Made by a program: the position numbers and the translations under genes
In this document: one piece after another, positions 1 to 64,000 of the stretch
How the letters are laid out: the number at the start of each line of letters is the position of its first letter
Numbering within the stretch: position 1 is the first letter of the stretch
The notes under the pieces: generated by a model
Told to the model about the DNA's origin: nothing
Database searches by the model: none
The model's input: the letters and a program-made list of their open reading frames with translations, nothing else
IMG/VR virus record: IMGVR_UViG_3300033149_003715
Coordinates: 80,174-144,173 of that record
Source: a virus
DNA: 64,000 bases
Strand: one strand, 5' to 3'

Positions 1-1
1 C

Positions 2-622
2 TAAAACTGCGTCTGCGAATCCATACCGTACAGCTTCTCTAGCAGTCATGTACCAGTCCTCTTTTTTATCCATTTTGTCTTTAAGAAATTTTTTGATTTT
101 ATCTATATTCCAATTTTTAAAATATTGTCCTCCGCAACATTTTTCGGCATAAATATTTAGCATTTCTTGTGTGGATTTGTTATTCCATTCAATTTCTGTA
201 GTAACTTGTTTATTAGTTCCTTGTGTGGAAATAAAACCTTCGTGAATCATAAATAAACAATTTTGGGTTAAAACTCTGTATGTTGCTGCTTGTGGAATTA
301 AACTTGACATTGATCTTGCATGTGCATATGATAAAACCGTTGTGGGGGCTTCACTCATTTTTAATGCATCGTACATTGCCATTCCATATTCCCAAGAACC
401 TCCACATGTCATCATATGAATCAAAATATCATCTTTACCAAAATTATTTAAAATTCTTAAATTCCTAATAAATAATGACGCAACATTAAAATCAATATCT
501 TCTGTGTTATCTGATGGTCGCACAAATATGTCACGATTTTCAATGTCTATACCATAATAATGTATTTCTTCAATAGCTTGAGATTTTTGTGTTCTAGTTA
601 ACCTTTTCATTGTTGTGTTCAT
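2..622 (-). CDS. clpP: ClpP-like serine protease (3' end runs off window)
   Basis: Hand translation: ...IHMMTCGGSWEYGMAMYDAL...HARSMSSLIPQAA...FMIHEG...WYMTAREAVRYGFADAVL; ClpP Ser/His motifs. Not in the ORF track because it has no stop in the window. Confidence 0.85.
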   Translation of the reverse strand, partial: MNTTMKRLTRTQKSQAIEEIHYYGIDIENRDIFVRPSDNTEDIDFNVASLFIRNLRILNNFGKDDILIHMMTCGGSWEYGMAMYDALKMSEAPTTVLSYAHARSMSSLIPQAATYRVLTQNCLFMIHEGFISTQGTNKQVTTEIEWNNKSTQEMLNIYAEKCCGGQYFKNWNIDKIKKFLKDKMDKKEDWYMTAREAVRYGFADAVL

Positions 623-1067
623 TATTTTTTTTATTTGAAAGATATTTATTTACTGCGACTGCAATTGAATTCATTACATTTCGTGGCACAAACAATTTTC
701 CAATACCAACCCTCATACGATATCTGGTATATATATCAAGAGTTTCTACTCCATCTATTTTATTAATGATGTGCAGTATATTATTATCTAGATCAAAATT
801 ACAGTGCCCAATCCAAAAATTAAACAATTTACCAGGAGTAGTTTGTTCTGTTAATGGAACTACACCATTTGGAGTAGAAAGAAGGCTCACTTTAGGGTTT
901 TGTTCGCTATTATTTGGTATATTATCATTGTATGAACTATCATATTCATCGTCTTGATTAAAATTTTTTACTAATTCAGAGTATGGATCTTGCCATTTTT
1001 CCCATGCAATCATAAACTTCTGCTTATTATATTCGATATTTTTGGTTTGCATTTTATGTAATATCAT
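594..1067 (-). CDS. hypothetical protein
   Basis: 157-aa ORF overlapping its neighbours in operon fashion. Confidence 0.7.
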   Translation of the reverse strand: MILHKMQTKNIEYNKQKFMIAWEKWQDPYSELVKNFNQDDEYDSSYNDNIPNNSEQNPKVSLLSTPNGVVPLTEQTTPGKLFNFWIGHCNFDLDNNILHIINKIDGVETLDIYTRYRMRVGIGKLFVPRNVMNSIAVAVNKYLSNKKNNEHNNEKVN

Positions 1068-1767
1068 TAAAAATTATAGGGATATTATTTTGTAACTCTT
1101 TTAATAATGGTTGCATTATTTCACGCATTTGTGGATGTGCAGCACGAGATGTTCTTAATGCTAAAATATGTCTCCATTCTCTTAAATTTGCTGTACAAAC
1201 AATTTCTGTTTTTAGTGCGTGTGGTAAAACAGAACGTGCTTGTTGTGGTGACCAATTATTGTTCAATAAATTATTATATATTAAAGAAGAAGAAAATAAG
1301 GACGATAACCAGTCGTATGTATTATCATCAATATCATTTCTAGACAAAAAACTACCATCACGATGCACATTACCGCTTAAACTTTGTTGATATTTACCCG
1401 GTAATAAATTAACCCAAGGTGGAATAATAAATGTAATATTGTTATTGTATCTACAATACCTTGTACTTTCCACAGAATAAGAAGCTAATCTATGCCGTGT
1501 TAATTCTGCTAAAAATCCTCTATCTACTATAAATTTTACTGATAAATTGATATGTTCAATAACAGATAAATGTCCTATTTTGATAATTTTTTCTACAAAA
1601 TTTAAATAAGAATCAGTTGTTATTTTATATTCAGATTTATAACATGTACGAGCCGCATATTCAATTAATTTCAGGGCTTGTATACCCCATTGTTTCAGAT
1701 CCGAATCAGGATGTATGATTTGATAAAATGGTTTGATTAAATATATCTCGCTTATTGTATGTCGCAT
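1054..1767 (-). CDS. thyX: flavin-dependent thymidylate synthase
   Basis: AARTCYKS, GHLSVIEH, ELTRHRLASYSVESTRY, ARSVLP, NLREWRH, AHPQMR motifs. Confidence 0.95.
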   Translation of the reverse strand: MRHTISEIYLIKPFYQIIHPDSDLKQWGIQALKLIEYAARTCYKSEYKITTDSYLNFVEKIIKIGHLSVIEHINLSVKFIVDRGFLAELTRHRLASYSVESTRYCRYNNNITFIIPPWVNLLPGKYQQSLSGNVHRDGSFLSRNDIDDNTYDWLSSLFSSSLIYNNLLNNNWSPQQARSVLPHALKTEIVCTANLREWRHILALRTSRAAHPQMREIMQPLLKELQNNIPIIFNDIT

Positions 1768-1811
1768 ATTACTAACACCTTTTATTTATATATTATCTAT
1801 ATTCATGTAAT

Positions 1812-2210
1812 TTAATCAACAAAGGTAAAGTTTGTCGATGTTGGTGTTGTTAAAGCAGATAATGGCGATATAACAGGATGTGTATTTGCTGTTTTATCAG
1901 CAGTTTCCCAGCTTTTCAAAACATTCTGCACAAAGCTTTTAAGTAAAATATTTTGACTATTATGCGATAATATTCTGTTTTTAATACCATCATCTAAACA
2001 ACCATTTGTTATATAATATATCAATTCTCCCAAATATTTAGCTACATCTTGATTAGCTAATATCCACTCACAATCTATATGTATTTTACCATTAAGCAAT
2101 AATGTGAAACTAACATTGGCAACTGGTGTTAATTCTGGGGGTAAATTTTGTAATTCTTGTTTATCTAATTGATCTGAAGATTCTTGTTGGTTTGTATTAT
2201 TTGTTGTCAT
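1812..2210 (-). CDS. hypothetical protein
   Basis: 132-aa ORF in co-directional gene run. Confidence 0.65.
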   Translation of the reverse strand: MTTNNTNQQESSDQLDKQELQNLPPELTPVANVSFTLLLNGKIHIDCEWILANQDVAKYLGELIYYITNGCLDDGIKNRILSHNSQNILLKSFVQNVLKSWETADKTANTHPVISPLSALTTPTSTNFTFVD

Positions 2211-2219
2211 ATTTTACCC

Positions 2220-2531
2220 TTAAGCTACTAGATGTTTTGATGCCTGTACCCAATTGTATCCATGATTTAATTTAGTTTCTAAAGGAATCATACACTTATA
2301 AACAATGTATAAATTTTCATTTATTGTTGATACTTCATACAATTCTGGGTTAACCCATGCAATATCTAGATCTACACATTGTTCAAATAATTCCGTTAAC
2401 GTATGATATATACTCTTATCGGTTAATAAAATTTCTGGTTGATTGCCGTTATCATTGCCAACAAAATACATGGAACCGTTTTGCAAATTTACACCAATGA
2501 TTGTTAATTTAATTTTAACTATGTATTTCAT
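2220..2531 (-). CDS. hypothetical protein
   Basis: 103-aa ORF, overlaps upstream gene stop. Confidence 0.65.
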   Translation of the reverse strand: MKYIVKIKLTIIGVNLQNGSMYFVGNDNGNQPEILLTDKSIYHTLTELFEQCVDLDIAWVNPELYEVSTINENLYIVYKCMIPLETKLNHGYNWVQASKHLVA

Positions 2532-3099
2532 CTTGATAGTGTTTTCTAAGTTTTCTTATGGCTTTTTTGTATGTATATTCGACAGCAGACTTGGTTATAC
2601 CAAATTTTGCACCAATGGCTTGAAATGTTAGGTTATCAACGTGATACATATGTACATATTGGCGTTCTCGTGTGGTTAATAGTTGGGATTGTAATAATTC
2701 CTCAATAGTTTCTTGCTTAATGATATGATCTAATGGTGTTTTGTTCTGAATAAATGTAAAATGATAATTGTTTGGTTGAACATCTTTGCAATTAAAGTAA
2801 TTATGTATAATTTTTTTAAGTACCCAATATACTTTTTGGTACCTATAAGCAGATTTGGTTGTATTATTACAACGTTTTTCTTCCCATGTCCAATCCGCCA
2901 TCATAATTGCCGTAGCTACATTACCCACAATATCATCACTATTTAACATAATATTTCTTAAGTATGAGCAATGCTTTGTAGTAAAATAATTAATACATCG
3001 TCTTGATAAATTCAAATATATTGATAAGGGCTCAAATTCATCATTTGTTTTGGTGGGTTTAGATTTACGTGGATTTTTTATGGCAGTTAAATCAATCAT
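2515..3099 (-). CDS. sigma-70-like factor / region-4 HTH protein
   Basis: C-terminal LTTRERQYVHMYH...LTFQAIGAKFGITKSAVE...AIRKLR resembles sigma region 4. Confidence 0.7.
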   Translation of the reverse strand: MIDLTAIKNPRKSKPTKTNDEFEPLSIYLNLSRRCINYFTTKHCSYLRNIMLNSDDIVGNVATAIMMADWTWEEKRCNNTTKSAYRYQKVYWVLKKIIHNYFNCKDVQPNNYHFTFIQNKTPLDHIIKQETIEELLQSQLLTTRERQYVHMYHVDNLTFQAIGAKFGITKSAVEYTYKKAIRKLRKHYQDEIHS

Positions 3100-3103
3100 A
3101 TAT

Positions 3104-3298
3104 TTATCTTTTGTGTGTTTTTGTTTTATTTCTGATTCTTTCTATTTCAATCATTAGACCTTTTTCAATTATAGCCGACGATGTTGGTGAACATTGTAGT
3201 TTTTCAGCTTCAGATAAAGCCCAATCTGGAACTTTACCGTTTGGCCAAATACCAGTAGTTTTTAATGTTTTGATGTCATCGTATTCACTCATTATCAT
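3104..3298 (-). CDS. hypothetical protein
   Basis: 64-aa ORF with AGGAG RBS. Confidence 0.6.
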   Translation of the reverse strand: MIMSEYDDIKTLKTTGIWPNGKVPDWALSEAEKLQCSPTSSAIIEKGLMIEIERIRNKTKTHKR

Positions 3299-3321
3299 AC
3301 TCCTAAGATTATTCTCATATT

Positions 3322-4410
3322 TTATTCAAGTATATTAATAAGTTTCTGTACTGAATTTTCCCAAGTGAATTGTTTAGCCGTTTCAATACCCTCCTGATTA
3401 GACGGTCTTTCTTTATAGACATAACGCATATAATCTACTATTTGATCTATATGCTTATCAGTGATTTTACCCCATTGTCCTTGTCCATAAAACCATTTTG
3501 TATGAGGAAAAACATTGGATACGTTATCATATGCATCTTCTAATTCATCAATTTCTAATAGATAAGAATTATCATCATTAACGTATTCTGAATGTCCACT
3601 ATAATTTGTTGTAATAACTGGTTTACCGCATGATAAAGACTGTAAAATTGGTAATCCAAATCCTTCTGCTCGTGTTGGAAATATACAGCAGTGTGCAGTA
3701 TTAATTATATGTGCTAATAATTTATCAGTTTCAACTGGTGGTACAAAAATTATTTTATTACCAAGTGGTGTAGATTTATAATATTTTTCCCATTCTTGTA
3801 TCTCCTGTGGTGTTAGAAATGGATTGTGCCACATCATACCTAAGACTACATTGTCTTTTTGGGTAAATGCTTTATTAAACGCCTGAATAAGTACATCATG
3901 TCCTTTTCTTTTTTCGATTTTGGCTATGTTTAAAAAGTAAAAATTGTCTGTATGTTGGTATACTGTTTGTGGATAAAAAATTGATCTATCTACGCCTAAT
4001 GGCACAACAGATACATTACATTTTACCCGATGGTTACATAAAATATTTGCTGCCCACTCAGAAGCTACACATATATGATCCATGTAATTGATATTATATA
4101 AACTAACAGTACCTAATTTGTTTAATTCAAAAAATGGAAATCCAATATATTTACCTTTACCAATTGTTTTTTCAATTAAACCAAATTCATGCCATATAAT
4201 TAAACATGGATCATTGATATTTATATCGTAGTTAGATTTAATACATTGTTTTAGTGTATCTTGATATTCCGACGGAATTAACGGTTGACCAATTGAAAAA
4301 TATTTAACATTATAATATTGTTGCAAATTTATTAATAAATTAAAACATGCGTGTCCATATCCCAACTGAATATTTGATGGACCGTGAATTATTAAATTAT
4401 TTTTAGACAT
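3322..4410 (-). CDS. GT-B (GT4-like) glycosyltransferase
   Basis: VVPLGVD, KRKGHDVLI, PTRAEGFGLPILQSLSCGKPVITT. Confidence 0.9.
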   Translation of the reverse strand: MSKNNLIIHGPSNIQLGYGHACFNLLINLQQYYNVKYFSIGQPLIPSEYQDTLKQCIKSNYDININDPCLIIWHEFGLIEKTIGKGKYIGFPFFELNKLGTVSLYNINYMDHICVASEWAANILCNHRVKCNVSVVPLGVDRSIFYPQTVYQHTDNFYFLNIAKIEKRKGHDVLIQAFNKAFTQKDNVVLGMMWHNPFLTPQEIQEWEKYYKSTPLGNKIIFVPPVETDKLLAHIINTAHCCIFPTRAEGFGLPILQSLSCGKPVITTNYSGHSEYVNDDNSYLLEIDELEDAYDNVSNVFPHTKWFYGQGQWGKITDKHIDQIVDYMRYVYKERPSNQEGIETAKQFTWENSVQKLINILE

Positions 4411-4437
4411 ATACTTTAAGTTCTTTGTTTTTTATTA

Positions 4438-4722
4438 TTAATGTTCTTCTACTCTATTGTAAAATTTTACTCCAATTTTTTTGAGTGTTGGTATAATTTT
4501 TTGTACAAAACATTGTGGACATATATCTGCTTTTGTAACATCCGCATAGTATGAATCAGGATATTGTTTACCTGTTCTTATTTCAATGGTTGTTTCTTGT
4601 ATGTCGTATAGTCCATCATCCCAAACACTTTGGTGTTTTTTTTGTTTCCCACACAAATCGCATTGAATATAATCTACCTGCGTAACTTGTTGTGTTATTG
4701 TTTTTTTTGTGTACTTAATCAT
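4438..4722 (-). CDS. small Zn-binding hypothetical protein
   Basis: CDLC...CPQC. Confidence 0.65.
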   Translation of the reverse strand: MIKYTKKTITQQVTQVDYIQCDLCGKQKKHQSVWDDGLYDIQETTIEIRTGKQYPDSYYADVTKADICPQCFVQKIIPTLKKIGVKFYNRVEEH

Positions 4723-4993
4723 TTTTTATCTCTTGAGATGTTATAGTTAAATCAACATATTCATTCATATATTGTAACATAGCCCTAGATAAAGTTTGTT
4801 GAAATTTCAGTCTTTTTAATTGTTGTTCGTTCATGTTTGCTAAAGATCCATATTGACGTTTTAACCGATTGTGTTTCTTACGTGCCCTGCAAACTTCTTT
4901 TTTAGGTGGTAAGTTAGCAAGAATTTTGCCCCATTGTAACATTTTTTCTATGCGATATTTTTCTTTTTGTTTAGTATTCATATATAATACCAT
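4715..4993 (-). CDS. hypothetical protein
   Basis: 92-aa basic ORF. Confidence 0.55.
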   Translation of the reverse strand: MVLYMNTKQKEKYRIEKMLQWGKILANLPPKKEVCRARKKHNRLKRQYGSLANMNEQQLKRLKFQQTLSRAMLQYMNEYVDLTITSQEIKND

Positions 4994-5244
4994 TTTCGAT
5001 AGGAGTAGAATTGTGATTTAGGAAGGAATAAAAAAATATCATCCTCCACCCCACCCTCCAACCGCCACTTTTTATAGTGCTTAGCACGCACTGTTAGTAA
5101 TCTCTTCCTAAATGATAGCGAGTCATTTAGTATTTAGTTCGCTAGAAATGTATAATGATATCTATGAATATTACCCGTTCTTTTTGTGAACCCAGTATAT
5201 ATTATCATAAATATCTTAGAATACATCTCACTAAATCGAGATTA

Positions 5245-5514
5245 CTATTTGGGTCTTCCGATAACAGCTTTAATACCATCCGCCAAAGAAATAGTACGAA
5301 AACTATCAGGTTTAAATTCGGTTGGTTCTTTTTGTCTTAATCGAAAACTCTTACTTGTTTCATCCACATTTGATGATTTAAAACCGTGATTTTTAGCCCA
5401 TTTTTTAGCTTGTTGTTTAGTAAATTTATCTTTACTAAAAATTAAAGTTTGTATAGTAGTCTTTTCTTGTGCTATATTTAAATTTGTCAATACTTCATTA
5501 ATAATTTTATTCAT
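5245..5514 (-). CDS. small phage protein, possibly head-associated
   Basis: QTLIFSKDKFT...AKKWAKNHGFK...FRLRQ...GIKAVIG pattern recalled from phage proteins. Confidence 0.55.
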   Translation of the reverse strand: MNKIINEVLTNLNIAQEKTTIQTLIFSKDKFTKQQAKKWAKNHGFKSSNVDETSKSFRLRQKEPTEFKPDSFRTISLADGIKAVIGRPK

Positions 5515-5522
5515 AAGTACAA

Positions 5523-5798
5523 TTATCTCCTAAATAATCGAAACCCACGCCGAACAGAGTATGTATTTATAGTATTGTTCATGCTTTGTATAGTCGGGGT
5601 TTTTTCTTTCACATTTTGCTTATTCAACTTTTCTTGAATTGTCGAAGTAGTAGTAGGAGTTGATGTTTCTTCTTTCATAATAATTAACGTAATTGTACTA
5701 GCTATCAACGATTTATATTCATAAGCAAATGTAGATTGTAATAAAAGAAAGAATGTTACTAACGCAAAAATTAGTTTTTTAAACATGATATGCTCCAT
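5523..5798 (-). CDS. secreted/membrane hypothetical protein
   Basis: N-terminal hydrophobic signal-like segment, Thr-rich linker, Arg-rich tail. Confidence 0.6.
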   Translation of the reverse strand: MEHIMFKKLIFALVTFFLLLQSTFAYEYKSLIASTITLIIMKEETSTPTTTSTIQEKLNKQNVKEKTPTIQSMNNTINTYSVRRGFRLFRR

Positions 5799-5801
5799 AA
5801 A

Positions 5802-6731
5802 TTACAAATATGTGTTAAATCCATAGTCTGGTATATTTTGTGCCCTAAAACCTTTATAATCAGAATATGCAAAACAATCATTACCAGCAAAAACTTTATC
5901 GCAAATATCAGCCTCTTCCCACCAAGAACATACTTTCATATTATTTGGCATATCATCAGGCCAATGTCCACCACTAACGTGATCTCCCCAGCCAGTATTT
6001 GTTTTTAATAATGCCGGCTTTGGTTCCCATCGTACACCAATATAATTCATTGCATGTGCAATTTTACTACCACCATATCCATATCCATTTTTATCCCGTC
6101 TACGTGGTACTGGATTGCGACTATGTGCATTTGTAATTGGGTATCCATTTTGAATAAATCGTGCCGCAGTTTCAAAATCTTTGATTAACGTAGTATCTTT
6201 AACAATGTGTTCTCTAGCAATGGGTTCTAAACTATCAGGTACACCAACACGTCCATATTGTTTTGCTCGTTTACCACTGTATTGTCTAAAGTCATATTTA
6301 TTAAGATATGTTGTTCTATGTAATGTACCACATTGAATAACCGATTTAGCTCCTGCGGAACCGTATGATCCATCCCTACTATAATTTGGCCTTCCAAAAA
6401 TTTCCACACGCATAAAACCATATGAAGTTTCACTACAAACTTGAAACATTGCCTGTTCTGGTAGATTTTTAAGATAAATTTGTACACCCATTAACACATC
6501 TATCGCATGTGCTGTGGACCAAGAAACACAATCACCAATTCCTTGATAACCATAATTCCAATTTTGAAAAGCTTGAAATAAATATGGATATAATATTACA
6601 TTTTTTTTCTCATCCCTAAATTTTTGTTGTGCAATTTTCTTACCATCGGGTTCATTACCCAGTTTTGCCCATAAATTTAGAAAAAGATCAGTTTCTCTAG
6701 GGTTTGGAATATATCCTGTATATTGTGTCAT
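5802..6731 (-). CDS. papain-like (C1) cysteine peptidase
   Basis: Q-G-x-G-D-C-V-S-W, HAMNYIG and NTGWG catalytic-triad-like motifs. Confidence 0.75.
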   Translation of the reverse strand: MTQYTGYIPNPRETDLFLNLWAKLGNEPDGKKIAQQKFRDEKKNVILYPYLFQAFQNWNYGYQGIGDCVSWSTAHAIDVLMGVQIYLKNLPEQAMFQVCSETSYGFMRVEIFGRPNYSRDGSYGSAGAKSVIQCGTLHRTTYLNKYDFRQYSGKRAKQYGRVGVPDSLEPIAREHIVKDTTLIKDFETAARFIQNGYPITNAHSRNPVPRRRDKNGYGYGGSKIAHAMNYIGVRWEPKPALLKTNTGWGDHVSGGHWPDDMPNNMKVCSWWEEADICDKVFAGNDCFAYSDYKGFRAQNIPDYGFNTYL

Positions 6732-6759
6732 ATTAATACCTTATCATATATTTTACAAC

Positions 6760-6831
6760 AGCCGGTTGTAGGATTTGAACCCACTTTCTCTGATTACAAA
6801 TCAGTTGCTCTACCAATTGAGCTAAACCGGC
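6760..6831 (-). tRNA. tRNA-Thr(UGU)
   Basis: GCCGGTT acceptor, GCTC/GAGC D arm, ACTGA-TTTGTAA-TCAGA anticodon arm, GTGGG-TTCAAAT-CCTAC T arm; no encoded CCA. Confidence 0.92.
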
Positions 6832-6836
6832 ACTTC

Positions 6837-7373
6837 TTATACTTCATTACCCCAAGCATCCCAACCTTTTATTTTTTCTCTTGCAAATAATTCGATACGT
6901 GGTAAATCACCAACAAGTTTAACAATTCGTTTTCTCACCTCGTTTGGTTTCTTACTATGTTCTTCGATGGATGTATCAATAATCGAGTGAATTCCTGCAT
7001 TTATTCTTTTTGGTTTTCCTTTTGTTGCTAAAAGGCACAATTCAGCATTTGCCCTAGTCCAATTACCCATTCCCCAAAACCAACTATTAGATTTTTTATT
7101 TCTTTTTACCCAAGTAAACGCTACTGTTTTATATTTGAAACCCCATTTTTCTATTAAATCCCAACACTCATTAAGTTTTGGCATTGTTACCCAAAGAAAA
7201 AGAATACAATTTTTATCAGTTATTTGAGTAACAGGCAAATTATCAAGATAATTTTTATCCAATGTTTGATATTTACACCCAGCCCCTCTATTACCTGCAA
7301 GAGCTTTATCTTTATAGCTCCACGGCGGATCGGCATAAATGATTTGATATTTCTTATTAGGAAATGGTATCAT
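6837..7373 (-). CDS. MT-A70 family N6-adenine methyltransferase
   Basis: IIYADPPW, LFLWVT, WGFKYKTVAFTWVK, GNWTRANAE, HSKKP, IELFAR, GWDAWGNEV; start taken at MIPFP. Confidence 0.92.
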   Translation of the reverse strand: MIPFPNKKYQIIYADPPWSYKDKALAGNRGAGCKYQTLDKNYLDNLPVTQITDKNCILFLWVTMPKLNECWDLIEKWGFKYKTVAFTWVKRNKKSNSWFWGMGNWTRANAELCLLATKGKPKRINAGIHSIIDTSIEEHSKKPNEVRKRIVKLVGDLPRIELFAREKIKGWDAWGNEV

Positions 7374-8233
7374 TTTTTGCCACTTTCCAAACAAGCCCAC
7401 GCAATTGCTTTAAAAGTATCTTGAGCATATTGCCTCGTAGTGTTAGTTAATTCTTTATCTTCTAATCCAAGAACTTCTTTTACAATATTATTTAACATTT
7501 CAGATAAACCGGGATACTTACCTTGCATACCAGTTTGTTGAAACATTAAATTACCAGCACTAACATTAGCTTCTCTAATATGCCTTACATGTGTAATGAT
7601 TTCCTTATCACGCATAATAATATTAGCGAAGTCTAAATAAAATTTAGCTAATTCAATACTATCCTTTTTAGCATCAGGACCATTTAATAATGTAGTAATA
7701 GGTATTACTTTTTGTTTATAGTATTCGTGAGGTTCTGGTACAACAATAGAATCAGGATTAGGATTTGGTAGTGGATTTGGTGTCCCATTAATAAGTACGT
7801 GTTCTGCAATATCAGCCTTATTATTTTGTACCGCAACAAAAATAAAATAATATGTTCCTGCTGTTTTGCTCGTAAAGTGTGCTAAATAATGAACAATTGG
7901 TTGTCCGTTACTATCCATTCCACCAAACAATGGTAATTCAGTCAAATTGCTTTGGGCTTCTGTTGGATATACTCGCCAATAAAATGTGTTACCAACAGAA
8001 CCAGTTGTTCTTAACCAAACTGTATCACCAATTTCAACAGATTCAGGAGCTTCTATAATAGCTTTTGGAATATCGGATGTACTAATTGCATCAGGTTTTA
8101 TAATATTTGGTGTAACCACATTTGTTTGTGGTTTGTTATCTTCTATAATTTGAGAATTAACTACGGCGTTCCATAATCCTACCACAAGTCCTAAAATTAC
8201 AATAAACTTTTTCATAACATATCCTTTGATCAA
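7370..8233 (-). CDS. secreted/membrane protein with Pro-Asn linker
   Basis: Signal-like N-terminus, beta-rich domain, PNPLPNPNP linker, helical C-terminal domain. Confidence 0.7.
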   Translation of the reverse strand: MIKGYVMKKFIVILGLVVGLWNAVVNSQIIEDNKPQTNVVTPNIIKPDAISTSDIPKAIIEAPESVEIGDTVWLRTTGSVGNTFYWRVYPTEAQSNLTELPLFGGMDSNGQPIVHYLAHFTSKTAGTYYFIFVAVQNNKADIAEHVLINGTPNPLPNPNPDSIVVPEPHEYYKQKVIPITTLLNGPDAKKDSIELAKFYLDFANIIMRDKEIITHVRHIREANVSAGNLMFQQTGMQGKYPGLSEMLNNIVKEVLGLEDKELTNTTRQYAQDTFKAIAWACLESGKK

Positions 8234-8581
8234 TTATGAATCAATTGTATTATACAATTCTTCAATTTCTTTTGATGTAGCTTGGGCTCCGGTTTTTAAT
8301 AGAGCGTTTACTACATCTGGACCATATTCTCGATATGCCCTGCGACCTAATACACGACGAGTTTTGGTGACTAACACACGTCTTTGTAGCCAGGTTGGTG
8401 ACTTGGCCATTTGAGGTATATCTTCTGGGGTTTTATCACACCATTCAATAATTTGGGGAATGATTGTAGAAAGTAGCTCCATAATTAATAAGATAATAGT
8501 TGGATCAAATCTTGCAGAATTGTGCTTTGAATCAATATTTCCAACAACTCTTTCGGTAAAATTTCGTAGTGGATCGTTCAT
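8234..8581 (-). CDS. hypothetical membrane-associated protein
   Basis: FDPTIILLIMELLSTIIPQII hydrophobic segment. Confidence 0.65.
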   Translation of the reverse strand: MNDPLRNFTERVVGNIDSKHNSARFDPTIILLIMELLSTIIPQIIEWCDKTPEDIPQMAKSPTWLQRRVLVTKTRRVLGRRAYREYGPDVVNALLKTGAQATSKEIEELYNTIDS

Positions 8582-8880
8582 TTCAATTATCCTTTTCTAA
8601 ATTAAGATTTATGTTACTCTTTATATATATACACAAAAAATATTATTTCTTAACAAACTCATTAAAGTTCAATAACACTAATTAACCAAAAAATATACTT
8701 TTTATCCCATTAAGTATAAATCTGATATTTTTTCTTTGGCTTTTTTGGGTGTTCTTTCTTTTTTACACATTTTAGGCATAATTTATTATTTGAGATGGGA
8801 ACATGGTACACTTTACATTGTGGACACTTTACCGTATCATATATGTACACCTGCTGTGGAAAAATTGTTTGCATTATTAG

Positions 8881-9291
8881 TTAGTTACTAATTTTCAACT
8901 TAATCGGCTCCTCGATTTGTTTTTTGGGAATCTTAATATATAAAACACCATTGTTGAGAGAAACTGATGCTTTTTTGAGCATATATGTTTCACTATCCAC
9001 GTAGAAATCTGTTCTTAGTTTATCACTACGATTTCTAGATTGGTATTTAATATTTGCAGATTTTTGTTGTACAGTAGCTTTATTACATTTTACAGTTAAT
9101 GTATGATCTCTGACAGAAATATCAATTTCATCCTCGGTAAAACCAGGAACTTCTATTTCTAAAATTAATTCTGTATCAGTTGTTATAACATTTGATTTTG
9201 GTTTTGGTACTGATGTTGTTTTTGGATAGAGATCAGAAAAAATGAACGGATAACTAAATAAATTATCAAATAATCGTGTTGTATTAGACAT
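8881..9291 (-). CDS. small heat-shock protein (Hsp20)
   Basis: EIEVPGFTEDEIDISV...SLNNGVLYIKIPK alpha-crystallin motifs. Confidence 0.88.
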   Translation of the reverse strand: MSNTTRLFDNLFSYPFIFSDLYPKTTSVPKPKSNVITTDTELILEIEVPGFTEDEIDISVRDHTLTVKCNKATVQQKSANIKYQSRNRSDKLRTDFYVDSETYMLKKASVSLNNGVLYIKIPKKQIEEPIKLKISN

Positions 9292-9325
9292 TTGTTCCTC
9301 CTATTCGTATACTTTTAAAATATTA

Positions 9326-10129
9326 TTACGTAAAATTCATCCAAAGACATTCTTTTTTTCGATTCTTTTTCTTACTGCCTGAAGCATGATTTGCAATATT
9401 AAATTCTACTCTATTCCATGTCGAATAAAGTTCGTCATAAAGTTTAGACGGATAACCACTTATAACAACCATACTTTTGCACGTAGTCAAAATCGCTGCC
9501 AAATTTCTATGGTCTTCATCAGTCATTTCCTGGTTGTATATATTGCGACTGTTTTGTTGTCTCGTAGATGAAACATAAGGTGGATCACAATAAATCAAAG
9601 TTTCGGGACTATCCCATTTCTGGATAACTTTTTCTGCTGGACGATTTAAAATTTCTACTGATCGGAGTCTTTCTACTATCATAGGAAGTTGTTCATCAAT
9701 AATAGAAAGATACCCAGATACCACATCAGCCATTCCTTTTCTAGCACGATGTAATGTAAAACTAAAAGAATCACCACGTCCACCAAGTGATAATCTCCAT
9801 CGTATAAAATCTCGACGAGCTTGCTCTATTTCATCTTTTGCCGACTCTGTTGATTCATAAAATTCGATTTCACTGTAAGGTGTCAAGGTAAGTCGTTTTT
9901 GTAATTCTTTCCCGTGATCACGAAGTACCCGAAATAGTCGAGTTATCCTAGAATCAATGTCATTATAAACTTCAATCATAGAAGGAGATTTATTTAATAA
10001 TACTGAAGCTGCACCACCAAACGGTTCTAGGTAAGTATGATGAGGTGGAAAATACTTAATAATAAGATGTGCTAAATAATACTTTCCACCATGCCATTTT
10101 ACTGGTGGTCTAAGTTTCTTTTTCTGCAT
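9326..10129 (-). CDS. Dam-like (D12 class) DNA adenine methyltransferase
   Basis: KWHGGK, YLEPFGGAASVL, EVYND, YCDPPY. Confidence 0.93.
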   Translation of the reverse strand: MQKKKLRPPVKWHGGKYYLAHLIIKYFPPHHTYLEPFGGAASVLLNKSPSMIEVYNDIDSRITRLFRVLRDHGKELQKRLTLTPYSEIEFYESTESAKDEIEQARRDFIRWRLSLGGRGDSFSFTLHRARKGMADVVSGYLSIIDEQLPMIVERLRSVEILNRPAEKVIQKWDSPETLIYCDPPYVSSTRQQNSRNIYNQEMTDEDHRNLAAILTTCKSMVVISGYPSKLYDELYSTWNRVEFNIANHASGSKKKNRKKECLWMNFT

Positions 10130-10142
10130 TTACTTTTATATT

Positions 10143-10433
10143 TTAGTTTTCTAATTTAAAATATCGCTTTGCTCTTTCTTTCATCTCCTTGATGGTTTCA
10201 CCTATAATATCATAATCCCATGATGAACGAATAGCTGGATGTACATTGCTACCTTTTTTAGCTCGGCCGATTGCAATTTCTAATCCTCGTTTTTTGTCGA
10301 ATTTATCGCGTGGACAACACTGTGACCAACCTATTTTATCTTTATCAAGTGCGACTACTACTCCTATGGGTTTATCGCAAAATCTCACATATTTTACTAA
10401 AACCTTTTTACCATTTTCTGTTAATTGACTCAT
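10143..10433 (-). CDS. conserved phage hypothetical protein
   Basis: IGWSQC...DKFDKKRGLEIAIGRA motif. Confidence 0.7.
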   Translation of the reverse strand: MSQLTENGKKVLVKYVRFCDKPIGVVVALDKDKIGWSQCCPRDKFDKKRGLEIAIGRAKKGSNVHPAIRSSWDYDIIGETIKEMKERAKRYFKLEN

Positions 10434-10885
10434 TGGCTAATTTTCCTCACAACAATATTTACATCTTCTAAAGCTTCAAAATGTCCTTCCCACGGTTTAT
10501 ATTTACCATCATATGTATTGTTACGTATGGATTCAACAATTTTCTCTGCTTGTTTGTAATTGTTATATATATCTTCAATGTACCATGCACCATGTGTTAT
10601 ACCAAATGTTCCTCCAGTTTGAAATCTGACTAATACTATATAAACTTCTTGACCAACATTTGGTTTAAATGATACATTATGTAATTCTCTGAAAAAATTT
10701 GCATTTTGTTTGTTTAGGTGTATGTTTTGTAATTCAAAGTTAATATATGATGGTTGAAGATTTGGCCACTCAGTATCTTCTTCTCCTGGACAGATTTCTC
10801 CGCCACTCTCATATTCTATATAATCTACATATAATGGATATTTAGTAACAGTATATTTTTCTTTAATAGTTGATGATATTGTCAT
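10430..10885 (-). CDS. hypothetical protein
   Basis: 151-aa ORF, ATGA overlap. Confidence 0.7.
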   Translation of the reverse strand: MTISSTIKEKYTVTKYPLYVDYIEYESGGEICPGEEDTEWPNLQPSYINFELQNIHLNKQNANFFRELHNVSFKPNVGQEVYIVLVRFQTGGTFGITHGAWYIEDIYNNYKQAEKIVESIRNNTYDGKYKPWEGHFEALEDVNIVVRKISQ

Positions 10886-10912
10886 ACTATTTTCCTTTAT
10901 ATTTTTTGTAGT

Positions 10913-11176
10913 TTATACGTCAACTTCTTTCCAATGTATTAGAATTGCCTCAGCCATACACAAATAGTTTGCTTTTTTCGCTTGTTTATATGCTTCTTGA
11001 CTATTTCCATTTTGTAAATATTGACGACATTTTACTAATGTTTCAATCCTATCTCCATCTATCCAATTACGTTTTTTATTATGAAGAAAAAAGGCAATAT
11101 CAAGATTATAGAGTATTGATTCTTTATGTGGATAGCATTTTAATACTAATTCGTTTGACAACCTATGTGATGACAT
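10913..11176 (-). CDS. hypothetical protein
   Basis: 87-aa ORF. Confidence 0.55.
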   Translation of the reverse strand: MSSHRLSNELVLKCYPHKESILYNLDIAFFLHNKKRNWIDGDRIETLVKCRQYLQNGNSQEAYKQAKKANYLCMAEAILIHWKEVDV

Positions 11177-11187
11177 TCTTTGTGTTG

Positions 11188-11400
11188 TTATAATTTTTGC
11201 TTTATTGTTGTTCGTATTTGTTCATTTATAAGAATTAGAAATGTAACGACAAACAAAATAGATGCAAATGGTGTTAGAGTAATTAACAACAAACATACAG
11301 TGAATATAAACACAAAAGCCAATAATGTATGAAATATAAAAAATAATAGACTTAAAGGTATATTTACAATTTTCTTAAGAAAAGCAATAATCATGATCAA
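11188..11400 (-). CDS. small membrane protein
   Basis: Two hydrophobic stretches. Confidence 0.5.
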   Translation of the reverse strand: MIMIIAFLKKIVNIPLSLLFFIFHTLLAFVFIFTVCLLLITLTPFASILFVVTFLILINEQIRTTIKQKL

Positions 11401-11406
11401 TTTCCA

Positions 11407-12309
11407 TTATGTATAGGAATCTAATAGTTGAATCCAATGTTTTTTAATTTTTTCTTTACTAAAATGTTTGATAGCAATATTGCGGCATATTTTTGATAAA
11501 TCTTGTGCTAAGTCTGGTTTATTTAGCAGATTTTTTATGATTTGTCTTAACCCTAATATGGAATCAGAACATAATTCTTTTGGTAACAGTTGATGTATCT
11601 CATAGGTAGTACCATAATATTTTGTGTCAAATCCTTTATAAAATAATTCTGGTCCTATAGCTACAATTGGTATACCGATCATAAGACATTCAATAAAACC
11701 CAACGTATAACTAGCCGGAAAGGTACCCGTATAAAGCATACAGCGATTTTGTTTTAATGTTCTAACTAATTCGGACGATGGCACTTCTTGATGTCGAATT
11801 ACTCCTTGATTTAAATCCTCATTTCCTTTACCATATAATACTCTTGCAAATCCATCTGTAATCTGCAAAAATTCTTGAAATTTAACATGTTTTGGTCTTT
11901 TTAATACTTTTTTGGAAAAACCACATACTCTTTTAATTTCTCCCGTGTATCCTTTCCAGATATTGGGATCTTTGTAGAATCTAATCACGCTACCACCGGC
12001 ATATTGTGGAATATTGACTTCACATGGCGAACAACGAACAATGTTAATCCCTGATTTTGTATATTTTTTGAGGGCTATTTCCATACCAAGATGAGATTGC
12101 CCAATAGTTCTAAATAAAATTGGTTTATGTTTAATAAGATGGTGGAAATTTTCAAGCCAGTGAAGTCGGTGGACTATTATATAAAGATCACAAGTTAGGT
12201 CTGGTGGTTCATCTAACTTTCCAACAATAATTTCATATCTTAGTTCTTTTAATAAAGATACTTCTGAAGCCATTAAAGAACTATGACATGGATAATAAAA
12301 AATTTTCAT
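11407..12309 (-). CDS. GT-B glycosyltransferase-like protein
   Basis: SYTLGFIECLMIGIPIV and C-terminal AIKHFSKEKIKKHW typical of GT-B. Confidence 0.75.
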   Translation of the reverse strand: MKIFYYPCHSSLMASEVSLLKELRYEIIVGKLDEPPDLTCDLYIIVHRLHWLENFHHLIKHKPILFRTIGQSHLGMEIALKKYTKSGINIVRCSPCEVNIPQYAGGSVIRFYKDPNIWKGYTGEIKRVCGFSKKVLKRPKHVKFQEFLQITDGFARVLYGKGNEDLNQGVIRHQEVPSSELVRTLKQNRCMLYTGTFPASYTLGFIECLMIGIPIVAIGPELFYKGFDTKYYGTTYEIHQLLPKELCSDSILGLRQIIKNLLNKPDLAQDLSKICRNIAIKHFSKEKIKKHWIQLLDSYT

Positions 12310-12524
12310 ATATTGTTTTGTGAAGTATTGTGTGAATAGATATTAGCATCTATCCAACATTTTTCATTACATACAGGACAAATAAATATATAATAACTTT
12401 CATTTCTTGGACTAAAGAAAAATTTACCTTCACTGGGTTTAGAACTAATAATAGATTTACAATAAATACACGTCCATAGTCTTTCTATTTCTTTTTCTGG
12501 TAGTGAACGTTTTATAATTTTCAT
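12306..12524 (-). CDS. zinc-ribbon protein
   Basis: CIYC...CPVC. Confidence 0.65.
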   Translation of the reverse strand: MKIIKRSLPEKEIERLWTCIYCKSIISSKPSEGKFFFSPRNESYYIFICPVCNEKCWIDANIYSHNTSQNNI

Positions 12525-12542
12525 TTTTAAATAATTGCAAAT

Positions 12543-12809
12543 TTATTTCGATTGTCTAAAAGGTAATAACCATTGCAAAAATTGCCACAAGAAATCGTCT
12601 CTATTTCTCTCTCCAGCATCAATTTCGGCTTTTACAGCGTCATAATCCATATAAACTTCTTGATCTGTTTTGAGACTATAAATCAGATTAAATTTAGCCC
12701 ACTTATCTTTTTGACTGCCTGTTAATGGGTGTGAATACACTATTTTTCCTTCATATTTTTCTTGGGAACTTTTACCTTTATTTTGCCGGTTCCGCAACAG
12801 TGTGGACAT
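12543..12809 (-). CDS. hypothetical protein
   Basis: 88-aa ORF, start uncertain. Confidence 0.45.
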   Translation of the reverse strand: MSTLLRNRQNKGKSSQEKYEGKIVYSHPLTGSQKDKWAKFNLIYSLKTDQEVYMDYDAVKAEIDAGERNRDDFLWQFLQWLLPFRQSK

Positions 12810-12949
12810 ATCTTCTCTATTTGTACTGCATCTACAATTTCCGTTCCGTATTGTATTTTTCCATTTTTTAACGGTAATGGAACTCGAATTTTTGTAGGAT
12901 CTAAATCAATAGGATCAATGATATACATTTGTGAAACCTTTCTATTCAT
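12740..12949 (-). CDS. hypothetical protein with CxxCxGxG motif
   Basis: CPHCCGTG. Confidence 0.55.
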   Translation of the reverse strand: MNRKVSQMYIIDPIDLDPTKIRVPLPLKNGKIQYGTEIVDAVQIEKICPHCCGTGKIKVKVPKKNMKEK

Positions 12950-13910
12950 ATGTATATGTCCAACATTTTTCGCAGGGAGTACCTGTCATATCACCTTTTA
13001 ACATAGCAGCCCTCAAATCTTGATACTTTTGACTATGCCAAGCTCCCATGATACCAATTTCTTTTACATTACCCATATCAAAACTGTGATCGTGATTAAA
13101 ACAACATCCAGCAGCGATATTATCGTAAGTAATACGTAACTCAGAAAATAATGCAAAACAATAACCTTGCTGATTGTTGTTTTGTACTCCATATCGTCCA
13201 AAATTACCTTTTACTGGTTTTTTACCCATTAATTCTAAATCTTCAATTGCCATACCACCAGAAGAATATAATGGAAGATAATACATTTCATCAACATATG
13301 GTGCAATTTCTTTTAATGCTTTTTCCATTTTCTCAAATTGTTCGTCGTCATATTTTACACTAGATGCAAATAATCCGCACGAGTAATTATGTTCTTGGCG
13401 AAGATAGTATGCGTCCTTAATATTACGAATAATGGTATGAAAATGTTTTTTATTAACACCAGTTATTTCTTCGTATTGATTTTCATCTGCATAATTAAAA
13501 CTCCATTTGAGACTATCCAAACCAGCATCCATGCATTGTTTTACTTTCTCTTTATTAGCTTCTTTTCCATTGGTTGTTAAAAATACATATTCAATGCCAG
13601 CATCTTTGGCATATTTGATGGCTTGTGGTAATCGTTTATCTAGCATTGATTCCCCGAGATAGAACATACCTGCTTCTTTAATTCCCAAATCCACCATTTC
13701 ATTAATGATTGATTTGTAGTCGTCAAAGTTCATATATCCAGGTTTTCTAAGATTTTGGGCAACACCACAATATTTACATTTGTGAGAACAAATTCCACCA
13801 ACTAATTCAATTTTGATACTTTTTGGTGGTGGTGGTTTTAAGCACAATCGTTCTGGTGAAACTTGTGTAACTTGATCTACTTTATCTGTAATTGTAAACT
13901 TTTTTGTCAT
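12942..13910 (-). CDS. radical SAM protein with SPASM/twitch domain
   Basis: CSHKCKYC, LGESML, LTTNG, C-terminal C...GCC...MGN...W...R...CEKC; start taken at MTKKF. Confidence 0.9.
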   Translation of the reverse strand: MTKKFTITDKVDQVTQVSPERLCLKPPPPKSIKIELVGGICSHKCKYCGVAQNLRKPGYMNFDDYKSIINEMVDLGIKEAGMFYLGESMLDKRLPQAIKYAKDAGIEYVFLTTNGKEANKEKVKQCMDAGLDSLKWSFNYADENQYEEITGVNKKHFHTIIRNIKDAYYLRQEHNYSCGLFASSVKYDDEQFEKMEKALKEIAPYVDEMYYLPLYSSGGMAIEDLELMGKKPVKGNFGRYGVQNNNQQGYCFALFSELRITYDNIAAGCCFNHDHSFDMGNVKEIGIMGAWHSQKYQDLRAAMLKGDMTGTPCEKCWTYTYE

Positions 13911-13935
13911 TTTCAAAGTCCTTTTGTTGGTATAG

Positions 13936-14580
13936 TTATTGCCATTTATTAACCATGCTATCTCTTTCACTTTGACTAAAACTGCTATCAATGGGCAATC
14001 CTCTATGTAGACGCGACCTCATATCTACAACTTTGCTACAAAGTGTATTATATACAGTACCACATATGTTCGTATCATATTGAGCAATAGCTGATGTTTT
14101 AATGCCGAGACTTCTTCCTTCATCAAAAGCATTAATATCGGCACCTAAAAATTGAAAATGCCAATTATACTTATTCTGTTGATGTTCAATCATTTCTTTA
14201 ACTTGTGTTTTTGTAAACTCTATACTGCTATTTTCGTGACCATCCGTAACTATAATAAAGATAACACATCCAGGTTTTTGGTTTTCTTCTAATTTATCTA
14301 AACGTAAACCAACTTCATTAATTGTTCGCCCTACAGCATCTAAAAGAGCAGTACAACCCCGTGGTACTAACTTATATGATCCCACATCTTGAATTGGTGT
14401 TCCATTATATAAAAAATTATACTTTGTATCAAATTCTACCAAGGTAAAATTAGCATTTCCAATAGCTTCTTTTTGTTTTTGTATAAATGTGTTAATTCCA
14501 CCTTCTGCATCAGATTGACATGATACCATAGAACCACTTCTATCTACTACTAATGTAATATCTGTTAAATCTTTTCTCAT
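13936..14580 (-). CDS. vWA domain protein
   Basis: VVDRSGSM MIDAS, TALLDA, IVTDGHEN; likely true start at the second MRKDL. Confidence 0.88.
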   Translation of the reverse strand: MRKDLTDITLVVDRSGSMVSCQSDAEGGINTFIQKQKEAIGNANFTLVEFDTKYNFLYNGTPIQDVGSYKLVPRGCTALLDAVGRTINEVGLRLDKLEENQKPGCVIFIIVTDGHENSSIEFTKTQVKEMIEHQQNKYNWHFQFLGADINAFDEGRSLGIKTSAIAQYDTNICGTVYNTLCSKVVDMRSRLHRGLPIDSSFSQSERDSMVNKWQ

Positions 14581-14786
14581 TATAAATATCTTTCTATTAT
14601 CATTTTGAACTTGAATTGGTGTTCCATTATATAAAAAATTATATTTTGTACCAAATTCTACCAAAGTAAAATTAGCATTTCCAATAGCTTCTTTTTGTTT
14701 TTGTATAAATGTGTTAATTCCACTTTCTGCAAATGTAATATCTGTTAAATCTTTTCTCATTATAAATATCTTTCTATTATCATTTT
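14581..14786 (-). repeat. tandem partial duplicate of the vWA 5' end, with the DRSGS segment deleted
   Basis: Near-identical to 14390-14606 except for an internal deletion and 4 substitutions. Confidence 0.9.
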
Positions 14787-14789
14787 ATA

Positions 14790-15470
14790 TCAAATGTTTT
14801 TAATATATTCTTCTAATCGACAAATTTTTCCTTTGTTGATTAAATTATCTGTAAATTGTTTTTCTAAATCTCCGCGATGATATTGATGATCTTTTGGTTT
14901 GGTGGGAAAATAATGCAAAATTTGACCAGATTGTGATGGTACCAAATGGTCAAAGCCGTGAATTACTATTGGTTCACTTACTATAATACCATAATACACA
15001 TTGTTGGTCAAGGTCAAATCCCCATTTTGGCCACTATTTTCCAAGCTAAAATCACTACTGAATTGATGAACAAAGTAATCAATCGCCAAGATTCCTTGGC
15101 TACACCATTCCTTCATTGGTTGATTCAGGCCAAGTTTTTCTCCTGTTACCTTGGTGACATCAGGTGGTAGTACTTTACAAATATCGCCGTAGACTCCTAA
15201 TACATATTTGACTACTGTTGACATCCATGGTGTCCACTTACAATATGTCATTGCACACACTATAAGTTTAAACCATTCTTTAGGATGCCATATTACATCA
15301 TCACACGCTCGACGAAATAGAATATCTGTTTTTGTACCAATATATTTTTCGTAACCTTTAATTTGAAAATTATTGAATCGTATAACGATATCAAATTTAT
15401 TAATGTATTGTCCAAGTTCTTGATTAAATACTGATGGACCATTACCAACTAAAATCATTGTTTGTTGCAT
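14790..15470 (-). CDS. GT29/sialyltransferase-like protein
   Basis: ILVGNGPS...INKFDIVIRFNN...IGTKTD (L-motif-like), S-x-G, IHGFD, HYF, H...E. Confidence 0.8.
   Translation of the reverse strand: MQQTMILVGNGPSVFNQELGQYINKFDIVIRFNNFQIKGYEKYIGTKTDILFRRACDDVIWHPKEWFKLIVCAMTYCKWTPWMSTVVKYVLGVYGDICKVLPPDVTKVTGEKLGLNQPMKEWCSQGILAIDYFVHQFSSDFSLENSGQNGDLTLTNNVYYGIIVSEPIVIHGFDHLVPSQSGQILHYFPTKPKDHQYHRGDLEKQFTDNLINKGKICRLEEYIKNI
14983..15011 (-). promoter_or_regulatory. sigma70-type promoter inside CDS
   Basis: TTGACC-17 nt-TATTAT with TG extended -10. Confidence 0.55.
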
Positions 15471-15472
15471 TA

Positions 15473-16102
15473 TTATTCTTTTTCGAATTTATAATTGAAA
15501 TACACAATATCTGTATTAAAATAATCTTTCACTATTTGTCGAATTTGATTATTATAATATGTAGAATAATGTTTGTGATTTGTTTTTAACAAATGTGGTA
15601 ATTTATGAAATTTTTCTTCAAGTTTTAAAATGGTGCATAAATTTAACCGATCTTGCTGTAAATTTTCAAATCGTAAAATATGGTTAACGATGATCTGCCC
15701 AATAGGCTTGTTATTGTTAGTTAAATAACACAATTGTGGTATACGACATATATGTGGTACATCTTTAATGTTTCTTTTGTTTTTACATACTAAATTCACA
15801 AATTGCTCAAATGATATTTTTTTAGCAATTACATTTGTTTGAATACAATATTTGTAAGCTGATACCATACGATCATATGGGTTTCTAACTACTGAAAATG
15901 ATACAAAATCATGCCAATTAATTTTATTTTGTAAATCAGATGCAGAAATATGTTTATTTAATTTAATGAACTTGTTATCATTTGTAGGAAAAAAAGATTT
16001 AATACTAGTACCGCCAGTTTTTGGTATATGTATTTGTACAAACCTATAATTTTTATTTACAATAACCATCAACAAATCTATCGTAATCTTTTTGACAATC
16101 AA
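15473..16102 (-). CDS. sulfotransferase family protein
   Basis: IHIPKTGGTSI (5'PSB), VRNPYDRMVSAY (3'PB), RFENL. Confidence 0.9.
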   Translation of the reverse strand: MIVKKITIDLLMVIVNKNYRFVQIHIPKTGGTSIKSFFPTNDNKFIKLNKHISASDLQNKINWHDFVSFSVVRNPYDRMVSAYKYCIQTNVIAKKISFEQFVNLVCKNKRNIKDVPHICRIPQLCYLTNNNKPIGQIIVNHILRFENLQQDRLNLCTILKLEEKFHKLPHLLKTNHKHYSTYYNNQIRQIVKDYFNTDIVYFNYKFEKE

Positions 16103-16811
16103 TATTTAAAGATTTCGTAGTTTGTATTGATTGAATTAAAAATCTATTTTCCAACCACCATAATTGTTCTAATTTCTCGGTTGTGTTATGGAAAGAATTC
16201 ATAATTGATTCTGATCCATAAATAAGATCCAACATATGCGAACTCATAGCATAAACACCAACATTGATATTAAGTGTTTTCGATTTCCATGGAATAGGAT
16301 ATCTTGAATAATATATGGCAAAATCAAATTGATTCAATACTACTTTGGTACGATTATAATTTGGCATATCTAATTCAGTATTTGGCACAACATAGTGCAT
16401 AGCAGCAATGCTAGGAATACCATCTTTAAGTATTTTTGATAATGGTAAAAGATTTACATTTGGGGCATCCCCTTGTACATTGATATAAAAACCTTTACCA
16501 ATTTGTTGACTAGCTAAATAAGTTCTTTCAACACCACATGAAGCTTGACCAGTTGATATTGTGGATGCACCAAATTTTTTACATACTTGTTCAATTTTTG
16601 GAGAATCCGTAGCAATATATACGTCATTAATTCGACAGTTACATGGCAATAACTTATTGAGTTTATTTTTGTTTTCAATTACATTTTCCCATGTATGTTG
16701 AATTAAAGGTTTACCAGTTTTATCTAGCAACATCTTGTTTGGTAAACGACTACTATTTAATCGTGCCGGAATTACAATATAATTATTCATTCTATATGGC
16801 TTGGTTGACAA
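16053..16811 (-). CDS. kdsB: CMP-Kdo synthetase-like cytidylyltransferase
   Basis: IVIPARLNSSRLPNKML, IATD, INVQGD, YYSR, EKLEQL. Confidence 0.82.
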   Translation of the reverse strand: MSTKPYRMNNYIVIPARLNSSRLPNKMLLDKTGKPLIQHTWENVIENKNKLNKLLPCNCRINDVYIATDSPKIEQVCKKFGASTISTGQASCGVERTYLASQQIGKGFYINVQGDAPNVNLLPLSKILKDGIPSIAAMHYVVPNTELDMPNYNRTKVVLNQFDFAIYYSRYPIPWKSKTLNINVGVYAMSSHMLDLIYGSESIMNSFHNTTEKLEQLWWLENRFLIQSIQTTKSLNIDCQKDYDRFVDGYCK

Positions 16812-17257
16812 GTGATTGTTTTACCAGAAATATTTGACGGATTTGGTGGAAGATCAATCTTAATTATATTATCTTCCGTATTGGTATTATTGTTTGTTAT
16901 ACCACCACTAGTAACACGTTGAATATCTTTAGGATTCAACTCATCAATCCAATAAATTTCCAAACATAATGTATCCTGCAAAGCTTCAAATTTGTGTTTA
17001 ATATTTGGTGGAACGTCACTAGTCATACCATCTGTCAATATTGTTACATCTTCGCCATATTTTTTGTATAAAGTAATCTTTAGTTTGCCACTGATTACGT
17101 GAAACCTATTCCATTTATATAGATGACTATGCTGTGAACAATATCCACCAGCTTTTGCGTTAATGATATGTGTTTCAGAAAAAGGTCCAACATAAACGCA
17201 TCTAGTTGTACCCCATACTTTACCATTTTCGCTACCACATAAAGTTTTATGTCCCAT
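16787..17257 (-). CDS. cupin (sugar isomerase-like)
   Basis: KVWG...CSQHSH...FHVISG...VPPNIKHKFEA. Confidence 0.8.
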   Translation of the reverse strand: MGHKTLCGSENGKVWGTTRCVYVGPFSETHIINAKAGGYCSQHSHLYKWNRFHVISGKLKITLYKKYGEDVTILTDGMTSDVPPNIKHKFEALQDTLCLEIYWIDELNPKDIQRVTSGGITNNNTNTEDNIIKIDLPPNPSNISGKTITCQPSHIE

Positions 17258-17266
17258 ATTATACCT

Positions 17267-18669
17267 TCAATATTTTACATATACTCCATATTTTTTAGCC
17301 CAAACCCTAAAATAAATACAAACGGCTTGAGTTTTAAAGTTGTGTGTAAATAATGATTTCATTAATGCTTTACTTTCTGGATGATAATTAAGAAAGCTTT
17401 CTGGTACACGAGTGATACCTTCTAAAAATAATTGGTTGTTAATATGGTCATTACCAAGTACATCAGGACACCATGATAACATATATTCTAATGTTGTAGA
17501 TAATTGTTTTTTAGATAAGGATGGATAATAAATATTTTCTAATTCAATCCATTGTAATAAGTAATGTGATAATTTTGTTTGCGGCTTAATGCGTAAATGT
17601 CTAACATACCCTATAAAGATTTCATCTCAACCATCACCAGCTAAAGTAACAATTACTCCATTTTTGTGATGGGTTCACTAAAAATCTTAGTAGTTTTTTC
17701 TAAATTATTTATAAAATCATCCAAAGAAATATTAAGTTCATGGTGTTTGGTATTATACAAGTTGGTCAATTTTTTAGCTGTTAATGCATCATCATTATAT
17801 CGTTTGTTGTGCTTATCGTTATATTTGAAACTGGTAGTAAACGTATTGATATTTTTATGATATTTTGATGCTTCGTGTAATATTATAGACGAATCTAATC
17901 CTCCGCTAAGAAATAAACCTATCTTGCGTTTACCCATTAAGCATTTTTTGGTTGTTTTACTAATATAATCTTGTAATTCTTCTGGATGATATTCTACATC
18001 AATTAATTGTTTATGCAGATGTAAATCTTCAATAATTCTTTTACTTTTTAAGTCAAATACCAAAACTTGACCGGGATATAATTTTTGAACATATTTGAAG
18101 CACGTTTTAGGTCCCGGTACAAATCCAAAATATGAATATAAACTAAATGCAAACTTATCAAGTTGTGTATCAATGTCACACGCCATTAATGAATCAACAC
18201 TAGATGAAAACGCTATTTTATTGCGTGTTGTATAATATAAAGGCTTAACACCGGATTGGTCTCGTGCTAATGACAATGTATTTTTATTCTTGTCGTACCA
18301 TGCTATAGCAAACATTCCATCTAATTTATATAAAAATTCCTTACCGTATAATTTTAATCCAGTTGCCAAAATTTCTGTATCGGATTCTGTCTGAAAAATA
18401 CATCCTTGATTTTCTAGTTCGATTTTTAAATCAAGATAATTATATATTTCACCATTATATGATAATACGTGTGTATTTTTGTTTGTTTTAATGGTCCACG
18501 GCTGTTTTGATATATTAGCATCATCTGTAATAGCTAATAAATTATGTCCAATACTTATATTCTCATCGCAATAAGTACCGTTATTATCAGGCCCTCTGTA
18601 TTTAGAAGCCTTCATTATTTTAGTTAATATTTTTGGTTGATAACCAATAATACCGTAGATACCACACAT
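17267..18669 (-). pseudogene. asnB: asparagine synthase (glutamine-hydrolysing)-like amidotransferase, disrupted
   Basis: MCGI, RGPD, NGEIYN, SDTE, GMFA, LSGGLDSS; frameshift near 17670, then VTLAGDG*DEIFIGY in another frame; C-terminal part shortened. Confidence 0.8.
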
Positions 18670-19562
18670 TATTTTTTATATTTTTGTGGATTATAATGGA
18701 TGCCTTTAAAATGTCGAATATAATTTCTCAATATTCCATTTTCTACAACATTCATGGATTGTGTTTGAGTATTTACCATGTCTTTAAATTTGATGGTTTT
18801 TACTTCTTCTAGTAATTTTTGTAATATAAAGCTATCATCCCACCGACGATACTGTTTAAATTGATTTGTAAAATAGATGTTTATAAGTTGTCTAAGGAAA
18901 CGGGTTCCGTTTTGATTGCGAAATCCAATAAATCCTGATTCTACACCATACTGTTGTTTTTTTCTATATTCACCCAAATGACCAAAAACATCATATTGAT
19001 CAAAAGTGTCATTAATTAATTGTTGTGTAATTTGTTTTTTGAAAAGAATATCGGAATCAACAAAAATAATAGTAGTGTATATGTTGGTAAACTGTAACGC
19101 CAAATGAAGAGCAACAATTTTTTTGAACCACAATAGTACTTTTTGATTAAAATTTGTTTCATTAGCATCAAATGCTTTAAATGGACAATCTTTTACATGA
19201 ATAATTTTCTTGATTGTGGTAATTTTTAATGCTTTAAATTTTTTAGTTGGTTTTTTTACTTTAACAAACTTTTTCTTTCGTATAATTTTACATTTACAAT
19301 CTTCTATATTGCCTCCATATTGTTTTGGAATAATATCTTTGTTATCTTGGAACCATTTTGTTAATTCTGGTACATTATTCAAATTATGATAATAAAACTG
19401 TTGTGTATTAGATGTTGGTAGTTCATGTATAATACCATCTTCATACACAATCAACATATCACCTTCTATTTGTTTAGTAATAAAAGATGACAACATATTT
19501 TTACCAGTAAGATTAAATAATCTCTTATTAAAAGATGTTACATATAAAATGTTATATTTCAT
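18669..19562 (-). CDS. GT-A-like glycosyltransferase (paralog of 23022..23873)
   Basis: YVTSFN, WFKKIV, DSD motif, VESGF, RRWDD, HFKG. Confidence 0.7.
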   Translation of the reverse strand: MKYNILYVTSFNKRLFNLTGKNMLSSFITKQIEGDMLIVYEDGIIHELPTSNTQQFYYHNLNNVPELTKWFQDNKDIIPKQYGGNIEDCKCKIIRKKKFVKVKKPTKKFKALKITTIKKIIHVKDCPFKAFDANETNFNQKVLLWFKKIVALHLALQFTNIYTTIIFVDSDILFKKQITQQLINDTFDQYDVFGHLGEYRKKQQYGVESGFIGFRNQNGTRFLRQLINIYFTNQFKQYRRWDDSFILQKLLEEVKTIKFKDMVNTQTQSMNVVENGILRNYIRHFKGIHYNPQKYKK

Positions 19563-19564
19563 AG

Positions 19565-20203
19565 TTAATTTTGTGTTAATGTAACTTTTACTACCTGAAC
19601 TTTAATTAGAATTTTGTTGCTAGTGTATATATTATCAATGGGTAACAAATTTGTAACATGATATCGTGGATTTGTTTTCAAATAGTCTATTAATACATGG
19701 CACCCTACATGTTTATGATTTAAATAATAATCGTCAAATAAAACTACAGTATTTGAATGTAAAAATTTTTTAACATTATTCCAATCTTGAGTTATTGTAT
19801 CAACAGAATGTCCACCATCTATAAAAATAAAATCAATAGGTTTATTAGGTACAAATTTTAGTAAAGTGTTTTTCGTATTTCCTTTTATTAATTGATATTC
19901 ACACTTACATTCATCTAATATTCGACATACTTGTTGATATGTCGGTTCAAGTTTTTTACCATGAAATTCATATTCTCGAATTTCTGGTGTTATTTCCTCA
20001 AATAAATCAAACCCATAATAAAAAACGTTATCATTAAATTGTTTAGCTAGTTTTGTCATTTTTATTGCGTTAACACCATTGTATGTTCCAATTTCTAAAA
20101 TAGTTTTTGGTCTATATTCTTTAATAAGAAGAAAAATATTATTATAACGTTGTGCTTTTTTTTTATTCTGTTTCTTCATTAATCTCTTTCCACGCCTGAC
20201 CAC
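19565..20203 (-). CDS. class I SAM methyltransferase (Methyltransf_24-like)
   Basis: ILEIGTYNG, YGFDLFE, FIFIDGGHS, VLFDDY. Confidence 0.88.
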   Translation of the reverse strand: MVRRGKRLMKKQNKKKAQRYNNIFLLIKEYRPKTILEIGTYNGVNAIKMTKLAKQFNDNVFYYGFDLFEEITPEIREYEFHGKKLEPTYQQVCRILDECKCEYQLIKGNTKNTLLKFVPNKPIDFIFIDGGHSVDTITQDWNNVKKFLHSNTVVLFDDYYLNHKHVGCHVLIDYLKTNPRYHVTNLLPIDNIYTSNKILIKVQVVKVTLTQN

Positions 20204-20939
20204 TTTTCATTTCTGATACCGTCCATTGGTAGTGAACCAAATCCTTCAAAAAATCTCTTTCATATATAGGACTTTCTATATTATCTCGAATGGTGCCGAT
20301 TTTCCTCATCGGGGAAGTAGTAATTACTGGTATTCCAGCAATTAATGCATCAACTTGTGCGTTTGAATGATCGGTTACCAACGTCCATGCATTTGGTAAA
20401 ACATCTTGTAATTTTATACTGCCACACTTAGTACATATAATAATTTTTCTATCTGAATATTTTTTAATTTCTGCAATTGTATCTTTTAACCATTGATCAG
20501 GGTTTAATCCTAAAAATTTTGACATAGGAGCAATATTATTTTTATGTGGAAGAGTAGTTGGTGGTGCTATAATAATATGACTACCGTGTTTTTTCCAAGG
20601 TTGTAATGGTCTATTAAATTTTTCAAATTTCTCCCACGAATGATCTCTACGTATATTTTTTATATCATGTAGTATACTATTATATACTATACGGTAATAA
20701 CCGTTAAATAAAGCTGGCGATCCTTTTCCTAAATATCCATGATCTATATACAGAAAATCTTTAGCTTCTTTAAGATATTTAGCAGTACCATACATTACAC
20801 CTAATGTACAAATAAATTTACCAGCAGCACTTTTTGGATTTTTCTCTACTTTTGCTCCACAGCCCTGTGCAAAAGCATTACCAATAACTTCAGTTTTATG
20901 TTGATTAACTGTTATTACTATAGGCGTTTGATATTTCAT
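20163..20939 (-). CDS. capsule-polysaccharide-type GT-B protein
   Basis: IDHGY, LVTDHSNAQVDALIAGIPV, YQWT..EM..G.AW; paralog of 21157, 22146 and 24101. Confidence 0.7.
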   Translation of the reverse strand: MKYQTPIVITVNQHKTEVIGNAFAQGCGAKVEKNPKSAAGKFICTLGVMYGTAKYLKEAKDFLYIDHGYLGKGSPALFNGYYRIVYNSILHDIKNIRRDHSWEKFEKFNRPLQPWKKHGSHIIIAPPTTLPHKNNIAPMSKFLGLNPDQWLKDTIAEIKKYSDRKIIICTKCGSIKLQDVLPNAWTLVTDHSNAQVDALIAGIPVITTSPMRKIGTIRDNIESPIYERDFLKDLVHYQWTVSEMKSGQAWKEINEETE

Positions 20940-21156
20940 TACTAGATATCTTGTAAATCATTTGTGTATAATACATCCAAATCTTTTAGTCAAGATTTCC
21001 ATAAACCTATTGTTTAAGTAATACTCCTCCAAATTCTTGCAATGAACCACCATGTTTAGTTTTTATTTCCATATAGATATTACACGGATCCTGTTAAACA
21101 ATAAAACTTTTTACAATATTAATTTCCCACTTTGTCAATGCAAACTGCGATACTCA

Positions 21157-22065
21157 TCATCTATCATTTAGTAAGCAAGTTGTAAAATATTCCCAATAAT
21201 CTCCTTGTGATAATTCATATAGTGACCAATGTGAATACGCTATATCATTTAACCATTGCTGTCTATCCATAGAACGTGGACTATTAACAGTGTCTACAAT
21301 ACTTTTTTGTGACATTGGAAACGACAGGCAATTAGGGTTAAGAGTATATATTGAAACCCCTTCCATAACAGCCTGAAAAGCTAATTTAGAACTAACCGTT
21401 ATTAGACTTTGTGTTAAAGATAAGTCATCAATACTATCAGAAACTATAATATCATTAAATATATCTAAACTTAAATCTTCTCCCAAACGCCCCCATCTTG
21501 GTCTTCCAGGATGTAATTTAACTAAAATAGGTAGCTTTGTATGTGTTTGAATAATCTTGCAAGTACGGATAAACCATTTTTTCCAGGATTTCCTGTCTTT
21601 AATGTTATGACCAAGACCTTCTGGTCTAAATTGTTCTGGAATTAGAATATAATCACCGTTTTCATGCTGTGTTTTTAGTTTAATATTAAATTTACGTAAT
21701 CTATCGTTGGGTTGATTACGAATATAAAAATGCGTTTGATAGTCCCTATCTAGTAAATCAGCAAATATATAAATGGATTTGGGATCATTTTGTGGTGATG
21801 TTTTCTTTTCTCTATTAAAAAAATCTACAATACCAGATTCATCAAACAATGGAGATTTAATGGTTAAAAATAATCCGTTACATTGTTTTTGTGACTGAAT
21901 GATTTGTTGTGCTTTATTATTAAAGGTAAATGAAACTATTAAATCATATTTTTCCTTTACGTTGAAAAGTTTATACTTCTGATTATGTTTGTTTAATCCA
22001 TTACAAAAATGATAACAAAAATTGTCAAGTACTTTTGTGGGTTTTCTAAGTATACCTATTTTCAT
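21157..22065 (-). CDS. capsule-polysaccharide-type GT-B protein
   Basis: VKLHP, ITVSS...AVMEGV, AYSHWS..EL..G. Confidence 0.65.
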   Translation of the reverse strand: MKIGILRKPTKVLDNFCYHFCNGLNKHNQKYKLFNVKEKYDLIVSFTFNNKAQQIIQSQKQCNGLFLTIKSPLFDESGIVDFFNREKKTSPQNDPKSIYIFADLLDRDYQTHFYIRNQPNDRLRKFNIKLKTQHENGDYILIPEQFRPEGLGHNIKDRKSWKKWFIRTCKIIQTHTKLPILVKLHPGRPRWGRLGEDLSLDIFNDIIVSDSIDDLSLTQSLITVSSKLAFQAVMEGVSIYTLNPNCLSFPMSQKSIVDTVNSPRSMDRQQWLNDIAYSHWSLYELSQGDYWEYFTTCLLNDR

Positions 22066-22145
22066 ATTGAACCTCCAAATTAAGCAATTTCTAAGTTTAA
22101 GAGTTTTTAAGTTTTACGATACTAGCAAAAAATTTTTTGTCAAAA

Positions 22146-23021
22146 TTACATATCACTTATGCCTTTTCTTAGATGGTCCCATGTTTCACCAGATTTCAAT
22201 TCTTCTAAATTCCATTGTGTGTATGCCAAGTTATATACCCATTGTTGTCGAAATTCAATTGGAGGTGGTTGTACATCATCAATATGTTCTAAGTCTTTAG
22301 TGCAAATATCCCATACCATTGATCCTTCATCGTAGGCGTATACTGGTATATTATGTAACAATGAGTCTACGCCAGTATTAGAATTAAAAGTAACTGTACA
22401 CCACGTATTAGATAAATCAGCCACCAAGTCTTTATTTTGTGATGTTGGCACTCCTTTTATTTTTTTAAATATATTTTTACCACTAGGATGTGGTCTGAAT
22501 ATAATTTTACGTTTTGTGTATTTTTGTAGTTTTTTGACTGTGTTATGACACCACTTTATAAAATCAATATGTTGTACAGATGAATCCCAAGGAATTTGTC
22601 CGCATAACAAAATATTATCACCGCGTTTTGCCGACCAATCTTCTAATGCTATACCAAGTTTATTCCATCTATCCGGAGGACTATTATCATTTAGAAAATT
22701 TGCACGATTGTTTAGTCCCCCCCAGCCAACCATGTAATATCTATCTCTATGTAAAAATCCTCGTTCAACAACAATGTTTGATTTGCCATCGAAGGGTTTT
22801 TGTAAATGCTTATAATGTTGTGTAATTAATCTTTCAGTTAGTTTACCTCTAAAAGACACTTTTTTAAGAATACCAAAAGTAACTAATATGTCACATGGTT
22901 GATAGCGACTATGTATATTGTGGCATTGTACTTTAACATTATATTTAGAAATACCTTTAGCAAATCCATAAATAATTGGTTTGTGATATTTATTATTTAT
23001 AGTATACAATCTAACTAACAT
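22146..23021 (-). CDS. capsule-polysaccharide-type GT-B protein
   Basis: CGQIPWDSSV, FRPHP, VTFNSNTGVDS, LAYTQW..EEL. Confidence 0.75.
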   Translation of the reverse strand: MLVRLYTINNKYHKPIIYGFAKGISKYNVKVQCHNIHSRYQPCDILVTFGILKKVSFRGKLTERLITQHYKHLQKPFDGKSNIVVERGFLHRDRYYMVGWGGLNNRANFLNDNSPPDRWNKLGIALEDWSAKRGDNILLCGQIPWDSSVQHIDFIKWCHNTVKKLQKYTKRKIIFRPHPSGKNIFKKIKGVPTSQNKDLVADLSNTWCTVTFNSNTGVDSLLHNIPVYAYDEGSMVWDICTKDLEHIDDVQPPPIEFRQQWVYNLAYTQWNLEELKSGETWDHLRKGISDM

Positions 23022-23873
23022 CTACTTAGAATTTAGTTTTATTAATCCCATTCTTCTATGGCAACCCTTAAAATGACTAACATAATCCTTAAAGGGTCCA
23101 TGAATAATAACGTGTGCTCCATATTGTTCTATATGTGGTCTTACCAAATCTAACCCATTAATTTGATATTGTTCTAAAATCTTTCTTACAACATATCCAT
23201 CATCCCATCGTCGATGTTGTCGAAAATGACCGCTTTTATATTCATTGATGAGTAAATCTATAACACGAAATTGATTATTAGTTTTACGAAAGATAGTAAA
23301 TCCCATTTCTACACCAGTATCTCTTCTACGACGATTTTCACCCATATGATAACAAAATTCAAAATTACCACAAATATTGTTTAGTAATTCCAGGGTAATA
23401 TTTTGCATGAATACAATATCACAATCACACAAAATTACTGTATCAAATTTATCCAATCCTGCAACAATAGTGCGTTTTTCTGTAAATGCATGTAGTGTGG
23501 CAATTTTTCTAAACCATCGTGCTGTTTGTCTATTGAAATTATTACACCAATTTGGTCTATTTTTTTTGTCATAATCTATACATATTCCCCCATATTCTGG
23601 AGGAATAATATCACGATTTTGTGTAATCCAATCTTTCATAAATTGATTTTGCGATAAATCATGCAAATAACAAAAACCTCTAAAATCACGTAGTGCATTA
23701 GTAACTTTATTATATAAATCTCCTTCCATACCAATAGATAGATCACCTTCTGTTTTAGATTTAGCAAAAGATTGCAACATATTTTTTCCAGTTGCATTAA
23801 ATAATTTCTGGTTAAAAGTAGTAATGTATAATACATTTTTTATGGGTTCCAACTGGTTTATTATCTTTTCCAT
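23022..23873 (-). CDS. GT-A-like glycosyltransferase (paralog of 18669..19562)
   Basis: YITTFN, WFRKIA, DCD, VEMGF, RRWDD, HFKG. Confidence 0.7.
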   Translation of the reverse strand: MEKIINQLEPIKNVLYITTFNQKLFNATGKNMLQSFAKSKTEGDLSIGMEGDLYNKVTNALRDFRGFCYLHDLSQNQFMKDWITQNRDIIPPEYGGICIDYDKKNRPNWCNNFNRQTARWFRKIATLHAFTEKRTIVAGLDKFDTVILCDCDIVFMQNITLELLNNICGNFEFCYHMGENRRRRDTGVEMGFTIFRKTNNQFRVIDLLINEYKSGHFRQHRRWDDGYVVRKILEQYQINGLDLVRPHIEQYGAHVIIHGPFKDYVSHFKGCHRRMGLIKLNSK

Positions 23874-23928
23874 AGTCTTAAATTTACCATTTCTGTAATC
23901 TGTTAAGGGTTGTTCAACAATTTATGGA

Positions 23929-24114
23929 TCAAGAAGCATAGTATTCTTTTAATTGTTCCAAAGTACTAACTAATTTTTTTTTGTATTTATGTGTACGATT
24001 ACTTCTACAATAGTTACAAGAACCATGATTTCTACAAGTTCTATCAAATCGTTTCGATTTACGGTATTGTTGGCGTTTTTCTTTGCCGTATAAAATCGCC
24101 TTATTTAAACTCAT
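23929..24114 (-). CDS. small basic Cys-containing phage protein
   Basis: SKRFDRTCRNHGSCNYC. Confidence 0.65.
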   Translation of the reverse strand: MSLNKAILYGKEKRQQYRKSKRFDRTCRNHGSCNYCRSNRTHKYKKKLVSTLEQLKEYYAS

Positions 24115-25045
24115 AGTTTTTCTCGATGTACTTCTTTAGGTGTTCCCATGGTAATCCTTTGGCCATTTCTTTAATTGACCACTGTGCATATGCTAAATCA
24201 TATAAAAACTGCGTGCGGTCGTGAAATCGCGGACTATTTACGTGTGATAATTCTGTTTCTGCTATATTATACACAATATTCATTGGATCATTACAAATAA
24301 CTTGAACACCTGCTAAAATAGAATCAACAGAAGCATTTGTAGTTTTTGCTATAGTTACATATGACTTTTGTAAGTCATCGTAAATATTAGATGGAAAATG
24401 GAGATTAGAAAAAAAGAGTTCCCCGTGGTAGAGAAATTTATTGGGGAACTTTTTTTGATTTGGATGACAACGATAAAGAATTGGCCGGTCTGTATGCTTA
24501 TTTAGCTTTACAAGAAGTTGTTCAAACCAACCTATGGTATCTATGTTTTGAGTTGAGATACCTTTTTCGTGTTGTCCCAAGATAAGAATATAACTACGAG
24601 TTTTAGAAAAATGTTGCCAAGGGTCTAGTTTAAGTAAGACATTTGGTACATCTGAATTCTTAAGTAATGTTTCCCATCTATCTGGCGGACTATTTAAGTT
24701 GTTGTATATTGCATTTCCTTTAATACCCCCGATACCAACAGCCATGTATCGGTCAAGTGATTGTGAATTCCTATTATTTAATAAGCTAAAAAATCCCGTA
24801 TCAATAATAATTCTTGGTTTGTTGTAATGCTGACAATGTTCCTTAATAACATATCTTAAATCTTTACCTAGATAATGTGTATAATCACATACTTGAACTG
24901 TTACATCACAATGTTGTAGTAAGTGTGTGTTATATTCATATATAGAAATCGGTGTATCACCTTGACTTAATACACCATTACTAAATGCGTTGCATGCTCC
25001 TATACCTACTTTATCTTTTTTAGTATAACAAATGCCTACTTTCAT
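24101..25045 (-). CDS. capsule-polysaccharide-type GT-B protein
   Basis: IDTGF, PPDRW, YRCHP, NASVDSILAGV, LAYAQW..KEM. Confidence 0.7.
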   Translation of the reverse strand: MKVGICYTKKDKVGIGACNAFSNGVLSQGDTPISIYEYNTHLLQHCDVTVQVCDYTHYLGKDLRYVIKEHCQHYNKPRIIIDTGFFSLLNNRNSQSLDRYMAVGIGGIKGNAIYNNLNSPPDRWETLLKNSDVPNVLLKLDPWQHFSKTRSYILILGQHEKGISTQNIDTIGWFEQLLVKLNKHTDRPILYRCHPNQKKFPNKFLYHGELFFSNLHFPSNIYDDLQKSYVTIAKTTNASVDSILAGVQVICNDPMNIVYNIAETELSHVNSPRFHDRTQFLYDLAYAQWSIKEMAKGLPWEHLKKYIEKNYEFK

Positions 25046-25058
25046 TATTAGATTCCTT

Positions 25059-25193
25059 TTAATTTGTTAAATGATGCTCGATAATACTTAATTGTCCACA
25101 CGCAGCACCATTATCAATTTCTGCTTGTGTAGCTAATGCAACAGCGTATTCGTAACCACTTTCTTCTAGACTTTGCACAATAGTTTCCATCAT
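25059..25193 (-). CDS. 44-aa peptide carrying the RlmN/Cfr C-terminal catalytic motif AACGQL
   Basis: MMETIVQSLEESGYEYAVALATQAEIDNGAACGQLSIIEHHLTN*, preceded by AAGGAG; below the ORF-track size cutoff. Confidence 0.8.
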   Translation of the reverse strand: MMETIVQSLEESGYEYAVALATQAEIDNGAACGQLSIIEHHLTN

Positions 25194-25205
25194 AATCTCC
25201 TTAAT

Positions 25206-26015
25206 TTAAACTAGGTTCATACCTGTAATAATACCATTTCCAAGGGCATGTTTCTCAGAAATTTCATTTTTATTAATTGGGGATAACTTAACAAAAAAAT
25301 GTTCAGGAGGAAAAAACTTCTTTAATTGTGTGATATCAAAATCGTCTTCACTCACTAAAGTTAAATTTAATGTTGTTTTCAGCCTTGAATTAGTACGAAT
25401 CTGACCTAACTCTTCAATCGGTATTTTGTTTTTATATGGAATTAATTCATTACGATATTTATCTACTAACGAATGTAATGAAACCTGTAGTGTAATGTTA
25501 TTTTTAATCCAGCTAAAATCAGATCCACAAATACCTATAGTTGATACGTAATGATGTGTATTAGGATATTTCGCGGATATTTTTTGTATAGCTTCTTTTA
25601 CCGCATTAATATTCAAAAACGGTTCACCCATTCTAGTATAGTTAATCTTAAATTCTTGACTATCTTGTGGGTGATGTTGTGAGTTTCGATTTAAAACAAG
25701 TTCTATCTGTGCTACAATTTCATCCACCGATAAATTTCTCCACTTTTTTAACTTTCCAGTAGCACAAAATTTACATCTGACCGGACAACCACTCATAACA
25801 GATACTCCGATCATCCATCTTTCAGATCTATCACCTAATTTTGTATTGGATAATTTGTTTTGCTTTCTTCCTATAGCATTTTTAGTATAAAAGGGTAAAA
25901 ATGAGTCTGTAGTTTCTATTGGATATCCGTCTGGCGTTTGTAATGCATACACAACACCATTAGCAAACCGTTTATACTTACTGATTTTTAACATATGCTT
26001 TCTCAAATTCTTCAC
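25206..26015 (-). CDS. RlmN/Cfr-like radical SAM enzyme lacking its C-terminal Cys motif
   Basis: IGVSVMSGCPVRCKFCATG, RNLSVDEIVAQ, RMGEPFLN, VSTIG, LQVSLHS, RNELIP. Confidence 0.88.
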   Translation of the reverse strand: MKNLRKHMLKISKYKRFANGVVYALQTPDGYPIETTDSFLPFYTKNAIGRKQNKLSNTKLGDRSERWMIGVSVMSGCPVRCKFCATGKLKKWRNLSVDEIVAQIELVLNRNSQHHPQDSQEFKINYTRMGEPFLNINAVKEAIQKISAKYPNTHHYVSTIGICGSDFSWIKNNITLQVSLHSLVDKYRNELIPYKNKIPIEELGQIRTNSRLKTTLNLTLVSEDDFDITQLKKFFPPEHFFVKLSPINKNEISEKHALGNGIITGMNLV

Positions 26016-26548
26016 TCAAAAAATACCCACCTGTTATCATCATCAATTTTGGGCGACTCATCTATATGAGCAATATAATTTTTTAATTCTTTCCAGGTAG
26101 AAAAAATATACTGATGAGGAATGGTTCCAAACAACCAGTTAGGAGTATTTTGTTTACTTTGTTTTATCATAACTAGACACGGTTTTTTAAGTCGATTACA
26201 CCAAAACAATTCTTCCCAAGTACCACACATTACAATATCTAAATCAAGATATGTAATGGTAAAGCTTGCAAGATCCACGCACCTTAAATCAAAATGACGA
26301 ATTTGCTTAATAATTTTAGTCAACTTGTCATATTCTTCATTCTCCCTCCATTTTTTCATTTGTGGTAGAAGTTGTATTTCGTCATTGACACAATTATTTT
26401 TAGGTTTATTGGTGGGATCAAGAACTATAATTTTTCTATCTACCAAAAATTTGGTAATATTTCTTCTCCAACCTGTACCCTGATCTACCGCATAATCAAT
26501 CGGACCAATTAAGTAACACACATTATTTGCTAAACGGTTTAGTTTCAT
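26012..26548 (-). CDS. nucleoside 2-deoxyribosyltransferase-like protein
   Basis: YLIGPID, WR, LDP, DLRCVD, GTWEE, KKP; start taken at MKLNR. Confidence 0.75.
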   Translation of the reverse strand: MKLNRLANNVCYLIGPIDYAVDQGTGWRRNITKFLVDRKIIVLDPTNKPKNNCVNDEIQLLPQMKKWRENEEYDKLTKIIKQIRHFDLRCVDLASFTITYLDLDIVMCGTWEELFWCNRLKKPCLVMIKQSKQNTPNWLFGTIPHQYIFSTWKELKNYIAHIDESPKIDDDNRWVFFE

Positions 26549-26635
26549 TTGTACTTTACACAATGTGCCATATGAAGATAAAGAAGCCAAATTTTATGTA
26601 TTCGTCCCATCAATATTTAGGTTAACAATAAAATG

Positions 26636-26877
26636 AATGGCCAATAAGTAAAATTATCAAATATTGTTAAGTTTCTCAAACATACCTTTTTCTTACTGGT
26701 TAGTCTAACCTTAATTTTTCATCTTCCCTACAAAAGTTTATAAAGGGGGGAAAGTTATATGATGGTAGATGATTTCACGATTGCCGACAATCTTTTGGTA
26801 GTTTTGCGTTTTAGTTCTCTTCAATAAAGAATACGTCCCTAATATGACGACACGACCAAAATTGGAAACGATTCAAT
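26636..26877. repeat. dispersed non-coding element, copy 1
   Basis: Collinear similarity to 34582-34798, including GGTTAG-T-CTAAC palindrome. Confidence 0.75.
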
Positions 26878-26903
26878 TTCGCTTGTGTCTGTATAACTAT
26901 TGT

Positions 26904-26932
26904 AGTATACCTTACGGAGGTAGAAAAGTCAA
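26904..26932 (-). promoter_or_regulatory. sigma70-type promoter
   Basis: TTGACT-17 nt-TATACT in an intergenic region. Confidence 0.75.
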
Positions 26933-27047
26933 GTTTTTATGTGATAATTTTATTCCCACAGTGGGAAATTTATCGCCAACAACCATAATGGTTGATTTTG
27001 TTTTACAATGATACAATATGAGGCACAATATACCGTAATTATATTAA

Positions 27048-27950
27048 TCATTTTATATTGTACATTCTTCCCTTACTTGTCTTTAGAACATACCCCTTGT
27101 TAACCAAAAATGGCTCAATAATATTTTCTATTGTGTAACGGTCAATTTTTGTCATTTCCATTAATGGTTTTAATCCAACAGGACGCTTTATTTTCAGTAG
27201 ACATGAAAGATATAATTTATCATTAGTAGTTAATCCGTTCTTATCTACCCCTTTTAGTTTAAGAGCAAATTGAACAGTTTTTTCATCAACTAATCGTACA
27301 GATTGGCTAACTATATAATCTCTAATCCAAATTAAATATGTATTCAAAATACGTGGCGTACCACGTGCAATTTTTGCTATATGTTTAATGCAATTGTGTG
27401 GCATATTAATATTAAGCTTTGATAAATGCAATTGTGCCAATGTAGTCAACTCATCCACCGAATACAATTGTAAATGTTCTTGTATGGGAAATCTGTCAAT
27501 CAATGGTAAATTTAAACTACCAATCTGAGTAGAACATGCTATGCAAGTAAATTTTGGCAAATCTATAACAATTGCTTCTTTGTCTATTTTATTAGCAACT
27601 AAATTAAGTTTAAAATCTTCCAATACTGTTAATAGTAAATCTTGACACCGCCTATTAAGGCAATGTATTTCGTCTGCAATCAAAATGTCTTGATATTGTA
27701 ATCTAACTAAATATGGTAATAATTGTTTAGGATTGGTAACATTTGCACAGTTAACAACTATAGGAGTTTTGTTAAACTCACGACTAATTGCTAACGCTAT
27801 AGTTGTTTTACCTAAACCTGGTCCACGGGACCCTAATAATATATGAGGCAGTATATCTTGCCTTTTTTGAGAAGATTTAATGTGGATTTTCAATCTAGTA
27901 AGTACATTTGATTGCCCTATGATATCAGACAATGATGTTGGTCTTAACAT
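27048..27950 (-). CDS. ruvB: Holliday junction branch-migration ATPase RuvB
   Basis: LRP..L.DIIGQ, GPGLGKTT, DEIH, PKFT, PLIDRF, ARGTPR, IEPFL...KT.KGR. Confidence 0.93.
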   Translation of the reverse strand: MLRPTSLSDIIGQSNVLTRLKIHIKSSQKRQDILPHILLGSRGPGLGKTTIALAISREFNKTPIVVNCANVTNPKQLLPYLVRLQYQDILIADEIHCLNRRCQDLLLTVLEDFKLNLVANKIDKEAIVIDLPKFTCIACSTQIGSLNLPLIDRFPIQEHLQLYSVDELTTLAQLHLSKLNINMPHNCIKHIAKIARGTPRILNTYLIWIRDYIVSQSVRLVDEKTVQFALKLKGVDKNGLTTNDKLYLSCLLKIKRPVGLKPLMEMTKIDRYTIENIIEPFLVNKGYVLKTSKGRMYNIK

Positions 27951-27957
27951 AAACTTA

Positions 27958-28326
27958 TTACATTTGGCTTAAAATTTTTTTGACTAAATCTTGTACTTTC
28001 CACTCTTTTTTATTATTTGCTAAAATATGCATAACTTTTTGTTTAACTAACTTAACTGAAAAACCCTGAGCACTAAGAATATCTACCACTTGTTGTATTA
28101 ATTTCTTATATTGTGACCGATTATCACTAATACAATGTTTGTTTCCGTTACCAGTTGTAAAGTTAACTTCTATATTTTGCAATGGTGTAGTAGATAAAAT
28201 CTGTCCACAGTAACATTCTACGTTATTACACATCTGCGATTCTTTCATAGAAAACCAATGTGTGGACTTGCAGTATGGACAATTATATCCAAAGTGTAAG
28301 TCAATATCGGCAGGTTTTATTTTCAT
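27958..28326 (-). CDS. Zn-ribbon plus RuvA C-terminal-like domain protein
   Basis: CPYC...CYC; C-terminal VVDILSAQGFS...VQDLVKKIL resembles RuvA domain III; adjacent to ruvB. Confidence 0.55.
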   Translation of the reverse strand: MKIKPADIDLHFGYNCPYCKSTHWFSMKESQMCNNVECYCGQILSTTPLQNIEVNFTTGNGNKHCISDNRSQYKKLIQQVVDILSAQGFSVKLVKQKVMHILANNKKEWKVQDLVKKILSQM

Positions 28327-28592
28327 ATATTATTTTCGTCATGATCAAAATCGAGAAATGTATCTTCGCCAATGACACAGTATACTCTATCTTTTGGTAT
28401 AGAATATTGTGGAAGATCACCTTTAATATACTTGTTAAGATCTGGACCACGAAAACCACGTTCATCCACAAAGAAAAAATGATCTATTATTTCACCATTT
28501 GCCATATTTAATGCTTTTTGTGCCGCTTCTACTGGAGCAGAAGCTATTACAATTTTATGTAATTGACCTGATTTAACATAATACTTAGACAT
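28323..28592 (-). CDS. hypothetical protein (paralog of 29264..29512)
   Basis: Shared KYY..GQ...A..KAL...GF pattern. Confidence 0.65.
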   Translation of the reverse strand: MSKYYVKSGQLHKIVIASAPVEAAQKALNMANGEIIDHFFFVDERGFRGPDLNKYIKGDLPQYSIPKDRVYCVIGEDTFLDFDHDENNI

Positions 28593-28677
28593 AATTATTT
28601 TTTTTGCTTCCAGTTATAAAACTAATTTTCATATTTTTCAATAGCATAGTAAATAAAGATCTAACAGATCATATCGT

Positions 28678-29190
28678 TTAACCATTGTTTTGCGTGTTAT
28701 AAAGTCGGTGTCGTCGTTGAAAAAGAAAACGCACTATTAGTATATGGTTTACAACCTGAAAGCCTGAGTAACTTATTAAGAAACCAAGAATTCCAAAAGA
28801 TATGTCAAGAAAGTATTTTGACCATAAGTCTGGTTTTGCAAACGCCCACAATACTAATATATAACCAATCAATGTTAAAAGAGTGAAAGCCGTCCATACA
28901 AGCCAATCAACAATTTTCTCAGCGACTAGTTTTATTTTTGAATCGTTTGACCAAGAACAAGCCGCCCAAGCTTGAAATAAAAGCATTATTAGCATAAAAC
29001 CAAGCATGATATTTGTTGCAACAAACAAATCTCCAAAATGTGAGCGGATATGGAAAATAGCTTCTGCGTCGTAATGACACCATATTCCAACACTAATTCC
29101 AATTACTAGAGCCGTCCAAAATTCACCATCTTTCCAAAGGAAAGGATTTTTTAGTATCTTTGGAATAAATTCGCCTATTTCGTAATACAT
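28678..29190 (-). CDS. multi-pass membrane protein
   Basis: About four hydrophobic segments. Confidence 0.7.
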   Translation of the reverse strand: MYYEIGEFIPKILKNPFLWKDGEFWTALVIGISVGIWCHYDAEAIFHIRSHFGDLFVATNIMLGFMLIMLLFQAWAACSWSNDSKIKLVAEKIVDWLVWTAFTLLTLIGYILVLWAFAKPDLWSKYFLDISFGILGFLISYSGFQVVNHILIVRFLFQRRHRLYNTQNNG

Positions 29191-29263
29191 TGTAACAAAT
29201 TTCTACCTATTTTTGGTTTTTTGACTGTTAGAAATGGAAACTATTACAGTTTTATGTAATTGG

Positions 29264-29512
29264 CTAGGCATAATTAATTTCTTCGCAAATTGGTGATTGT
29301 CTTGCTAGATTTAAAATTTGTATAATGTGCAATAAATGAATGTATTGATCGTCATTATGTTTGTCAAATCCATATCTGGATATTCTAAATATAAGCGGTA
29401 TGTTATCTTGATAACTATTTAAATATTGTTTCAACGCTTTAATACATGCATGATATATATTGCCAGCCATATATAGATATTTTTTTTGTCCATACGTAAT
29501 ATAATATTTCAT
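29264..29512 (-). CDS. hypothetical protein (paralog of 28323..28592)
   Basis: KYYITYGQ...ACIKAL...GFD. Confidence 0.6.
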   Translation of the reverse strand: MKYYITYGQKKYLYMAGNIYHACIKALKQYLNSYQDNIPLIFRISRYGFDKHNDDQYIHLLHIIQILNLARQSPICEEINYA

Positions 29513-29514
29513 TA

Positions 29515-29697
29515 TTACCCTTTCGTATTTTGATTATCCTTTAATTTTTCGTTATGTTGATTCTGAATAGATCGTCGAATTTGTATCAATTCATTTTTTA
29601 TTTCTTCCTTATGCATTTTCAATGATACATTTAATCCAATATTAGTGCCAAATACTGCACCTAAGATTAACCAAGGTAATATACTATTATCTTTCAT
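29515..29697 (-). CDS. small membrane-anchored protein
   Basis: N-terminal hydrophobic helix plus coiled tail. Confidence 0.55.
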   Translation of the reverse strand: MKDNSILPWLILGAVFGTNIGLNVSLKMHKEEIKNELIQIRRSIQNQHNEKLKDNQNTKG

Positions 29698-29706
29698 GCG
29701 TATTTC

Positions 29707-30165
29707 CTATTTATTATAAGGTTTAGCTGAATATACTTCTTTAATTAATTTTACTGCATCTACAAACAATGTTCCATTCGGTGGTCTTATTAAATGCACT
29801 AAGTGTTTGAACCTTTTTTTATATTTTCTTAATTTCCACGCTTTGATAACAGTTTGCCAATTATTCCTTAAACTATCAGCAACAATACCATTTTTTGATG
29901 GATTGTGTACTTCACACATCCAAATAGTCCCTCTATCAAAAATTGAAAAAGTAGAAAATTGATATTTAAGATTCATATTTGTATGTAAAAATTCCATAGC
30001 ATTTTCAATAGTATCGAATACAAACAATTTAGAACCTTTTATGGTTGGATATGTCCATTCGTTGATTTCATATTTGAGTATACGACCGTATCGGTGTTTT
30101 AATCCTCTATGGAAAATAGATAGCAAACCATTATCACGAATGACAAGCTTATATGCTATAAACAT
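29707..30165 (-). CDS. family A paralog (YKVV..WxYP..LxVF..CxVxNP..GT..VKL)
   Basis: Shared motif set. Confidence 0.8.
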   Translation of the reverse strand: MFIAYKLVIRDNGLLSIFHRGLKHRYGRILKYEINEWTYPTIKGSKLFVFDTIENAMEFLHTNMNLKYQFSTFSIFDRGTIWMCEVHNPSKNGIVADSLRNNWQTVIKAWKLRKYKKRFKHLVHLIRPPNGTLFVDAVKLIKEVYSAKPYNK

Positions 30166-30204
30166 AATTATATAATTATTTTATATTTTAGAATACTGCT
30201 TACA

Positions 30205-30585
30205 TTAAGAACAACGATTGTGAATCAATTTATAAAAATTCTCCGGATTGTGGCAAAACTTAGTGTAAATTTCTTTACGAATTTTTTCCCTGTTGGTATT
30301 TAATTTCCATAGCAAATACAACACCAAATCACTTTCGCTAATATGTTCTAGTTGACATAGTGGACAATATTTTTCTGGAATTTCGTATCTCCAATCATTA
30401 GAGTTTTTCAACTGTTCCATAACATTCTTATTAAGATAACTTTCGTTAAAAACATGTCCTCTTACACACTCTACCATCCATGCATCTTCAAGGGTAAAAT
30501 CCCATCCTGATACAGTTTGTCCTGAAATATCACATGTAAAACTTGAACTACTTGAATTACTGACAAAACCAGTTCTAATTTTCAT
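30205..30585 (-). CDS. phage protein of the KxRxGFVSNSSSSSF type
   Basis: N-terminal motif; Cys/His Zn ligands. Confidence 0.75.
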   Translation of the reverse strand: MKIRTGFVSNSSSSSFTCDISGQTVSGWDFTLEDAWMVECVRGHVFNESYLNKNVMEQLKNSNDWRYEIPEKYCPLCQLEHISESDLVLYLLWKLNTNREKIRKEIYTKFCHNPENFYKLIHNRCS

Positions 30586-30596
30586 TGTTTTTCCTC

Positions 30597-30890
30597 CTAT
30601 TTGTTGTTCTTACAATTATTAATTTTTTCTGCAATCTCACGAGCCTTAATTAGTGCTTGCCCTAATAAACTCCTTGATGTTTGTTGACATTGACTGTATC
30701 CTTCTCCACAGTAAATAATTTTTATTCCTCGTTTTTGAGCAACCTTTCTATTCAAAACTTTAAGTTTCTCCACATTATCAGGTACTACTTGAACTGCTAC
30801 ATACACATCTGGTCCACCAAATTGATGAGCACTTGATCCTCTTGAACGTTGTTTGCGAATTTCTACGTATGCTTTCATAATTTTTTCCAT
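30597..30890 (-). CDS. hypothetical protein
   Basis: 97-aa ORF. Confidence 0.65.
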   Translation of the reverse strand: MEKIMKAYVEIRKQRSRGSSAHQFGGPDVYVAVQVVPDNVEKLKVLNRKVAQKRGIKIIYCGEGYSQCQQTSRSLLGQALIKAREIAEKINNCKNNK

Positions 30891-31462
30891 TTATTACCAG
30901 AATACGGTTTTGCTAAAGTATTTTTATCAAGGGATGGACAATACGTAAATTCTTTGTTGTTAATTTCTTCTTCTAACGGATGATATGTTTGCGTAAAATC
31001 TTCATCATATGATGCTTTAATCAAAAAACACCCAGCTAATTCAGCACATTTTACTAATAAGTCTTCGGTTAATGCTACACCTCCATGAAATGTATATCTA
31101 TTTTGAAAAACTTTAACATCATTTGTAAGATCAATACAATCACCACATGAAAAACCTAAAGCACTTTTAAATCCTATTTTATTTATATGCCCAGCACGAC
31201 TAGACCACGGTCCTTTTAAACATTTTTGTACAATTTGATTATCTTCTTGAAGTTTAATATTAAATGTATGTCCGCCAAATCCTCGTCCAGGGCCTTTATA
31301 ATAGTAAAAACTAACAAAACCATCTTTTTCTGCATAATACGTATTATTTTTTTCTGTGAATATCATATCCGATAATGCAGGAAGTTTGTCCACTAAAACC
31401 TCAAAAATTGGATCACTATCAAAATAATGCATCCAATTAACACGCGATTTCAAAATTTTCAC
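30875..31462 (-). CDS. conserved phage hypothetical protein
   Basis: GFGG..F.I...LKGPWSSRAG motif. Confidence 0.7.
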   Translation of the reverse strand: MKILKSRVNWMHYFDSDPIFEVLVDKLPALSDMIFTEKNNTYYAEKDGFVSFYYYKGPGRGFGGHTFNIKLQEDNQIVQKCLKGPWSSRAGHINKIGFKSALGFSCGDCIDLTNDVKVFQNRYTFHGGVALTEDLLVKCAELAGCFLIKASYDEDFTQTYHPLEEEINNKEFTYCPSLDKNTLAKPYSGNKWKKL

Positions 31463-31727
31463 TATTCTATCCTTTTAATTAATTTTACCGCTTTAGCTGC
31501 AACAGTACCTTTAGGAATACATACAATACCACCGTAATCTATTACTTTTTTCTTTTGTTTCTTTTTGTATAAAATTTCTATTAGAGACTCTAAATCAAAG
31601 GTAAATGGTATTTTTCTAAATCTACCTTTACCCTATAGGTAATAGCAGCTTCTCGTATACTATGCTCGTAATATGTAGAACATACTGACTTCATTTCCTG
31701 CGTAACAACTTTATAATAGATTTTCAT
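31459..31727 (-). pseudogene. family A paralog with internal deletion/frameshift
   Basis: MKIYYKVVTQEMKS...AAITY joined out of frame to KGRFRKIPF...PKGTVAAKAVKL; closest to 58562..58960. Confidence 0.75.
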
Positions 31728-31741
31728 AATTATTCACTTAA

Positions 31742-32140
31742 TTAGCAGTTCAAGTATACTCGTTTTAATAGTTTAACTGCGGATACAAACACTGTTCCTT
31801 TTGGTACAGCCTTTTTTTCAAAGAACTTTTTATGTTGTTTTTGTTTTTTTCTTATCAAGTTCCATTTTCTTAAAAATACTGATGCTGAATGTATACTACC
31901 AATATAAGGTACAAACACACTTGAACAAGAAGGATTCTCTATCATACAATTATAAACATGTGATCCAAAATAACAAAATTTACGTGCATCTTTTAAATTA
32001 TTAAAGACCATTAATTTTGTACCCTCAACCTTAGGATATACCCACTCTCCAATCTCGTATTTAACTACAAATTCTTTCGGCAAATGTTTATAAAGATACG
32101 ATTTTAGATCAAATGAAACAACTTTATAATAGGTTTTCAT
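31742..32140 (-). CDS. family A paralog
   Basis: Shared motif set. Confidence 0.85.
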   Translation of the reverse strand: MKTYYKVVSFDLKSYLYKHLPKEFVVKYEIGEWVYPKVEGTKLMVFNNLKDARKFCYFGSHVYNCMIENPSCSSVFVPYIGSIHSASVFLRKWNLIRKKQKQHKKFFEKKAVPKGTVFVSAVKLLKRVYLNC

Positions 32141-32142
32141 AG

Positions 32143-32484
32143 TTATTCACCTAAAATTTGGGGGGAATTTTGAAGACCGTGAGAACGATCTAACTGTCCA
32201 AGTACGTTAGCAGTAGCAGTTACAATACCATTTCCAAATTGTTGGTTGTACGCATTTTTAATATCTTCATTAGGTTCTAATTGAAATAAGATATGATTTT
32301 TGGATATTACGACTTTTTTTTCGTTGGAGAATGGCATCCACGGTCTCATTGCTATACCTATTTTACCAGTTGCATCTTGACCAACAGACATAGCTACCGG
32401 ATTTATTAAACATACTTGATCTTTACATGATTCGATTTGTGCTATAATTTCTTCACCATAAATTAATTTAATGTATTTAACCAT
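32143..32484 (-). CDS. Sm-like fold phage protein
   Basis: IKL..GEEIIA...NP...PWMPFS...Y.QQFG.GIV pattern of T4-like phages. Confidence 0.6.
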   Translation of the reverse strand: MVKYIKLIYGEEIIAQIESCKDQVCLINPVAMSVGQDATGKIGIAMRPWMPFSNEKKVVISKNHILFQLEPNEDIKNAYNQQFGNGIVTATANVLGQLDRSHGLQNSPQILGE

Positions 32485-32495
32485 AGTTCAACTCC

Positions 32496-32891
32496 TTAAC
32501 TACTTTGTAACAACCATTTTTTAAATGGTTCATAGGGGTTTTTGGTACTATACCATAACTGTGTACAATTAAAATCTAGTAACAATTTTTGGCAACATTT
32601 ACATGGTTTAGACATGCCCAACATACCATTGGCCATGATCCTAATGTTAACAAATGTAAATTTAGGTAACAATGAGACAGGATATGGAAAATTTTGAATA
32701 GCTTTTAATTCAGAATGAATGTTATTAAATCTATAACCATATCGACCTGCCAGCGGATGTGTCTTAAAAGATAAATTATACCCTACGGAAATCACTCTTT
32801 TCTTAAGCAAAATAAAAGTAAAATGTTTTTGACGTGCATCGGGCAAATCTATCATTTTATAGGATAGTTTGATCAGTTTGTCAAATTTCAT
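32496..32891 (-). CDS. zinc-dependent deaminase-fold protein
   Basis: HSE...SKPCKCC. Confidence 0.75.
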   Translation of the reverse strand: MKFDKLIKLSYKMIDLPDARQKHFTFILLKKRVISVGYNLSFKTHPLAGRYGYRFNNIHSELKAIQNFPYPVSLLPKFTFVNIRIMANGMLGMSKPCKCCQKLLLDFNCTQLWYSTKNPYEPFKKWLLQSS

Positions 32892-32908
32892 AACACTAAG
32901 TTTTATGA

Positions 32909-33112
32909 TTATGAAGGATTAAGATCGTAATATGGACAGTTTCGATTATTTGCCAACAAGTGTTTACGAAAATCTTGTGTAATTTGATGTTCCCATATAT
33001 TTTTAAAACTGCTTACATCAAAAATATTAATGCCAAATTTCCATTCCTTTATTCCTTCACAAAAAGAACATGCGTAACAATTTCCTAAACAGTTAATATA
33101 CATTGAAAACAA
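32909..33112 (-). pseudogene. orphan SPASM-type C-terminal fragment of a radical SAM gene
   Basis: (C)EST(L)FSMYIN..G..YACSFCEG...IW....FR....NRNCP with no N-terminal radical SAM domain. Confidence 0.55.
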
Positions 33113-33157
33113 TGTAGATTCACATGGTTCACATAATTGTTGTTTTTGTATAAAATC

Positions 33158-33583
33158 TTAATTGTTCAATTCTGTTAATTGTAGTGATTTGTCTACTGGT
33201 TCTAGTAATTTAATTCCGTCCACAAATACTGTTCCTTTTGGTACAGCTTTTCTTTTAAAGAACTTTTTATGCTGTTTTTGTTTTTTTTGTAAGGAAAACC
33301 ACTTCTCCAAAAACTGTGATGGAAAATGTAGATTACCAACATGAGGCACAAATACACCTGAATAAGAAGGATTCTTGACTAAACAAGTATAAATATAGTT
33401 AATATCAAAACAGAAGTTATATGCATTTCTAAGACTATTAAAAACCATTAGCTTCGTACCTTTAATTTTAGGGTATACCCATTTTCCAACTTTGTATTGT
33501 ACAACAAACTCTTTCGGTAAAAGATAATAGATTCGTGATTTTAATCTATATGAAACAACTTTGTAATAAATTTTCATTCTCAA
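33158..33583 (-). CDS. family A paralog
   Basis: Shared motif set. Confidence 0.85.
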   Translation of the reverse strand: MRMKIYYKVVSYRLKSRIYYLLPKEFVVQYKVGKWVYPKIKGTKLMVFNSLRNAYNFCFDINYIYTCLVKNPSYSGVFVPHVGNLHFPSQFLEKWFSLQKKQKQHKKFFKRKAVPKGTVFVDGIKLLEPVDKSLQLTELNN

Positions 33584-33662
33584 AATTTCCCAAGCGGAAT
33601 GTTTACTATTAACATATCATTTAAAAATACCTTGATACATTACCATTGAAATAAAACAATTA

Positions 33663-33878
33663 TTAAGTAGGGCTCGAATTTGCTTTAATTGTTTCTAAAT
33701 GATATGTATTATCTTCTGTCCAAATACTAACAGACATACCCCAAAGTTTTGATAGGAGTGATGCATACTGTACAGCTTCGTGATAACAAGAAAACTTCCT
33801 ATTTTCGTCAAACATAGGCATACTTTTATCACGATACTTTTTATAGTTTTTTCCGTAAAAATTGTATACTTCGGCCAC
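33663..33878 (-). CDS. hypothetical protein
   Basis: 71-aa ORF with AAGGAG RBS. Confidence 0.6.
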   Translation of the reverse strand: MAEVYNFYGKNYKKYRDKSMPMFDENRKFSCYHEAVQYASLLSKLWGMSVSIWTEDNTYHLETIKANSSPT

Positions 33879-33904
33879 GATAATCTCCTTTATATCACTT
33901 ATAT

Positions 33905-34090
33905 TTAATTAAGTGTACGCGAGATTTCTTTTAGTAGTTGTTCTGACCTATCAATTTTTCCATTCGCTTGGTTGATTTTAATAGCTTGACCCTGTTTAAC
34001 AGCTTGCTTTCTGGTTGGAAAACATTTACCAGATTGACCGAATTTCCATCCTAATTTTCCATTAGGAAGTTTGCATCGCATAATAGGCAT
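33905..34090 (-). CDS. small phage protein
   Basis: MP..RC....GWKFG.SGKC...A..QG.AI pattern. Confidence 0.65.
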   Translation of the reverse strand: MPIMRCKLPNGKLGWKFGQSGKCFPTRKQAVKQGQAIKINQANGKIDRSEQLLKEISRTLN

Positions 34091-34581
34091 TTCTCATTCA
34101 TTTTACAAAATTCGTAGAAATTGAATCTTGAAGGTAGCCTTTCATCTACCTAAAAATAAATACATTACTATGTTAATTAACTTATAATACACCCTTTAAG
34201 ATTTTCACGAAGCTTTCAAGGCTTACCTTATAAGTTTGTCGTCACTAAACTATCCTGTTTACCCACTACTACCTTGGTTCTGATTGGCACCAAAATAGCT
34301 CCCAGAATCTTACCATCAATATTCTATACAGCAAAAATGAATAACTTAAGACTAATAGGTATCAAACTACCAATAGAAGCAATGGGCCAAAAACTATCTT
34401 TTTTACGTAAGTCTAAAACTGACAAGGACTTATATTTTTATCAGCTATTATTATGTAAAACTTTGTAAAAAATTCAAAAAAATCCCAGAATTATTGGCCA
34501 TATTTCTGAGTTCAGCTATATAATAAAATAGATACTATTTGTGAAGAATTGAGTTAATTATTTAAAGGCCGTATATTACGA

Positions 34582-34798
34582 AGGGCCAGTAAGTAAAAAT
34601 ACTAAATTTTGGATGTCTTAAGTATACCTTTTTCTATTGGTTAGTCTAACTTAAGTTTTTTAGTTTTCCCCGAAAAGTTCGTAAAGGGAAGAAAGTTTAA
34701 TGACTAAAAAAGATCTCACAATAACCAATAACCTTTAGTAGTTTTACGTGTTTGGTTGTACCTCAGTAAAGTACGGAACCCCAGAAATAAAGATTCAA
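34582..34798. repeat. dispersed non-coding element, copy 2
   Basis: Collinear similarity to 26636-26877. Confidence 0.75.
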
Positions 34799-34870
34799 GA
34801 ATTGTTATTAATAGTTAAATAGGTTTCTATATGATTCTATTGTTACTATAGATTCTAATTGTATAATACA

Positions 34871-35224
34871 TTAATTAGACACAATAACAATTAAATTATT
34901 TTCTTCTGGATAAATACAACATTTTTTATTCAGTGTGATTTTATTTAAAATTTTACATGTACGTGTAAGATTGTTATATGGCTTAGTTGGTAATTTAAGA
35001 AATGGAACCTCTATAAGGTTTTTTATGTACTGTTTACTAAATCTGCGATAACAAGATATTTCAAAATTCCATCCTTCTATATAATTTGCTGTTGTATTGG
35101 TAATATATATTAATCTATGGGTACCTGGTTTTGATCCAGAATAATACTCAAAGCTAACAACATTACCTTTAAATAGAATCATAGTAGATAATATAGTATC
35201 AAGATTGGATTGTTTTTGATTCAT
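34871..35224 (-). CDS. WYL-like domain protein
   Basis: VSFEY...R.I...YIEGW......RRFS...I. Confidence 0.6.
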   Translation of the reverse strand: MNQKQSNLDTILSTMILFKGNVVSFEYYSGSKPGTHRLIYITNTTANYIEGWNFEISCYRRFSKQYIKNLIEVPFLKLPTKPYNNLTRTCKILNKITLNKKCCIYPEENNLIVIVSN

Positions 35225-35247
35225 TGTTATGATTTGTTAGAGTAAAC

Positions 35248-35289
35248 TCCAACCCCGAGTGGAATAATTAATATAAACTCGGGGCTGGA
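35248..35289. terminator. GC-rich intergenic hairpin
   Basis: TCCAACCCCGAGT...ACTCGGGGCTGGA inverted repeat. Confidence 0.5.
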
Positions 35290-35303
35290 TATGAATTTTT
35301 TAT

Positions 35304-35630
35304 TTATTTAGTATTACTGTTTATATCAATACCATACTTTTTACTTAATTCTTCCAAATTACACGAATCTGGAAGATCTAATGATTCTGCTAATTCTTTT
35401 AGGTTTAAAGTAATTTCTTTTGACTTCTTACGTCTTGGAAGTTTTTTGAGTTCTATTCCTTTCTTTCTGTATGACTTGATTTTTTGTTGTAATGAAGACG
35501 GTTTGATTTTTAACAATTCTGCTGCATCTTCAACAGTTTCTGATGTTTGTACAGCAAAAATAAATTTAACTAAATCTTGTGGTACTCCATTGTCTAATGC
35601 TTGTTTAATCGCGTTTTGTACTTCTGACAT
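35304..35630 (-). CDS. HTH DNA-binding protein
   Basis: TVEDAAELLKIKPSSLQQKIKSYRKKG. Confidence 0.65.
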   Translation of the reverse strand: MSEVQNAIKQALDNGVPQDLVKFIFAVQTSETVEDAAELLKIKPSSLQQKIKSYRKKGIELKKLPRRKKSKEITLNLKELAESLDLPDSCNLEELSKKYGIDINSNTK

Positions 35631-35862
35631 AATTCCTCCAATTTCATATTAATTCTTATGATAACCCTACACTAATTAATATTTTACCTCCTTTCTAATT
35701 GTAAAATTCTTTTAAAAATCGTGTTTGATCTTGACGTGTTTTTTGCCTTCTAGGTTTACGTGGTGATTTTGGTATTTTATTTTCTATATTTTTTTTGTTA
35801 CGTTTGTTGCGGTATTTTTGTTTGTTTTCGTACTTATTTAAACGCATTACTATATTTATCTA

Positions 35863-36243
35863 TTAAAATTTAGATGGTGGTAAGACCATTATCTTATCTG
35901 TGATAATACAACAGTACATTTTACCATCAATGTCTTCTATACCTTCTGCAATAATCTTTGTGAAAAGTACCTGACATATGATTTCATCAGATTCTTTGTA
36001 TCTTTGTGCTGCTTTTTTGCTTGTCCATACGTGAAACCCACATTCATATAATTTATTATCTTCTGCTCGGATTTTATTATAACCTGATTGATTTTTTAGC
36101 CATTTCAGAAATGGTTTATTGTCATTATACAATGTCGAGAAAGTTTTATCTGTTTTACTTAATTCGACAACTTTATATCCTGTATAATATGTTCCATCTT
36201 TTTTGATTTTTGTTTTAGTAGATGTAACTTTCGAGAGACACAT
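35863..36243 (-). CDS. family B paralog (MCL..GYKVV..GFH)
   Basis: Start at MCLSK after AAGGAG. Confidence 0.85.
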   Translation of the reverse strand: MCLSKVTSTKTKIKKDGTYYTGYKVVELSKTDKTFSTLYNDNKPFLKWLKNQSGYNKIRAEDNKLYECGFHVWTSKKAAQRYKESDEIICQVLFTKIIAEGIEDIDGKMYCCIITDKIMVLPPSKF

Positions 36244-36247
36244 TTTT

Positions 36248-36661
36248 TTACTCCTTTTTAAGTACTTTATAGTTTGGAGGTAAAACAAAGATTTTGTCGG
36301 TAACAACGCAACGATAATTATAATCAATTTCATGTTTATTAAGATTATAGATGTCTTCTATACCTTCCGCAATAATTTTTGTGAAGAGTACATAACATAT
36401 TATTTCTCCATCTTGTTTGTATTTTTGTGCTGCTTTTTTGCTTGTCCATACGTGAAATCCATTTTTGTATAATTTGTTATCTTTTGCTTCGATTTCATTA
36501 TTTGATCGACTCTTTAGCCATTTTAAGAATGATCTATTAACATTGTATAATGATGAAAAAGTTTTACCTGTTTTGCTTAAAACAACTACTTTGTATCCTA
36601 TATAACAGGATCCATCTTTTTTAGTTTTTGTTTTAGTAGATGTAACTCTTGTAAGACACAT
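36248..36661 (-). CDS. family B paralog
   Basis: MCLT, GYKVV, GFHVWTSKKAA, AEGIE. Confidence 0.85.
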   Translation of the reverse strand: MCLTRVTSTKTKTKKDGSCYIGYKVVVLSKTGKTFSSLYNVNRSFLKWLKSRSNNEIEAKDNKLYKNGFHVWTSKKAAQKYKQDGEIICYVLFTKIIAEGIEDIYNLNKHEIDYNYRCVVTDKIFVLPPNYKVLKKE

Positions 36662-36692
36662 TTTTTACTCCTTTTTAAGTACTTTATAGTAA

Positions 36693-37079
36693 TTAGTATC
36701 CAATTGGTGGCAAAACATACATCTGATCGGTAACAACGCAACGATATTCTTTATTACCAATATTTTCTATACCTTCCGCAATAATTTTTGTGAAGAGTAC
36801 TTGGCATATTACCTCATCAGGATGATCTTTCCATTCTTCTGCTGCTTTTTTGTTTGTCCATATATGAAATCCAAGTTTATACAATTTACTATCATCTGCT
36901 ATTATATAACCTGTTGCTTTTTTTGCTCTATTTAACCATTTCAAGAATGGTCTGTTTTTATTGTAAAATGTCGAAAAAGTTTTACCTGTTTCACTTAATT
37001 CTACTACTTTGTATCCTATATAGTACAATCCATCTTTTTTTATTTTTTCTTTAGCTGATATAACCTTTGTAAGACACAT
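36693..37079 (-). CDS. family B paralog
   Basis: Shared motif set. Confidence 0.85.
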   Translation of the reverse strand: MCLTKVISAKEKIKKDGLYYIGYKVVELSETGKTFSTFYNKNRPFLKWLNRAKKATGYIIADDSKLYKLGFHIWTNKKAAEEWKDHPDEVICQVLFTKIIAEGIENIGNKEYRCVVTDQMYVLPPIGY

Positions 37080-37090
37080 TTTTATTTCTC

Positions 37091-38065
37091 CTAATTAGCC
37101 ATTTCTAGTGCAATTGTTAATGCTTTGCGATTAATTTGAGCATTTTGCCCAAACCATAAACTATTTAAACGACGATCCTGATTTTTTCCAAAATTATAAT
37201 TTAAATATTCGTTTACTGCGTTATATGCACCCCAATATGTACCTTTGACATGTGGAATATTAATACCTATACCTGTTTCCATTTTTTGTGTGATTGCATC
37301 AATTTTGTTACTTAGTCTTGTAGAAAGTTTATATTCTGGCTGTTCTGGATCAATACCTAAGACAACTTTAACATATTTTCTTAGATCGCGTTGGTTAATT
37401 GACTTGTTTGCCAAATATTTATATTGTTCTATGGTTGATTCAAAAGTAGCATTGAACGTATTAATAGTTTGTCTTACTTGTTCCAAATTGTATGTAAGTT
37501 GTGATGTATGACGAATCCTGATAGATTCACCGTGTTTTAGTGCCAACGACAAAGTATTCCAGCAAACAGTTCTAATAGGTGTAAGTGTAACCCGAACTGA
37601 CATTGTGCCGTCGTGTGAATTTGAAAGCATTAAGTATTTTGCTATATCATCTCCTTTTACTACTTCAGAATTTATACCTTTAAGTTTAGCCATTACCCAT
37701 ACTTTAGTTCCACCACATAATGAACCTGCTGTTTCTAGTTCGCATGATCCTGAATCCAAAAACGGTTGAAACCATTCAAACGCTTCTATGTTTTGTAGTG
37801 GTGTGTATTGTGGGCCGACTATACCCAATACATTATCTTTGTCTGTACGTACAACAGCTTTATGCTTGATTTCAGTAACTTGTTGTTGTAGGTAATGGTC
37901 AATTTTATCCGCTATAACCAAAGGTTTTAGTGCAACTGACCAATCCAAGCCGGCTGCAATTATACCACGTTTAACGTCAATTCTTTCATTTTGCGGGATA
38001 ATATTACCTTGTCTGTGCCAAGGAACTAACCCGCGAGACATCATTGTTTCAACAAAACTAGACAT
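37091..38065 (-). CDS. DUF932 phage/plasmid protein
   Basis: PWH, AGLDW.V, LG.VG..Y..LQN, ETAGSL.GG..VW, NSHDG, TPIR.VC.NTL, RHT, GT.WG.YNAV.EY. Confidence 0.9.
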   Translation of the reverse strand: MSSFVETMMSRGLVPWHRQGNIIPQNERIDVKRGIIAAGLDWSVALKPLVIADKIDHYLQQQVTEIKHKAVVRTDKDNVLGIVGPQYTPLQNIEAFEWFQPFLDSGSCELETAGSLCGGTKVWVMAKLKGINSEVVKGDDIAKYLMLSNSHDGTMSVRVTLTPIRTVCWNTLSLALKHGESIRIRHTSQLTYNLEQVRQTINTFNATFESTIEQYKYLANKSINQRDLRKYVKVVLGIDPEQPEYKLSTRLSNKIDAITQKMETGIGINIPHVKGTYWGAYNAVNEYLNYNFGKNQDRRLNSLWFGQNAQINRKALTIALEMAN

Positions 38066-38456
38066 TGCTTTCTCCTTGATTTTCGTTGTGAACTACGTAC
38101 ATTTTTTTGGCAACTACGCATCCTTTGTCTTCTTGGTATCCTTCTGCTACCACTCTACGGTAATATACTTTTACAACAATATCGTTATCAATATAAGGTT
38201 CTAAGTATCTTATTGCATCTTTTTTTTCTTTAAAAATATGAAATCCTGCTGGATATTGTTTACCATCGTCTGCTGTGATTTTGGTGGTTGGTCTTTTGTA
38301 GCACACAATCCATTTGTTAAATGGTTTTTCTTTTCTAAACCATAAAAACTGAAACTTTTTATAATTACTTGATATAACAACAACTTTATATCCAACACCA
38401 TATTTTTTTGGAGGAAAGTTTTTCTTTTCAAGAGATGTAATTTTTGTAAGACACAT
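38058..38456 (-). CDS. family B paralog
   Basis: MCLT, GYKVV, AGFHIF. Confidence 0.85.
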   Translation of the reverse strand: MCLTKITSLEKKNFPPKKYGVGYKVVVISSNYKKFQFLWFRKEKPFNKWIVCYKRPTTKITADDGKQYPAGFHIFKEKKDAIRYLEPYIDNDIVVKVYYRRVVAEGYQEDKGCVVAKKMYVVHNENQGESNV

Positions 38457-38486
38457 AATAGTTTTTCTGTTTTCTGTTCTCTGGAT

Positions 38487-38927
38487 TTATACGTATAAGA
38501 ATGGTTTATTAAGATTGATGATTGTTGTTTTGCGTAATTCTACCCCTTTATTATTTTTATCGTAAACTACGTATATTTTTTTAGCGATTACGCATTTAGC
38601 TCCATCTTGAAATCCTCGTGCTACTATTCTGCGATATCGCACTTGTACAACAATTTCGTCGAAATGAGGTGTTTTATATTGTTCTGCATCCGATCTTTTT
38701 TCAAAAATATGAAATCCGGCTGGATAATTCCAACCATTTAATGCCATAATTTTTGTATTCGGTCTTTTATAACATATAATCCACTTATTAAACGGTCTTT
38801 CTCCCTCAAACCATAAAAATTGAAATTTTCCCTTTTTAGTTGATAAGCGAATTACCTTATACCCGATACCATACTGCTTTCGCGGAAAATTTTCTTTTCT
38901 GACTAATGTAACTTTTGTAAGACACAC
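38487..38927 (-). CDS. family B paralog
   Basis: GTG start, GYKVI, AGFHIF. Confidence 0.85.
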   Translation of the reverse strand: MCLTKVTLVRKENFPRKQYGIGYKVIRLSTKKGKFQFLWFEGERPFNKWIICYKRPNTKIMALNGWNYPAGFHIFEKRSDAEQYKTPHFDEIVVQVRYRRIVARGFQDGAKCVIAKKIYVVYDKNNKGVELRKTTIINLNKPFLYV

Positions 38928-38942
38928 TTTTGTTTTTCCTAT

Positions 38943-39440
38943 TTATTTACTTTTAGATGGAGGTAAAACAAAAATTTTATCGGTAACAACGCAACGATAA
39001 CCATGTTCAATTTCATGTTTATTAAGATTATAGATGTCTTCTACACCCTCTGCAATAATTTTTGTGAAGAGTACTTGACATATTATTTCTCCATATCGTT
39101 TGTATCTTTGTGCTGCTTTTTTACTTGTCCATATGTGAAATCCATTTTTGTATAATTTGCCATCTTTTGCTTTAATTTCATCAACAGTTATATCCATATG
39201 TAGTCGATTTAATCCACTCTTTAGCCATTTTAAGAATGGTTTATTAAGATTATATAATGATGAAAAAAAAGGTTTATCTGTTTTTATCCTATTTAACCAT
39301 TTCAAGAATGGTCTGTGTTTGTTAAAAAATGTCGAAAAAGTTTTACCTGTTTTACTTAATTTTACTACTTTGTATCCTGTATAGTACAATCCGTCTTTTT
39401 TAGTTTTTGTTTTAGTAGATGTAACTCTTGTAAGATTCAT
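38943..39440 (-). CDS. family B paralog with internal duplication
   Basis: FSx(6-7)PFLKWL occurs twice. Confidence 0.85.
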   Translation of the reverse strand: MNLTRVTSTKTKTKKDGLYYTGYKVVKLSKTGKTFSTFFNKHRPFLKWLNRIKTDKPFFSSLYNLNKPFLKWLKSGLNRLHMDITVDEIKAKDGKLYKNGFHIWTSKKAAQRYKRYGEIICQVLFTKIIAEGVEDIYNLNKHEIEHGYRCVVTDKIFVLPPSKSK

Positions 39441-39450
39441 AATGGTTTCC

Positions 39451-40167
39451 TTATTTTTTTGGTTGAGTACCGTGTTTCAATAAAGCAAAATCCCCCATTT
39501 CCGGAGAATAAATTGCATGACAATCATTATAATCTACAGGAAGCTTTAATTTATGTGCTTCTATAACATTGTTGACAATTTTAACAGATGAAAAATACCT
39601 GTAATGGATATCGTTTTGTAATAACCATATTAAATGATCATGTGTACCTCCGTATGATAATACCAGTCTAAGATTATTTGGTAATTTGCCTTGTTTATTG
39701 ATGTAGTTGACTATGTATGGAAATGCTTTTGTATATCCGTAAAAAATGACATTCTTATGGTTTTTCACAAAGGAAACGAAACCATTAAAGTATGTTTGAC
39801 TAAAGAAATCGCCGCTTACATGCATACGACATATACCACAATCAGAAGGAAAAGAAGACTCGAAAAGAGTTGTGATTTGTTTTGCTGATTTGCATTGTCG
39901 TAATTTTTTATAGTTTTGATGTCGTTGTTTCCTTACGTTTTGGTACATCAGTTCCTGTTGTGTTGCATAACACCTTATTTTAGTGTAACGACCATCTTTA
40001 ATTTTTACACAATTGTCATTTGTTGTTACAACGCATGAACGACATATTTTAGCAAACCTACATGAATAACCAGCCGGCAAAGATAACGAGTAAATTTTCT
40101 TTTGTTGTAGTTTTTCGGTTTTTACTAATTTTTTATTATTAATACCTTGGCCAAATTTCAACATCAT
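39451..40167 (-). CDS. GP88-like phage protein
   Basis: SLPAGYSC..A..C, CYA, RMHVSGDFFS, FYGYTK, PNNL...SYGG. Confidence 0.75.
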   Translation of the reverse strand: MMLKFGQGINNKKLVKTEKLQQKKIYSLSLPAGYSCRFAKICRSCVVTTNDNCVKIKDGRYTKIRCYATQQELMYQNVRKQRHQNYKKLRQCKSAKQITTLFESSFPSDCGICRMHVSGDFFSQTYFNGFVSFVKNHKNVIFYGYTKAFPYIVNYINKQGKLPNNLRLVLSYGGTHDHLIWLLQNDIHYRYFSSVKIVNNVIEAHKLKLPVDYNDCHAIYSPEMGDFALLKHGTQPKK

Positions 40168-40192
40168 ATCATTACTTGTATGTTTCTTGTAA

Positions 40193-40624
40193 TTACTTTA
40201 AATTTTTCAATAATTGTGACGCCGAACATAATTTTTCGATTAATTTTACTTTTTTGACAGCAATAGTACCAGCAGGGATTAACGTACCACGCAAACTCCT
40301 TCTTTTTTGTTTCTTTAATTTTATATTATATTGAAGTGTTGATAAACTTCCAAATAATGGAATTACTTTCATGTAGCCTTTCATGTACGCTATATATACA
40401 TCCATAAACTGTAAATATTTATTATTCTTATAATTCTCATAATAAGTTCGAAGAAATTCACATGTATTTCGTAAATTATCAAAAACAAACAACGCTGAAT
40501 GTTTAAGTTTTGGTTCAATCCATTTTCCAATTTTGTATTGTATGCCGATGTCAGTAAAATCATTATTGAATATGGTAGAAAGTGATTTCAAATCTTTCGT
40601 AACAATTTTGTAACATATTTCCAT
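40193..40624 (-). CDS. family A paralog
   Basis: Shared motif set. Confidence 0.8.
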   Translation of the reverse strand: MEICYKIVTKDLKSLSTIFNNDFTDIGIQYKIGKWIEPKLKHSALFVFDNLRNTCEFLRTYYENYKNNKYLQFMDVYIAYMKGYMKVIPLFGSLSTLQYNIKLKKQKRRSLRGTLIPAGTIAVKKVKLIEKLCSASQLLKNLK

Positions 40625-40638
40625 TTTTATCTTTCCTG

Positions 40639-41118
40639 TTAGAATGGCCTAAAACACCATAAAGCACAACTATATACACAACAATTTTTTACTTCTTTTT
40701 TAACATACCCCGAACAATCTAAGCATTTTAATTCAACAGCAGATTTTAAACTGCCTTTTTTGACTTTGTTGACCCTATTGTGCAGATTTTGTGGTGTGAC
40801 TTCTTTTAATTTTTTAAGAGATTCTAAATACTCAGAACTTTGAAATTTCTGCGTTTTAGACATTCTTTTTTGAGAATATGATGTAACTTTACGTGCTGGT
40901 TGTGTTTTTGTTTGAATATTCCACTCTCTCATTCTCAAATAAACAATAGATGGTGTAATTTCTGGTAGGTTTTGTAATGTTCTATCTGTACTACAGTTAT
41001 AAATCTCACTCACTTTTGTACATAAATTTCTCAATGTTGAAAATATTTCTTTTTGTTCGGCTTGTTCAACGGCCGTATTTAATGCTTTTTGACTAACCTT
41101 TATTTTAGTTTTTGCCAT
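40639..41118 (-). CDS. hypothetical protein with C-terminal Cys cluster
   Basis: KCLDCSG...V..C....CALW.FRP. Confidence 0.7.
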   Translation of the reverse strand: MAKTKIKVSQKALNTAVEQAEQKEIFSTLRNLCTKVSEIYNCSTDRTLQNLPEITPSIVYLRMREWNIQTKTQPARKVTSYSQKRMSKTQKFQSSEYLESLKKLKEVTPQNLHNRVNKVKKGSLKSAVELKCLDCSGYVKKEVKNCCVYSCALWCFRPF

Positions 41119-41130
41119 TAAAATAATCCT

Positions 41131-42546
41131 TTACTGTAGACTTCTTTGTCTGATTGTATCGAATTTTTGAGTGACTAATAATCGTCCATTACGATATACC
41201 TCCACTAATTTATTTATGTGCTGGGGTAGATAGTCATAATTTACTGTCTTAAAACATTTTTCGTCGTCCGCATAAATAAGCCTCAATCGTCCCTTTTTTG
41301 ATTGTTTATTTTTGTCTTTAGGTCGTTTAGATATATCATGCCATGTATTACATCTTTTTTGTGCTGAACATTTGAAGGCGAAAGCTTGGGTGTCTCTGTT
41401 AATTTTTTGTAGTAATCCGCCACCCATACCAAATACTAGGCTTTCTACTGAGAATTTGTTTTCTACAACGATTTTACATATTTCTGTGATAGTATTTACA
41501 CTCAAACCATCTCCCCATAACACACCTACAACTGGATTTATTACAGTATACCCTTTGGAATTAACATGATATCCAAACGTATTTGCCAATTGTTTTAATA
41601 TCCAGACTATTTGCTTACCTGGATGTTTGTGTTGTTGTGTTATACTATCTGGTCTAATAACCACTTTAGCTATACCAGATTTGTTTGCTTTTCTGTTAAT
41701 TATTTGCTGTTTGAATTTGGGTATAATGTTTTCCACAAAGTTATAAATATCATACGAATCCGCGACTATACTTAGAATTCCATTCGGGTATTTTTGGAGC
41801 AATTCGTTAACTAACGTTACTTCTCCTTGATGATCGTATGATGTCATTATTGAGTGTTCGGTTGCGGGGACACTAAAACCTAATGTTTTTGGATCAGCTT
41901 GGTAATATTCTATACCTTCTAATAGGGCTGGAACTGTATCGGTTCCTTTGAAATTAATTAAGTGTGCTAATCCACCTAAACTTGCAGATTCATTAGAGCT
42001 TACACCACGATAACCAAAATCGTGAAGCATAAAATCTAAACACTGTGTTTGTTCTGACGATATATTAAGATATTCAGCCAGTGTTCTTTTAGTGTAATAA
42101 CTAATAGTAGCTACAGTTGATGGATACCATACATGTGTTAGCAAAGATTCCACAAAATTAGTTAACCAATAACATTTTGGATCTGTATTTTCCACTGTCA
42201 TCATTACATTATTAATATCAACTGGCGTACCTTCTGGCACTGCCTTGATTGATAGTGGTAAATACCCATTGTGCTTTTTAACTATATGCAACCAGCCATC
42301 TTCGTTGAATAAATTTTGTCCAAAATGATTTTGGATAATTGTTTTGGCCACTGTAATTTTTTCTCGCGTGACTCTCCTTCCTACCATATTTTTAAGTAAA
42401 ATAGATTGTAAACCAAAAAAAACAGTTTTTGGATATTTTGCCCATTTTCTACATTCTAAGTAGGAATAAATTGTCCGTGTGTTTTTTGGGTACATTTTGT
42501 AATGAGCAAATTTGTAACTATCCGATAATAAACAGATATTATCCAT
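41131..42546 (-). CDS. nicotinamide phosphoribosyltransferase-like enzyme (NAMPT/NadV or Namat-like)
   Basis: DSYK..H..MYP, FFGLQ, AVPEGT, WYPSTVAT, LHDFGYRG, GTDT, SVPATEHS, SIVADSYD, VIRPDSI, WGDG, FGMGGGLLQ..NRD. Confidence 0.93.
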   Translation of the reverse strand: MDNICLLSDSYKFAHYKMYPKNTRTIYSYLECRKWAKYPKTVFFGLQSILLKNMVGRRVTREKITVAKTIIQNHFGQNLFNEDGWLHIVKKHNGYLPLSIKAVPEGTPVDINNVMMTVENTDPKCYWLTNFVESLLTHVWYPSTVATISYYTKRTLAEYLNISSEQTQCLDFMLHDFGYRGVSSNESASLGGLAHLINFKGTDTVPALLEGIEYYQADPKTLGFSVPATEHSIMTSYDHQGEVTLVNELLQKYPNGILSIVADSYDIYNFVENIIPKFKQQIINRKANKSGIAKVVIRPDSITQQHKHPGKQIVWILKQLANTFGYHVNSKGYTVINPVVGVLWGDGLSVNTITEICKIVVENKFSVESLVFGMGGGLLQKINRDTQAFAFKCSAQKRCNTWHDISKRPKDKNKQSKKGRLRLIYADDEKCFKTVNYDYLPQHINKLVEVYRNGRLLVTQKFDTIRQRSLQ

Positions 42547-42596
42547 TTGTTATCTCCATCAGTTCAATCTGATTAGACATTATACTATCCTTTTTG

Positions 42597-42803
42597 TCAA
42601 TTTAACGCCCTAACAAAAGACAGTGTTTTGTGGATATTTTTCACATAAGTATCTATATTTCTTTTTTGTAACTTTAACTTTCCTATTTTCTTTAAAAGTT
42701 GTAATTGTAATGTTTGAATTCCCTGAATAAAAACACCGAAGCGTGCTGGATTTAATACTTGACATTCATATATTCGATAGTTATGTGGTTTATGGTAATT
42801 CAT
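42597..42803 (-). pseudogene. family A fragment
   Basis: Retains IYECQV.NP; N-terminal core deleted; C-terminus frameshifted. Confidence 0.65.
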
Positions 42804-43100
42804 TTATTTCTCGTGTAAGTTTTACGGCATCTACCAGATATGTACCCTTTGGAGCAAATATTCTTGGTGGGTACATTTTTTGTTCATACTGTGTTAATGC
42901 CCAGAAATCTTCTAAAAATAGATTACGACTACAAATAATATGGGCTTTGTGTGGGTTTTTAACCTCACACTCAAAAAGACGATATTGTGTAGAAATAGTA
43001 TTTTGACTTTGCTGAAGTAGTCTAGCTGGTTTTATGTCATTAAACACGAAAAGCTTTGAGTATTTGAGAGTTGGTTTAACCCACTTATTTATTATATTTT
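42790..43100 (-). pseudogene. family A, 5'-truncated copy closely related to 47404..47787
   Basis: LLQQSQN.ISTQYRLFECEVKNP shared; YKV start segment missing. Confidence 0.7.
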
Positions 43101-43127
43101 AACAAAAAATTGTACCTTCGTTTGATT

Positions 43128-43490
43128 TTATAAAATTTCTCTAATTAATTTAACCTTACTTGTAGTATATGTACCTGGGTAAATTATTGTTGAACAAGGT
43201 CTTTTTTTATGTTGTTTTACTGATTTCCAAAATTTTTCAAATGCTTTTTCTGTGTAACATGCATATTTTATCCGGGCGGGATCTTTTACTTCACATTCAA
43301 AAATACGTTCTTCACCAATTCTGTAACAACGAGCAGTTCTTAAATCACAAAATACAAATAATTTTGAGTGCTTTAGTTTAGGTTTGATCCACTTATTTAT
43401 GACATACTGTATCCTAAATTTATCATTACAGGTATTTGAAGATCCAAGATCTTTACTAACAACTTTATAAAATTTTTTGTTTTTGGACAT
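43128..43490 (-). CDS. family A paralog
   Basis: Shared motif set. Confidence 0.8.
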   Translation of the reverse strand: MSKNKKFYKVVSKDLGSSNTCNDKFRIQYVINKWIKPKLKHSKLFVFCDLRTARCYRIGEERIFECEVKDPARIKYACYTEKAFEKFWKSVKQHKKRPCSTIIYPGTYTTSKVKLIREIL

Positions 43491-43494
43491 TGAA

Positions 43495-44379
43495 TTACTT
43501 CTGTGTAAGTTGTTGTGTTAATTTTTGGAAATATTTTTTAAATATAATTGCCGTTTGACGATTTATTTCTTTTTCTACAGGCTTAGACCAAGCAATTTCA
43601 CCTCTTGCTTCTCGTTTAATGTCTTCGCACATACTGATTAGAATTTCCCTCATATTTTCAATACTTGGCGGCTGCTGGTTTTTTGAATGAATTTTATCTA
43701 AAACGTGTTTTAATCTGTTTATTGTGACCCATTCTGTTGCTATATCTTGAGCTTGTTTAAGAACTTCTAATTTTTTAGGATCTTTAATTTGCCGTTTCTT
43801 TTTTGTTTCTCGGAAGTCGTCATTTTTATACTTTGCAATTACTCGTTCATTATTATTTTTCCTTAATTCAATAAGAGGGCGAATAACAATTCCTTCTCGG
43901 GTTTGATTGTGGTTACCTGCCCATTCTGCTACAACAGATGGTTTATCTCGTTCTTCTGTAAGAATATCTAAATCAGTAGAACATTTTATATATGGGACAA
44001 ATGTAAGCCCACATCTTTTTACTATTTTTTCGGCTGTAGGAACATCTAACCAGCAATCACCTATTTTTACATCAAAGGCAATAAATTTTAGGTTACTACC
44101 ATACTTTTTTGATTGACCTTGTACTTTTCCACCATATCCTTCGCCGTAGATTATAATATCATCTACTTTAGGTAAATTAGCTAAAATTTCTTCTTGGTTG
44201 AATAAATTGGTGAAGTTTTCGTGTTTAATACAGCCAGAGAAAAATGATAACTGTGGTTGTCTTGTTACTTTATACTTTATATGTGTGCTTGTACCATCCA
44301 CCTTCTCCAGAGCGTACACTTCCTTAAATAGTAAAACTTCTTGAGCTTTATATAAATTATTTATATGTAAGTAACCCAT
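43495..44379 (-). CDS. ATP-dependent RNA ligase (Rnl2-like)
   Basis: Motif I EKVDGT, YGEGYG, FIAFDV, REGIVIRP, IAKYK; start at MGYLH. Confidence 0.85.
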   Translation of the reverse strand: MGYLHINNLYKAQEVLLFKEVYALEKVDGTSTHIKYKVTRQPQLSFFSGCIKHENFTNLFNQEEILANLPKVDDIIIYGEGYGGKVQGQSKKYGSNLKFIAFDVKIGDCWLDVPTAEKIVKRCGLTFVPYIKCSTDLDILTEERDKPSVVAEWAGNHNQTREGIVIRPLIELRKNNNERVIAKYKNDDFRETKKKRQIKDPKKLEVLKQAQDIATEWVTINRLKHVLDKIHSKNQQPPSIENMREILISMCEDIKREARGEIAWSKPVEKEINRQTAIIFKKYFQKLTQQLTQK

Positions 44380-44555
44380 TACTGTTTCCTCAAAAGACTT
44401 TTTGGAAATTTCCAATAATACTCACATTTTTTGGTTGATTTGTCATATGGTGGTGCAATAAAATATGATTGGTATTTACTTGGTTTAATTAAATATCGAA
44501 GACAACTTTCTTTGTGTGGACAATCTTTTCCATAACACATGGTAATATCAGGCAT
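44379..44555 (-). CDS. small Cys-rich phage protein
   Basis: Hand translation MPDITMCYGKDCPHKESCLRY...CEYYW (58 aa). Confidence 0.7.
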   Translation of the reverse strand: MPDITMCYGKDCPHKESCLRYLIKPSKYQSYFIAPPYDKSTKKCEYYWKFPKSLLRKQ

Positions 44556-44973
44556 CTGTTTGTACCTCCATTTGATTACAAAAAATAATTTTAGTAAGTT
44601 TTACTGCTGAACAAAAAATTGTACCACTCGGTGGAAACGCACATTTATCTAAAAACCTTTTGTTACATTTTTTTAGACGTAAAATATCTTTTAACCCTTC
44701 AAGATTTACGAAAATCAAGAAAATACCATACTTTTTTGGATGTTTTGCTTGACATTCGCAAATAACAAATTCTTTAATATCATTATTAATTATAAAATGG
44801 TATACTTTTTTCAAATCATCAAAAACCATTAAATCTGAGTCTTCAAATCCTGGGTTGGGGTATGTCCATTGATTCATATTATATTGGACTACTAATGGTT
44901 TTAGTTTTACATTTGGCGAATTAACACAAATTGATTCAAGTGTTGGTGTTAAAATCTTGTAATACTTTTTCAT
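44548..44973 (-). CDS. family A paralog
   Basis: Shared motif set (YPNPGFE subgroup). Confidence 0.85.
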   Translation of the reverse strand: MKKYYKILTPTLESICVNSPNVKLKPLVVQYNMNQWTYPNPGFEDSDLMVFDDLKKVYHFIINNDIKEFVICECQAKHPKKYGIFLIFVNLEGLKDILRLKKCNKRFLDKCAFPPSGTIFCSAVKLTKIIFCNQMEVQTDA

Positions 44974-45013
44974 TTAATTGCTCCTGATTTTTTAACAATT
45001 TTGGTTAAGTGAT

Positions 45014-45187
45014 TTAGTTCCATATTCTTTTTAAGCGATATCCGCAATGTAAACAAAAATGTGCCCACCAGGATTGTTTTGTGCATTTATAACAGTAATA
45101 TGCTCCACAATTTTTACACAAAAAGAAACAGTGTAAAATACCTCGACATATACGTCCGCAATTAACACAACAAACTTTGGCAAACAT
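45014..45187 (-). CDS. 57-aa multi-CxxC zinc-finger protein
   Basis: MFAKVCCVNCGRICRGILHCFFLCKNCGAYYCYKCTKQSWWAHFCLHCGYRLKRIWN with AAGGA RBS. Confidence 0.65.
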   Translation of the reverse strand: MFAKVCCVNCGRICRGILHCFFLCKNCGAYYCYKCTKQSWWAHFCLHCGYRLKRIWN

Positions 45188-45231
45188 GGTTTTGTCCTTT
45201 TAATATGGTATATTGGACGACTAATTTTTCT

Positions 45232-45651
45232 TTATTCTATGGTTCTACATTGAATAATTTTTGTAAGTCTTACCGCTGAACAAAAAATTGTACCTCGTGG
45301 TGGATATGTTTTTGTTAAGAACTTTTTCTTATTTTTCTTTTTACGTAAAATAACATTTAGTTCTGATATTAACATTAAGTGTAAGAAGATACCTATTTTT
45401 CGTGGATTTTTGACCTTACATTCACAAACTGCATATTTTTGAAGATTATTAAAAGTTACAAATCCATGTACACTATCTAAGTCATCAAAAACCATTAGAT
45501 TTGAGCCTTCAAATCCTGGATTTGGATACACCCATTGATTAATATGGTATTGAACAGCCAGTTTATCTTTTTCTTTATTATTCAACCATGTTGTACTGAT
45601 TGACTTGAGATCTGGCGTGAGAACTTTGTAGTATTTTTTCATTTTAAGCAA
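45232..45651 (-). CDS. family A paralog
   Basis: Shared motif set (YPNPGFE subgroup). Confidence 0.85.
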   Translation of the reverse strand: MLKMKKYYKVLTPDLKSISTTWLNNKEKDKLAVQYHINQWVYPNPGFEGSNLMVFDDLDSVHGFVTFNNLQKYAVCECKVKNPRKIGIFLHLMLISELNVILRKKKNKKKFLTKTYPPRGTIFCSAVRLTKIIQCRTIE

Positions 45652-45664
45652 TCTATTTTTGTTG

Positions 45665-46147
45665 TTAGTTTACATTTTGTAGACGATTCATAGCAGATGT
45701 TAGATCACCTTGGAGTAATTCCCAGCCTGTTGTACCTATTGCATTAACGGGTCTATCCATGTAAAAACCAAATAGACTTTCAACAAACTGTGCTTTTTGT
45801 TTTACTTCTTTTAACAATTTTTTGTAATTTGAACCACGTTTTGTAATGACTGGTACAGAAATACCATAAGCATACAATGCGTAAACCAATTGTTTATCAT
45901 CTATGATTGTTTTAAATCCACAACAATTTTTAGCTGCTTCAATGTTTTCTTTTCTGGCTTGTTCCGGACTAACCACAGATAAAGTTACTAGATATTGTGG
46001 CTGATCTTCATCAACCGCATCCCACCAATTGATGAGTTCTAGCATAAAATAGTAATTGAATTCGCCATTGTTTAGTTTTTGAGAAATCCATGTACCGCCG
46101 TATTGTCGGTAGTTTACGTCGCCTGATAACCAAAAAAATCTAATCAT
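45665..46147 (-). CDS. family C paralog (WISQKL.NGEFNYYF)
   Basis: Homologous to 53999, 54429 and 54937. Confidence 0.8.
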   Translation of the reverse strand: MIRFFWLSGDVNYRQYGGTWISQKLNNGEFNYYFMLELINWWDAVDEDQPQYLVTLSVVSPEQARKENIEAAKNCCGFKTIIDDKQLVYALYAYGISVPVITKRGSNYKKLLKEVKQKAQFVESLFGFYMDRPVNAIGTTGWELLQGDLTSAMNRLQNVN

Positions 46148-46281
46148 AATTAACCTTTCTGTGTGACAATTAGAATGAAAAAACTACACCAACACAAAAG
46201 AAGTACAATTAGAAAAAACCACCCGGGTAGTTTAGTTCTAACATACTTGCGACTAATAAAGTTTTTTATTTTCATTTGATC

Positions 46282-46791
46282 TCATCCTAAATCGTAAACG
46301 GTCCATACGATATTTGTATCACCAAATGCGAATTCGATACATTCTTGAATATTTTCCCATTTACCTCCAGCTAAACCGCAACCAAATCTTGGACTATGTA
46401 GAGATACTTGATGTTGTATTTTGGTAGTATTTAAATGTAAACGTAAACGGATTAATCCTTCTTTGATTGCTTCATATCTAATAGGAGGAATTATAATTCT
46501 GTTAAATCGAAGTGGTTTGATATTTTTTTGTCCTATTAAATTGCATACGAATTGCGTTAGTGTTGGTGATTTGTGTACTTGTATAAGTTGTATATCTCCT
46601 AGCTTTTGACGATCTATGTTGGCTTGATATGTTAATTTAGTTTGTGGCCATTTTTTAGCCAAAGGAATTACAAAACCTGCACCCCATGCTCCAATATCAT
46701 TACAACAGTGTACAATAATTTGTTGTTCGTATCCGTTGGGGTAAACACGGATTGGGTTTGTTGCATCACCTTTAACGGTTTGTAGTTTCAT
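46282..46791 (-). CDS. macrodomain (ADP-ribose processing) protein
   Basis: VKGDAT, HCCNDIGAWGAGF...LAKKWP, PRFGCGLAGGKW. Confidence 0.9.
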   Translation of the reverse strand: MKLQTVKGDATNPIRVYPNGYEQQIIVHCCNDIGAWGAGFVIPLAKKWPQTKLTYQANIDRQKLGDIQLIQVHKSPTLTQFVCNLIGQKNIKPLRFNRIIIPPIRYEAIKEGLIRLRLHLNTTKIQHQVSLHSPRFGCGLAGGKWENIQECIEFAFGDTNIVWTVYDLG

Positions 46792-46958
46792 TTTTGGTAT
46801 CCTTGAGTGTGAAGTTTATAAACTTTACCTAGTTTACGTCGAAATTTTGAGGCTTGTCTTGGTGTTGGTTTTACGTTTGCCAATTCACATAATTTGATAA
46901 ATCTTTCTTGTTTGGCATATTCTTTGTTACTTAGGTCAATGTGCAATTGATTCATCAT
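46788..46958 (-). CDS. small phage protein
   Basis: Hand translation ...FIKLCELANVKPTPRQASKFRRKLGKVY (56 aa). Confidence 0.65.
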   Translation of the reverse strand: MMNQLHIDLSNKEYAKQERFIKLCELANVKPTPRQASKFRRKLGKVYKLHTQGYQK

Positions 46959-46968
46959 TAGGTTCCTA

Positions 46969-47259
46969 TTAGGAGTTGTCTAAAATTTTGATTGGTTCGT
47001 CTTCTGTTGGAATATGTTGCTTTGTTTTTTTGCACCAATCCAAATATTCAGCATCTGGATTTTCTAAACGATAAATAGAACCGCTTTTCGTGTAAATAAC
47101 ATTTCCTTTCACTTTGGTAACTGTCGATGTTTGTATGAAACTGCCATTGTTAAATTCTGGGTGATTGTAAACATTACCTTTTAAGTAAATTTTATGACAT
47201 TCTGGTGGAGTATACGGATTACTATCACTAAAAACCGCCCAATTTTTTAGTACAAACAT
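46969..47259 (-). CDS. conserved phage hypothetical protein
   Basis: NW....PY.PPE....L.G.VY.HP.F..G..I.TS....T.SGS.Y.L; start at MFVLK. Confidence 0.7.
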   Translation of the reverse strand: MFVLKNWAVFSDSNPYTPPECHKIYLKGNVYNHPEFNNGSFIQTSTVTKVKGNVIYTKSGSIYRLENPDAEYLDWCKKTKQHIPTEDEPIKILDNS

Positions 47260-47298
47260 AAGAATTCTCCCTATTTTTAGAGGAAAAGAAAAATAGAT

Positions 47299-47387
47299 TG
47301 GACTACGGGGAATCGAACCCCACGGAGTTACCATCCGCAATTATTTATACTCCCACAAGTTTATAAGACTTGCTGCGGCTATAGTCC
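47299..47387 (-). ncRNA. atypical tRNA-like RNA with UAU (Ile) anticodon and no canonical D arm
   Basis: GGACTA/TAGTCC acceptor, CAAGT-CTTATAA-ACTTG anticodon arm, TGGGG-TTCGATT-CCCCG T arm, long extra arm. Confidence 0.7.
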
Positions 47388-47403
47388 AAGTTTGCTGTTT
47401 GGG

Positions 47404-47787
47404 TTAAGTAATTTCTCGTGTAAGTTTTACGGCATCTACCTGATATGTACCTTTTGGAGTAGGCATCCTTGTTAGGGGCATTTTTTGCTTTTGGTGTCTT
47501 GATGTCCAGAAATCTTCCAAAAATAGATTGCAACTACAAACAACAAGTGCTTTGCGTGGGTTTTTAACTTCACACTCGAAAAGACGATATTGTGTAGAAA
47601 TAATATTTTGACTTTGCTGAAGTAGTTTAATTTGTTTTATATCATTAAACACGAAAAGTTTTGAGTATTTAAGAACTGGTTTAACCCACTTATTTATTAT
47701 ATATTGTACGCAAAATCTATTCCCAGTATTATTAATAGATTTAAGTTGTAAGTCAGTAACTTTATAAAATTTTTTCATTATTACCAT
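47404..47787 (-). CDS. family A paralog
   Basis: Shared motif set (KYSKLFVF subgroup). Confidence 0.85.
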   Translation of the reverse strand: MVIMKKFYKVTDLQLKSINNTGNRFCVQYIINKWVKPVLKYSKLFVFNDIKQIKLLQQSQNIISTQYRLFECEVKNPRKALVVCSCNLFLEDFWTSRHQKQKMPLTRMPTPKGTYQVDAVKLTREIT

Positions 47788-48200
47788 TTTTCTATTTCTT
47801 GTACAAGCTTGATTTCATCTACTTGATACGTGTTTTTAGGAGCAGGAATTCTTGTCGCAGGCATCTTTTGTTTATGATGTCTTGATATCCAAAACTCTTT
47901 GAAAAGATGTGTAGCATTGCATATAACAAGTAATTTACGCGGGTTTTTAACTTCACATTCAAAAATTCGCATTTCTTTGTATCCGTAAAAGAGTTTGGCA
48001 GAAAGGTTTTTAGGAAAAAATGTTTCGCAGAAGGACGCAAATGTTATAGCGGATTTTAAATTATTAAAAACGAATAACTTTGAGTATTTAAGAACTGGTT
48101 TAACCCATTCATTCATTATATATTGTACGTAAAATTCGTTACATTGATTATCAGCGGATCTTAATAGCGAGTCAGTAACTTTGTAAAATTTTTGAGTCAT
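47781..48200 (-). CDS. family A paralog
   Basis: Shared motif set (KYSKLFVF subgroup). Confidence 0.85.
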   Translation of the reverse strand: MTQKFYKVTDSLLRSADNQCNEFYVQYIMNEWVKPVLKYSKLFVFNNLKSAITFASFCETFFPKNLSAKLFYGYKEMRIFECEVKNPRKLLVICNATHLFKEFWISRHHKQKMPATRIPAPKNTYQVDEIKLVQEIEKW

Positions 48201-48306
48201 TTTTTATTCTTTCTGTACTCGTTTGCGATTTTTTCTCCAAAATACCAAATTATGTAAAAAGTGATCAAGGATATAGTGTATTCCAAAAACCCCTCAGTTG
48301 TATTAA

Positions 48307-48528
48307 TCATTTTTCACCCCTTTCGTAGTCTTGTAATTTATAGTGATATTTTCTTTTGTAGACTTCTGCGTATTTATCACTATTTTGACTAAACTGAGAA
48401 GGAAGATTAACTAATAAGTGATGTTTTAATATCGTAAGAGTTTTTTGGGGTATTTCGCTTCCAGTGTGTGAATTCCAATATTCTTGGATTAGAAGTACAA
48501 GTCCACAAATTATATCTTTGCGTTTCAT
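48307..48528 (-). CDS. hypothetical protein
   Basis: 73-aa ORF. Confidence 0.5.
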   Translation of the reverse strand: MKRKDIICGLVLLIQEYWNSHTGSEIPQKTLTILKHHLLVNLPSQFSQNSDKYAEVYKRKYHYKLQDYERGEK

Positions 48529-48665
48529 TATGTTTTACTTATAAAGTAGCAAGCTGTTAAGATAATAATTGCCCAGCTAAAAAGTATTAAGGTACAACAT
48601 AATGCACTAGTCATGTTTATTTTCCTTTTTAAATTTTGTGAAAATTGTAATTTTTTTATTGTCTT

Positions 48666-48911
48666 TTAGTCTATTACTATTTTAGTTTCTTCTTCGGCAT
48701 GATCGTATTCTTTTACAATACTTCTTTCGTATACTCCAGGGGGAAGTTCAATTGGATGATGTTCTTCATGTTCTATTTTAACTTTTTTAGAAGATTCCAA
48801 AATCAAAGAAGTATCTTCTTTTTCAAGTAAACGAAAACCGTCTCCAATTACTTTGTGGGTATGCCCTGTTGCTTCTCCTTCTGCTAATTTGTTGGTCTTT
48901 AATTCTTTCAT
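48666..48911 (-). CDS. His-rich partner of DUF6745-like protein
   Basis: LAEGEATGHTH...HEEH..I.LPPG.Y....EYD. Confidence 0.8.
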   Translation of the reverse strand: MKELKTNKLAEGEATGHTHKVIGDGFRLLEKEDTSLILESSKKVKIEHEEHHPIELPPGVYERSIVKEYDHAEEETKIVID

Positions 48912-48922
48912 ATTTTTCTCCT

Positions 48923-50182
48923 TTATGTTAAAACTACGGGTAATCTTTTGTATTTAGAAGCCCCTTTTGGTCTTAATATTACATCCCCCTGTTGATACCA
49001 ATTTGCCCCATTTTCATCATCTATTTGATTTTCTGTTAATCCATTACGAAAGTTTAACGCTTGATAAACAGTTTCACACTCATTTGGAACACCTTCTACA
49101 TGCCAAATACCTATTGATGGATTTTGCATCTTCAAAAATTTCCAAATTCTTCCTTTTACGTCTAATTCCAGCAGTGTATATTTTCCACCAATTGGAGCTT
49201 CCCAAACATCTATTTCTTTTGCTCCTAATGAATAACAAAGTCTTTCCATACCTATTTTTCTAACAAACTCTCTTCTAATTTCAGCGTTTTCGATATCAAA
49301 CAGTTTTATTGGATTTAATTCAGAGCTAGTTTGCATTGCCAACCATTCAGGAACACGAACTCCGTTTAAGGCGAAAATTTTCCAAGATCCTTCGTAATCT
49401 AAGGCTGGCCCACCATGACAATGAAGCCCAAATTCATTTGTGTGTAGGGTACTTGGTTTTGGCGTGAATAAGACTAGATTTTCAAATGGCCACCACCATC
49501 CAACGTGTAAAGAAAGTTCGTATAGAGGTGCTAGTTTGTGTGTAGGCTGTATACCACACACCCTAAGAAAATCAAAAAATGATAACCATAAAGCATCTTG
49601 TGATCCACGGCCACATGCATGAATTTGTTTATGAATTTGTTTTTTGATTTGGATTTTATCTTGATTCCATATTTCGTTTGGAACACAATACCCAGTTTGT
49701 ATTTTAATTTGGGTCCGAACTCGATTTTCAATTTGGGATTTTATTCGATACCAAGTATGATTTTCGATTTGATATCCAATTTGTCCTATAATTTGTTTTG
49801 TAAGTTGGTTCCAAATATGATCCCAAATTTTATTTTTGACTTGATTCCAAATTTGGCTTCTAATTTGATATGGTGTTTGGTTCCAATCTTTTTTTCCAAT
49901 CTGACTACTAATATAGTTCCAAATCTGATTTCCGGTGTGGTATTTCATTTGAGTTAAAAAATAGGCACCCCAAACACCATGATAAGGAGAATCTAACCAA
50001 ACTTGAGTAGTTGGAGCTTGTAAGCCTACCATTCGATAAGTAGCTTTAACTGCTTTCCAAGCAACTTTTTTGTTACCTGGAGTTGTAGAAAAACCTATTT
50101 TTAACCATTTATCCCTATGTTTTGGGACCTGTTGTTGAATTAATTGGGCTATCATACAACTTCCTTTAAGGAGAATCATCAA
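48923..50182 (-). CDS. DUF6745-like protein with Q/W-rich repeats
   Basis: W..IG.ST, WLDSP, QIWNQ repeats, GWWWPFE, LHC.GGPAL.Y, NAEIRR. Confidence 0.8.
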   Translation of the reverse strand: MMILLKGSCMIAQLIQQQVPKHRDKWLKIGFSTTPGNKKVAWKAVKATYRMVGLQAPTTQVWLDSPYHGVWGAYFLTQMKYHTGNQIWNYISSQIGKKDWNQTPYQIRSQIWNQVKNKIWDHIWNQLTKQIIGQIGYQIENHTWYRIKSQIENRVRTQIKIQTGYCVPNEIWNQDKIQIKKQIHKQIHACGRGSQDALWLSFFDFLRVCGIQPTHKLAPLYELSLHVGWWWPFENLVLFTPKPSTLHTNEFGLHCHGGPALDYEGSWKIFALNGVRVPEWLAMQTSSELNPIKLFDIENAEIRREFVRKIGMERLCYSLGAKEIDVWEAPIGGKYTLLELDVKGRIWKFLKMQNPSIGIWHVEGVPNECETVYQALNFRNGLTENQIDDENGANWYQQGDVILRPKGASKYKRLPVVLT

Positions 50183-50408
50183 TAATCTTAAAATGTTTTA
50201 GTGTTCGCACAATCACATTTCCATTGATATTAATGAGACATTTGATGCAACTATTTCTTGCGGTATCATAATAGACGCCGACTATTTTTCCAACACAACC
50301 AGTATATTCCTTACAATATTCATACTGAAACTCTTTTTTTGATAATCCTAGATCATTGTGGGTGTAAAGTTGTACTGTTTTGCCAAGCAAATTGGTTTCA
50401 ATGAGCAT
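50166..50408 (-). CDS. hypothetical protein
   Basis: 80-aa ORF with RBS. Confidence 0.6.
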   Translation of the reverse strand: MLIETNLLGKTVQLYTHNDLGLSKKEFQYEYCKEYTGCVGKIVGVYYDTARNSCIKCLININGNVIVRTLKHFKIIDDSP

Positions 50409-50444
50409 GTTAATTTCTCCTATGAAAATGTTGTAACAATTGTT

Positions 50445-50858
50445 CTACCAACAAGTTACCTTTGATATAAGCTTTACTCCTTTGCAAAAAATGATGTTTG
50501 AGCTTGGATATATACATAGATATTTATACCGCTTGTGTTGTTTCTTAAGTCGTAAAATTTTCATAAGTTCTCTTTCGTTTACAGTACAAAGAAGAGTTTG
50601 GAGATATATGCCGAATTTTGACGGATTTTTTACGTGGCATGTGTAAATATACATGTTTGATTGGCAATATTTTCTACTAGAATAAAAAAATCTTTTGGCG
50701 GCATTCAGATTATTATATACCATTAAAGATGTACCATGTATGTTTGGATATGTCCATTTATTAACAAAATATTCTACAGCTATGTTTTCTACCCATGCAG
50801 AATAAATACGACCATTATGTTCACGTACTACTTTATAATAGGTTTTCTTGTAACCCAT
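50445..50858 (-). CDS. family A paralog
   Basis: Shared motif set. Confidence 0.8.
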   Translation of the reverse strand: MGYKKTYYKVVREHNGRIYSAWVENIAVEYFVNKWTYPNIHGTSLMVYNNLNAAKRFFYSSRKYCQSNMYIYTCHVKNPSKFGIYLQTLLCTVNERELMKILRLKKQHKRYKYLCIYPSSNIIFCKGVKLISKVTCW

Positions 50859-50900
50859 TTCAATTCTTCAAAAGGTTAGATTAAGTGAGACACTTATGTT

Positions 50901-51296
50901 TTATTGGCGGATTTTTTCAAGAAGTTTAACTGCGGATACAAATACTGTTCCTTTGGGTATTCCATGAGAACAGAAGAACTTTTTATGCTGTAATTGCTTT
51001 TTGCGTAATCGGTTCCAATCTTTTATCATCAAATTTTGCTTATGATGATAGATATGTATATAAGGTAAAAAAAGTGCTTTGTTGGATGGATTTTTAATTG
51101 CACAACTATAGATATGATTGCCAATCCCTGCAAAATTAATTGCTTGGTTTAAATTTCTAAATACCATTAATTTTGTTTTGGGTATATTTGGATACACCCA
51201 TTCACCGATTTTATACTTGACAGTAAATATGGGTGGTAAATATCCAGATAAAGCTGAACACAAATTTAGTCTCACAACCTTATAGTAAATTTTCAT
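50901..51296 (-). CDS. family A paralog
   Basis: Start at MKIYYKVV after AAGGAG; the longer ORF call overlaps tRNA-Leu. Confidence 0.85.
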   Translation of the reverse strand: MKIYYKVVRLNLCSALSGYLPPIFTVKYKIGEWVYPNIPKTKLMVFRNLNQAINFAGIGNHIYSCAIKNPSNKALFLPYIHIYHHKQNLMIKDWNRLRKKQLQHKKFFCSHGIPKGTVFVSAVKLLEKIRQ

Positions 51297-51329
51297 TTTT
51301 AACTCCTTTGCAGGTAATGATTTGTTTAA

Positions 51330-51414
51330 TAGCCCTGATGGGATTCGAACCCATACGTTCAATATGAACAAGGGATTTTAAGTCCCTAGCGTCTGCCAAT
51401 TCCGCCACAGGGCC
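51330..51414 (-). tRNA. tRNA-Leu(UAA)
   Basis: GGCCCTG acceptor, GCGGAATTGGCAGACGC D arm, AGGGA-CTTAAAA-TCCCT, long variable arm, GTTCGAATC. Confidence 0.95.
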
Positions 51415-51419
51415 ACTAT

Positions 51420-51836
51420 TTAATTGAAATAGATTTGGCGTATTATTCTTAGTGAAATATCACTGTAACCATTATTGATGGCATTTTCTTCAATATCATT
51501 TACATATTCACCAATACGAATAAAAACACCTGGTAATTCATATTTATCTGCTAAATCCCACAAGAGGTGAAATTGATAAACTATGTCTGTGTATTTTTTT
51601 ATGGAAGAGGGAAAAATATCATTCCATTTTATCCACTCACAATACCATTTTAGACTATAAATATCTTCCGGCTGTTGGGTTAGTGTTTGTCGTTTTGTTC
51701 TATCTAGCGGGCCTGTAAGAATTTCCGACTTTTTCAATTCGTTGCACTCAAAAAGTTCCTCAAATGTTCTTTGGAAAAATTCTAACAAGTCTTTAGGACC
51801 ATGAATTTCAAACGCGACATCACTTCTATAACCCAT
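51420..51836 (-). CDS. conserved phage hypothetical protein
   Basis: MGYRSDV...IKW...FIRIGE...DIE. Confidence 0.75.
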   Translation of the reverse strand: MGYRSDVAFEIHGPKDLLEFFQRTFEELFECNELKKSEILTGPLDRTKRQTLTQQPEDIYSLKWYCEWIKWNDIFPSSIKKYTDIVYQFHLLWDLADKYELPGVFIRIGEYVNDIEENAINNGYSDISLRIIRQIYFN

Positions 51837-51857
51837 TTGAATTCTCCCCAAAAATAG

Positions 51858-52250
51858 TTATGGATGAACTCTTTCTAAAAGTTTGACTGCTGATACAAAG
51901 ATTGTTTCTTCTGGTGGTTCGTTTGGATTAAAGAATTTTTTATGTTGTAGTTGTTTTTTACGCAATTGACGCCAACGATATAGAAAATCTTCTTTATCGG
52001 AGTATAAATGTATGTAAGATACAAAAAGTCCCTTGTATGATGGGTTTTTAACCACACAACTGTAGATATAATCATATGGTGAAGCAAATTCCATTGCTTT
52101 TTCAAAGTTATTAAATACCATTAATTTTGTTCTAGGAATATTTGGATATATCCATTTGTTAACCTTGTATCTAACAACAAAGTTCAACGGTAAATGTTTA
52201 GATAACACCGAACTCATATCTGGATTAACAACCTTATAGTAAATTTTCAT
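51858..52250 (-). CDS. family A paralog
   Basis: Shared motif set. Confidence 0.85.
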   Translation of the reverse strand: MKIYYKVVNPDMSSVLSKHLPLNFVVRYKVNKWIYPNIPRTKLMVFNNFEKAMEFASPYDYIYSCVVKNPSYKGLFVSYIHLYSDKEDFLYRWRQLRKKQLQHKKFFNPNEPPEETIFVSAVKLLERVHP

Positions 52251-52937
52251 TTTTAACTCCTTTGTAGGTAACGATTTATGAGTTGATATACAACTTTGTA
52301 GTAAATTTAGTTTGTATTCATTTGATCTATCTTGTATTGAACTACTAAGCCGTGTAATGCTACATAAGATTCTGGCGGGCGATATGGTGTTTCTCGTACA
52401 ATTTTGTAATAAAGCTTGTTTGTGTTCATATTTTTATTTTTATTATTTTTATGGTTGTAGTGGGGTTGTTTTTGTGATATAATGGGTAAAATTATATGAA
52501 TTTTTGTTGAGGTTATGATAGATTTTTAATGGTGTTGTGTTCATTTTGGGATATTTTTGGGTGTTAGATGGTTAAATGATTATTTCTTTCTTTATAAAAA
52601 CACTGAAAAAATCAATAAAAACGTAAATAAGAGGAAATGACTGGTTGGATGGGGTATTTGGTTAAAGTTTTGTACATTTTTTGGGGGTCTAGCTGTTAAA
52701 ATTAACCTTTTCTTATAATTACCAAAATTCATTTTACCCCTGGTTTTACCGTGTAAAACGCATTTCTGGACTACTTTTTTAGGTCATTATTTTGGTCAAA
52801 ATTTTGTACAAAACTTCCTACCTTTGACAGGTTGTTTGTTTGTTTTTTATGAAATTTTTTGACAAATTTTAGAAAACGTTAAAAATTTTTCTAAGAAAAT
52901 TGTTCCAAGACATCAAATTTTTCAACATATTGTTTCC

Positions 52938-52966
52938 ATTATATATGATATTTGTGTGTGTGTCAA
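52938..52966 (-). promoter_or_regulatory. consensus sigma70 promoter
   Basis: TTGACA-17 nt-TATAAT, preceded by A/T-tract-rich sequence. Confidence 0.85.
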
Positions 52967-53141
52967 GTAAAATGGGCTTATTTTAGCCAAATTTTCATGT
53001 ATTTTTCTAAATTTTTTCCTTACCGTATAAGCTATATGGGGGGTTAGACCCGGATTTTCAAGAAAAAAATGATTTTTGGGCCAATTTTTGTGATTTTTTT
53101 CGGGTATCGGAGAGATTTCTACAATTTTTGGTGAAGTTTTA

Positions 53142-53546
53142 TTAAAAAATTGGATATTTTTGTGTTTCGATAATTTTTGTGAGACGAATACCATTACAAA
53201 ATATGGTTCCTAATGGTGGAGATGTGTGGTTTATTGAAATTTTTCCGTTGATGATTTCGCGTAAATGTTTTAGGTCATATACTGGATAATGTTTGCCAAT
53301 CGGACATGGAAATAATACATCACATTTAGCAATTACGTATGTTGGAATATTATTGTAAAAGACAAAGTTTTTGGCTATTGATATACTATCAAAAACCATC
53401 AATTGTGTTGTTTCAAATCCTGGGTTTGGATAAACAAATTTGTCCATTTTATACTGGATTACCCAAGGTGTTTCTTCATCGTTTAGATACCACATTTTAG
53501 AGATTGACTGAAGATTAATTGTCAACACTTTGTAATAGGTTTTCAT
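53142..53546 (-). CDS. family A paralog
   Basis: Shared motif set. Confidence 0.8.
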   Translation of the reverse strand: MKTYYKVLTINLQSISKMWYLNDEETPWVIQYKMDKFVYPNPGFETTQLMVFDSISIAKNFVFYNNIPTYVIAKCDVLFPCPIGKHYPVYDLKHLREIINGKISINHTSPPLGTIFCNGIRLTKIIETQKYPIF

Positions 53547-53558
53547 TTTAACAACCCT

Positions 53559-53966
53559 TCAAAAAGAACCAGAAACAATTTTTATGAGACGTACTCCAAT
53601 GCAAAACCAAGTTCCTGAAGGTGGTGGTGTATAATGTGGTTGGTATTTTCCATCTATAATATCATAGAAGTGTCTTAGATCTTGCATTTCATAATGTTTT
53701 CCGAATTGACGTGCCAATAAACCATGACATTCAGCAATTACATATTTTTTGATTAAATGATAAGAGATAAATTCTTTGGCTGCTAGCATACTATCAAAAA
53801 TCATTAGGTTTCCAAATTTATGTGATTTTCTGCGTACAATTTTGTTTATTTGATATTGTACTACCCAAGGGGCTGCTTCATCTTTTGGGCACCACAATTT
53901 GGAAATTGATTGAAGATCGGTAGTTAATACTTTATAACCAACTGTCATTTTAACAACCTTTCTCAA
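53559..53966 (-). CDS. family A paralog
   Basis: Shared motif set, divergent. Confidence 0.75.
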   Translation of the reverse strand: MRKVVKMTVGYKVLTTDLQSISKLWCPKDEAAPWVVQYQINKIVRRKSHKFGNLMIFDSMLAAKEFISYHLIKKYVIAECHGLLARQFGKHYEMQDLRHFYDIIDGKYQPHYTPPPSGTWFCIGVRLIKIVSGSF

Positions 53967-53998
53967 AAAAAGTAAATGTTATACAGTATGTTTTTCTT

Positions 53999-54439
53999 CT
54001 AAGAGAAGGAATAGATATCACACAATATGTCTCCTTTTAGAAATTTCCAGTTAATTGTGTAAGATTTTATGGATTTTGCTATTTCTTGTGCTTTTTGTTT
54101 AATTGTTTTTAGTAAGTTTTTGCGATTTGTTCCTTTTATTGTCGTAATTGATAATGAAATGCCGTTAAGGTCTAATGTGTCAGCTAGTGTTTCTTCATTC
54201 AACTTTGTATTCAATAAGTATTTTTTTACTATTTTAAGGTTACATTCTTTTAATCGTTCTGGGCTGGATATACATAGACTGGCTAAATATTTTAGCGGTT
54301 TTTCAAAGTTTTCTTCTTCAAGAATTTCTATTATGAAATAGTAACCGAATTTTCCATCGGTCAGTTTTTGAGAAATCCACCTATTTTCATGTTCGCTTTG
54401 ATAGGATTGTTTAGGCAGTGAAGAAAATTTAATTGCCAT
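53999..54439 (-). CDS. family C paralog
   Basis: RWISQKL...YYF; start at MAIKF. Confidence 0.75.
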   Translation of the reverse strand: MAIKFSSLPKQSYQSEHENRWISQKLTDGKFGYYFIIEILEEENFEKPLKYLASLCISSPERLKECNLKIVKKYLLNTKLNEETLADTLDLNGISLSITTIKGTNRKNLLKTIKQKAQEIAKSIKSYTINWKFLKGDILCDIYSFS

Positions 54440-54899
54440 TGTTGATCTCTCCATAAATATCACACAATGTTTTACCATTTAACAGATCCCAACCAGTTAC
54501 ATCAATGCCGTCTATAATTTGGTTCATATAATAATTGACAGATTTAATCACGTCAGGAATTTTTTGTTTAACTATTTCTAGTAATTTTTGGCGATTTGAT
54601 CCATATTTAAAAATAATTTGTAGATCAATATTTGCAAGATATAATCTGTCGGCCAGTTTGATTTCATTTAGTAATATGTCTTTGCCCCATACCTTTTGAA
54701 CTATATCAAGATTGTGTTTTTTAATTTGATCTGGACTCACTATAGACAAGCTAACTACATATCCTGGGGTATATTCTAAGCTGGTGGTTTCTAGTATGAA
54801 GTAATAATTGAATTCCCCGTTGGTGAATTTTTGGGAAATCCATCTACCGTCGCCTTTATTTCGATACATCTTATCCGGTATTTGTGAAAATGTGATCAT
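54429..54899 (-). CDS. family C paralog
   Basis: GRWISQK...YYF...TGWDLL. Confidence 0.8.
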   Translation of the reverse strand: MITFSQIPDKMYRNKGDGRWISQKFTNGEFNYYFILETTSLEYTPGYVVSLSIVSPDQIKKHNLDIVQKVWGKDILLNEIKLADRLYLANIDLQIIFKYGSNRQKLLEIVKQKIPDVIKSVNYYMNQIIDGIDVTGWDLLNGKTLCDIYGEINNGN

Positions 54900-54936
54900 A
54901 ATTTTAGTGGATTCTTTTTAAGAATTTCTATTAGTG

Positions 54937-55389
54937 TTAATCTTCATAATTGTTACATATTGTTTTACCACCTAATAAATCCCAGCCGGTTATACTTCGA
55001 CCTTCTACAATTTTGTTCATGTAATGGTTGATTGCAGTTGCATCGGGAATGTTTTGTTTGGCTGTTTCCAGCAATTTTTGATGATCTGTGCCATATTCAA
55101 TAAACACTGGAACATAAACGCCGACTAAATATAGTGCATCAGCTAGCTTGATTTCATCTAATAATATGTCTTTACCCCAGATATTTTCTACTGCACTAAA
55201 GGTGCATTTTTTTAATTGATTTGGGCTAACTATAGATAAGCTGACCATATATTCTGGCGTATATCCCAAGCTTACAATTTCTAGCATGAGATAATACTCA
55301 AACTTCTCATGGACTAATTTTTGAGAAATCCATCTGCCGTTATTTTCGTTTTGATATATATCATCTGGTATTTGTGAAAATGTAACCAT
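54937..55389 (-). CDS. family C paralog
   Basis: GRWISQK...TGWDLL. Confidence 0.8.
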   Translation of the reverse strand: MVTFSQIPDDIYQNENNGRWISQKLVHEKFEYYLMLEIVSLGYTPEYMVSLSIVSPNQLKKCTFSAVENIWGKDILLDEIKLADALYLVGVYVPVFIEYGTDHQKLLETAKQNIPDATAINHYMNKIVEGRSITGWDLLGGKTICNNYED

Positions 55390-55410
55390 GATTTTAGTGG
55401 ATCCTTTTTG

Positions 55411-55498
55411 TTAGGTAGTTTTCCCAATATTATCGTAAAATGCCGCTCCTGTTACCAAGTTTAGGGCCATTTGCCAAAGTGCCCGCCTGTTTCGTTTT
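55411..55498 (-). pseudogene. 3' remnant of a nucleotidyltransferase paralog
   Basis: NRRALWQMALNL matches NKRELWQMALNL of 61901..62350. Confidence 0.6.
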
Positions 55499-55527
55499 AA
55501 CTAGTGCTATGACTTACTCCTTTTTAA

Positions 55528-55914
55528 TTAGGAAACTCGTTCTAGTAATTTAACCGCTGATACGAAAATTGTTCCTTCAGGAATCCATTTTTGGTTGAAG
55601 AATTTTTTATGCTGTAATTGTTTTTTGCGTAATTTTTTCCATTCCTGTAGAAATTCGTTTATAAAGTAACGCTGTATACGAGGTACAAAAATGCTCTTGT
55701 GTGATGGATTTTTTACTAAACAGGTAAAAATAATACTATTGAAAGCAGAGAATTTTCGTGCTTGCTCTAATTTTTCAAAAACCATTAACTTTGTCTTGGG
55801 AATATTTGGGTAAATCCATTTTCCGATTTCGTATTGGACTACGAATGTTGAAGGCAATTTCCAACTTATTGCCGAACGTAAACTGTTATTAACAACTTTG
55901 TAGTAGATTTTCAT
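55528..55914 (-). CDS. family A paralog
   Basis: Shared motif set. Confidence 0.85.
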   Translation of the reverse strand: MKIYYKVVNNSLRSAISWKLPSTFVVQYEIGKWIYPNIPKTKLMVFEKLEQARKFSAFNSIIFTCLVKNPSHKSIFVPRIQRYFINEFLQEWKKLRKKQLQHKKFFNQKWIPEGTIFVSAVKLLERVS

Positions 55915-55921
55915 GTCAACT

Positions 55922-56356
55922 TTATCTTTTTTGGTAGATTTCTAGAAGTTTACTTTTGGCTTTTTCTATTTCCGATTTTGGAATAAATATCTTGGTGCAT
56001 ACAATCTCGTCAAAATAACCGATAGCCACGACATCTTTTCTTAGGGCTTTACATCGTAGATTAACATGAAAATCTGTTAACATGAGATTGTTTTTTATGT
56101 GTGCATGTATCCCATGATATATTCTTTCGGTGAGTTTTTCTTCTTCGGTTAATTCTTCTGTTTTGCGATCTGATTTATACCAACCGCCGTGAATTGTAAC
56201 GTCTTGGACAGGAGAAAATACTTTCACATTTTTTCTTATTGGATTGTGAGAAGGATCATACGATACGCAAACTTCCTTATAAACATACATCCACGGAGAT
56301 TCGGTTTTTTTGTTTTTGAATTTTGATGTTTTTTCTTTGTCCAATAGGAGACACAT
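55922..56356 (-). CDS. divergent family B-like protein
   Basis: MCL, VYKEV, GIHAH. Confidence 0.65.
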   Translation of the reverse strand: MCLLLDKEKTSKFKNKKTESPWMYVYKEVCVSYDPSHNPIRKNVKVFSPVQDVTIHGGWYKSDRKTEELTEEEKLTERIYHGIHAHIKNNLMLTDFHVNLRCKALRKDVVAIGYFDEIVCTKIFIPKSEIEKAKSKLLEIYQKR

Positions 56357-56375
56357 TTTGTTACTCCTTTTTAAT

Positions 56376-56762
56376 TTAGCAAACCTGTTTTAACAATTTG
56401 ACCGCTGATACAAACATAGTTCCTTTTGGAATACGTTGTGTGTTTACGTGTTTTTTATGTTGTAACTGTTTTTTTCGTAATTCATTCCATTTTTGTAAGA
56501 ATTCATTTACGGAGTCACACTGTATGAGAGGTACAAAAATACTTTTGGATGATGGGTTTTTTACTAAGCAGGTGAAAATAATACTGCTAGAATTAGAAAA
56601 TATTTGTGCTCGGTTTAAATTTTTAAATACCATTAGTCTTGTCTTTGGTATATTCGGATACACCCATTCTCCAATTTTGTATTGAACAATGAATCTTGAT
56701 GGTAATTTCCAACTTACTGCTGAACACAAATTGTTCTTAACAACTTTGTAGTAGACTTTCAT
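56376..56762 (-). CDS. family A paralog
   Basis: Shared motif set. Confidence 0.85.
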   Translation of the reverse strand: MKVYYKVVKNNLCSAVSWKLPSRFIVQYKIGEWVYPNIPKTRLMVFKNLNRAQIFSNSSSIIFTCLVKNPSSKSIFVPLIQCDSVNEFLQKWNELRKKQLQHKKHVNTQRIPKGTMFVSAVKLLKQVC

Positions 56763-56778
56763 GTTAATTTTATCCTTG

Positions 56779-57225
56779 TTAGTAAACTTTTTTTAATAAC
56801 TTAATTGCGGAAACAAAAACGGTGTCTGTAGGAATTCCTTTTGGACTAAAGAATTTTTTGTGCTGCTGTTGTTTTTTTCGTAATTTTTTCCACATGGATT
56901 TGAATTTTATGAGGAATCTTGCTTCTGCGAGTGGAATACATCTCTCCGCCGTTGGAAACCACATTCTATTTAGTTCGGAGAAAATATTTTTAGTGTCTAT
57001 GAATATTGCTTTATTTGTTGGATTCTTTACTACACAAGTATAAATTGGATAATTTGGGGCAAATCTACTGGCACTTGCAAGGTTGTCAAATACCATTAGT
57101 TTTGTATTTTTTACCTTGGGATATATCCATTCTCCAATTTTGTACTGCACAATAAACTCTCTAGGTAAATACCGATATAATATCGAACATAAATCGTAAC
57201 TAACAACTTTGTAGTAAATTTTCAC
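56779..57225 (-). CDS. family A paralog
   Basis: Shared motif set. Confidence 0.85.
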   Translation of the reverse strand: MKIYYKVVSYDLCSILYRYLPREFIVQYKIGEWIYPKVKNTKLMVFDNLASASRFAPNYPIYTCVVKNPTNKAIFIDTKNIFSELNRMWFPTAERCIPLAEARFLIKFKSMWKKLRKKQQQHKKFFSPKGIPTDTVFVSAIKLLKKVY

Positions 57226-57515
57226 TTTTTATCCTTTTGTTCTGGAACTAATTACATAAGAGAAAAAACTGTGTTGTGTTGACTAAACTATTCCCGGCAG
57301 GTATATTTTTATTGAAATAACAATTATTAATGCGTTTTTTGACTTTGGAACTAATTTAGGTATCAAACTACCTATTTTCCTTTTGAGAATAATTTTTGCC
57401 CTTAAAAATATTAACGACAAGATTCTAGGGCATATTTACAGGGTGATTGTGACCTATTTTGGTCGTGTGTGAGTTCACCGGATTAGTTTAGCTACTATTT
57501 TCCGGTGATTTTGCC

Positions 57516-57956
57516 CTAAGAGATGTTTTCAGGGCAAGGAGAGAAGATTTTGCAGACTTCAATTAGAAGTTTCCAGATCTTTTTCATTACAGATTTGTCC
57601 CCTAACGGGACTAGATCTGGATATAAGTCTGCCACTTCACGCAATCTTTTTTGAATTGCGTTTTTTAATTTCGCATCTTTGACAACTTGAACATGAATAT
57701 CTGTATCTTTATGTATATATACAGTAGCTATTAGTGGATCTGTTCTATATGTAGAACCAGATGTTTCTACAAATCCCAATTTTTTCAAAAACTCGTGTGT
57801 ATTGGAACAATCTTGAGTAAAAAAGTCCCAATCCGATCTTTCGCCATATGTACCAAAGAATCTGCTGCCAGTTAGGTAAAATTCTATTGGACTACTTTCC
57901 AATTTATTGATAACTTCCATCGTTTGCGGTTTTCTTGAATTGATGATCGTCATCAC
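57516..57956 (-). CDS. minimal Pol-beta-type nucleotidyltransferase
   Basis: FYLTGSRFFG....SDWDFF. Confidence 0.8.
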   Translation of the reverse strand: MMTIINSRKPQTMEVINKLESSPIEFYLTGSRFFGTYGERSDWDFFTQDCSNTHEFLKKLGFVETSGSTYRTDPLIATVYIHKDTDIHVQVVKDAKLKNAIQKRLREVADLYPDLVPLGDKSVMKKIWKLLIEVCKIFSPCPENIS

Positions 57957-58099
57957 TTCTCCTTTTTAATTAAGGTTGTCGGCAGATATATTTTGTTAAA
58001 ATAACAATATTTGTGACCTGAGGGAATTCACCGGATTAGTTTAGTTACTATTTTCCGGTGATTTTGCCCTAGAAGAGTTGGGTGGGCAAGAGTGGCACA

Positions 58100-58519
58100 T
58101 TAAGGCCAATTTTGACAGAATTTTATTAAGAGTTTCCAGATCTTTGACATTTCACGCTTGTTCTTTAATGGAACTAGATCTGGATCTAAATCTGCCACAT
58201 AACGCAATCTTTCTTGGACTGCGTTTTTTAATTCTACATCTTTGACGATTTGAACGTGAATATTTGCTTCTGTGTGCATGTATATAGTGTCTATTAGTGG
58301 GTCTGTTTCATATGTAGAATCGGATGTTTTCACAAATCCTATATTTTTCAAAAAGTTGCGTGCATCGAGAGAATCTAATGTAAAGAAATCCCAATCTGAA
58401 TTTTCATCGTGTGTGCTAAAAAATCTACTTCCAGTCAAATAAAACTTTATTGGACTGTTTTCGAGTTTTCTAATGATTTCCAATATTTGTGGCATTTTTG
58501 AATTAGCAATTACCATCAC
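58100..58519 (-). CDS. minimal nucleotidyltransferase paralog
   Basis: FYLTGSRFF....SDWDFF. Confidence 0.8.
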   Translation of the reverse strand: MMVIANSKMPQILEIIRKLENSPIKFYLTGSRFFSTHDENSDWDFFTLDSLDARNFLKNIGFVKTSDSTYETDPLIDTIYMHTEANIHVQIVKDVELKNAVQERLRYVADLDPDLVPLKNKREMSKIWKLLIKFCQNWP

Positions 58520-58561
58520 TTGTCCTTTCTTAATTTGGACTATTCCACTGGGTTAGTTTAG

Positions 58562-58960
58562 TTAGTATGTTTTGATTTTTTCGAGCAATTTTACAGATTT
58601 GACGGCGATTGTGCCGGGAGGAATTTCTTTATTTTTCCAGTTGTAGCGAAGTGGGCGTTTGTGTTGTGCTTTTCTTTTAGCGATTTCTTTTAATCTATCA
58701 ATATTTCCCGTGAAAGGAATTTTTAGGAATCTACCCTTGGTGTGGACTTTATAAATATGAACTGAACAATAATTATGTTTTTCTAAAAATTTGCAAGCAT
58801 CATCAAATGTTTTGAATACAAATAGTGGAGTATATGGTATTCTAGGATATACCCACTCATTTTCTTTGTATTGAATTGCTGCTTCATGCATAGTTCCAAA
58901 TATCTGACGAATACACAAAGAATACATATCTTTTGTTACAATTTTGTAGTAAATTTTCAT
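58562..58960 (-). CDS. family A paralog
   Basis: Shared motif set. Confidence 0.8.
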   Translation of the reverse strand: MKIYYKIVTKDMYSLCIRQIFGTMHEAAIQYKENEWVYPRIPYTPLFVFKTFDDACKFLEKHNYCSVHIYKVHTKGRFLKIPFTGNIDRLKEIAKRKAQHKRPLRYNWKNKEIPPGTIAVKSVKLLEKIKTY

Positions 58961-59035
58961 TGCGTGGGTTCCTAATTTGTGGTTTTAGTAAAAAACATCG
59001 TGTGTGCAAATTGGGCAATCTTTCGTCGGGTTAGT

Positions 59036-59470
59036 TTAGTCAATGTGTTTTGATTTTCGGTCAAATAACCTAATGCAAACGTCCCACATTTTTTTTGTTT
59101 TTGTTTTGCCGTCGAGAAATGTGAATTTTGGATATATTTTCTTTAAGTACAATAGTCTTTTTTGGAGGTAAATTTTGATGTCAACAGTTGTCAATAGTTG
59201 CACGTAAATATTGCCCGCTTGATGTACAAATACCGATTTTACAAATGGATCATCATAGTAAGGTAATATGGATGTTTTCTTGAATCTTAAAGATTTCAAA
59301 AATTGACATGTTTCCGGAGTGTATTTTGCAAACAAATCCCATCGAGGTGAATGATGAGTGTTATCGAAAAACTTTTCACCTATCAGGTAGAATTTTATGT
59401 AACAATTTGTTAACTGCTCAAGAAGATAATCAGATATTAGGTTTGTGGTGTTGGTACCCAAAATAAGCAT
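59036..59470 (-). CDS. nucleotidyltransferase paralog with degenerate active site
   Basis: FYLIGEKFF...PRWDLF: GS and the first Asp are lost. Confidence 0.7.
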   Translation of the reverse strand: MLILGTNTTNLISDYLLEQLTNCYIKFYLIGEKFFDNTHHSPRWDLFAKYTPETCQFLKSLRFKKTSILPYYDDPFVKSVFVHQAGNIYVQLLTTVDIKIYLQKRLLYLKKIYPKFTFLDGKTKTKKMWDVCIRLFDRKSKHID

Positions 59471-59508
59471 CGTAAATCCTTTTTTGAATTAGAATGATGA
59501 AATGTTAC

Positions 59509-59775
59509 TTACTTGGTGGATCCAGTTACTATTTCGTAGATTTTTTTGCACAAATTATGCGTAATGCCATCGGCAAAGAGTTTCAGTAGTGCAATTGTCT
59601 CCCTTTTGCTGTATCCCTCGATTTTGGGATATTCGCCGTTTTCGATGCTGTACATTAGACTTTTTGTTAAAGCATCTATTTTTTTTGTTACAATTGTATC
59701 GGATGGGATTTGAATGGCAAGTTCTTCCAGCAAATTGTGGAATATTTTCGTGCAATCTTTTGGGTTTTCTTGCAT
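59509..59775 (-). CDS. hypothetical protein
   Basis: 88-aa ORF with AAGGA RBS. Confidence 0.6.
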   Translation of the reverse strand: MQENPKDCTKIFHNLLEELAIQIPSDTIVTKKIDALTKSLMYSIENGEYPKIEGYSKRETIALLKLFADGITHNLCKKIYEIVTGSTK

Positions 59776-59882
59776 GATTTGTTCCTTTTTGGTTTAGTAA
59801 ACCCTTTTGAGTAATTTGATCGAAAAAATAAAAACGGCGTTTGCAGAAATCCTTTTTGAACTAAAGAATTTTTTGTTATGAT

Positions 59883-60299
59883 TTACGTTATTTTTTGCAT
59901 ATAGAAAAACAGATTTGTCATCGCTTTCCAGACTAGATGTCTATAACATTTGGGAAGATATGTCCAAAAATTTGGATGCTTTTTTGTTGTTTCCAACAGG
60001 CTATTTTGAATATGTTCTTTTATGCGTGCGTTTTTGACACATTGCACGTGAATATTTGCTTGCTTGTGTGCATAAACTATGTTTGTTAACATATCAAAGT
60101 AGTGGTATTTGTTTTCTTCAACAAATCCCCAATTTTCTAGCACTTTTCTAATTTGTGGTGAATCTTCTACGAAGAAATCCCAATCCGAATTTTCGTGGTG
60201 TGTACCGAAGAACCTACTTCCAGTCAGGAAAAACTTGAAGTTGCTGTTTTCCATTTCCGTAATGGTGTAAACAGTTGAATTTACCTTACAAATGATCAT
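59883..60299 (-). CDS. minimal nucleotidyltransferase paralog
   Basis: FFLTGSRFFG...SDWDFF. Confidence 0.8.
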   Translation of the reverse strand: MIICKVNSTVYTITEMENSNFKFFLTGSRFFGTHHENSDWDFFVEDSPQIRKVLENWGFVEENKYHYFDMLTNIVYAHKQANIHVQCVKNARIKEHIQNSLLETTKKHPNFWTYLPKCYRHLVWKAMTNLFFYMQKIT

Positions 60300-60351
60300 G
60301 ATTCACTCCATTTTAGTTTGGGGTTGAACAAACAAACATAGACTATGCAAA

Positions 60352-60425
60352 TGAGAACGGTGGGATTTGAACCCACGATCTTCGGATTAAAAGTCCGATG
60401 CTTTACCAGACTAAGCTACGTTCCC
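60352..60425 (-). tRNA. tRNA-Lys(UUU), copy 1
   Basis: GGGAACG acceptor, TCGGA-CTTTTAA-TCCGA, GTTCAAATC. Confidence 0.95.
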
Positions 60426-60578
60426 ATTTCCTTATAAAACACACCAGGGTAGTTTAGTTAATTCACACCAATTTTGGTTGAATTTCCTAAACACCCTGGG
60501 CTTTGTTATCTAATCCCACCAGACTTCTCTGAAGTGGGATTGTTTGTTTTTTCCTCTTGGGTTACGTTCTTGCTGTTT

Positions 60579-60995
60579 TTATATGCTTCCTCGCATATAG
60601 TAAGCAAATTCTATCATTGTTTGCCAAAGTTCATATTCCCGTTTTTTGGAAATGTTTTTGAAGAAGGATGGGTGTTTTTTGCTTGTTACTAGTAAGCTGT
60701 TTTGAACATGTTCTTTTACGTGTATATCCTTGACACATTGCACGTGTACGTTGGCACTTTGATGTACGTACACTTTGCTCGTTAACCCATCGGAATATGA
60801 GTTTTTCTCTTCAGTGAAGCCTAAATTTTCAAGTTCTTTTCTGACTTCCGGACAATCCGCTACGTAAAAATCCCAGTCGGAATTCACCGTGTACGTGCCG
60901 AAAAATCTGCTTCCGGTTAGGTAGTAGTTTGCTTGACTTTGTGCCATCTTGTTGAAGATGCTTTCAAACGAGTTTTCCGGGCTGATCAATGTCAT
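60579..60995 (-). CDS. minimal nucleotidyltransferase paralog
   Basis: YYLTGSRFFG...SDWDFY. Confidence 0.8.
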   Translation of the reverse strand: MTLISPENSFESIFNKMAQSQANYYLTGSRFFGTYTVNSDWDFYVADCPEVRKELENLGFTEEKNSYSDGLTSKVYVHQSANVHVQCVKDIHVKEHVQNSLLVTSKKHPSFFKNISKKREYELWQTMIEFAYYMRGSI

Positions 60996-61047
60996 GATCT
61001 ACTCCTCTTTAGTTAGGGACTGAACGAGTAAACACAAACTATACAAA

Positions 61048-61121
61048 TGAGAACGGTGGGATTTGAACCCACGATCTTCGGATTAAAAGTCCGATGCTTT
61101 ACCAGACTAAGCTACGTTCTC
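61048..61121 (-). tRNA. tRNA-Lys(UUU), copy 2
   Basis: Identical to copy 1 except acceptor position 2 (GAGAACG). Confidence 0.95.
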
Positions 61122-61144
61122 TGTGAAGTGGAATTGTTTGTTTT

Positions 61145-61558
61145 TTATATTTCTTGTACTTGCATAATTAGGTTTACAAGTGTTTGCCACAACCATTTTT
61201 TTCGGCTTTTGCTTGCATTTTTCAAGAAACTGGGAATTTCATTGCTTAATTCTGCTATGCAATCTTGAATTACTGTTTTTGCCCAAACATTTTTGACGCA
61301 TTGCACATGTATTCTAGCACTTTGATGTACGTATACTTTGTTTGTTAAATCATCGGAGTATGAATTCTGTTCTTCAACGAAACCCAGATTTTCAAGTTCT
61401 TTTCTAACTTCTGGACAATCTTCTGTGAAGAAATCCCAATCTGAATTTTCATTGTGTGTGCCGAAAAATCTACTTCCCGTGAGATAGAATTCTTGGTTGC
61501 TGTTTTCCATTTCGGGGAAAACGTTCGTAATTAGCCTTTTCGGGTTGATCAATGTCAT
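61145..61558 (-). CDS. minimal nucleotidyltransferase paralog
   Basis: FYLTGSRFFG...SDWDFF. Confidence 0.8.
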   Translation of the reverse strand: MTLINPKRLITNVFPEMENSNQEFYLTGSRFFGTHNENSDWDFFTEDCPEVRKELENLGFVEEQNSYSDDLTNKVYVHQSARIHVQCVKNVWAKTVIQDCIAELSNEIPSFLKNASKSRKKWLWQTLVNLIMQVQEI

Positions 61559-61571
61559 GATCTACTCCTCT

Positions 61572-61838
61572 TTAGTTAGGGACTGAACGAGTAAACACCG
61601 ATTTGTTTGTGTGTGTACGAACACAACGTTTCTGCCCACAAATCTTGAAAAATCTGTGGTCAAAACAATAAACCCCGGCAATTTTTGTACCGTTGTTTTT
61701 ATGTTTTGTTTTGTTTTCAAAAAAGAGTTGGGCAGATTCTACGGAAAAGTTGTTGGGAGTGTTGAAGATAATGAAGTAAGGTTCTCTAGTTTGGAGAACA
61801 TACTGGGCGACGATTTTTTCTGCTTTTTGAATTGTCAC
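61572..61838 (-). CDS. hypothetical protein
   Basis: 88-aa ORF, GTG start. Confidence 0.5.
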   Translation of the reverse strand: MTIQKAEKIVAQYVLQTREPYFIIFNTPNNFSVESAQLFFENKTKHKNNGTKIAGVYCFDHRFFKICGQKRCVRTHTNKSVFTRSVPN

Positions 61839-61900
61839 TGGTTAAATCCTGTAAATTTTCGATTTTTTCCAAATATTGGAATAATCCTCCCAAGAAGAAT

Positions 61901-62350
61901 TTAGCCCAAGTTATCACCCATTGATTCCCAATATTTTGTGTCATGTATTAGATTCAAAGCCATTTGCCAAAGTTCTCGTTTGTTTTGTTTAGACAAGTAG
62001 TTTAGCATACCAGTTTTTTTGTTGAGTTCGAGCAAATTGTCTTTGATGAGCGTTTTTGCACCAACATTGTTCACACATTGGATATGCACATCGGCTTCTT
62101 TGTGTACGTACACTTGATTTGTTAGTGAGTCCAACAAATAAGCTGGACTGTTTTCGAGAACAAATCCCCAACTTTCAAGTTCTTTTCTGACTTCTGGACA
62201 ATCTTCCGTGTAAAAATCCCAATCAGAATCTTTTGTGTGGGTATCGAAAAACCTGCTTCCGGTAAGATAAAAGTTTTTGTTGCTGTTGTTCATTTGATCG
62301 AAAATATGATTGATTGTATCACAGGTTTTATGCATGTCAATCAATGTCAT
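61901..62350 (-). CDS. minimal nucleotidyltransferase paralog
   Basis: FYLTGSRFFD...SDWDFY. Confidence 0.8.
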   Translation of the reverse strand: MTLIDMHKTCDTINHIFDQMNNSNKNFYLTGSRFFDTHTKDSDWDFYTEDCPEVRKELESWGFVLENSPAYLLDSLTNQVYVHKEADVHIQCVNNVGAKTLIKDNLLELNKKTGMLNYLSKQNKRELWQMALNLIHDTKYWESMGDNLG

Positions 62351-62657
62351 AATCTACTCCTTTTTGGTGATTTGGTAAGTTAACAAAAAACTTTTCACCT
62401 GGCTTTGTATTTGGGCTGACTATCTACGCGGCTAGTTTACCTAAATCACCCAGTTTGTGTTTTGTGTTTAATTATCCTGGTTTGTGCAAATTGCCCATTT
62501 TATCCAGTTTCCCAGGATTGCGTAGTTTATCTGTTTTACCCAGTTTTCCAGGGTTATGTAATTTATCCAAGTTATTTATTGTACCTATTTTATTTTAGGT
62601 TATATTATTTCAATATAGGTACAATAGATAATTTGGGTAATTTGTTTTTTGCCCATT

Positions 62658-62686
62658 AAAAAACCCCCCCGAATAACCGGGGGGGT
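62658..62686 (-). terminator. rho-independent terminator
   Basis: ACCCCCCCG-GTTATT-CGGGGGGGT followed by a T run, just after the 62706..63242 stop. Confidence 0.85.
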
Positions 62687-62705
62687 AGGTTGGCCAAGCA
62701 GTTAG

Positions 62706-63242
62706 CTACTCGGCTTCGTTAAACAGTTGATTGCGGAGATCATCAAGGTCGATATCCGCACCTACTGGCGTCGGCAATGCTGCTGCAAGGGTTTGAAGGT
62801 CGTGAGTGGAAGACGATTTTCCACGGCCATGGGAACGGGGGATGTCGAGGTGATACAAGATCTTTTTTCCGTGTTTGAGAATTTCTTCCTCCTCTTTCTT
62901 CCCCTCTTCGGGGGTGATTTCCTCCGCCGTGATTCTCCGTTTTACGTCCATGAGTTTCGTCCTGCAATCCATCTTCACTTGCTCTTGCAGGGCTCTCACA
63001 CTGTTATACGCTTTGTTGAGATCCCAAGGCGTTCGTCGCGGTTGATCCTTTGCGAATTGTGCGTTAACTGTTAACGCCACCTCCTCGCAGGTTCCTTTGG
63101 CTTGCTTTACTTTGCCGCAGATCCCCAATAGGGTGAGGGTTTCTTTCCCCACTGGCAGTACGAGAAACCTTTGCCTTTTCTTGGTGGTTGGGGAAGCGAT
63201 TTCAACGGGAGTCGTTGAAGCCAATACGTTTTTGTTGCTCAT
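62706..63242 (-). CDS. hypothetical protein (higher GC than neighbours)
   Basis: 178-aa ORF with GGAGG RBS and downstream terminator. Confidence 0.75.
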   Translation of the reverse strand: MSNKNVLASTTPVEIASPTTKKRQRFLVLPVGKETLTLLGICGKVKQAKGTCEEVALTVNAQFAKDQPRRTPWDLNKAYNSVRALQEQVKMDCRTKLMDVKRRITAEEITPEEGKKEEEEILKHGKKILYHLDIPRSHGRGKSSSTHDLQTLAAALPTPVGADIDLDDLRNQLFNEAE

Positions 63243-63284
63243 TGTGAGCCCTCCAACTAGGGGTAAATGGGAAACGAAAAGTAG

Positions 63285-63581
63285 TTAGTTGTTTTCTGCG
63301 GTTTCTTCCATGATTTCTCTTTGTAGGCGTTGCCAATCAGCCAATTCATTCTCACAAAGTTTTTCAACTCCAACCGTGAAAGTGACAAATACAGATGTTA
63401 GCTCATTAAAGTCTAACAGGTGTAATATGGGGATTTCTCCGTTCCATATTTTACACCTGAGTTGCCTTGCCCCTTCCGCAACGTCTGAAGCATTATAGTG
63501 ATCTAGGTTACCCGGAAAAATCGCTTTAATGAGAGTTTTCAGGGCATTTGTTACGTTTTTGTTTTGGATACTCAAACTCAC
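63285..63581 (-). CDS. hypothetical protein
   Basis: 98-aa ORF with GGAGG RBS. Confidence 0.65.
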   Translation of the reverse strand: MSLSIQNKNVTNALKTLIKAIFPGNLDHYNASDVAEGARQLRCKIWNGEIPILHLLDFNELTSVFVTFTVGVEKLCENELADWQRLQREIMEETAENN

Positions 63582-63814
63582 GGTTTAGCCTCCAATACTA
63601 GGAGAAGGGGGAACGGGTTCGGTGATACGATCAGGTTACCATATTATCGGCTAGGGGACAAGCCGAGAACCACCTTTTCTTGGAAAATCAGAAAAGTATT
63701 TATCTTCTGGAAAATGCTAACACCCGATGTATGTAGCACCTATAAAGTATTCCAACCACCCATAATAGGGCCTACAATTGGGGGTAAAATCCCACCTAGA
63801 ATCTATCAGTGATT

Positions 63815-64000
63815 ATGGGGGAATAAATGGTATCTATGGTTCTAGTAAAATCGGGGAATGAGGGAGGATCTGTGGCTTTAGTAAAGTTGGGGGGATGAAG
63901 GGGGATCTGCGGCCCTGGTGAAATTGGGGGGATGAAGGGGGATCTGCGGCCCTGGTGAAATTGGGGGGATGAAGGGGGATCTGCGGCCCTGGTGAAATTG
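63815..64000 (+). repeat. G-rich 37-bp tandem repeat, runs off window
   Basis: Unit GGGGGGATGAAGGGGGATCTGCGGCCCTGGTGAAATT; three perfect copies from 63889 plus two degenerate copies to the left. Confidence 0.93.

Follow-up and report, generated by a model that had tools for sequence, protein, structure and literature searches.

To our knowledge, no class-A radical SAM methylase other than RlmN and Cfr has been characterised, and in each of them two cysteines of one chain are essential. RlmN is the C2-methyl synthase of 23S rRNA A2503 and tRNA A37 (TIGR00048; PDB 3RF9/3RFA, 4PL1, 5HR6/5HR7, 6FZ6), and Cfr is the C8-methyltransferase of 23S rRNA A2503 (PDB 9P0P). In these enzymes a cysteine of the C-terminal tail is methylated by SAM, the 5'-deoxyadenosyl radical takes a hydrogen atom from that methyl group, and the resulting methylene radical attacks the adenine at C2 or C8 (PMC9692996; 10.64898/2026.02.27.707579). 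The sulfur of the second cysteine (C118 in RlmN, C105 in Cfr) lies about 3 Å from the adenine carbon and removes a proton, acting as the base that triggers C-S fragmentation; C118A and C105A variants stay cross-linked (PMC9692996; 10.64898/2026.02.27.707579). In the cryo-EM structure of Cfr with rRNA, tail residues R327, S328, F330 and A336 contact A2503 and C338 carries the methylene; tail residues 327-336 bind the adenine (10.64898/2026.02.27.707579).

We examined a phage locus in which one of these cysteines is encoded by a separate gene and the other is replaced by glycine. The two genes very probably represent a conserved phage module for a two-polypeptide class-A (RlmN/Cfr-type) radical SAM enzyme. 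A literature search returned no paper on a split or phage RlmN.

The core gene and the peptide gene

The window, that is the whole 64,000-nucleotide stretch of DNA that was analysed, has a G+C content of about 30% and belongs to a complete viral record of 144,173 bp with direct terminal repeats. The genome contains one copy apiece of the core gene, whose nearest cultured relative is found in the crAss-like Kehishuvirus 'tikkala' (64% identity), and of the peptide gene. The features of the locus are as follows.

25206..26015, minus strand: core subunit, RlmN/Cfr-like radical SAM protein (ORF listing and sequence, Pfam, NCBIfam, AF2, Foldseek)
25806..25808, minus strand: Gly70 codon GGA, position of the general-base Cys (RlmN C118, Cfr C105; HMMER alignment)
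25764..25787, minus strand: CxxxCxxC motif, 4Fe-4S-binding, C77/C81/C84 (CPVRCKFC; sequence)
25197..25202, minus strand: AAGGAG, Shine-Dalgarno-like, in the 12-nt spacer before the peptide ATGs (sequence)
25059..25193, minus strand: separately encoded acidic peptide, 44 aa (sequence; alignment to the Cfr C-terminus)

The first-pass annotation had described a 269-aa RlmN-like ORF that stops at a TAA before the AACGQL motif, with the motif on a 44-aa ORF 12 nt further on, in the same frame and preceded by AAGGAG, and the sequence agrees with it on each of these points. The core stop codon occupies 25206-25208, the spacer reads ATTAAGGAGATT, the peptide ORF ends with ...NGAACGQLSIIEHHLTN, and the codon of its methyl-carrier Cys lies at 25098-25100 on the minus strand. 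The 269 residues are counted from a GTG start at 26015; translation from the ATG at residue 8 (25994) would give a 262-aa protein, a better match to the homologues of 260-262 aa. The peptide gene also has a second ATG, at 25190. Since AAGGAG (duplex energy with the anti-SD sequence -8.0 to -9.2 kcal/mol) is separated from the first ATG by 3 nt and from the second by 6 nt, the 43-aa peptide is the likelier product, and this is also the form present in the database (P0002). The gene upstream of the core (26012-26590) has a weak nucleoside-deoxyribosyltransferase-like match (E=0.013) and is not a conserved neighbour of the module.

Pfam assigned the core to Radical_SAM (E=3.9e-8) and otherwise only to Fer4_12. 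The best NCBIfam match was TIGR00048 RlmN, at 72.5 bits with respect to a 290-bit cutoff, while the Cfr models gave 56-61 bits as compared to cutoffs of 468-550 bits; the core therefore falls below all curated RlmN/Cfr family cutoffs. Its sequence matches in the PDB were RlmN and Cfr only. The AF2 model (pLDDT 91.7) retrieved RlmN/Cfr structures as the top 11 Foldseek matches in the PDB (E 1.5e-12 to 5.6e-8, query TM 0.59-0.68), the next family being SkfB at 5.7e-4. As expected of the RlmN fold, the core has the CxxxCxxC motif within a partial TIM barrel to which a beta extension is added; in the model, the extension corresponds to residues 10-40, predicted as three strands followed by one short helix. 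RlmN, the best match in both sequence and fold, shares with the core the cluster motif, GEP, SLH (MGEP and SLHS in the phage protein) and the three-strand beta extension. Identity to RlmN is about 20%, and the chemistry that we attribute to the phage enzyme is inferred by homology.

A number of differences are evident. The HhH2 domain that anchors rRNA or tRNA in RlmN has no counterpart in the core (TIGR00048 positions 1-95 unmatched), so that the cluster motif begins at residue 77 as compared to 125 in E. coli RlmN, and a family-specific insertion of about 25 residues (42-65) follows the three-strand extension. Cfr, although of the same fold and mechanism class, likewise differs from the phage enzyme in having an rRNA-anchoring N-terminal domain, C105 and a fused tail. 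RlmN is a housekeeping gene, whereas the phage enzyme is phage-borne. When the core segment RWMIGVSVMSGC was aligned by HMMER to RTTVCVSCQVGC of the RlmN homologue 6FZ6, Gly70, seven residues before the first cluster Cys, fell on the C118 position, and the alignment to Cfr 9P0P gave the same result, in agreement with the first reading of this sequence. The general-base Cys is therefore replaced by Gly70, and the methyl-carrier Cys (RlmN C355, Cfr C338) is not in the same chain, as the core stops earlier and the motif is provided in trans. In a 28-sequence family alignment, the only invariant core cysteines are the three cluster ligands. The Cys of the STIGICG segment, which had been considered as a possible substitute, occurs in the window only, homologues having K, E or S there. 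The Cfr substrate contacts S151, S153, S187, N208 and T210, mapped by hand on the HMMER alignment, are not conserved in the phage family; as judged from the alignment, this argues neither for nor against an RNA target. The clades were not distinguished by the isoelectric points of their cores.

Conservation of the split

A relative of the core was found in 261 IMG/VR contigs, 109 of which were examined and gave 80 distinct sequences. All 80 have Gly at position -7, corresponding to C118, and none shows a fusion of core and tail. The peptide gene is found downstream on the same strand in 77 of the 80 loci, often behind one or two other genes; two of the three loci without it have a short downstream sequence. 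With respect to the core, the peptide gene is in frame 0, +1 and +2 in 11, 33 and 33 of the 77 loci, at a distance of 4-1580 nt. The core ends with TAA in 45 loci, TGA in 29 and TAG in 6, and the peptide has its own ATG in 80/80. This layout is kept from 33% to 70% core identity. In a comparison meant to show whether the peptide is more strongly translated than the core, ribosome-binding sites of peptide and core genes did not differ significantly in strength (anti-SD duplex energies, 77-80 loci), a result that counts against the scheme of a consumed peptide discussed below.

In species-representative genome and MAG contigs, none of the 36 Gly-type cores was fused and 32 were accompanied by a separate peptide gene, in one case upstream, whereas the non-Gly, non-canonical relatives were fused in 42 cases out of 42 and had a separate peptide in none. 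These results confirm the expectations that a stop, an own start and an AACGQL peptide would recur in homologues (77/80 and 32/36 loci) and that the split would accompany the change of C118 to Gly (80/80 and 36/36, none fused). In fact, Gly at the C118 position and a tail in trans coincide without exception in this scaffold, and no uninterrupted close homologue was present among the 80 + 36 loci. Since all homologues examined, close and distant, show this layout, it is not due to chance. A sequencing error, a private nonsense mutation or read-through to a fused protein, which the peptide ORF of this window, in frame and 12 nt past the stop, might suggest, has practically no probability, being excluded by the conservation of the split across the IMG/VR loci, with its three frames (11/33/33), distances of 4-1580 nt, three stop codons and own ATG in 80/80, and by the persistence of the layout from 33% to 70% core identity.

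Among cultured phages, the eight with a full-length core are the same eight that have the peptide. The two-gene layout was observed in four annotated phages of unrelated groups, namely a crAss-like phage, Moorella phage MTATph1, Pectobacterium phage Arno162, where two other ORFs lie between the core and peptide genes, and Vibrio phage D479, where a tandem double peptide unit is contained within one ORF. The phage groups with the split module include crAss-like, Ounavirinae, Moorella and jumbo Vibrio phages. This is a large family, and its two-piece design is shared by hundreds of diverse phages.

By an exhaustive search without profiles, 3186 relatives were obtained at E<=1e-3, and the full-length ones were classified. 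A quick maximum-likelihood, midpoint-rooted tree (SH-aLRT 93 for the main split) resolved three groups. Group A has Gly at -7 and includes A1, the group of the window, where the last helix and strand are missing from the core and the peptide is in trans, and A2 (e.g. P0083), where helix and strand are kept without the Cys loop; no peptide was found in the one A2 locus that was read. In two basal members of group A, P0101 and P0148, position -7 is Thr and the AACGQ tail is fused. Group B has I, L, M, V or N at -7 and a fused ...SNCGQ tail, and group C, the canonical one, has Cys at -7 and a fused tail. As far as these sequences indicate, the loss of C118 is older and wider than the split, and is not unique to the split form. 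The cellular SNCGQ clade (I/L/M/V at C118; e.g. P0104, P0139; matching phrog_24834), which in the quick tree is sister to the canonical clade, comprises RlmN-like cores of about 300 aa that, like the phage core, have neither the HhH2 domain nor the base Cys; unlike the phage system, their tail is fused and they occur in bacterial and archaeal genomes. At two loci, genes of this clade follow those for an isochorismatase-family protein and a FAD-dependent pyridine-nucleotide-disulphide oxidoreductase.

The peptide, its predicted complex with the core and its fusions

The peptide is the counterpart of the last helix, last beta-strand and Cys loop of RlmN and Cfr; the segment that in RlmN leads to the AACGQL loop and carries Cys355 is here a separate gene product. 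HMMER aligned it to the Cfr C-terminus as far as AACGQL. Fifteen columns are invariant among 25 homologous peptides (L8, A18, A20-I25 and G28-L34, i.e. ATQAEI..GAACGQL); what follows the motif is a short, acidic and variable tail, conservation being limited to the residues that dock and those of the Cys loop. These peptides carry a net charge of about -5 to -9. One peptide carries a precomputed Pfam assignment to PF28536.

The invariant ATQAEI..GAAC aligns column for column with Cfr R327-A336 and C338. In the HMMER alignment, R327 corresponds to A20, S328 to T21, Q329 to Q22, F330 to A23, A336 to A29 and C338 to C31, so that the Arg of Cfr is an Ala in the phage peptide. Seven residues ahead of the Cys, the peptide loop also has an invariant Glu (E24 in the numbering of the 43-aa form), which is Gly in RlmN and Cfr. 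Since the peptide holds both the reactive Cys and the adenine-binding segment of Cfr, with loop length kept, the alignment lends modest support to an adenine-like substrate.

The complex of core and peptide was modelled with family alignments and with the 4Fe-4S cluster and SAM included. As had been anticipated, the peptide takes the place of the RlmN C-terminus in the two-chain model (ipSAE 0.83 as compared to 0.01 for the best of three controls; 58 of 80 solved complexes came up to the mark, as did 2 of 110 mismatched pairs), although this score may reflect recall of RlmN structures and is not an independent proof of binding. As RlmN structures contain the same tail in cis, the model speaks of likeness only. 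At least 81% of the contacts were common to the runs, with a partner pLDDT of at least 68, and the predicted interface comprises about 100 confident contacts. In the model, peptide residues 13-16 pair with core strand 240-244, while loop 23-38, which includes the Cys, contacts core residues 83-86 (the cluster loop), 127-129 (immediately ahead of GEP), the beta extension and residues 47-49 of the insertion that distinguishes the core from RlmN. The peptide is therefore predicted to dock as the missing last helix and strand, with its Cys loop over the cluster/SAM site. Both marks of a split enzyme, i.e. the predicted reassembly of one fold and the co-occurrence of the two genes, were found.

The 81 distinct IMG/VR cores differ in the genes that accompany them. 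The order core, peptide was observed in 37; core, rSAM2a, methyltransferase, peptide in 21 (+4); core, rSAM2b, peptide in 15; and variant orders in a few. A second radical SAM gene, belonging to one or the other of two unrelated types and often placed between core and peptide, is present in 41 of the 81 loci, and a class-I methyltransferase accompanies it in 27 of these 41. The accessory enzymes are missing from 37 of the 81 loci and from this genome, in which neither the methyltransferase nor a second radical SAM gene of the module-linked types was found; the second radical SAM genes are therefore optional. Three kinds of module-adjacent second radical SAM protein are mutually unrelated and match only generic MoaA/viperin/NrdG/QueE-like models. 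All-against-all ORF clustering of 34 loci revealed no conserved partner gene besides the peptide, the SAM enzymes being optional.

A search for longer proteins containing the peptide module gave three kinds of fusion. In at least 17 diverged clusters, the peptide is the in-frame C-terminus of a class-I SAM methyltransferase of about 140 aa, matching phrog_5399 and Methyltransf_11/23; this fusion was confirmed in the DNA, in operons with the order core, radical SAM, methyltransferase-peptide. In three clusters the fusion partner is a second radical SAM protein, and scattered fusions to other genes were also obtained, some of which may be gene-calling artefacts. P0031 is a core with the peptide fused at its N-terminus.

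Possible outcomes of the reaction

The phage core has lost the same side chain as the RlmN C118A and Cfr C105A laboratory variants, and by analogy the stable Cys-CH2-adenine cross-link of those variants would be the default expectation for the phage enzyme. The variants are engineered dead ends that keep the Cys within the enzyme, whereas in the phage system, which is natural and conserved, the Cys belongs to a separate chain. The reaction might proceed as follows. The 262-269-aa core has the 4Fe-4S/SAM site and the beta-sheet extension; the peptide Cys would be S-methylated as in RlmN, a step that in many phages may be carried out by the small methyltransferase fused to the peptide or encoded beside it; the 5'-deoxyadenosyl radical would take a hydrogen atom from the Cys methyl, and the S-CH2 radical would add to an sp2 carbon, most likely of adenine. 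As position 70 offers no base, C-S cleavage by the RlmN route would not be available, so that the thioether would be kept in the product. The peptide would in this case serve as a consumable co-substrate and stay on the target, and the core would turn over by picking up a fresh one.

We put forward this full scheme, a two-piece enzyme with an unresolved adduct and a consumed peptide, only tentatively, with somewhat less than even expectation. That the peptide is consumed is favoured by the tandem double peptide of Vibrio phage D479, by the independence of the peptide gene, which may lie up to 1.6 kb from the core, by the methyltransferase-peptide fusions (at least 17 clusters), whose enzyme could pre-load the Cys, and by the long life of the split. 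That the adduct persists is favoured by the lack of any conserved core Cys besides the cluster ligands.

The main alternative is a two-piece enzyme of the ordinary kind, where the peptide is a bound subunit or reusable methyl carrier and a base other than C118 resolves the adduct, so that the peptide is recycled and an adenine of RNA, DNA or a nucleotide ends up C-methylated (m2A- or m8A-like). It is a serious competitor, even if we would expect it to prove wrong. The large predicted interface (about 100 contacts, with pairing to core strand 240-244) resembles that of a permanent subunit; the peptide is conserved solely in its docking and loop part; and the methyltransferase fusion would suit a carrier domain that is reloaded, as the N-terminal peptide-core fusion of P0031 would suit a subunit. 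The base might be water in the cavity left by Gly, the invariant Glu of the peptide loop, which is Gly in RlmN and Cfr, or another residue; in particular, the strict invariance of Gly70 suggests that water or some other group could take this role in the cavity. Moreover, the cellular fused relatives without C118 suggest that the scaffold can work without that Cys: by the logic applied above, the SNCGQ clade, P0101 and P0148 would be suicide enzymes, and therefore another resolving route may exist. However, any replacement of the base Cys in RlmN or Cfr kills turnover and traps the cross-link, the core has no conserved Cys beyond the cluster ligands, and no alternative base could be identified in it. 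A recycled Cys also does not explain a split that is stable in very distant lineages, with no re-fusion in 80 + 36 loci, and a tandem double peptide such as that of D479 would be useless to a 1:1 subunit. On balance, we lean slightly towards an adduct that persists over a carrier that is reused.

The scheme with a consumed peptide has a bolder extension, close to the candidate peptide-to-RNA cross-linker of the first-pass annotation. The module would act as a peptide-to-nucleobase ligase, joining the 43-aa peptide or the methyltransferase-peptide via Cys-S-CH2 to a carbon atom of an adenine, either in a nucleic acid of the host or the phage or in a nucleotide, as a new modification serving takeover or counter-defence. 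We regard this as rather unlikely. As for the original proposal, the computational checks were all favourable, but the step from two changes that fit together to a cross-linker is one of reasoning, and the HhH2 domain is absent. It is further complicated by the fused relatives without C118, by the P0031 and methyltransferase fusions and by the non-conserved peptide tail. Indeed, an N-terminal fusion and a 140-aa methyltransferase are awkward for a small exchangeable tag, and the peptide, conserved only in its docking and loop part with a variable tail, gives no hint of a function after attachment.

A last possibility is that the peptide is itself the end product, RiPP- or cofactor-like: the core would modify the peptide Cys, by S-methylation or further radical chemistry, with no nucleic acid involved, and in many phages the second radical SAM enzyme and the methyltransferase would assist it. 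The gene set does look cluster-like, with a small peptide gene last, behind a radical SAM gene, and the accessory enzymes are frequent (41/81 loci, with the methyltransferase in 27/41); the core has no HhH2 RNA-binding domain, and so acidic a peptide would be unfavourable near RNA. Nevertheless, the peptide varies hardly at all throughout its functional part, which is homologous to the enzyme's own tail, and does not consist of a conserved leader and a variable core; it also keeps the length and several residues of the adenine-binding loop of Cfr. RRE/PqqD, SPASM, a protease and an exporter were undetected (Pfam for the core, clustering for the neighbours), and the accessory enzymes are absent here and in 37/81 loci. 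We consider this outcome improbable.

Several observations are new: the strict dichotomy between fused and split forms with respect to the cellular C118-less clade, the A2 group devoid of the Cys loop, the methyltransferase-peptide fusions, the second radical SAM gene between core and peptide, and the tandem double peptide of D479, together with the correspondence between the peptide and the adenine-binding tail of Cfr that the alignment suggests. A large and old phage family keeps the radical machinery, with one Cys moved to a peptide and the other dropped. Since hundreds of phages share the two-piece design, the enzyme probably finishes the reaction differently from RlmN. There would be either a second way to resolve the Cys-CH2-adenine intermediate or covalent peptide-nucleobase adducts, for which we know of no natural precedent. 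A natural cross-linker, if true, would be a ready tool for nucleic-acid tagging, and since the module is present in cultured phages it is directly testable. Either outcome bears on the chemistry of the Cfr-type antibiotic-resistance enzymes and on the conflict between phage and host.

Variants of the core and of its operon

A cysteine placed four residues ahead of the first cluster cysteine (GVSCMSGC) was observed in about 40% of the cores, i.e. the RlmN/Cfr-like radical SAM proteins (loci L131-L158 plus the IMG/VR loci), and among the loci listed it goes with a second radical SAM gene lying between the core and the separately encoded AACGQL peptide. This association may reflect phylogeny only. 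The order core, second radical SAM, small class-I methyltransferase and peptide is a recurrent operon (L129:2449-4540; L130:1525-4594; L005:3826-5077), whose second radical SAM protein has about 245 aa and a MoaA/viperin-like N-terminal half. Many phages carry an in-frame fusion of methyltransferase and peptide; since these fusions retain an SD-like K/R-G codon pair ahead of the peptide Met, the free peptide may be produced from them as well.

Other arrangements of the peptide were found. The ORF that follows the core in Vibrio phage D479 (OZ195776.1; L004:2240-2587) contains two peptide units, head-to-tail (EAGFDAGLAIATDAEV.AGAACGQMAIL), and overlaps a gene annotated as anti-sigma factor. The order is permuted in a single continuous ORF of 315 aa, the same in two samples (L037:44-991; L038:140-1087): here the Cys peptide precedes the core on one chain, joined to its N-terminal end, and another radical SAM gene (phrog_17662) lies downstream. 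Among homologues with Gly at the RlmN C118 position, a subgroup with the pattern ..RRKIGVSL.SGC.. (cluster representative P0083, L034:3001-3840, and 12 related representatives) retains the last helix and strand on the core chain itself but is devoid of the Cys loop, so that it lacks both cysteines of RlmN. The one 6.8-kb locus read around P0083 (L034) showed no AACGQ-type peptide.

Genes around the module and elsewhere in the window

Other features of the window (window coordinates)
26012-26590, minus strand: 192-aa ORF, whose stop overlaps the GTG of the core
26932-26904: promoter-like TTGACT-17-TATACT, upstream of the 192-aa ORF
27048-27950, minus strand: phage-encoded RuvB-like AAA+ ATPase (3/3 RuvB Pfam domains; RuvB_N E=4e-35)
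6760-6831, minus strand: tRNA-Thr(TGT)
51329-51415, minus strand: tRNA-Leu(TAA)
60351-60426 and 61048-61121, minus strand: two tRNA-Lys(TTT)

The overlap between the 192-aa ORF and the core suggests that the two are translationally coupled. The sole match of this ORF was weak and nucleoside 2-deoxyribosyltransferase-like (PF15891, E=0.013), and no counterpart was found adjoining the module in other phages.

Cellular relatives and Bacteroidales isolates

A bacterial and archaeal RlmN-like clade has a fused ...SNCGQ tail and I, L, M or V at the C118 position (L042:3510-5936; L043:3314-5948). This clade, for which there is no dedicated NCBIfam model, may represent a further, so far uncharacterised, radical SAM system of class A. 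Its gene is third, in both loci read, after those of an isochorismatase-family protein and an FAD-dependent pyridine-nucleotide-disulphide oxidoreductase; this upstream flavoprotein may be a candidate recycling partner.

Large contigs from three cultured isolates of the Bacteroidales carry the two-gene module of core and peptide, with a core identity of 65-67%: Segatella copri HF1825 (L138), Lepagella muris NM04_E33 (L139) and Muribaculaceae Isolate-036 (L143). These occurrences, which may represent prophages or co-cultured phages, point to Bacteroidales as hosts and to possible experimental systems.

What the first reader, a model, noticed from the sequence alone, without database searches (positions are those of the whole stretch)
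47299..47387. D-armless tRNA-Ile(UAU)-like RNA with a relocated pairing partner
Seen (minus strand): GGACTAT AG CCGCA G CAAGT-CTTATAA-ACTTG T GGGAGTATAAATAATTGCGGATGGTAACTCC G TGGGG-TTCGATT-CCCCG TAGTCC A. Acceptor, anticodon and T arms are good, but where the D arm belongs there is only CCGCA. Its complement TGCGG lies in the loop of a long extra arm closed by GGAGT/ACTCC, and is followed by a D-loop-like TGGTAA. Inference: a pseudoknotted or rearranged cloverleaf could rebuild the L shape. UAU anticodons are rare in bacteria (AUA is normally read by lysidine-modified CAU), and AUA is common in AT-rich phage genes.
Basis: partly seen in the sequence, partly recalled or inferred. Interest (0 to 1): 0.72.

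Follow-up and report, generated by a model that had tools for sequence, protein, structure and literature searches.

The report
Phage isoleucine tRNA with relocated D-arm
This 91-base phage gene is very probably a working transfer RNA for the isoleucine codon AUA, but it is not a cloverleaf: half of its D-arm sits inside the loop of an extra arm and pairs back as a pseudoknot, a layout that gene finders miss and that I found in no paper.

Summary
At window 47298-47388 (minus strand) there is an intergenic 91-nt RNA. It has an 8-bp acceptor stem, a 6-bp anticodon stem (anticodon UAU), a T arm and no D hairpin. CCGCA (S1a) pairs with UGCGG (S1b), which lies in the loop of a GGAGU/ACUCC helix (S2).

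ARAGORN and Rfam tRNA do not call it. Rfam tRNA-Sec scores 33 bits, below its threshold of 47.

The pairing is conserved. A gapless 91-nt homolog in another phage contig (L198; no shared proteins within about 6 kb) differs at 24 positions. Twenty of these form 10 pairs changed on both sides, and all 10 keep pairing: 5 in the acceptor, 3 in S1, 1 in S2, 1 in T. Ten further relatives keep S1 (96.9% of cells paired) and S2 (0 of 20000 permutations). A shorter sister class (18 sequences) shows the same S1 and a 15:48-like tertiary pair.

All 46 family members have discriminator A and 17 encode CCA. Many lie in phage tRNA arrays.

Charging and decoding were not tested. This scan has already reported the same family on other genomes. 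The closest published relatives are the 8/4 allo-tRNAs with a UAU anticodon.

The parts
47381..47388 (-). Acceptor stem, 5' strand UGGACUAU (8 nt).
   Evidence: Pairs with 47299-47306. Five of the 8 pairs are changed on both sides in L198 and all stay paired. The helix is 99% paired across 12 relatives.
47379..47380 (-). Two-nucleotide connector AG.
   Evidence: Read from the sequence. It is variable among relatives.
47374..47378 (-). S1a CCGCA. It plays the part of the D-stem 3' strand (positions 22-26) and runs directly into the anticodon stem.
   Evidence: Pairs with 47335-47339. There are 3 compensatory pairs against L198. S1 is 96.9% paired in A5 and RNAalifold predicts it on MAFFT alignment A2.
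47355..47373 (-). Anticodon arm: 6-bp stem GCAAGU/ACUUGU and loop CUUAUAA. The anticodon UAU is at 47363-47365.
   Evidence: The stem covaries across relatives. The loop sequence was part of the search pattern, so its conservation carries no weight.
47349..47353 (-). S2a GGAGU, the 5' strand of the variable-arm-like helix.
   Evidence: Pairs with 47324-47328. U-A becomes C-G in L198. The group test gave 0 of 20000 permutations.
47340..47348 (-). A/U-rich linker AUAAAUAAU between S2a and S1b.
   Evidence: A/U-rich with a run of A in all class C/D relatives.
47335..47339 (-). S1b UGCGG. It plays the part of the D-stem 5' strand (positions 10-13), relocated behind the anticodon arm.
47329..47334 (-). 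D-loop-like AUGGUA, with the GG that normally docks on the T loop.
   Evidence: UGGU is invariant in the alignment, but TGGT was part of the search pattern. The docking role is inferred.
47324..47328 (-). S2b ACUCC, the 3' strand of the variable-arm-like helix.
47307..47321 (-). T arm: GGGG, loop UUCGAUU, CCCC.
47299..47306 (-). Acceptor stem, 3' strand GUAGUCCA.
47298..47298 (-). Discriminator A73. No CCA is encoded here.
   Evidence: The discriminator is A in 46 of 46 family members. CCA is encoded in 17 of 46, but not in this gene.

Best explanation
The gene encodes a functional phage tRNA that most likely accepts isoleucine and reads AUA through its UAU anticodon. Its core is topologically permuted. 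After an 8-bp acceptor stem and two nucleotides comes the strand that normally forms the 3' half of the D stem (CCGCA). This runs straight into a 6-bp anticodon stem. After the anticodon arm a variable-arm-like helix opens (GGAGU...ACUCC). The loop of that helix carries an A-rich linker, the other D-stem strand (UGCGG) and a D-loop-like AUGGUA. S1 and S2 together form a pseudoknot. The pseudoknot would put the D stem on top of the anticodon stem, and the GG next to the T loop, as in an L-shaped tRNA. The 12-bp acceptor/T branch, A73, U33 and A37/A38 are as in ordinary tRNAs. RNase P, the CCA-adding enzyme, a synthetase, EF-Tu and the ribosome could therefore use it.

Shown here: both helices and all other stems are conserved by compensatory change, the RNA belongs to a family that sits in phage tRNA arrays, and AUA is frequent in this phage. 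Inferred: the L shape, charging with isoleucine, and use in translation.
For: The gene is intergenic, present once, and co-oriented with the flanking genes in a complete 144-kb phage genome.

L198 is a gapless homolog with 24 differences. Ten pairs are changed on both sides and all stay paired, one change is U-A to U.G, and three fall in unpaired positions. Pairing is 100% against 37-45% when the partners are slid by 1-3 columns. The L198 locus shares no detectable protein with this phage.

Across 12 class C/D sequences S1 is 96.9% paired, with 5 of 6 pairs compensatory. RNAalifold finds S1 on an unfitted alignment. For S2, mean self score is 4.09 against 2.77 for chimeras, and 0 of 20000 permutations reach it.

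In the sister class A (18 sequences) S1 is 100% paired with all 3 pairs compensatory. A Levitt-like pair is split 9 A-U to 9 G-C.

None of the following was used in selecting the sequences. The discriminator is A in 46 of 46 members and CCA is encoded in 17 of 46. Relatives lie co-directionally inside phage tRNA arrays; in L185 the gene sits 8 nt after tRNA-Asn and 25 nt before tRNA-Cys.

Model R2 hits no canonical tRNA at E <= 0.001. nhmmer, with this gene and L198 left out of the profile, gives E = 1.3e-13.

AUA is 32% of Ile codons, at 27 per 1000 the 12th commonest codon. The four canonical tRNAs of this phage read AAA, UUA and ACA, also common A-ending codons.
Against: In this phage the gene stands alone between two small ORFs and encodes no CCA. 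Only one close homolog exists, so S2 has a single compensatory pair at short range. An alternative small hairpin AUGG/CCGU, which appears in the MFE fold, competes with S2 and is not excluded for this sequence. No 3D model was made, so it is not shown that a 6-nt D-loop and a 9-nt linker can close the pseudoknot while the GG reaches the T loop. Six allo-tRNA(UAU) species, the nearest published relatives, were inactive in E. coli suppression tests after conversion to amber (CUA) suppressors (PMC5389517). An unmodified U34 could also read AUG. The known E. coli IleRS determinants in the acceptor and anticodon stems are not evident (my own knowledge of those determinants).
Confidence: 0.7

Rival explanations
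1. It is a structured tRNA-like RNA that is not used in translation. It could be a decoy or sponge for host tRNA-directed nucleases or modification enzymes, or an element of the kind proposed for allo-tRNA(UAU) near toxin-antitoxin genes.
For: Six allo-tRNA(UAU) species tested as amber (CUA) variants were inactive in E. coli, and the authors suggested non-translational roles. The phage carries an RNA ligase, a phosphatase of the Pnk type and two tRNA-Lys(UUU) genes close by, a kit associated with anticodon-nuclease conflicts.
Against: A decoy would not need a universal A73, an encoded CCA in 17 of 46 members, a 12-bp acceptor/T branch, or a place inside tight tRNA arrays. The anticodon also matches a frequent phage codon.
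Confidence: 0.14
2. It is a working tRNA charged with another amino acid (Ser, Leu or Tyr) through its variable-arm-like helix, so that AUA is partly recoded or mistranslated.
For: It has an 8/4 branch, a 6-bp anticodon stem and a long extra arm, as allo-tRNAs do; SerRS charges those regardless of anticodon. The same layout occurs with a Tyr anticodon in L116. A73 fits Leu and Tyr as well as Ile.
Against: The discriminator is A, not the G73/U73 of allo-tRNA-Ser. The loop of the extra arm is tied up in S1. The sister classes without S2 carry the same anticodon loop and A73. Recoding a codon used 27 times per 1000 would be costly.
Confidence: 0.08
3. It is a D-armless cloverleaf with a long variable arm only. 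S2 forms and the CCGCA/UGCGG complementarity is not used. Alternatively the two helices alternate rather than coexist.
For: S1 and S2 cannot be drawn without crossing. The Rfam tRNA-Sec model aligns the RNA with S2 as the variable arm.
Against: S1 carries 3 of the 10 compensatory pairs against L198 and covaries across all relatives. Class A keeps S1 and has no S2 at all. Both helices pass their tests in the same set of sequences.
Confidence: 0.05
4. It is a decayed tRNA pseudogene or a chance resemblance.
For: Standard tRNA finders reject it.
Against: Every helix change against L198 is compensatory. The family shows conservation with covariation.
Confidence: 0.02

Closest known systems
Canonical bacterial and phage tRNA-Ile (Rfam RF00005), including the rare UAU-anticodon tRNA-Ile of bacteria that lack TilS (the last point from my own knowledge)
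   Same: Acceptor/T branch of 12 bp, T loop UUCGAUU, 7-nt anticodon loop with U33 and A37 A38, discriminator A73, a GG-containing D-loop sequence and a D stem stacked on the anticodon stem. The supply of an A-ending codon in an AT-rich phage is also shared.
   Different: The strand order of the D arm is permuted. The 3' strand comes first, and the 5' strand and D loop follow the anticodon arm. The fold is therefore a pseudoknot, not a cloverleaf. It is 8/4 rather than 7/5, has a 6-bp anticodon stem, and gets no hit at the RF00005 gathering score.
(8/4) allo-tRNA with UAU anticodon (Mukai et al. 2017, PMC5389517)
   Same: The 8/4 acceptor branch, the long anticodon stem, the long extra arm, the predominance of the UAU anticodon and the sub-threshold likeness to the tRNA-Sec model by which allo-tRNAs were found.
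   Different: Allo-tRNAs have a D hairpin with a long stem and tetraloop in the usual place, G73 or U73, and come from Acidobacteria, Clostridia and Proteobacteria, often near toxin-antitoxin genes. This RNA has no D hairpin, has A73 and belongs to phage tRNA sets. In class D relatives S1 is 6 bp followed by UGGU. That looks like such a D hairpin opened on the 3' side of its loop; this reading is inference.
Selenocysteine tRNA (Rfam RF01852)
   Same: Long acceptor stem, 6-bp anticodon stem, long variable arm. It is the best Rfam match (33.3 bits).
   Different: The score is below the gathering score of 47. The anticodon is UAU, not UCA. The acceptor/T branch has 12 pairs, not 13. The 16-nt D-arm block of the model is replaced by 5 nt.
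D-armless mitochondrial tRNAs of nematodes and other animals (review PMC7609411)
   Same: No hairpin between the acceptor and anticodon stems.
   Different: In those the D arm is truly lost and replaced by a short loop. Here both D-stem strands and a D-loop-like GG are kept, relocated, and conserved by covariation.
Circularly permuted tRNA genes of the red alga Cyanidioschyzon merolae (my own knowledge)
   Same: The order of tRNA segments in the gene differs from the textbook order.
   Different: There the permutation is in the gene only, and processing gives a normal cloverleaf. Here the ends are normal and the mature RNA itself would be permuted internally.

Membership tests
Canonical tRNA (Rfam RF00005 / ARAGORN) | Score at or above the curated threshold of a cloverleaf model. 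| tested here: not met
   No RF00005 hit at the gathering score. ARAGORN with default settings does not call it. The homologs in L198 and L018 are not called either.
Canonical tRNA (Rfam RF00005 / ARAGORN) | D hairpin between position 9 and the anticodon stem. | tested here: not met
   Only 7 nt (AG + CCGCA) lie between the acceptor and anticodon stems.
Canonical tRNA (Rfam RF00005 / ARAGORN) | Acceptor stem plus T arm giving a 12-bp branch, T loop UUCRANU, 7-nt anticodon loop with U33. | tested here: met
tRNA-Sec (RF01852) | Gathering score of 47 bits and a UCA anticodon. | tested here: not met
   The score is 33.3 bits and the anticodon is UAU.
(8/4) allo-tRNA (PMC5389517) | 8/4 composition of the 12-bp acceptor branch. 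| tested here: met
   8 + 4 pairs in this gene. L198 and L018 exclude 7/5, which would give U.C or U.U at 49:65.
(8/4) allo-tRNA (PMC5389517) | Long variable arm and long anticodon stem. | tested here: met
   S2 is 5 bp with covariation. The anticodon stem is 6 bp.
(8/4) allo-tRNA (PMC5389517) | tRNA-Sec-like D stem-loop (long stem, tetraloop) in the usual place. | tested here: not met
   There is no hairpin there. The two strands are separated by the anticodon arm.
(8/4) allo-tRNA (PMC5389517) | Discriminator G73 or U73 (Ser identity). | tested here: not met
   A in this gene and in all 46 relatives.
Phage tRNAs with permuted D arm (family seen by this scan, not found in the literature) | A helix between the segment just 5' of the anticodon stem and a segment 3' of the anticodon arm, kept by compensatory change. 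| tested here: met
Phage tRNAs with permuted D arm (family seen by this scan, not found in the literature) | A GG-containing D-loop-like segment directly after the relocated strand and before the T arm. | tested here: met
   AUGGUA in this gene. UGGU is invariant in the relatives, but it was part of the search pattern.
Phage tRNAs with permuted D arm (family seen by this scan, not found in the literature) | Sequence or profile similarity to other members when the query itself is left out. | tested here: met
   nhmmer E = 1.3e-13, the only hit in the genome. R2 gives 33-57 bits to 10 relatives and none to canonical tRNAs.
Phage tRNAs with permuted D arm (family seen by this scan, not found in the literature) | Aminoacylation and use on the ribosome. 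| not testable with these tools
   No experimental or read data could be obtained.

The most novel reading that the evidence does not exclude
The RNA is a natural, translating tRNA that is not a cloverleaf. Its permuted, pseudoknotted core was selected because it lets the phage's own AUA decoder escape host enzymes that recognise the ordinary D-arm and elbow (anticodon nucleases or other tRNA-directed defences), while the synthetase, EF-Tu and the ribosome still accept it.
Probability: 0.15. Interest if true: 0.92.

Novelty: new variant of a known kind. Interest (0 to 1): 0.8.

Why it matters
The tRNA reviews I could search treat the cloverleaf as the rule and list length variants (8/4, 9/3, tRNA-Sec) and arm losses in mitochondria as the exceptions. 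None of them describes a permuted strand order. If these RNAs are charged and used, then the translation apparatus tolerates a pseudoknotted core. That bears on how tRNA shape is recognised and on the design of orthogonal tRNAs. It also means phage tRNA inventories are under-counted, because standard finders miss these genes; cultured Streptomyces phages carry unannotated members. Isoleucine slots that look empty in phage tRNA sets may in fact be filled.

Tried and rejected
- BLAST of the element and of 3 kb around it against 50,697 phage records found nothing. The same was true for L198 and L200.
- The flanking protein P0001 has no relative in IMG/VR or in the 5.8-billion protein set.
- The terminase gave one fragment. 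P0003 gave five loci; the nearest (L002, 64% identity) loses synteny before the element and has no tRNA-like hit.
- An exact 23-nt 3' pattern gave nothing.
- Two patterns meant for close relatives (ATAAATAA linker; S2b plus T arm) returned only L198 among real hits.
- The genome-contig scan gave mostly chance hits, with two real members in MAGs.
- Model R1, built from the short class A, does not separate this RNA from ordinary tRNAs (24 bits against 21-32). It was not used for membership.
- An unrestricted best-helix search has a high background and sometimes picks a shifted register (UAUCC/GGGUA). I replaced it with alignment-based counts and anchored windows.
- The S2-nested model gave inconsistent columns for 3-bp S2 helices. 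S2 was tested by permutation instead.
- The genome search with the RNA model missed known members in their own contigs, so its blank results were ignored.
- ARAGORN with introns or in mitochondrial mode gave only forced, mutually inconsistent models.
- No supplement of PMC5389517 was held, so allo-tRNA(UAU) sequences could not be compared directly.

Full report
**What is there**

On the minus strand at window 47388 to 47298 lies a 91-nt sequence. It sits between the stop of a 127-aa ORF (47404-47787) and the start of a 96-aa ORF (46969-47259). The window belongs to a complete 144,173-bp virus record with direct terminal repeats and about 30% G+C. The element occurs in it once.

Read 5' to 3' the RNA is:

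| Segment | Sequence | Note |
|---|---|---|
| Acceptor 5' strand | UGGACUAU | |
| Connector | AG | |
| S1a | CCGCA | |
| Anticodon stem and loop | GCAAGU-CUUAUAA-ACUUGU | 6-bp stem, anticodon UAU |
| Spacer | G | |
| S2a | GGAGU | |
| Linker | AUAAAUAAU | |
| S1b | UGCGG | |
| D-loop-like segment | AUGGUA | |
| S2b | ACUCC | |
| Spacer | GU | |
| T arm | GGGG-UUCGAUU-CCCC | |
| Acceptor 3' strand | GUAGUCCA | |
| Discriminator | A | |

**What the standard tools say**

ARAGORN and the Rfam tRNA model find four ordinary tRNAs in the window: Thr-UGU, Leu-UAA and two Lys-UUU. They do not find this RNA. The best Rfam match is tRNA-Sec at 33.3 bits, below its threshold of 47. In that alignment the D-arm block of the model is replaced by 5 nt. 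ARAGORN reports something only at lowered thresholds or with introns allowed, and then with forced, mutually inconsistent models.

**Finding relatives**

Similarity searches with the element, its surroundings and the neighbouring proteins found almost nothing. I therefore scanned the collections for the order of motifs that only a rewired tRNA would have: the anticodon loop CTTATAA, then a D-loop-like TGGT, then the T loop a few bases later. After filtering for an acceptor stem and a T stem, about 46 distinct sequences remained.

The motifs and those two stems were selected for, so their conservation proves nothing. The following were not selected for: S1, S2, the anticodon stem, the discriminator, the bases after it, and the tertiary pair.

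**The family**

The sequences fall into three groups.

- **Class A** (75-77 nt, 7/5 branch). The layout is acceptor, UA, NNNN, C, anticodon arm, N-GAAA, NNNU, A-R-..GG..-A, CAY, T arm. In 18 sequences:
  - The 3-bp helix between the segment before the anticodon stem and the segment after GAAA is 100% paired, and all three pairs are changed on both sides.
  - The purine two bases after that helix covaries perfectly with the pyrimidine before the T stem (9 A-U, 9 G-C). This is the signature of the 15:48 Levitt pair of L-shaped tRNAs.
  - No shuffle of 500 reached the observed values, and sliding the partners by 1-3 columns drops pairing from 99% to 34-52%.
- **Class B** adds either a hairpin before the T arm or a 3-4-bp S2.
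- **Classes C and D**, which include this gene, have mostly an 8/4 branch, a 5-6-bp S1, a 5-6-bp anticodon stem, a 3-6-bp S2 and an A-rich linker. One member, L116, has the same layout with a Tyr anticodon.

**The decisive comparison**

L198:6815-6905 comes from a 50.8-kb IMG/VR contig and aligns to this gene without a gap.

- Of 24 differences, 20 form 10 pairs changed on both sides, and all 10 remain standard pairs: 5 in the acceptor, 3 in S1, 1 in S2, 1 in the T stem.
- One difference turns U-A into U.G. Three lie in unpaired positions. No change breaks a pair.
- Pairing is 100%, against 37-45% with slid partners.
- The two loci share no detectable protein. The conservation is therefore not mere recent common descent of the region.

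**Wider support for S1 and S2**

- Across 12 class C/D sequences aligned to a model with S1 nested, S1 is 96.9% paired and 5 of its 6 pairs are compensatory.
- That alignment leans towards the model, so I also ran RNAalifold on a plain MAFFT alignment. It predicts S1 enclosing the anticodon arm on its own.
- S2 cannot be in the same covariance model as S1. A model with S2 nested gave inconsistent columns for the short helices.
- I therefore compared, for 11 sequences, the best helix between the 8 nt after the anticodon stem and the stretch between UGGU and the T stem. Each sequence was scored against itself and against chimeras of different sequences. The self mean was 4.09 and the chimera mean 2.77, and 0 of 20000 permutations reached the observed mean.
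- The S2 sequences differ widely: GGAGU/ACUCC, GAGA/UCUC, CUAGU/ACUAG, CCCAA/UUGGG, GGC/GCC, GAC/GUC.
- Both helices are therefore under selection in the same molecules, which makes the fold a pseudoknot.

**Membership of this gene**

- A profile of ten relatives, built without this gene and without L198, finds it as the only hit in the phage genome (E = 1.3e-13).
- The model built from this gene and L198 scores the relatives at 33-57 bits. It scores no canonical tRNA at E <= 0.001 in 1.15 Mb.

**Is it a tRNA?**

- The discriminator is A in all 46 members. Seventeen encode CCA directly after it, where chance would give fewer than one.
- Relatives lie co-directionally in phage tRNA arrays. In L185 the gene is 8 nt after tRNA-Asn and 25 nt before tRNA-Cys, and L018 has it among Lys, Glu and Asn genes.
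- In this phage AUA makes up 32% of Ile codons (27 per 1000, the 12th commonest codon). The four canonical tRNAs read AAA, UUA and ACA, which are also common A-ending codons.
- These points fit a codon-supply tRNA that reads AUA without needing lysidine.

**How it would work (inference)**

- CCGCA takes the place of D-stem positions 22-26 and continues into the anticodon stem.
- UGCGG takes the place of positions 10-13 and is followed, as in any tRNA, by a D loop with GG.
- The strand then runs through S2b to the T stem, where the variable region normally ends.
- S2 stands where the long arm of class II tRNAs stands.
- The A-rich linker has to run back along S2 to reach S1.
- Whether the 9-nt linker and the 6-nt loop suffice was not modelled.
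- A small alternative hairpin (AUGG/CCGU, seen in the MFE fold) competes with S2 and is not excluded for this one sequence.

**What is known**

- The nearest published relatives are the 8/4 allo-tRNAs, found as false positives of tRNA-Sec searches. Among them UAU is the commonest anticodon.
- They keep a tRNA-Sec-like D hairpin and have G73 or U73.
- Six UAU species tested as amber (CUA) variants were inactive in E. coli, and their authors suspected non-translational roles (PMC5389517; review PMC7609411).
- Four full-text searches found no description of a D arm split around the anticodon arm.
- This scan's earlier notes report the same family on other genomes, for Ile, Arg and Tyr. I treated those notes as leads and re-derived the evidence here.
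- Cultured Streptomyces phages (LilMartin and relatives) carry an unannotated class A member with a GAU anticodon, scoring 81 bits with model R1.

**Verdict**

The observation and the pseudoknot reading are supported. This is a new structural variant of tRNA, and within that family it is a member of the 8/4, extra-arm subclass. Function in translation and isoleucine identity are likely but unproven.

Noticed in passing
window 41131-46791 (-) and 60351-61121 (-): The phage carries an RNA ligase (43495-44415), a phosphatase of the polynucleotide kinase/phosphatase type (46282-46791), a nicotinamide phosphoribosyltransferase (41131-42546) and two nearly identical tRNA-Lys(UUU) genes. This resembles a tRNA-repair kit against anticodon nucleases.
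   Followed up: partly
window 48923-50182 (-): A 419-aa protein has many short IWNQ-like repeats in its N-terminal half. It has relatives in five IMG/VR contigs, matches only PHROG 31813, and has no known function.
   Followed up: no
L023:8072-8169 (-) and L028: A tRNA with a normal D arm, a long variable arm and a 9-nt anticodon loop CCUUAUAAA. The Rfam tRNA model calls it at 38.9 bits.
   Followed up: no
L012, L015, L019, L020, L024, L037, L041 and other marine contigs: A recurrent conserved element runs GGTGGCTAAAGTCGTAGTTGCGC...CTTATAA...GTGGTTCGATTCCAC. A T arm is flanked directly by an acceptor-like stem. No Rfam family reaches its gathering score in L015, the member scanned.
   Followed up: no
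L275:1195-1272 (+) = Streptomyces phage LilMartin MT684590.1, about 73463-73540: An unannotated class A rewired tRNA with a GAU anticodon (81.4 bits with model R1). It lies after two tRNA-Pro genes and a nucleotidyltransferase gene. The same sequence is in phages MulchMansion, Angela and Coruscant, where in Coruscant it is overlapped by the annotation of an FtsK-like CDS, and in crAss-like phage cr130_1.
   Followed up: partly
L116:3197-3283 (-): The class D layout (8/4 branch, 6-bp S1, short S2) with the tyrosine anticodon GUA, inside a phage tRNA array.
   Followed up: partly
L105:2543-2616 (-) and 3142-3223 (-): One phage array holds both a canonical tRNA-Ile(UAU) and a rewired UAU gene, plus a second R1 hit at 2949-3027. 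The two forms therefore do not exclude each other.
   Followed up: no
G000 61645-63519 (-) and 57409-60156 (-) (loci L010, L009): The phage's DnaE-like DNA polymerase is split into two ORFs. The nearest cultured relatives are only about 31% identical.
   Followed up: no

Follow-up and report, generated by a model that had tools for sequence, protein, structure and literature searches.

The minus strand of an uncultured 144-kb phage carries a tandem array of seven intact small nucleotidyltransferase (NTase) paralogs of 137-149 aa, in which a leader, an NTase gene and a tRNA-Lys(UUU) gene were duplicated as a unit. The paralogs appear to have arisen by lineage-specific tandem expansion within an uncharacterised family confined to phages, and we tentatively propose, at somewhat short of an even chance, that they form a diversified battery acting on the host translation apparatus. 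Positions refer to the window, that is, the whole 64,000-nucleotide stretch analysed.

Array organisation and the duplicated unit

With the copy at 61145 as query, a six-frame scan of the complete genome (144,173 bp) recovered seven paralogs and none beyond (E 8e-94 to 2e-14; 29-58% identity). All lie on the minus strand with intact frames and good ribosome binding sites (RBSs): paralog 7, the first gene of the array (61901-62350, 149 aa; GSRFF...SDWD...IHIQ), paralog 6 (61145-61558, 137 aa), paralog 5 (60579-60995, 138 aa), paralog 4 (59883-60299, 138 aa), the catalytically degenerate paralog 3 (59036-59470, 144 aa), paralog 2 (58100-58519, 138-139 aa) and, at the end of the array, paralog 1 (57516-57956, 145-146 aa). 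For paralogs 1 and 2, translation more probably starts at the ATG that follows the GTG by one codon, in agreement with database entries P0002 (145 aa) and P0003 (138 aa). The motif LTGSRFF...SDWDF, i.e. G-S-x10-D-x-D, is present in six of the seven. Paralog 3 reads IGEKFF...PRWDL and IYVQ instead (S29 to E, D40 to R, H84 to Y), with the non-catalytic family residues retained. At 55423-55497 on the same strand lies what is left of an eighth copy, a C-terminal relic (25 aa, 48% identity, E 1e-4) that aligns to residues 121-145 of paralog 7. The seven ~140-aa paralogs, one of them degenerate, and the eighth remnant reported in the initial annotation were thereby recovered; judged by their residues, six of the copies would be active and one catalytically dead, the relic being the eighth.

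Other minus-strand features are interleaved with the NTase genes: an uncertain 88-aa ORF with a GTG start between paralogs 7 and 6 (61572-61838), a homolog of which was not found in 57 related loci; an 88-aa ORF with a good RBS (59509-59775); a copy of a 128-aa DUF7666-like family, which is not HEPN (58562-58960); and a relic of the 3' end of a gene of the 128-aa 'MKIYYKVV' family (59794-59893, 74%). The 128-aa family has 21 copies in the genome; because other families are thus expanded as well, the NTase expansion alone says little. Upstream of the array, a strong intrinsic terminator (62663-62686, minus strand; 10-bp stem with 8 GC pairs, T-run) ends the preceding unit and is followed by ~300 bp of non-coding DNA, after which the array begins as a new unit. 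The early-region placement made previously holds: the array heads the early minus-strand block directly past the terminator, and its genes are probably among the first transcribed from that block.

Two tRNA-Lys(UUU) genes amid the NTase genes, as annotated initially, were found on the minus strand by both ARAGORN and Rfam (RF00005): copy 1 at 61048-61121 (81.6 bits) and copy 2 at 60352-60425 (79.5 bits). Neither encodes CCA, and the two differ at position 2 only (A2-U71 versus G2-U71). The stretch at 60974-61035 (minus strand), which spans the conserved leader, the RBS and the start of paralog 5, is 97% identical to that of paralog 6 (61537-61598), although the adjoining coding sequences (CDSs) have a dS of ~1.1. 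Aligned with each other, the two units share 53 nt of identical leader and start, followed by a CDS that has diverged and a tRNA identical except at position 2; copy 2 has ~110 nt extra between the upstream NTase gene and the tRNA, relative to copy 1. Since matching leaders and tRNAs flank diverged CDSs, leader, NTase gene and tRNA gene were copied as one unit of 563-696 bp, which bears out the earlier suggestion of joint duplication.

The same annotation had taken the tRNA-Lys as a substitute for cleaved host tRNA; codon supply explains it at least as well. ARAGORN assigned Lys-UUU (two copies), Leu-UAA and Thr-UGU tRNAs to the phage, and the codon use per 1000 is 62 for AAA, 46 for TTA and 28 for ACA. 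As AAA is the commonest codon of the phage, the tRNA-Lys needs no anti-nuclease role. Its anticodon loop is the canonical CUUUUAA and shows no escape change.

Divergence among the paralogs is uneven. For the pair of paralogs 5 and 6, values in the N-terminal half are dN 0.21, dS 1.31 and 69% amino-acid identity, and in the C-terminal part dN 0.75, dS 0.81 and 31% identity. At a dN/dS of ~0.16-0.2, the catalytic half is under purifying selection. With dS at least 0.86, the duplications are old.

Predicted fold and family membership

An AlphaFold2 (AF2) model of paralog 6 (pLDDT 92.6, pTM 0.84) shows the order a-b-a-b-a-b-b followed by three helices, which as modelled is a minimal Pol-beta NTase core with a helical hairpin. 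The top matches listed by Foldseek in the PDB were NTases (probability 0.9-0.99), and whole-domain matches by VIA-align at Z 5-6.7 included Cid1, TUT7, an archaeal CCA enzyme, GrpB, MenT1 and ANT(2''); every structural match was below Z 8, hence weak; nearly all were to NTases, and they do not discriminate RNA-tailing NTases from those modifying proteins or small molecules. The a-b-a-b-a-b core of the Pol-beta superfamily was found in the AF2 model and by Foldseek and VIA-align, with scores weak in absolute terms. Its signature, hG[GS] followed 9-13 residues on by [DE]h[DE]h, was found as G28-S29...D40-W-D42 in six of the seven copies. In an alignment of 119 family sequences G28 and D42 are invariant and W124 is present in 100%, S29, D40 and Q86 in 99%, K94 and Q98 in 97%, and D69, before strand b3, in 87%. 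The remark made at the outset on His/Gln in place of the third acidic residue in the IHVQ strand was borne out: position 84 in strand b4 (I-H-V-Q), by its conservation a probable third metal ligand, carries His in 85 of the 119 sequences, Asp in 25 and Gln in 6. Catalytic competence is not certain, because the canonical third carboxylate is usually His here.

The family comprises 1,591 metagenomic clusters at 50% identity (E<=1e-3). Atlas clusters were 93-100% viral, a single match was obtained among 185,579 prokaryote species genomes, and the family was absent from cultured phages. No member reached the cut-off of any Pfam, PHROG or NCBIfam entry. Six copies scored 15.2-18.9 bits with Pfam NTP_transf_2 (PF01909), below its gathering cut-off of 21, and the degenerate copy gave no match to that profile.

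Several known systems were compared. Membership of the MNT-type antitoxins was not sustained: MntA (NF047752) matched at 13-16 bits, far under the curated cut-off of 60, over the region of the generic GS...DxD motif only, with no HEPN/HepT gene adjacent. As noted before, a HEPN partner is lacking: no PF05168 or PF01934 match was obtained genome-wide at E<=1, and none in the ORFs beside the array. The resemblance to MntA of the type VII HepT-MntA system is otherwise close. Both are stand-alone minimal Pol-beta NTases of ~140 aa, the motif GSRxxG...SDWDF agrees nearly letter for letter, and the only PDB sequence match was the Aphanizomenon MNT antitoxin 7ae2_B, over LxGSRxxG...SDWDF (E 0.024). 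By analogy, protein AMPylation is plausible for the phage NTases. Unlike MntA, the phage family is viral rather than cellular, its putative third metal ligand is mostly His and its C-terminal helical hairpin is family-specific.

RlaP (PF10127), referred to by citation in PMC7824862, is an RNA-ligase-associated Pol-beta NTase of phage RNA repair. It is thought to act on damaged tRNA, and this phage likewise has an Rnl2-like RNA ligase (PF09414, 43495-44415); RlaP is about twice as large as the NTases, some 13 kb separate the ligase gene from the array, and membership was rejected, with no PF10127 match in the genome at E<=1. The MenT1/MenT3 toxins (AbiEii, DUF1814) are also small NTases, acting on tRNA 3' ends, and MenT1 was matched structurally at Z 5.0-5.5; PADLOC gave one copy a weak AbiEii match (E 0.019, 12 bits), no antitoxin-like partner was recognised for the NTase copies, and the setting is that of a phage early gene, not of a cellular toxin-antitoxin pair. 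The best core structural matches were to Cid1, TUT7, TUT4 and CCA-adding enzymes (Z 5.8-6.7, 109-121 residues aligned), which are proteins of 300-600 aa with additional RNA-binding domains, unlike the phage NTases. A class II CCA-adding enzyme or poly(A) polymerase was rejected on protein length and because no PF01743 match was found in the genome. The phage of one relative has a complete CCA enzyme as well, and hence the small NTase does not stand in for that enzyme.

tRNA linkage and L7/L12 fusions in relatives

Conservation of the NTase-tRNA linkage, which had been proposed as a check, was borne out: it recurs in unrelated relatives and is not specific to tRNA-Lys. tRNA genes were present in 15 of 54 distinct relatives' loci (29 tRNAs over 247 kb) and always shared the strand of the NTase gene, with identities including Lys-UUU, Leu-UAA, Ile-UAU and others. 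At six loci a tRNA lies within 150 bp of the NTase gene, versus 2.1 expected within tRNA-bearing loci (p ~0.01; Fisher p 0.03), a fine-scale adjacency modestly above chance. On a star-like, long-branched tree the tRNA-linked members are dispersed, and the genes around them are not related to one another. About 70% of the loci have no tRNA; many of those contigs are only 1-3 kb long.

Four relatives, among ~1,600 clusters, are fused to an L7/L12 C-terminal domain with the motif KIxAIKxVRExTGLGLKEAKDxVE. Against a cut-off of 25.9 bits, P0127 (38), P0193 (32) and P0119 (31) scored above and P0027 (20.6) below; this phage has no such fusion. The fused helices are those that bind EF-Tu, EF-G, IF2 and RF3, and two fusion-bearing phage contigs carry a tRNA-Lys(UUU) 1.3-1.6 kb downstream. 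The recurrence of this domain, a feature absent from the initial annotation, points to translation factors.

Possible function

Phage tRNA genes are now viewed both as codon supply and as a counter to tRNA-cutting defences. An abundant unnamed family, without a Pfam or PHROG entry, that travels with phage tRNAs and in some members joins the ribosomal module recruiting EF-Tu and EF-G would bring a new participant to that interface, and a translation-modifying battery would amount to a novel class of enzyme for phage takeover or counter-defence. The proteins are small and easily expressed, and the paralogs would offer natural specificity variants. In the mechanism proposed, the conserved N-terminal half would bind NTP and metal through G28-S29, D40-x-D42 and H/D84, and the fast-diverging C-terminal hairpin would pick the acceptor, a component of the host translation apparatus. 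This acceptor may be a protein, either a translational GTPase or a tRNA-directed host nuclease, AMPylated as by MntA or DrrA, or a tRNA 3' end, tailed as by the MenT enzymes; a protein is judged slightly the more probable. The DrrA/SidM AMPylation domain, a larger, GlnE-like domain of a eukaryote-directed effector, has an NTase fold and AMPylates a GTPase; it is a precedent, by function and not by sequence, for what an NTase with an L7/L12 factor-binding module might do. The paralogs would represent a battery of specificities, with the dead copy as binder or regulator. Stated in full, namely that phage-only minimal NTases modify the host translation apparatus early in infection (a GTPase caught through an L7/L12-like adaptor, tRNA 3' ends or tRNA-directed nucleases) as a seven-member battery coupled to the phage's own tRNA supply, the proposal is doubtful.

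The function given in the initial annotation, mimicry of MNT antitoxins, would have several paralogs AMPylate several host HEPN-type RNases (HepT-like tRNA 3'-end cutters or PrrC/RloC-type anticodon nucleases), so that tRNAs stay intact, and the tRNA-Lys replace the cut tRNA. Besides the likeness in size and in stand-alone form, the sole PDB sequence match and the sole NCBIfam match are both to MNT antitoxins, and the genes are early in a phage that also encodes NAMPT and the Rnl2-like ligase, both further candidates for counter-defence or repair. Phage tRNAs have been reported with anti-defence genes as neighbours (PMC10799925), and PrrC and RloC are HEPN nucleases acting on tRNA-Lys (PMC3710099, which also mentions DrrA). 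Such mimicry is nevertheless improbable: the MntA score reflects the generic motif only, the 50 best structural matches include no MNT structure (which is not exclusive evidence), the family is viral with linked tRNAs of many identities, the L7/L12 fusions are left unexplained, and a tRNA-Lys with an unaltered anticodon loop is expected from codon use anyway.

The link to translation might also be coincidental and come from both gene types residing in the early accessory regions of large AT-rich phages, with tRNAs as codon supply and NTases directed at small anti-phage molecules (compare ANT(2'') and Lnu, which act on antibiotics), at signalling nucleotides, or at the ends of DNA or RNA. The phage tRNAs do read its heavily used A-ending codons, relatives carry this set of AT-codon tRNAs again, the small whole-domain structural matches include ANT(2'') and GrpB (Z 5.1-5.8) and the region is prone to paralog expansion. 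This is unlikely in view of the immediate adjacencies in unrelated contexts, which exceed the within-locus expectation, of a complete 170-kb relative in which three of four tRNAs lie within 4.4 kb of its NTase gene, and of three independent above-threshold L7/L12 fusions, hard to explain for a non-translation enzyme. Very improbable is that the copies are functionless or decaying in a duplication-prone region, as the dead copy, the relic and the neighbouring-family relics in the same stretch might suggest; the frames and RBSs are sound, the catalytic half is constrained, and six copies retain every family-invariant residue although dS is saturated.

Organisation and divergence of the nucleotidyltransferase array

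Seven paralogous nucleotidyltransferase (NTase) open reading frames of 137–149 aa are encoded on the minus strand between 57516 and 62350 of the window and were numbered 1 to 7 by rising coordinate. Six of the seven carry LTGSRFF...SDWDF...IHVQ, in agreement with the initial annotation, which had described seven paralogs of about 140 aa, one of them degenerate; the remnant of an eighth copy that it had also reported was located as a C-terminal relic at 55423–55497 (minus strand). In paralog 3 (59036–59470), S29 is replaced by E, D40 by R and H84 by Y; Q86, K94, Q98, K117 and W124 are retained, as is an open frame. Because catalytic residues are replaced and the other family residues and the frame are kept, this gene looks, from its sequence, like a catalytically dead yet maintained copy.

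The duplications are old, with paralog dS ranging from 0.86 to saturated. Purifying selection acts on the catalytic half, and the last 45 residues at the C-terminus evolve in a nearly neutral way: for paralogs 5 (from 60579) and 6 (from 61145), dN/dS is ∼0.16 in the N-terminal and ∼0.9 in the C-terminal part, with amino-acid identities of 69 % and 31 %, respectively. The NTase is present as a single copy in all five other viral records examined, and the seven-fold array is confined to this phage among these records.

Two tRNA-Lys(UUU) genes were called by using ARAGORN and Rfam; they differ by a single base, have a canonical anticodon loop, and neither encodes CCA. The two units of leader, NTase, spacer and tRNA can be aligned over their full length (repeat families D12 and D13). 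Between the units, the initial 53 nt, which comprise the leader, the RBS and the first codons, are identical, as is the tRNA apart from the single base, and the coding sequence has diverged, which upholds the earlier proposal that tRNA and NTase were duplicated as a unit. No convincing RNA structure was obtained for the leader conserved upstream of paralogs 4–6 (z +0.3 to −2.4). The motif CTAAACTAAYCCRGTG occurs six times on the minus strand (0.2 expected), at 57476–57508, 58029–58061, 58546–58561, 59024–59039, 60442–60457 and 46220–46235. At the sites downstream of paralogs 1 and 2, the motif makes up the loop and the 3′ arm of the stable hairpin CACCGGA...TCCGGTG (z −5.5 and −4.4; no T-run); it may serve in processing or stabilisation or be bound by a protein.

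Family range, fold and L7/L12 fusions

None of the seven proteins reached a curated-family cut-off in Pfam, NCBIfam, PHROGs or PADLOC: scores were 15–19 bits for Pfam NTP_transf_2 (cut-off 21) and 13–16 bits for NCBIfam MntA (cut-off 60), PHROGs gave no match below E 0.01, and the sole PADLOC match was AbiEii (12 bits). The family comprises 913 clusters at 90 % identity and, at 50 % identity, 1591 representatives (977 with E < 1e-10), and nearly all members are 125–165 aa long. Its ESM Atlas clusters are 93–100 % viral. Scanning of 185 579 prokaryote species genomes with one narrow peptide pattern returned one locus, and tblastn searching of 50 697 cultured phage records with three members as query returned no family member, the single hit being a motif-only match to the tRNA nucleotidyltransferase of Ruegeria phage RpAliso (E 7e-3). 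Searching at the DNA level gave tRNA-Lys matches only. One member was found at the end of a 152-kb contig (L009; NCBI GCA_964436165.1), which may be cellular or derive from a very large phage; the neighbours of this member are a hydroxymethyl-dUMP kinase-like gene and genes of cellular type (amino-acid permease, MgtC, Lon).

An AlphaFold2 model built with 119 sequences was confident (pLDDT 92.6) and has the order a1, b1 (25–27), G28-S29, a2, b2 (41–46; D40 and D42), a3, b3 (72–78), b4 (83–88, IHVQCV) and three C-terminal helices. Structural matches were weak (Foldseek E at least 0.01; VIA-align Z at most 6.7); whole-domain matches were nearly all Pol-beta NTases (Cid1, TUT7, TUT4, archaeal and class II CCA enzymes, GLD-2, GrpB, MenT1, ANT(2′′) and cGAS), and MNT antitoxins were absent among the best 50. 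A BFVD search was headed by small phage proteins, either uncharacterised or named "nucleotidyltransferase". The expected third carboxylate position is occupied by His in 71 % and by Asp in 21 % of members, as the initial remark that the IHVQ strand lacks the acidic residue had anticipated. The proteins have a known type of fold and chemistry; the literature searched contained neither the family, with its viral restriction, tRNA neighbourhood and L7/L12 fusions, nor the seven-fold array.

Four members, pairwise less than 50 % identical, have a C-terminal extension that matches the first, factor-binding helices of the ribosomal L7/L12 C-terminal domain (KIxAIKxVRExTGLGLKEAKDxVE). In L7/L12, these helices form the surface that recruits EF-Tu, EF-G, IF2 and RF3. 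The fusions are encoded on relatives' contigs at L085:1603–2277, L086:1534–2154, L084:8001–8798 and L011:10001–10711; with a cut-off of 25.9 bits, members P0127, P0193 and P0119 scored 38.4, 32.2 and 30.9 bits, and P0027 scored 20.6 bits, below the cut-off. On L011, a separate L7/L12-like ORF of 126 aa lies two genes downstream of the fusion. A tRNA-Lys(UUU) gene is located 1.3–1.6 kb downstream in two of the four fusion-bearing phage contigs, one of which also encodes a full CCA-adding enzyme; the small NTase is thus not a replacement for this enzyme. A search for longer fused forms yielded two proteins only, the additional segments in eleven further long members contain no separate Pfam domain, and no L7/L12-like sequence is present in the genome of this phage.

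tRNA linkage and possible functions

Viral and metagenomic contigs were scanned by pattern, giving 68 loci, which correspond to 54 distinct clusters. tRNA genes are present in 15 of the 54 (29 tRNAs over 247 kb, 29 of 29 on the NTase strand), and the remaining loci are mostly contigs of only 1–3 kb. Twelve tRNAs lie within 1 kb of an NTase and six (Ile-UAU, Lys-UUU twice, Leu-UAA, Met and Glu) less than 150 bp from one, compared with 2.1 such adjacencies expected by random placement within tRNA-bearing loci (p ∼0.01; Fisher p 0.03). The NTase–tRNA linkage, for which the initial annotation had recommended a survey of related phages, therefore stands in part: at a scale of a few kb it is real; at the scale of immediate adjacency, for which the baseline was random placement and not a matched gene family, it is modest, and it is not specific to lysine tRNA. 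A 128-aa family of this genome, considered as a matched control for tRNA linkage, had no relatives in viral contigs. The NTase is the sole ORF widely common to the relatives' loci, and tRNA-linked members are dispersed over a star-like, long-branched tree; the linkage was hence not inherited as a single block. Of the four tRNAs encoded by a complete 170-kb relative (GC 32 %), three (Leu-UAA, Ile-UAU and Lys-UUU) lie 0.5–4.4 kb from the NTase; no tRNA is present in a complete 126-kb relative, and the only one in a linear 43-kb relative (∼89 % complete) is far from the NTase.

Translation-directed nucleotidyl transfer is tentatively ranked first among the possible functions. The conserved N-terminal half would be the catalytic unit, the variable C-terminal helical hairpin would select the target, and the acceptor would be a protein or, alternatively, a tRNA 3′ end. 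We lean slightly towards a protein, since size and motif resemble those of MNTs and given the L7/L12 fusions and the precedent of DrrA; the tRNA 3′ end is favoured by the gene linkage, by MenT1 and by a core similar to that of TUTases and CCA enzymes. The initial proposal of a counter-defence cassette that replaces cleaved tRNA and inactivates nucleases, in its anti-HEPN form, is a special case of translation-directed transfer and was kept as a separate rival that is unlikely. The HEPN partner whose absence was noted at the outset is missing from the whole genome, in which no HEPN, HepT, RlaP, RtcB or CCA-enzyme gene was found.

Coincidental co-residence of NTases and tRNAs, with an NTase acceptor that is unrelated, is unlikely but ranks second. 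AAA is the commonest phage codon (62 per 1000) and TTA and ACA are also used heavily, so codon supply alone would predict the phage tRNA set (Lys-UUU twice, Leu-UAA and Thr-UGU), including tRNA-Lys. That the copies are products of decay is very improbable, given the purifying selection on the catalytic half. Poisoning of host tRNA-Lys by the NTases, with the phage tRNA escaping, was rejected, as the phage tRNA would equally serve host mRNAs.

Genome setting and neighbouring elements

The window covers bases 80 174–144 173 of a 144 173-bp IMG/VR virus record. The two ends of this record share 87 identical bases, most simply explained as an overlap left by assembly of a genome that is circular or permuted. 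GC content is ∼30 %, and genes lie on the plus strand from 0 to 46 kb and on the minus strand from 46 to 144 kb. The minus-strand block encodes DnaB, a Pol III alpha that is split and contains an intein, and a class II ribonucleotide reductase that also contains one; both inteins are of the LAGLIDADG homing endonuclease type (minus strand), in the C-terminal half of Pol III alpha (genome 57409–60156; genome piece L014:17409–20000) and in the reductase (genome 74013–77327; L015:14013–17327). The closest cultured-phage match to Pol III alpha has 31 % identity, no cultured phage being close, and a 718-aa plus-strand protein, presumed structural, was without match in a search made for host clues.

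Within the minus-strand block, the array is placed furthest upstream, ∼300 bp past a strong terminator (62686–62663), and is therefore probably transcribed among the first genes. A site at 62313–62340 (minus strand), inside the first codons of paralog 7 (61901–62350), resembles an extended −10 promoter close to the consensus (TTGACA, 16 nt, TG-n-TACAAT; 11 of 12 matches) and may be a chance occurrence or an internal promoter.

Other families in the region are also expanded, which counts as a caution on the meaning of the array. The 128-aa family ("MKIYYKVV...P.GT...VKLL"), which resembles DUF7666 phage proteins by Atlas structure, has 21 copies or relics in the genome, spread over 29731–59916 (minus strand), one copy and one relic being inside the array. 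A ∼150-aa family ("FSQIPD...GRWISQK") that matches no database family has four minus-strand copies (45707–46147 and 54008–55389), three of them in tandem directly downstream of the NTase relic. An Rnl2-type RNA ligase (43495–44415, minus strand; PF09414, E 6e-16) and a nicotinamide phosphoribosyltransferase (NAMPT; 41131–42546, minus strand), both members of enzyme classes that have been linked to counter-defence or repair in phages, lie 13–16 kb from the array. At the very end of the assembly, at least three tandem 37-bp G-rich repeats (63847–63994), in a stretch of 43 % GC compared with 30 % elsewhere, may mark an origin or packaging region.
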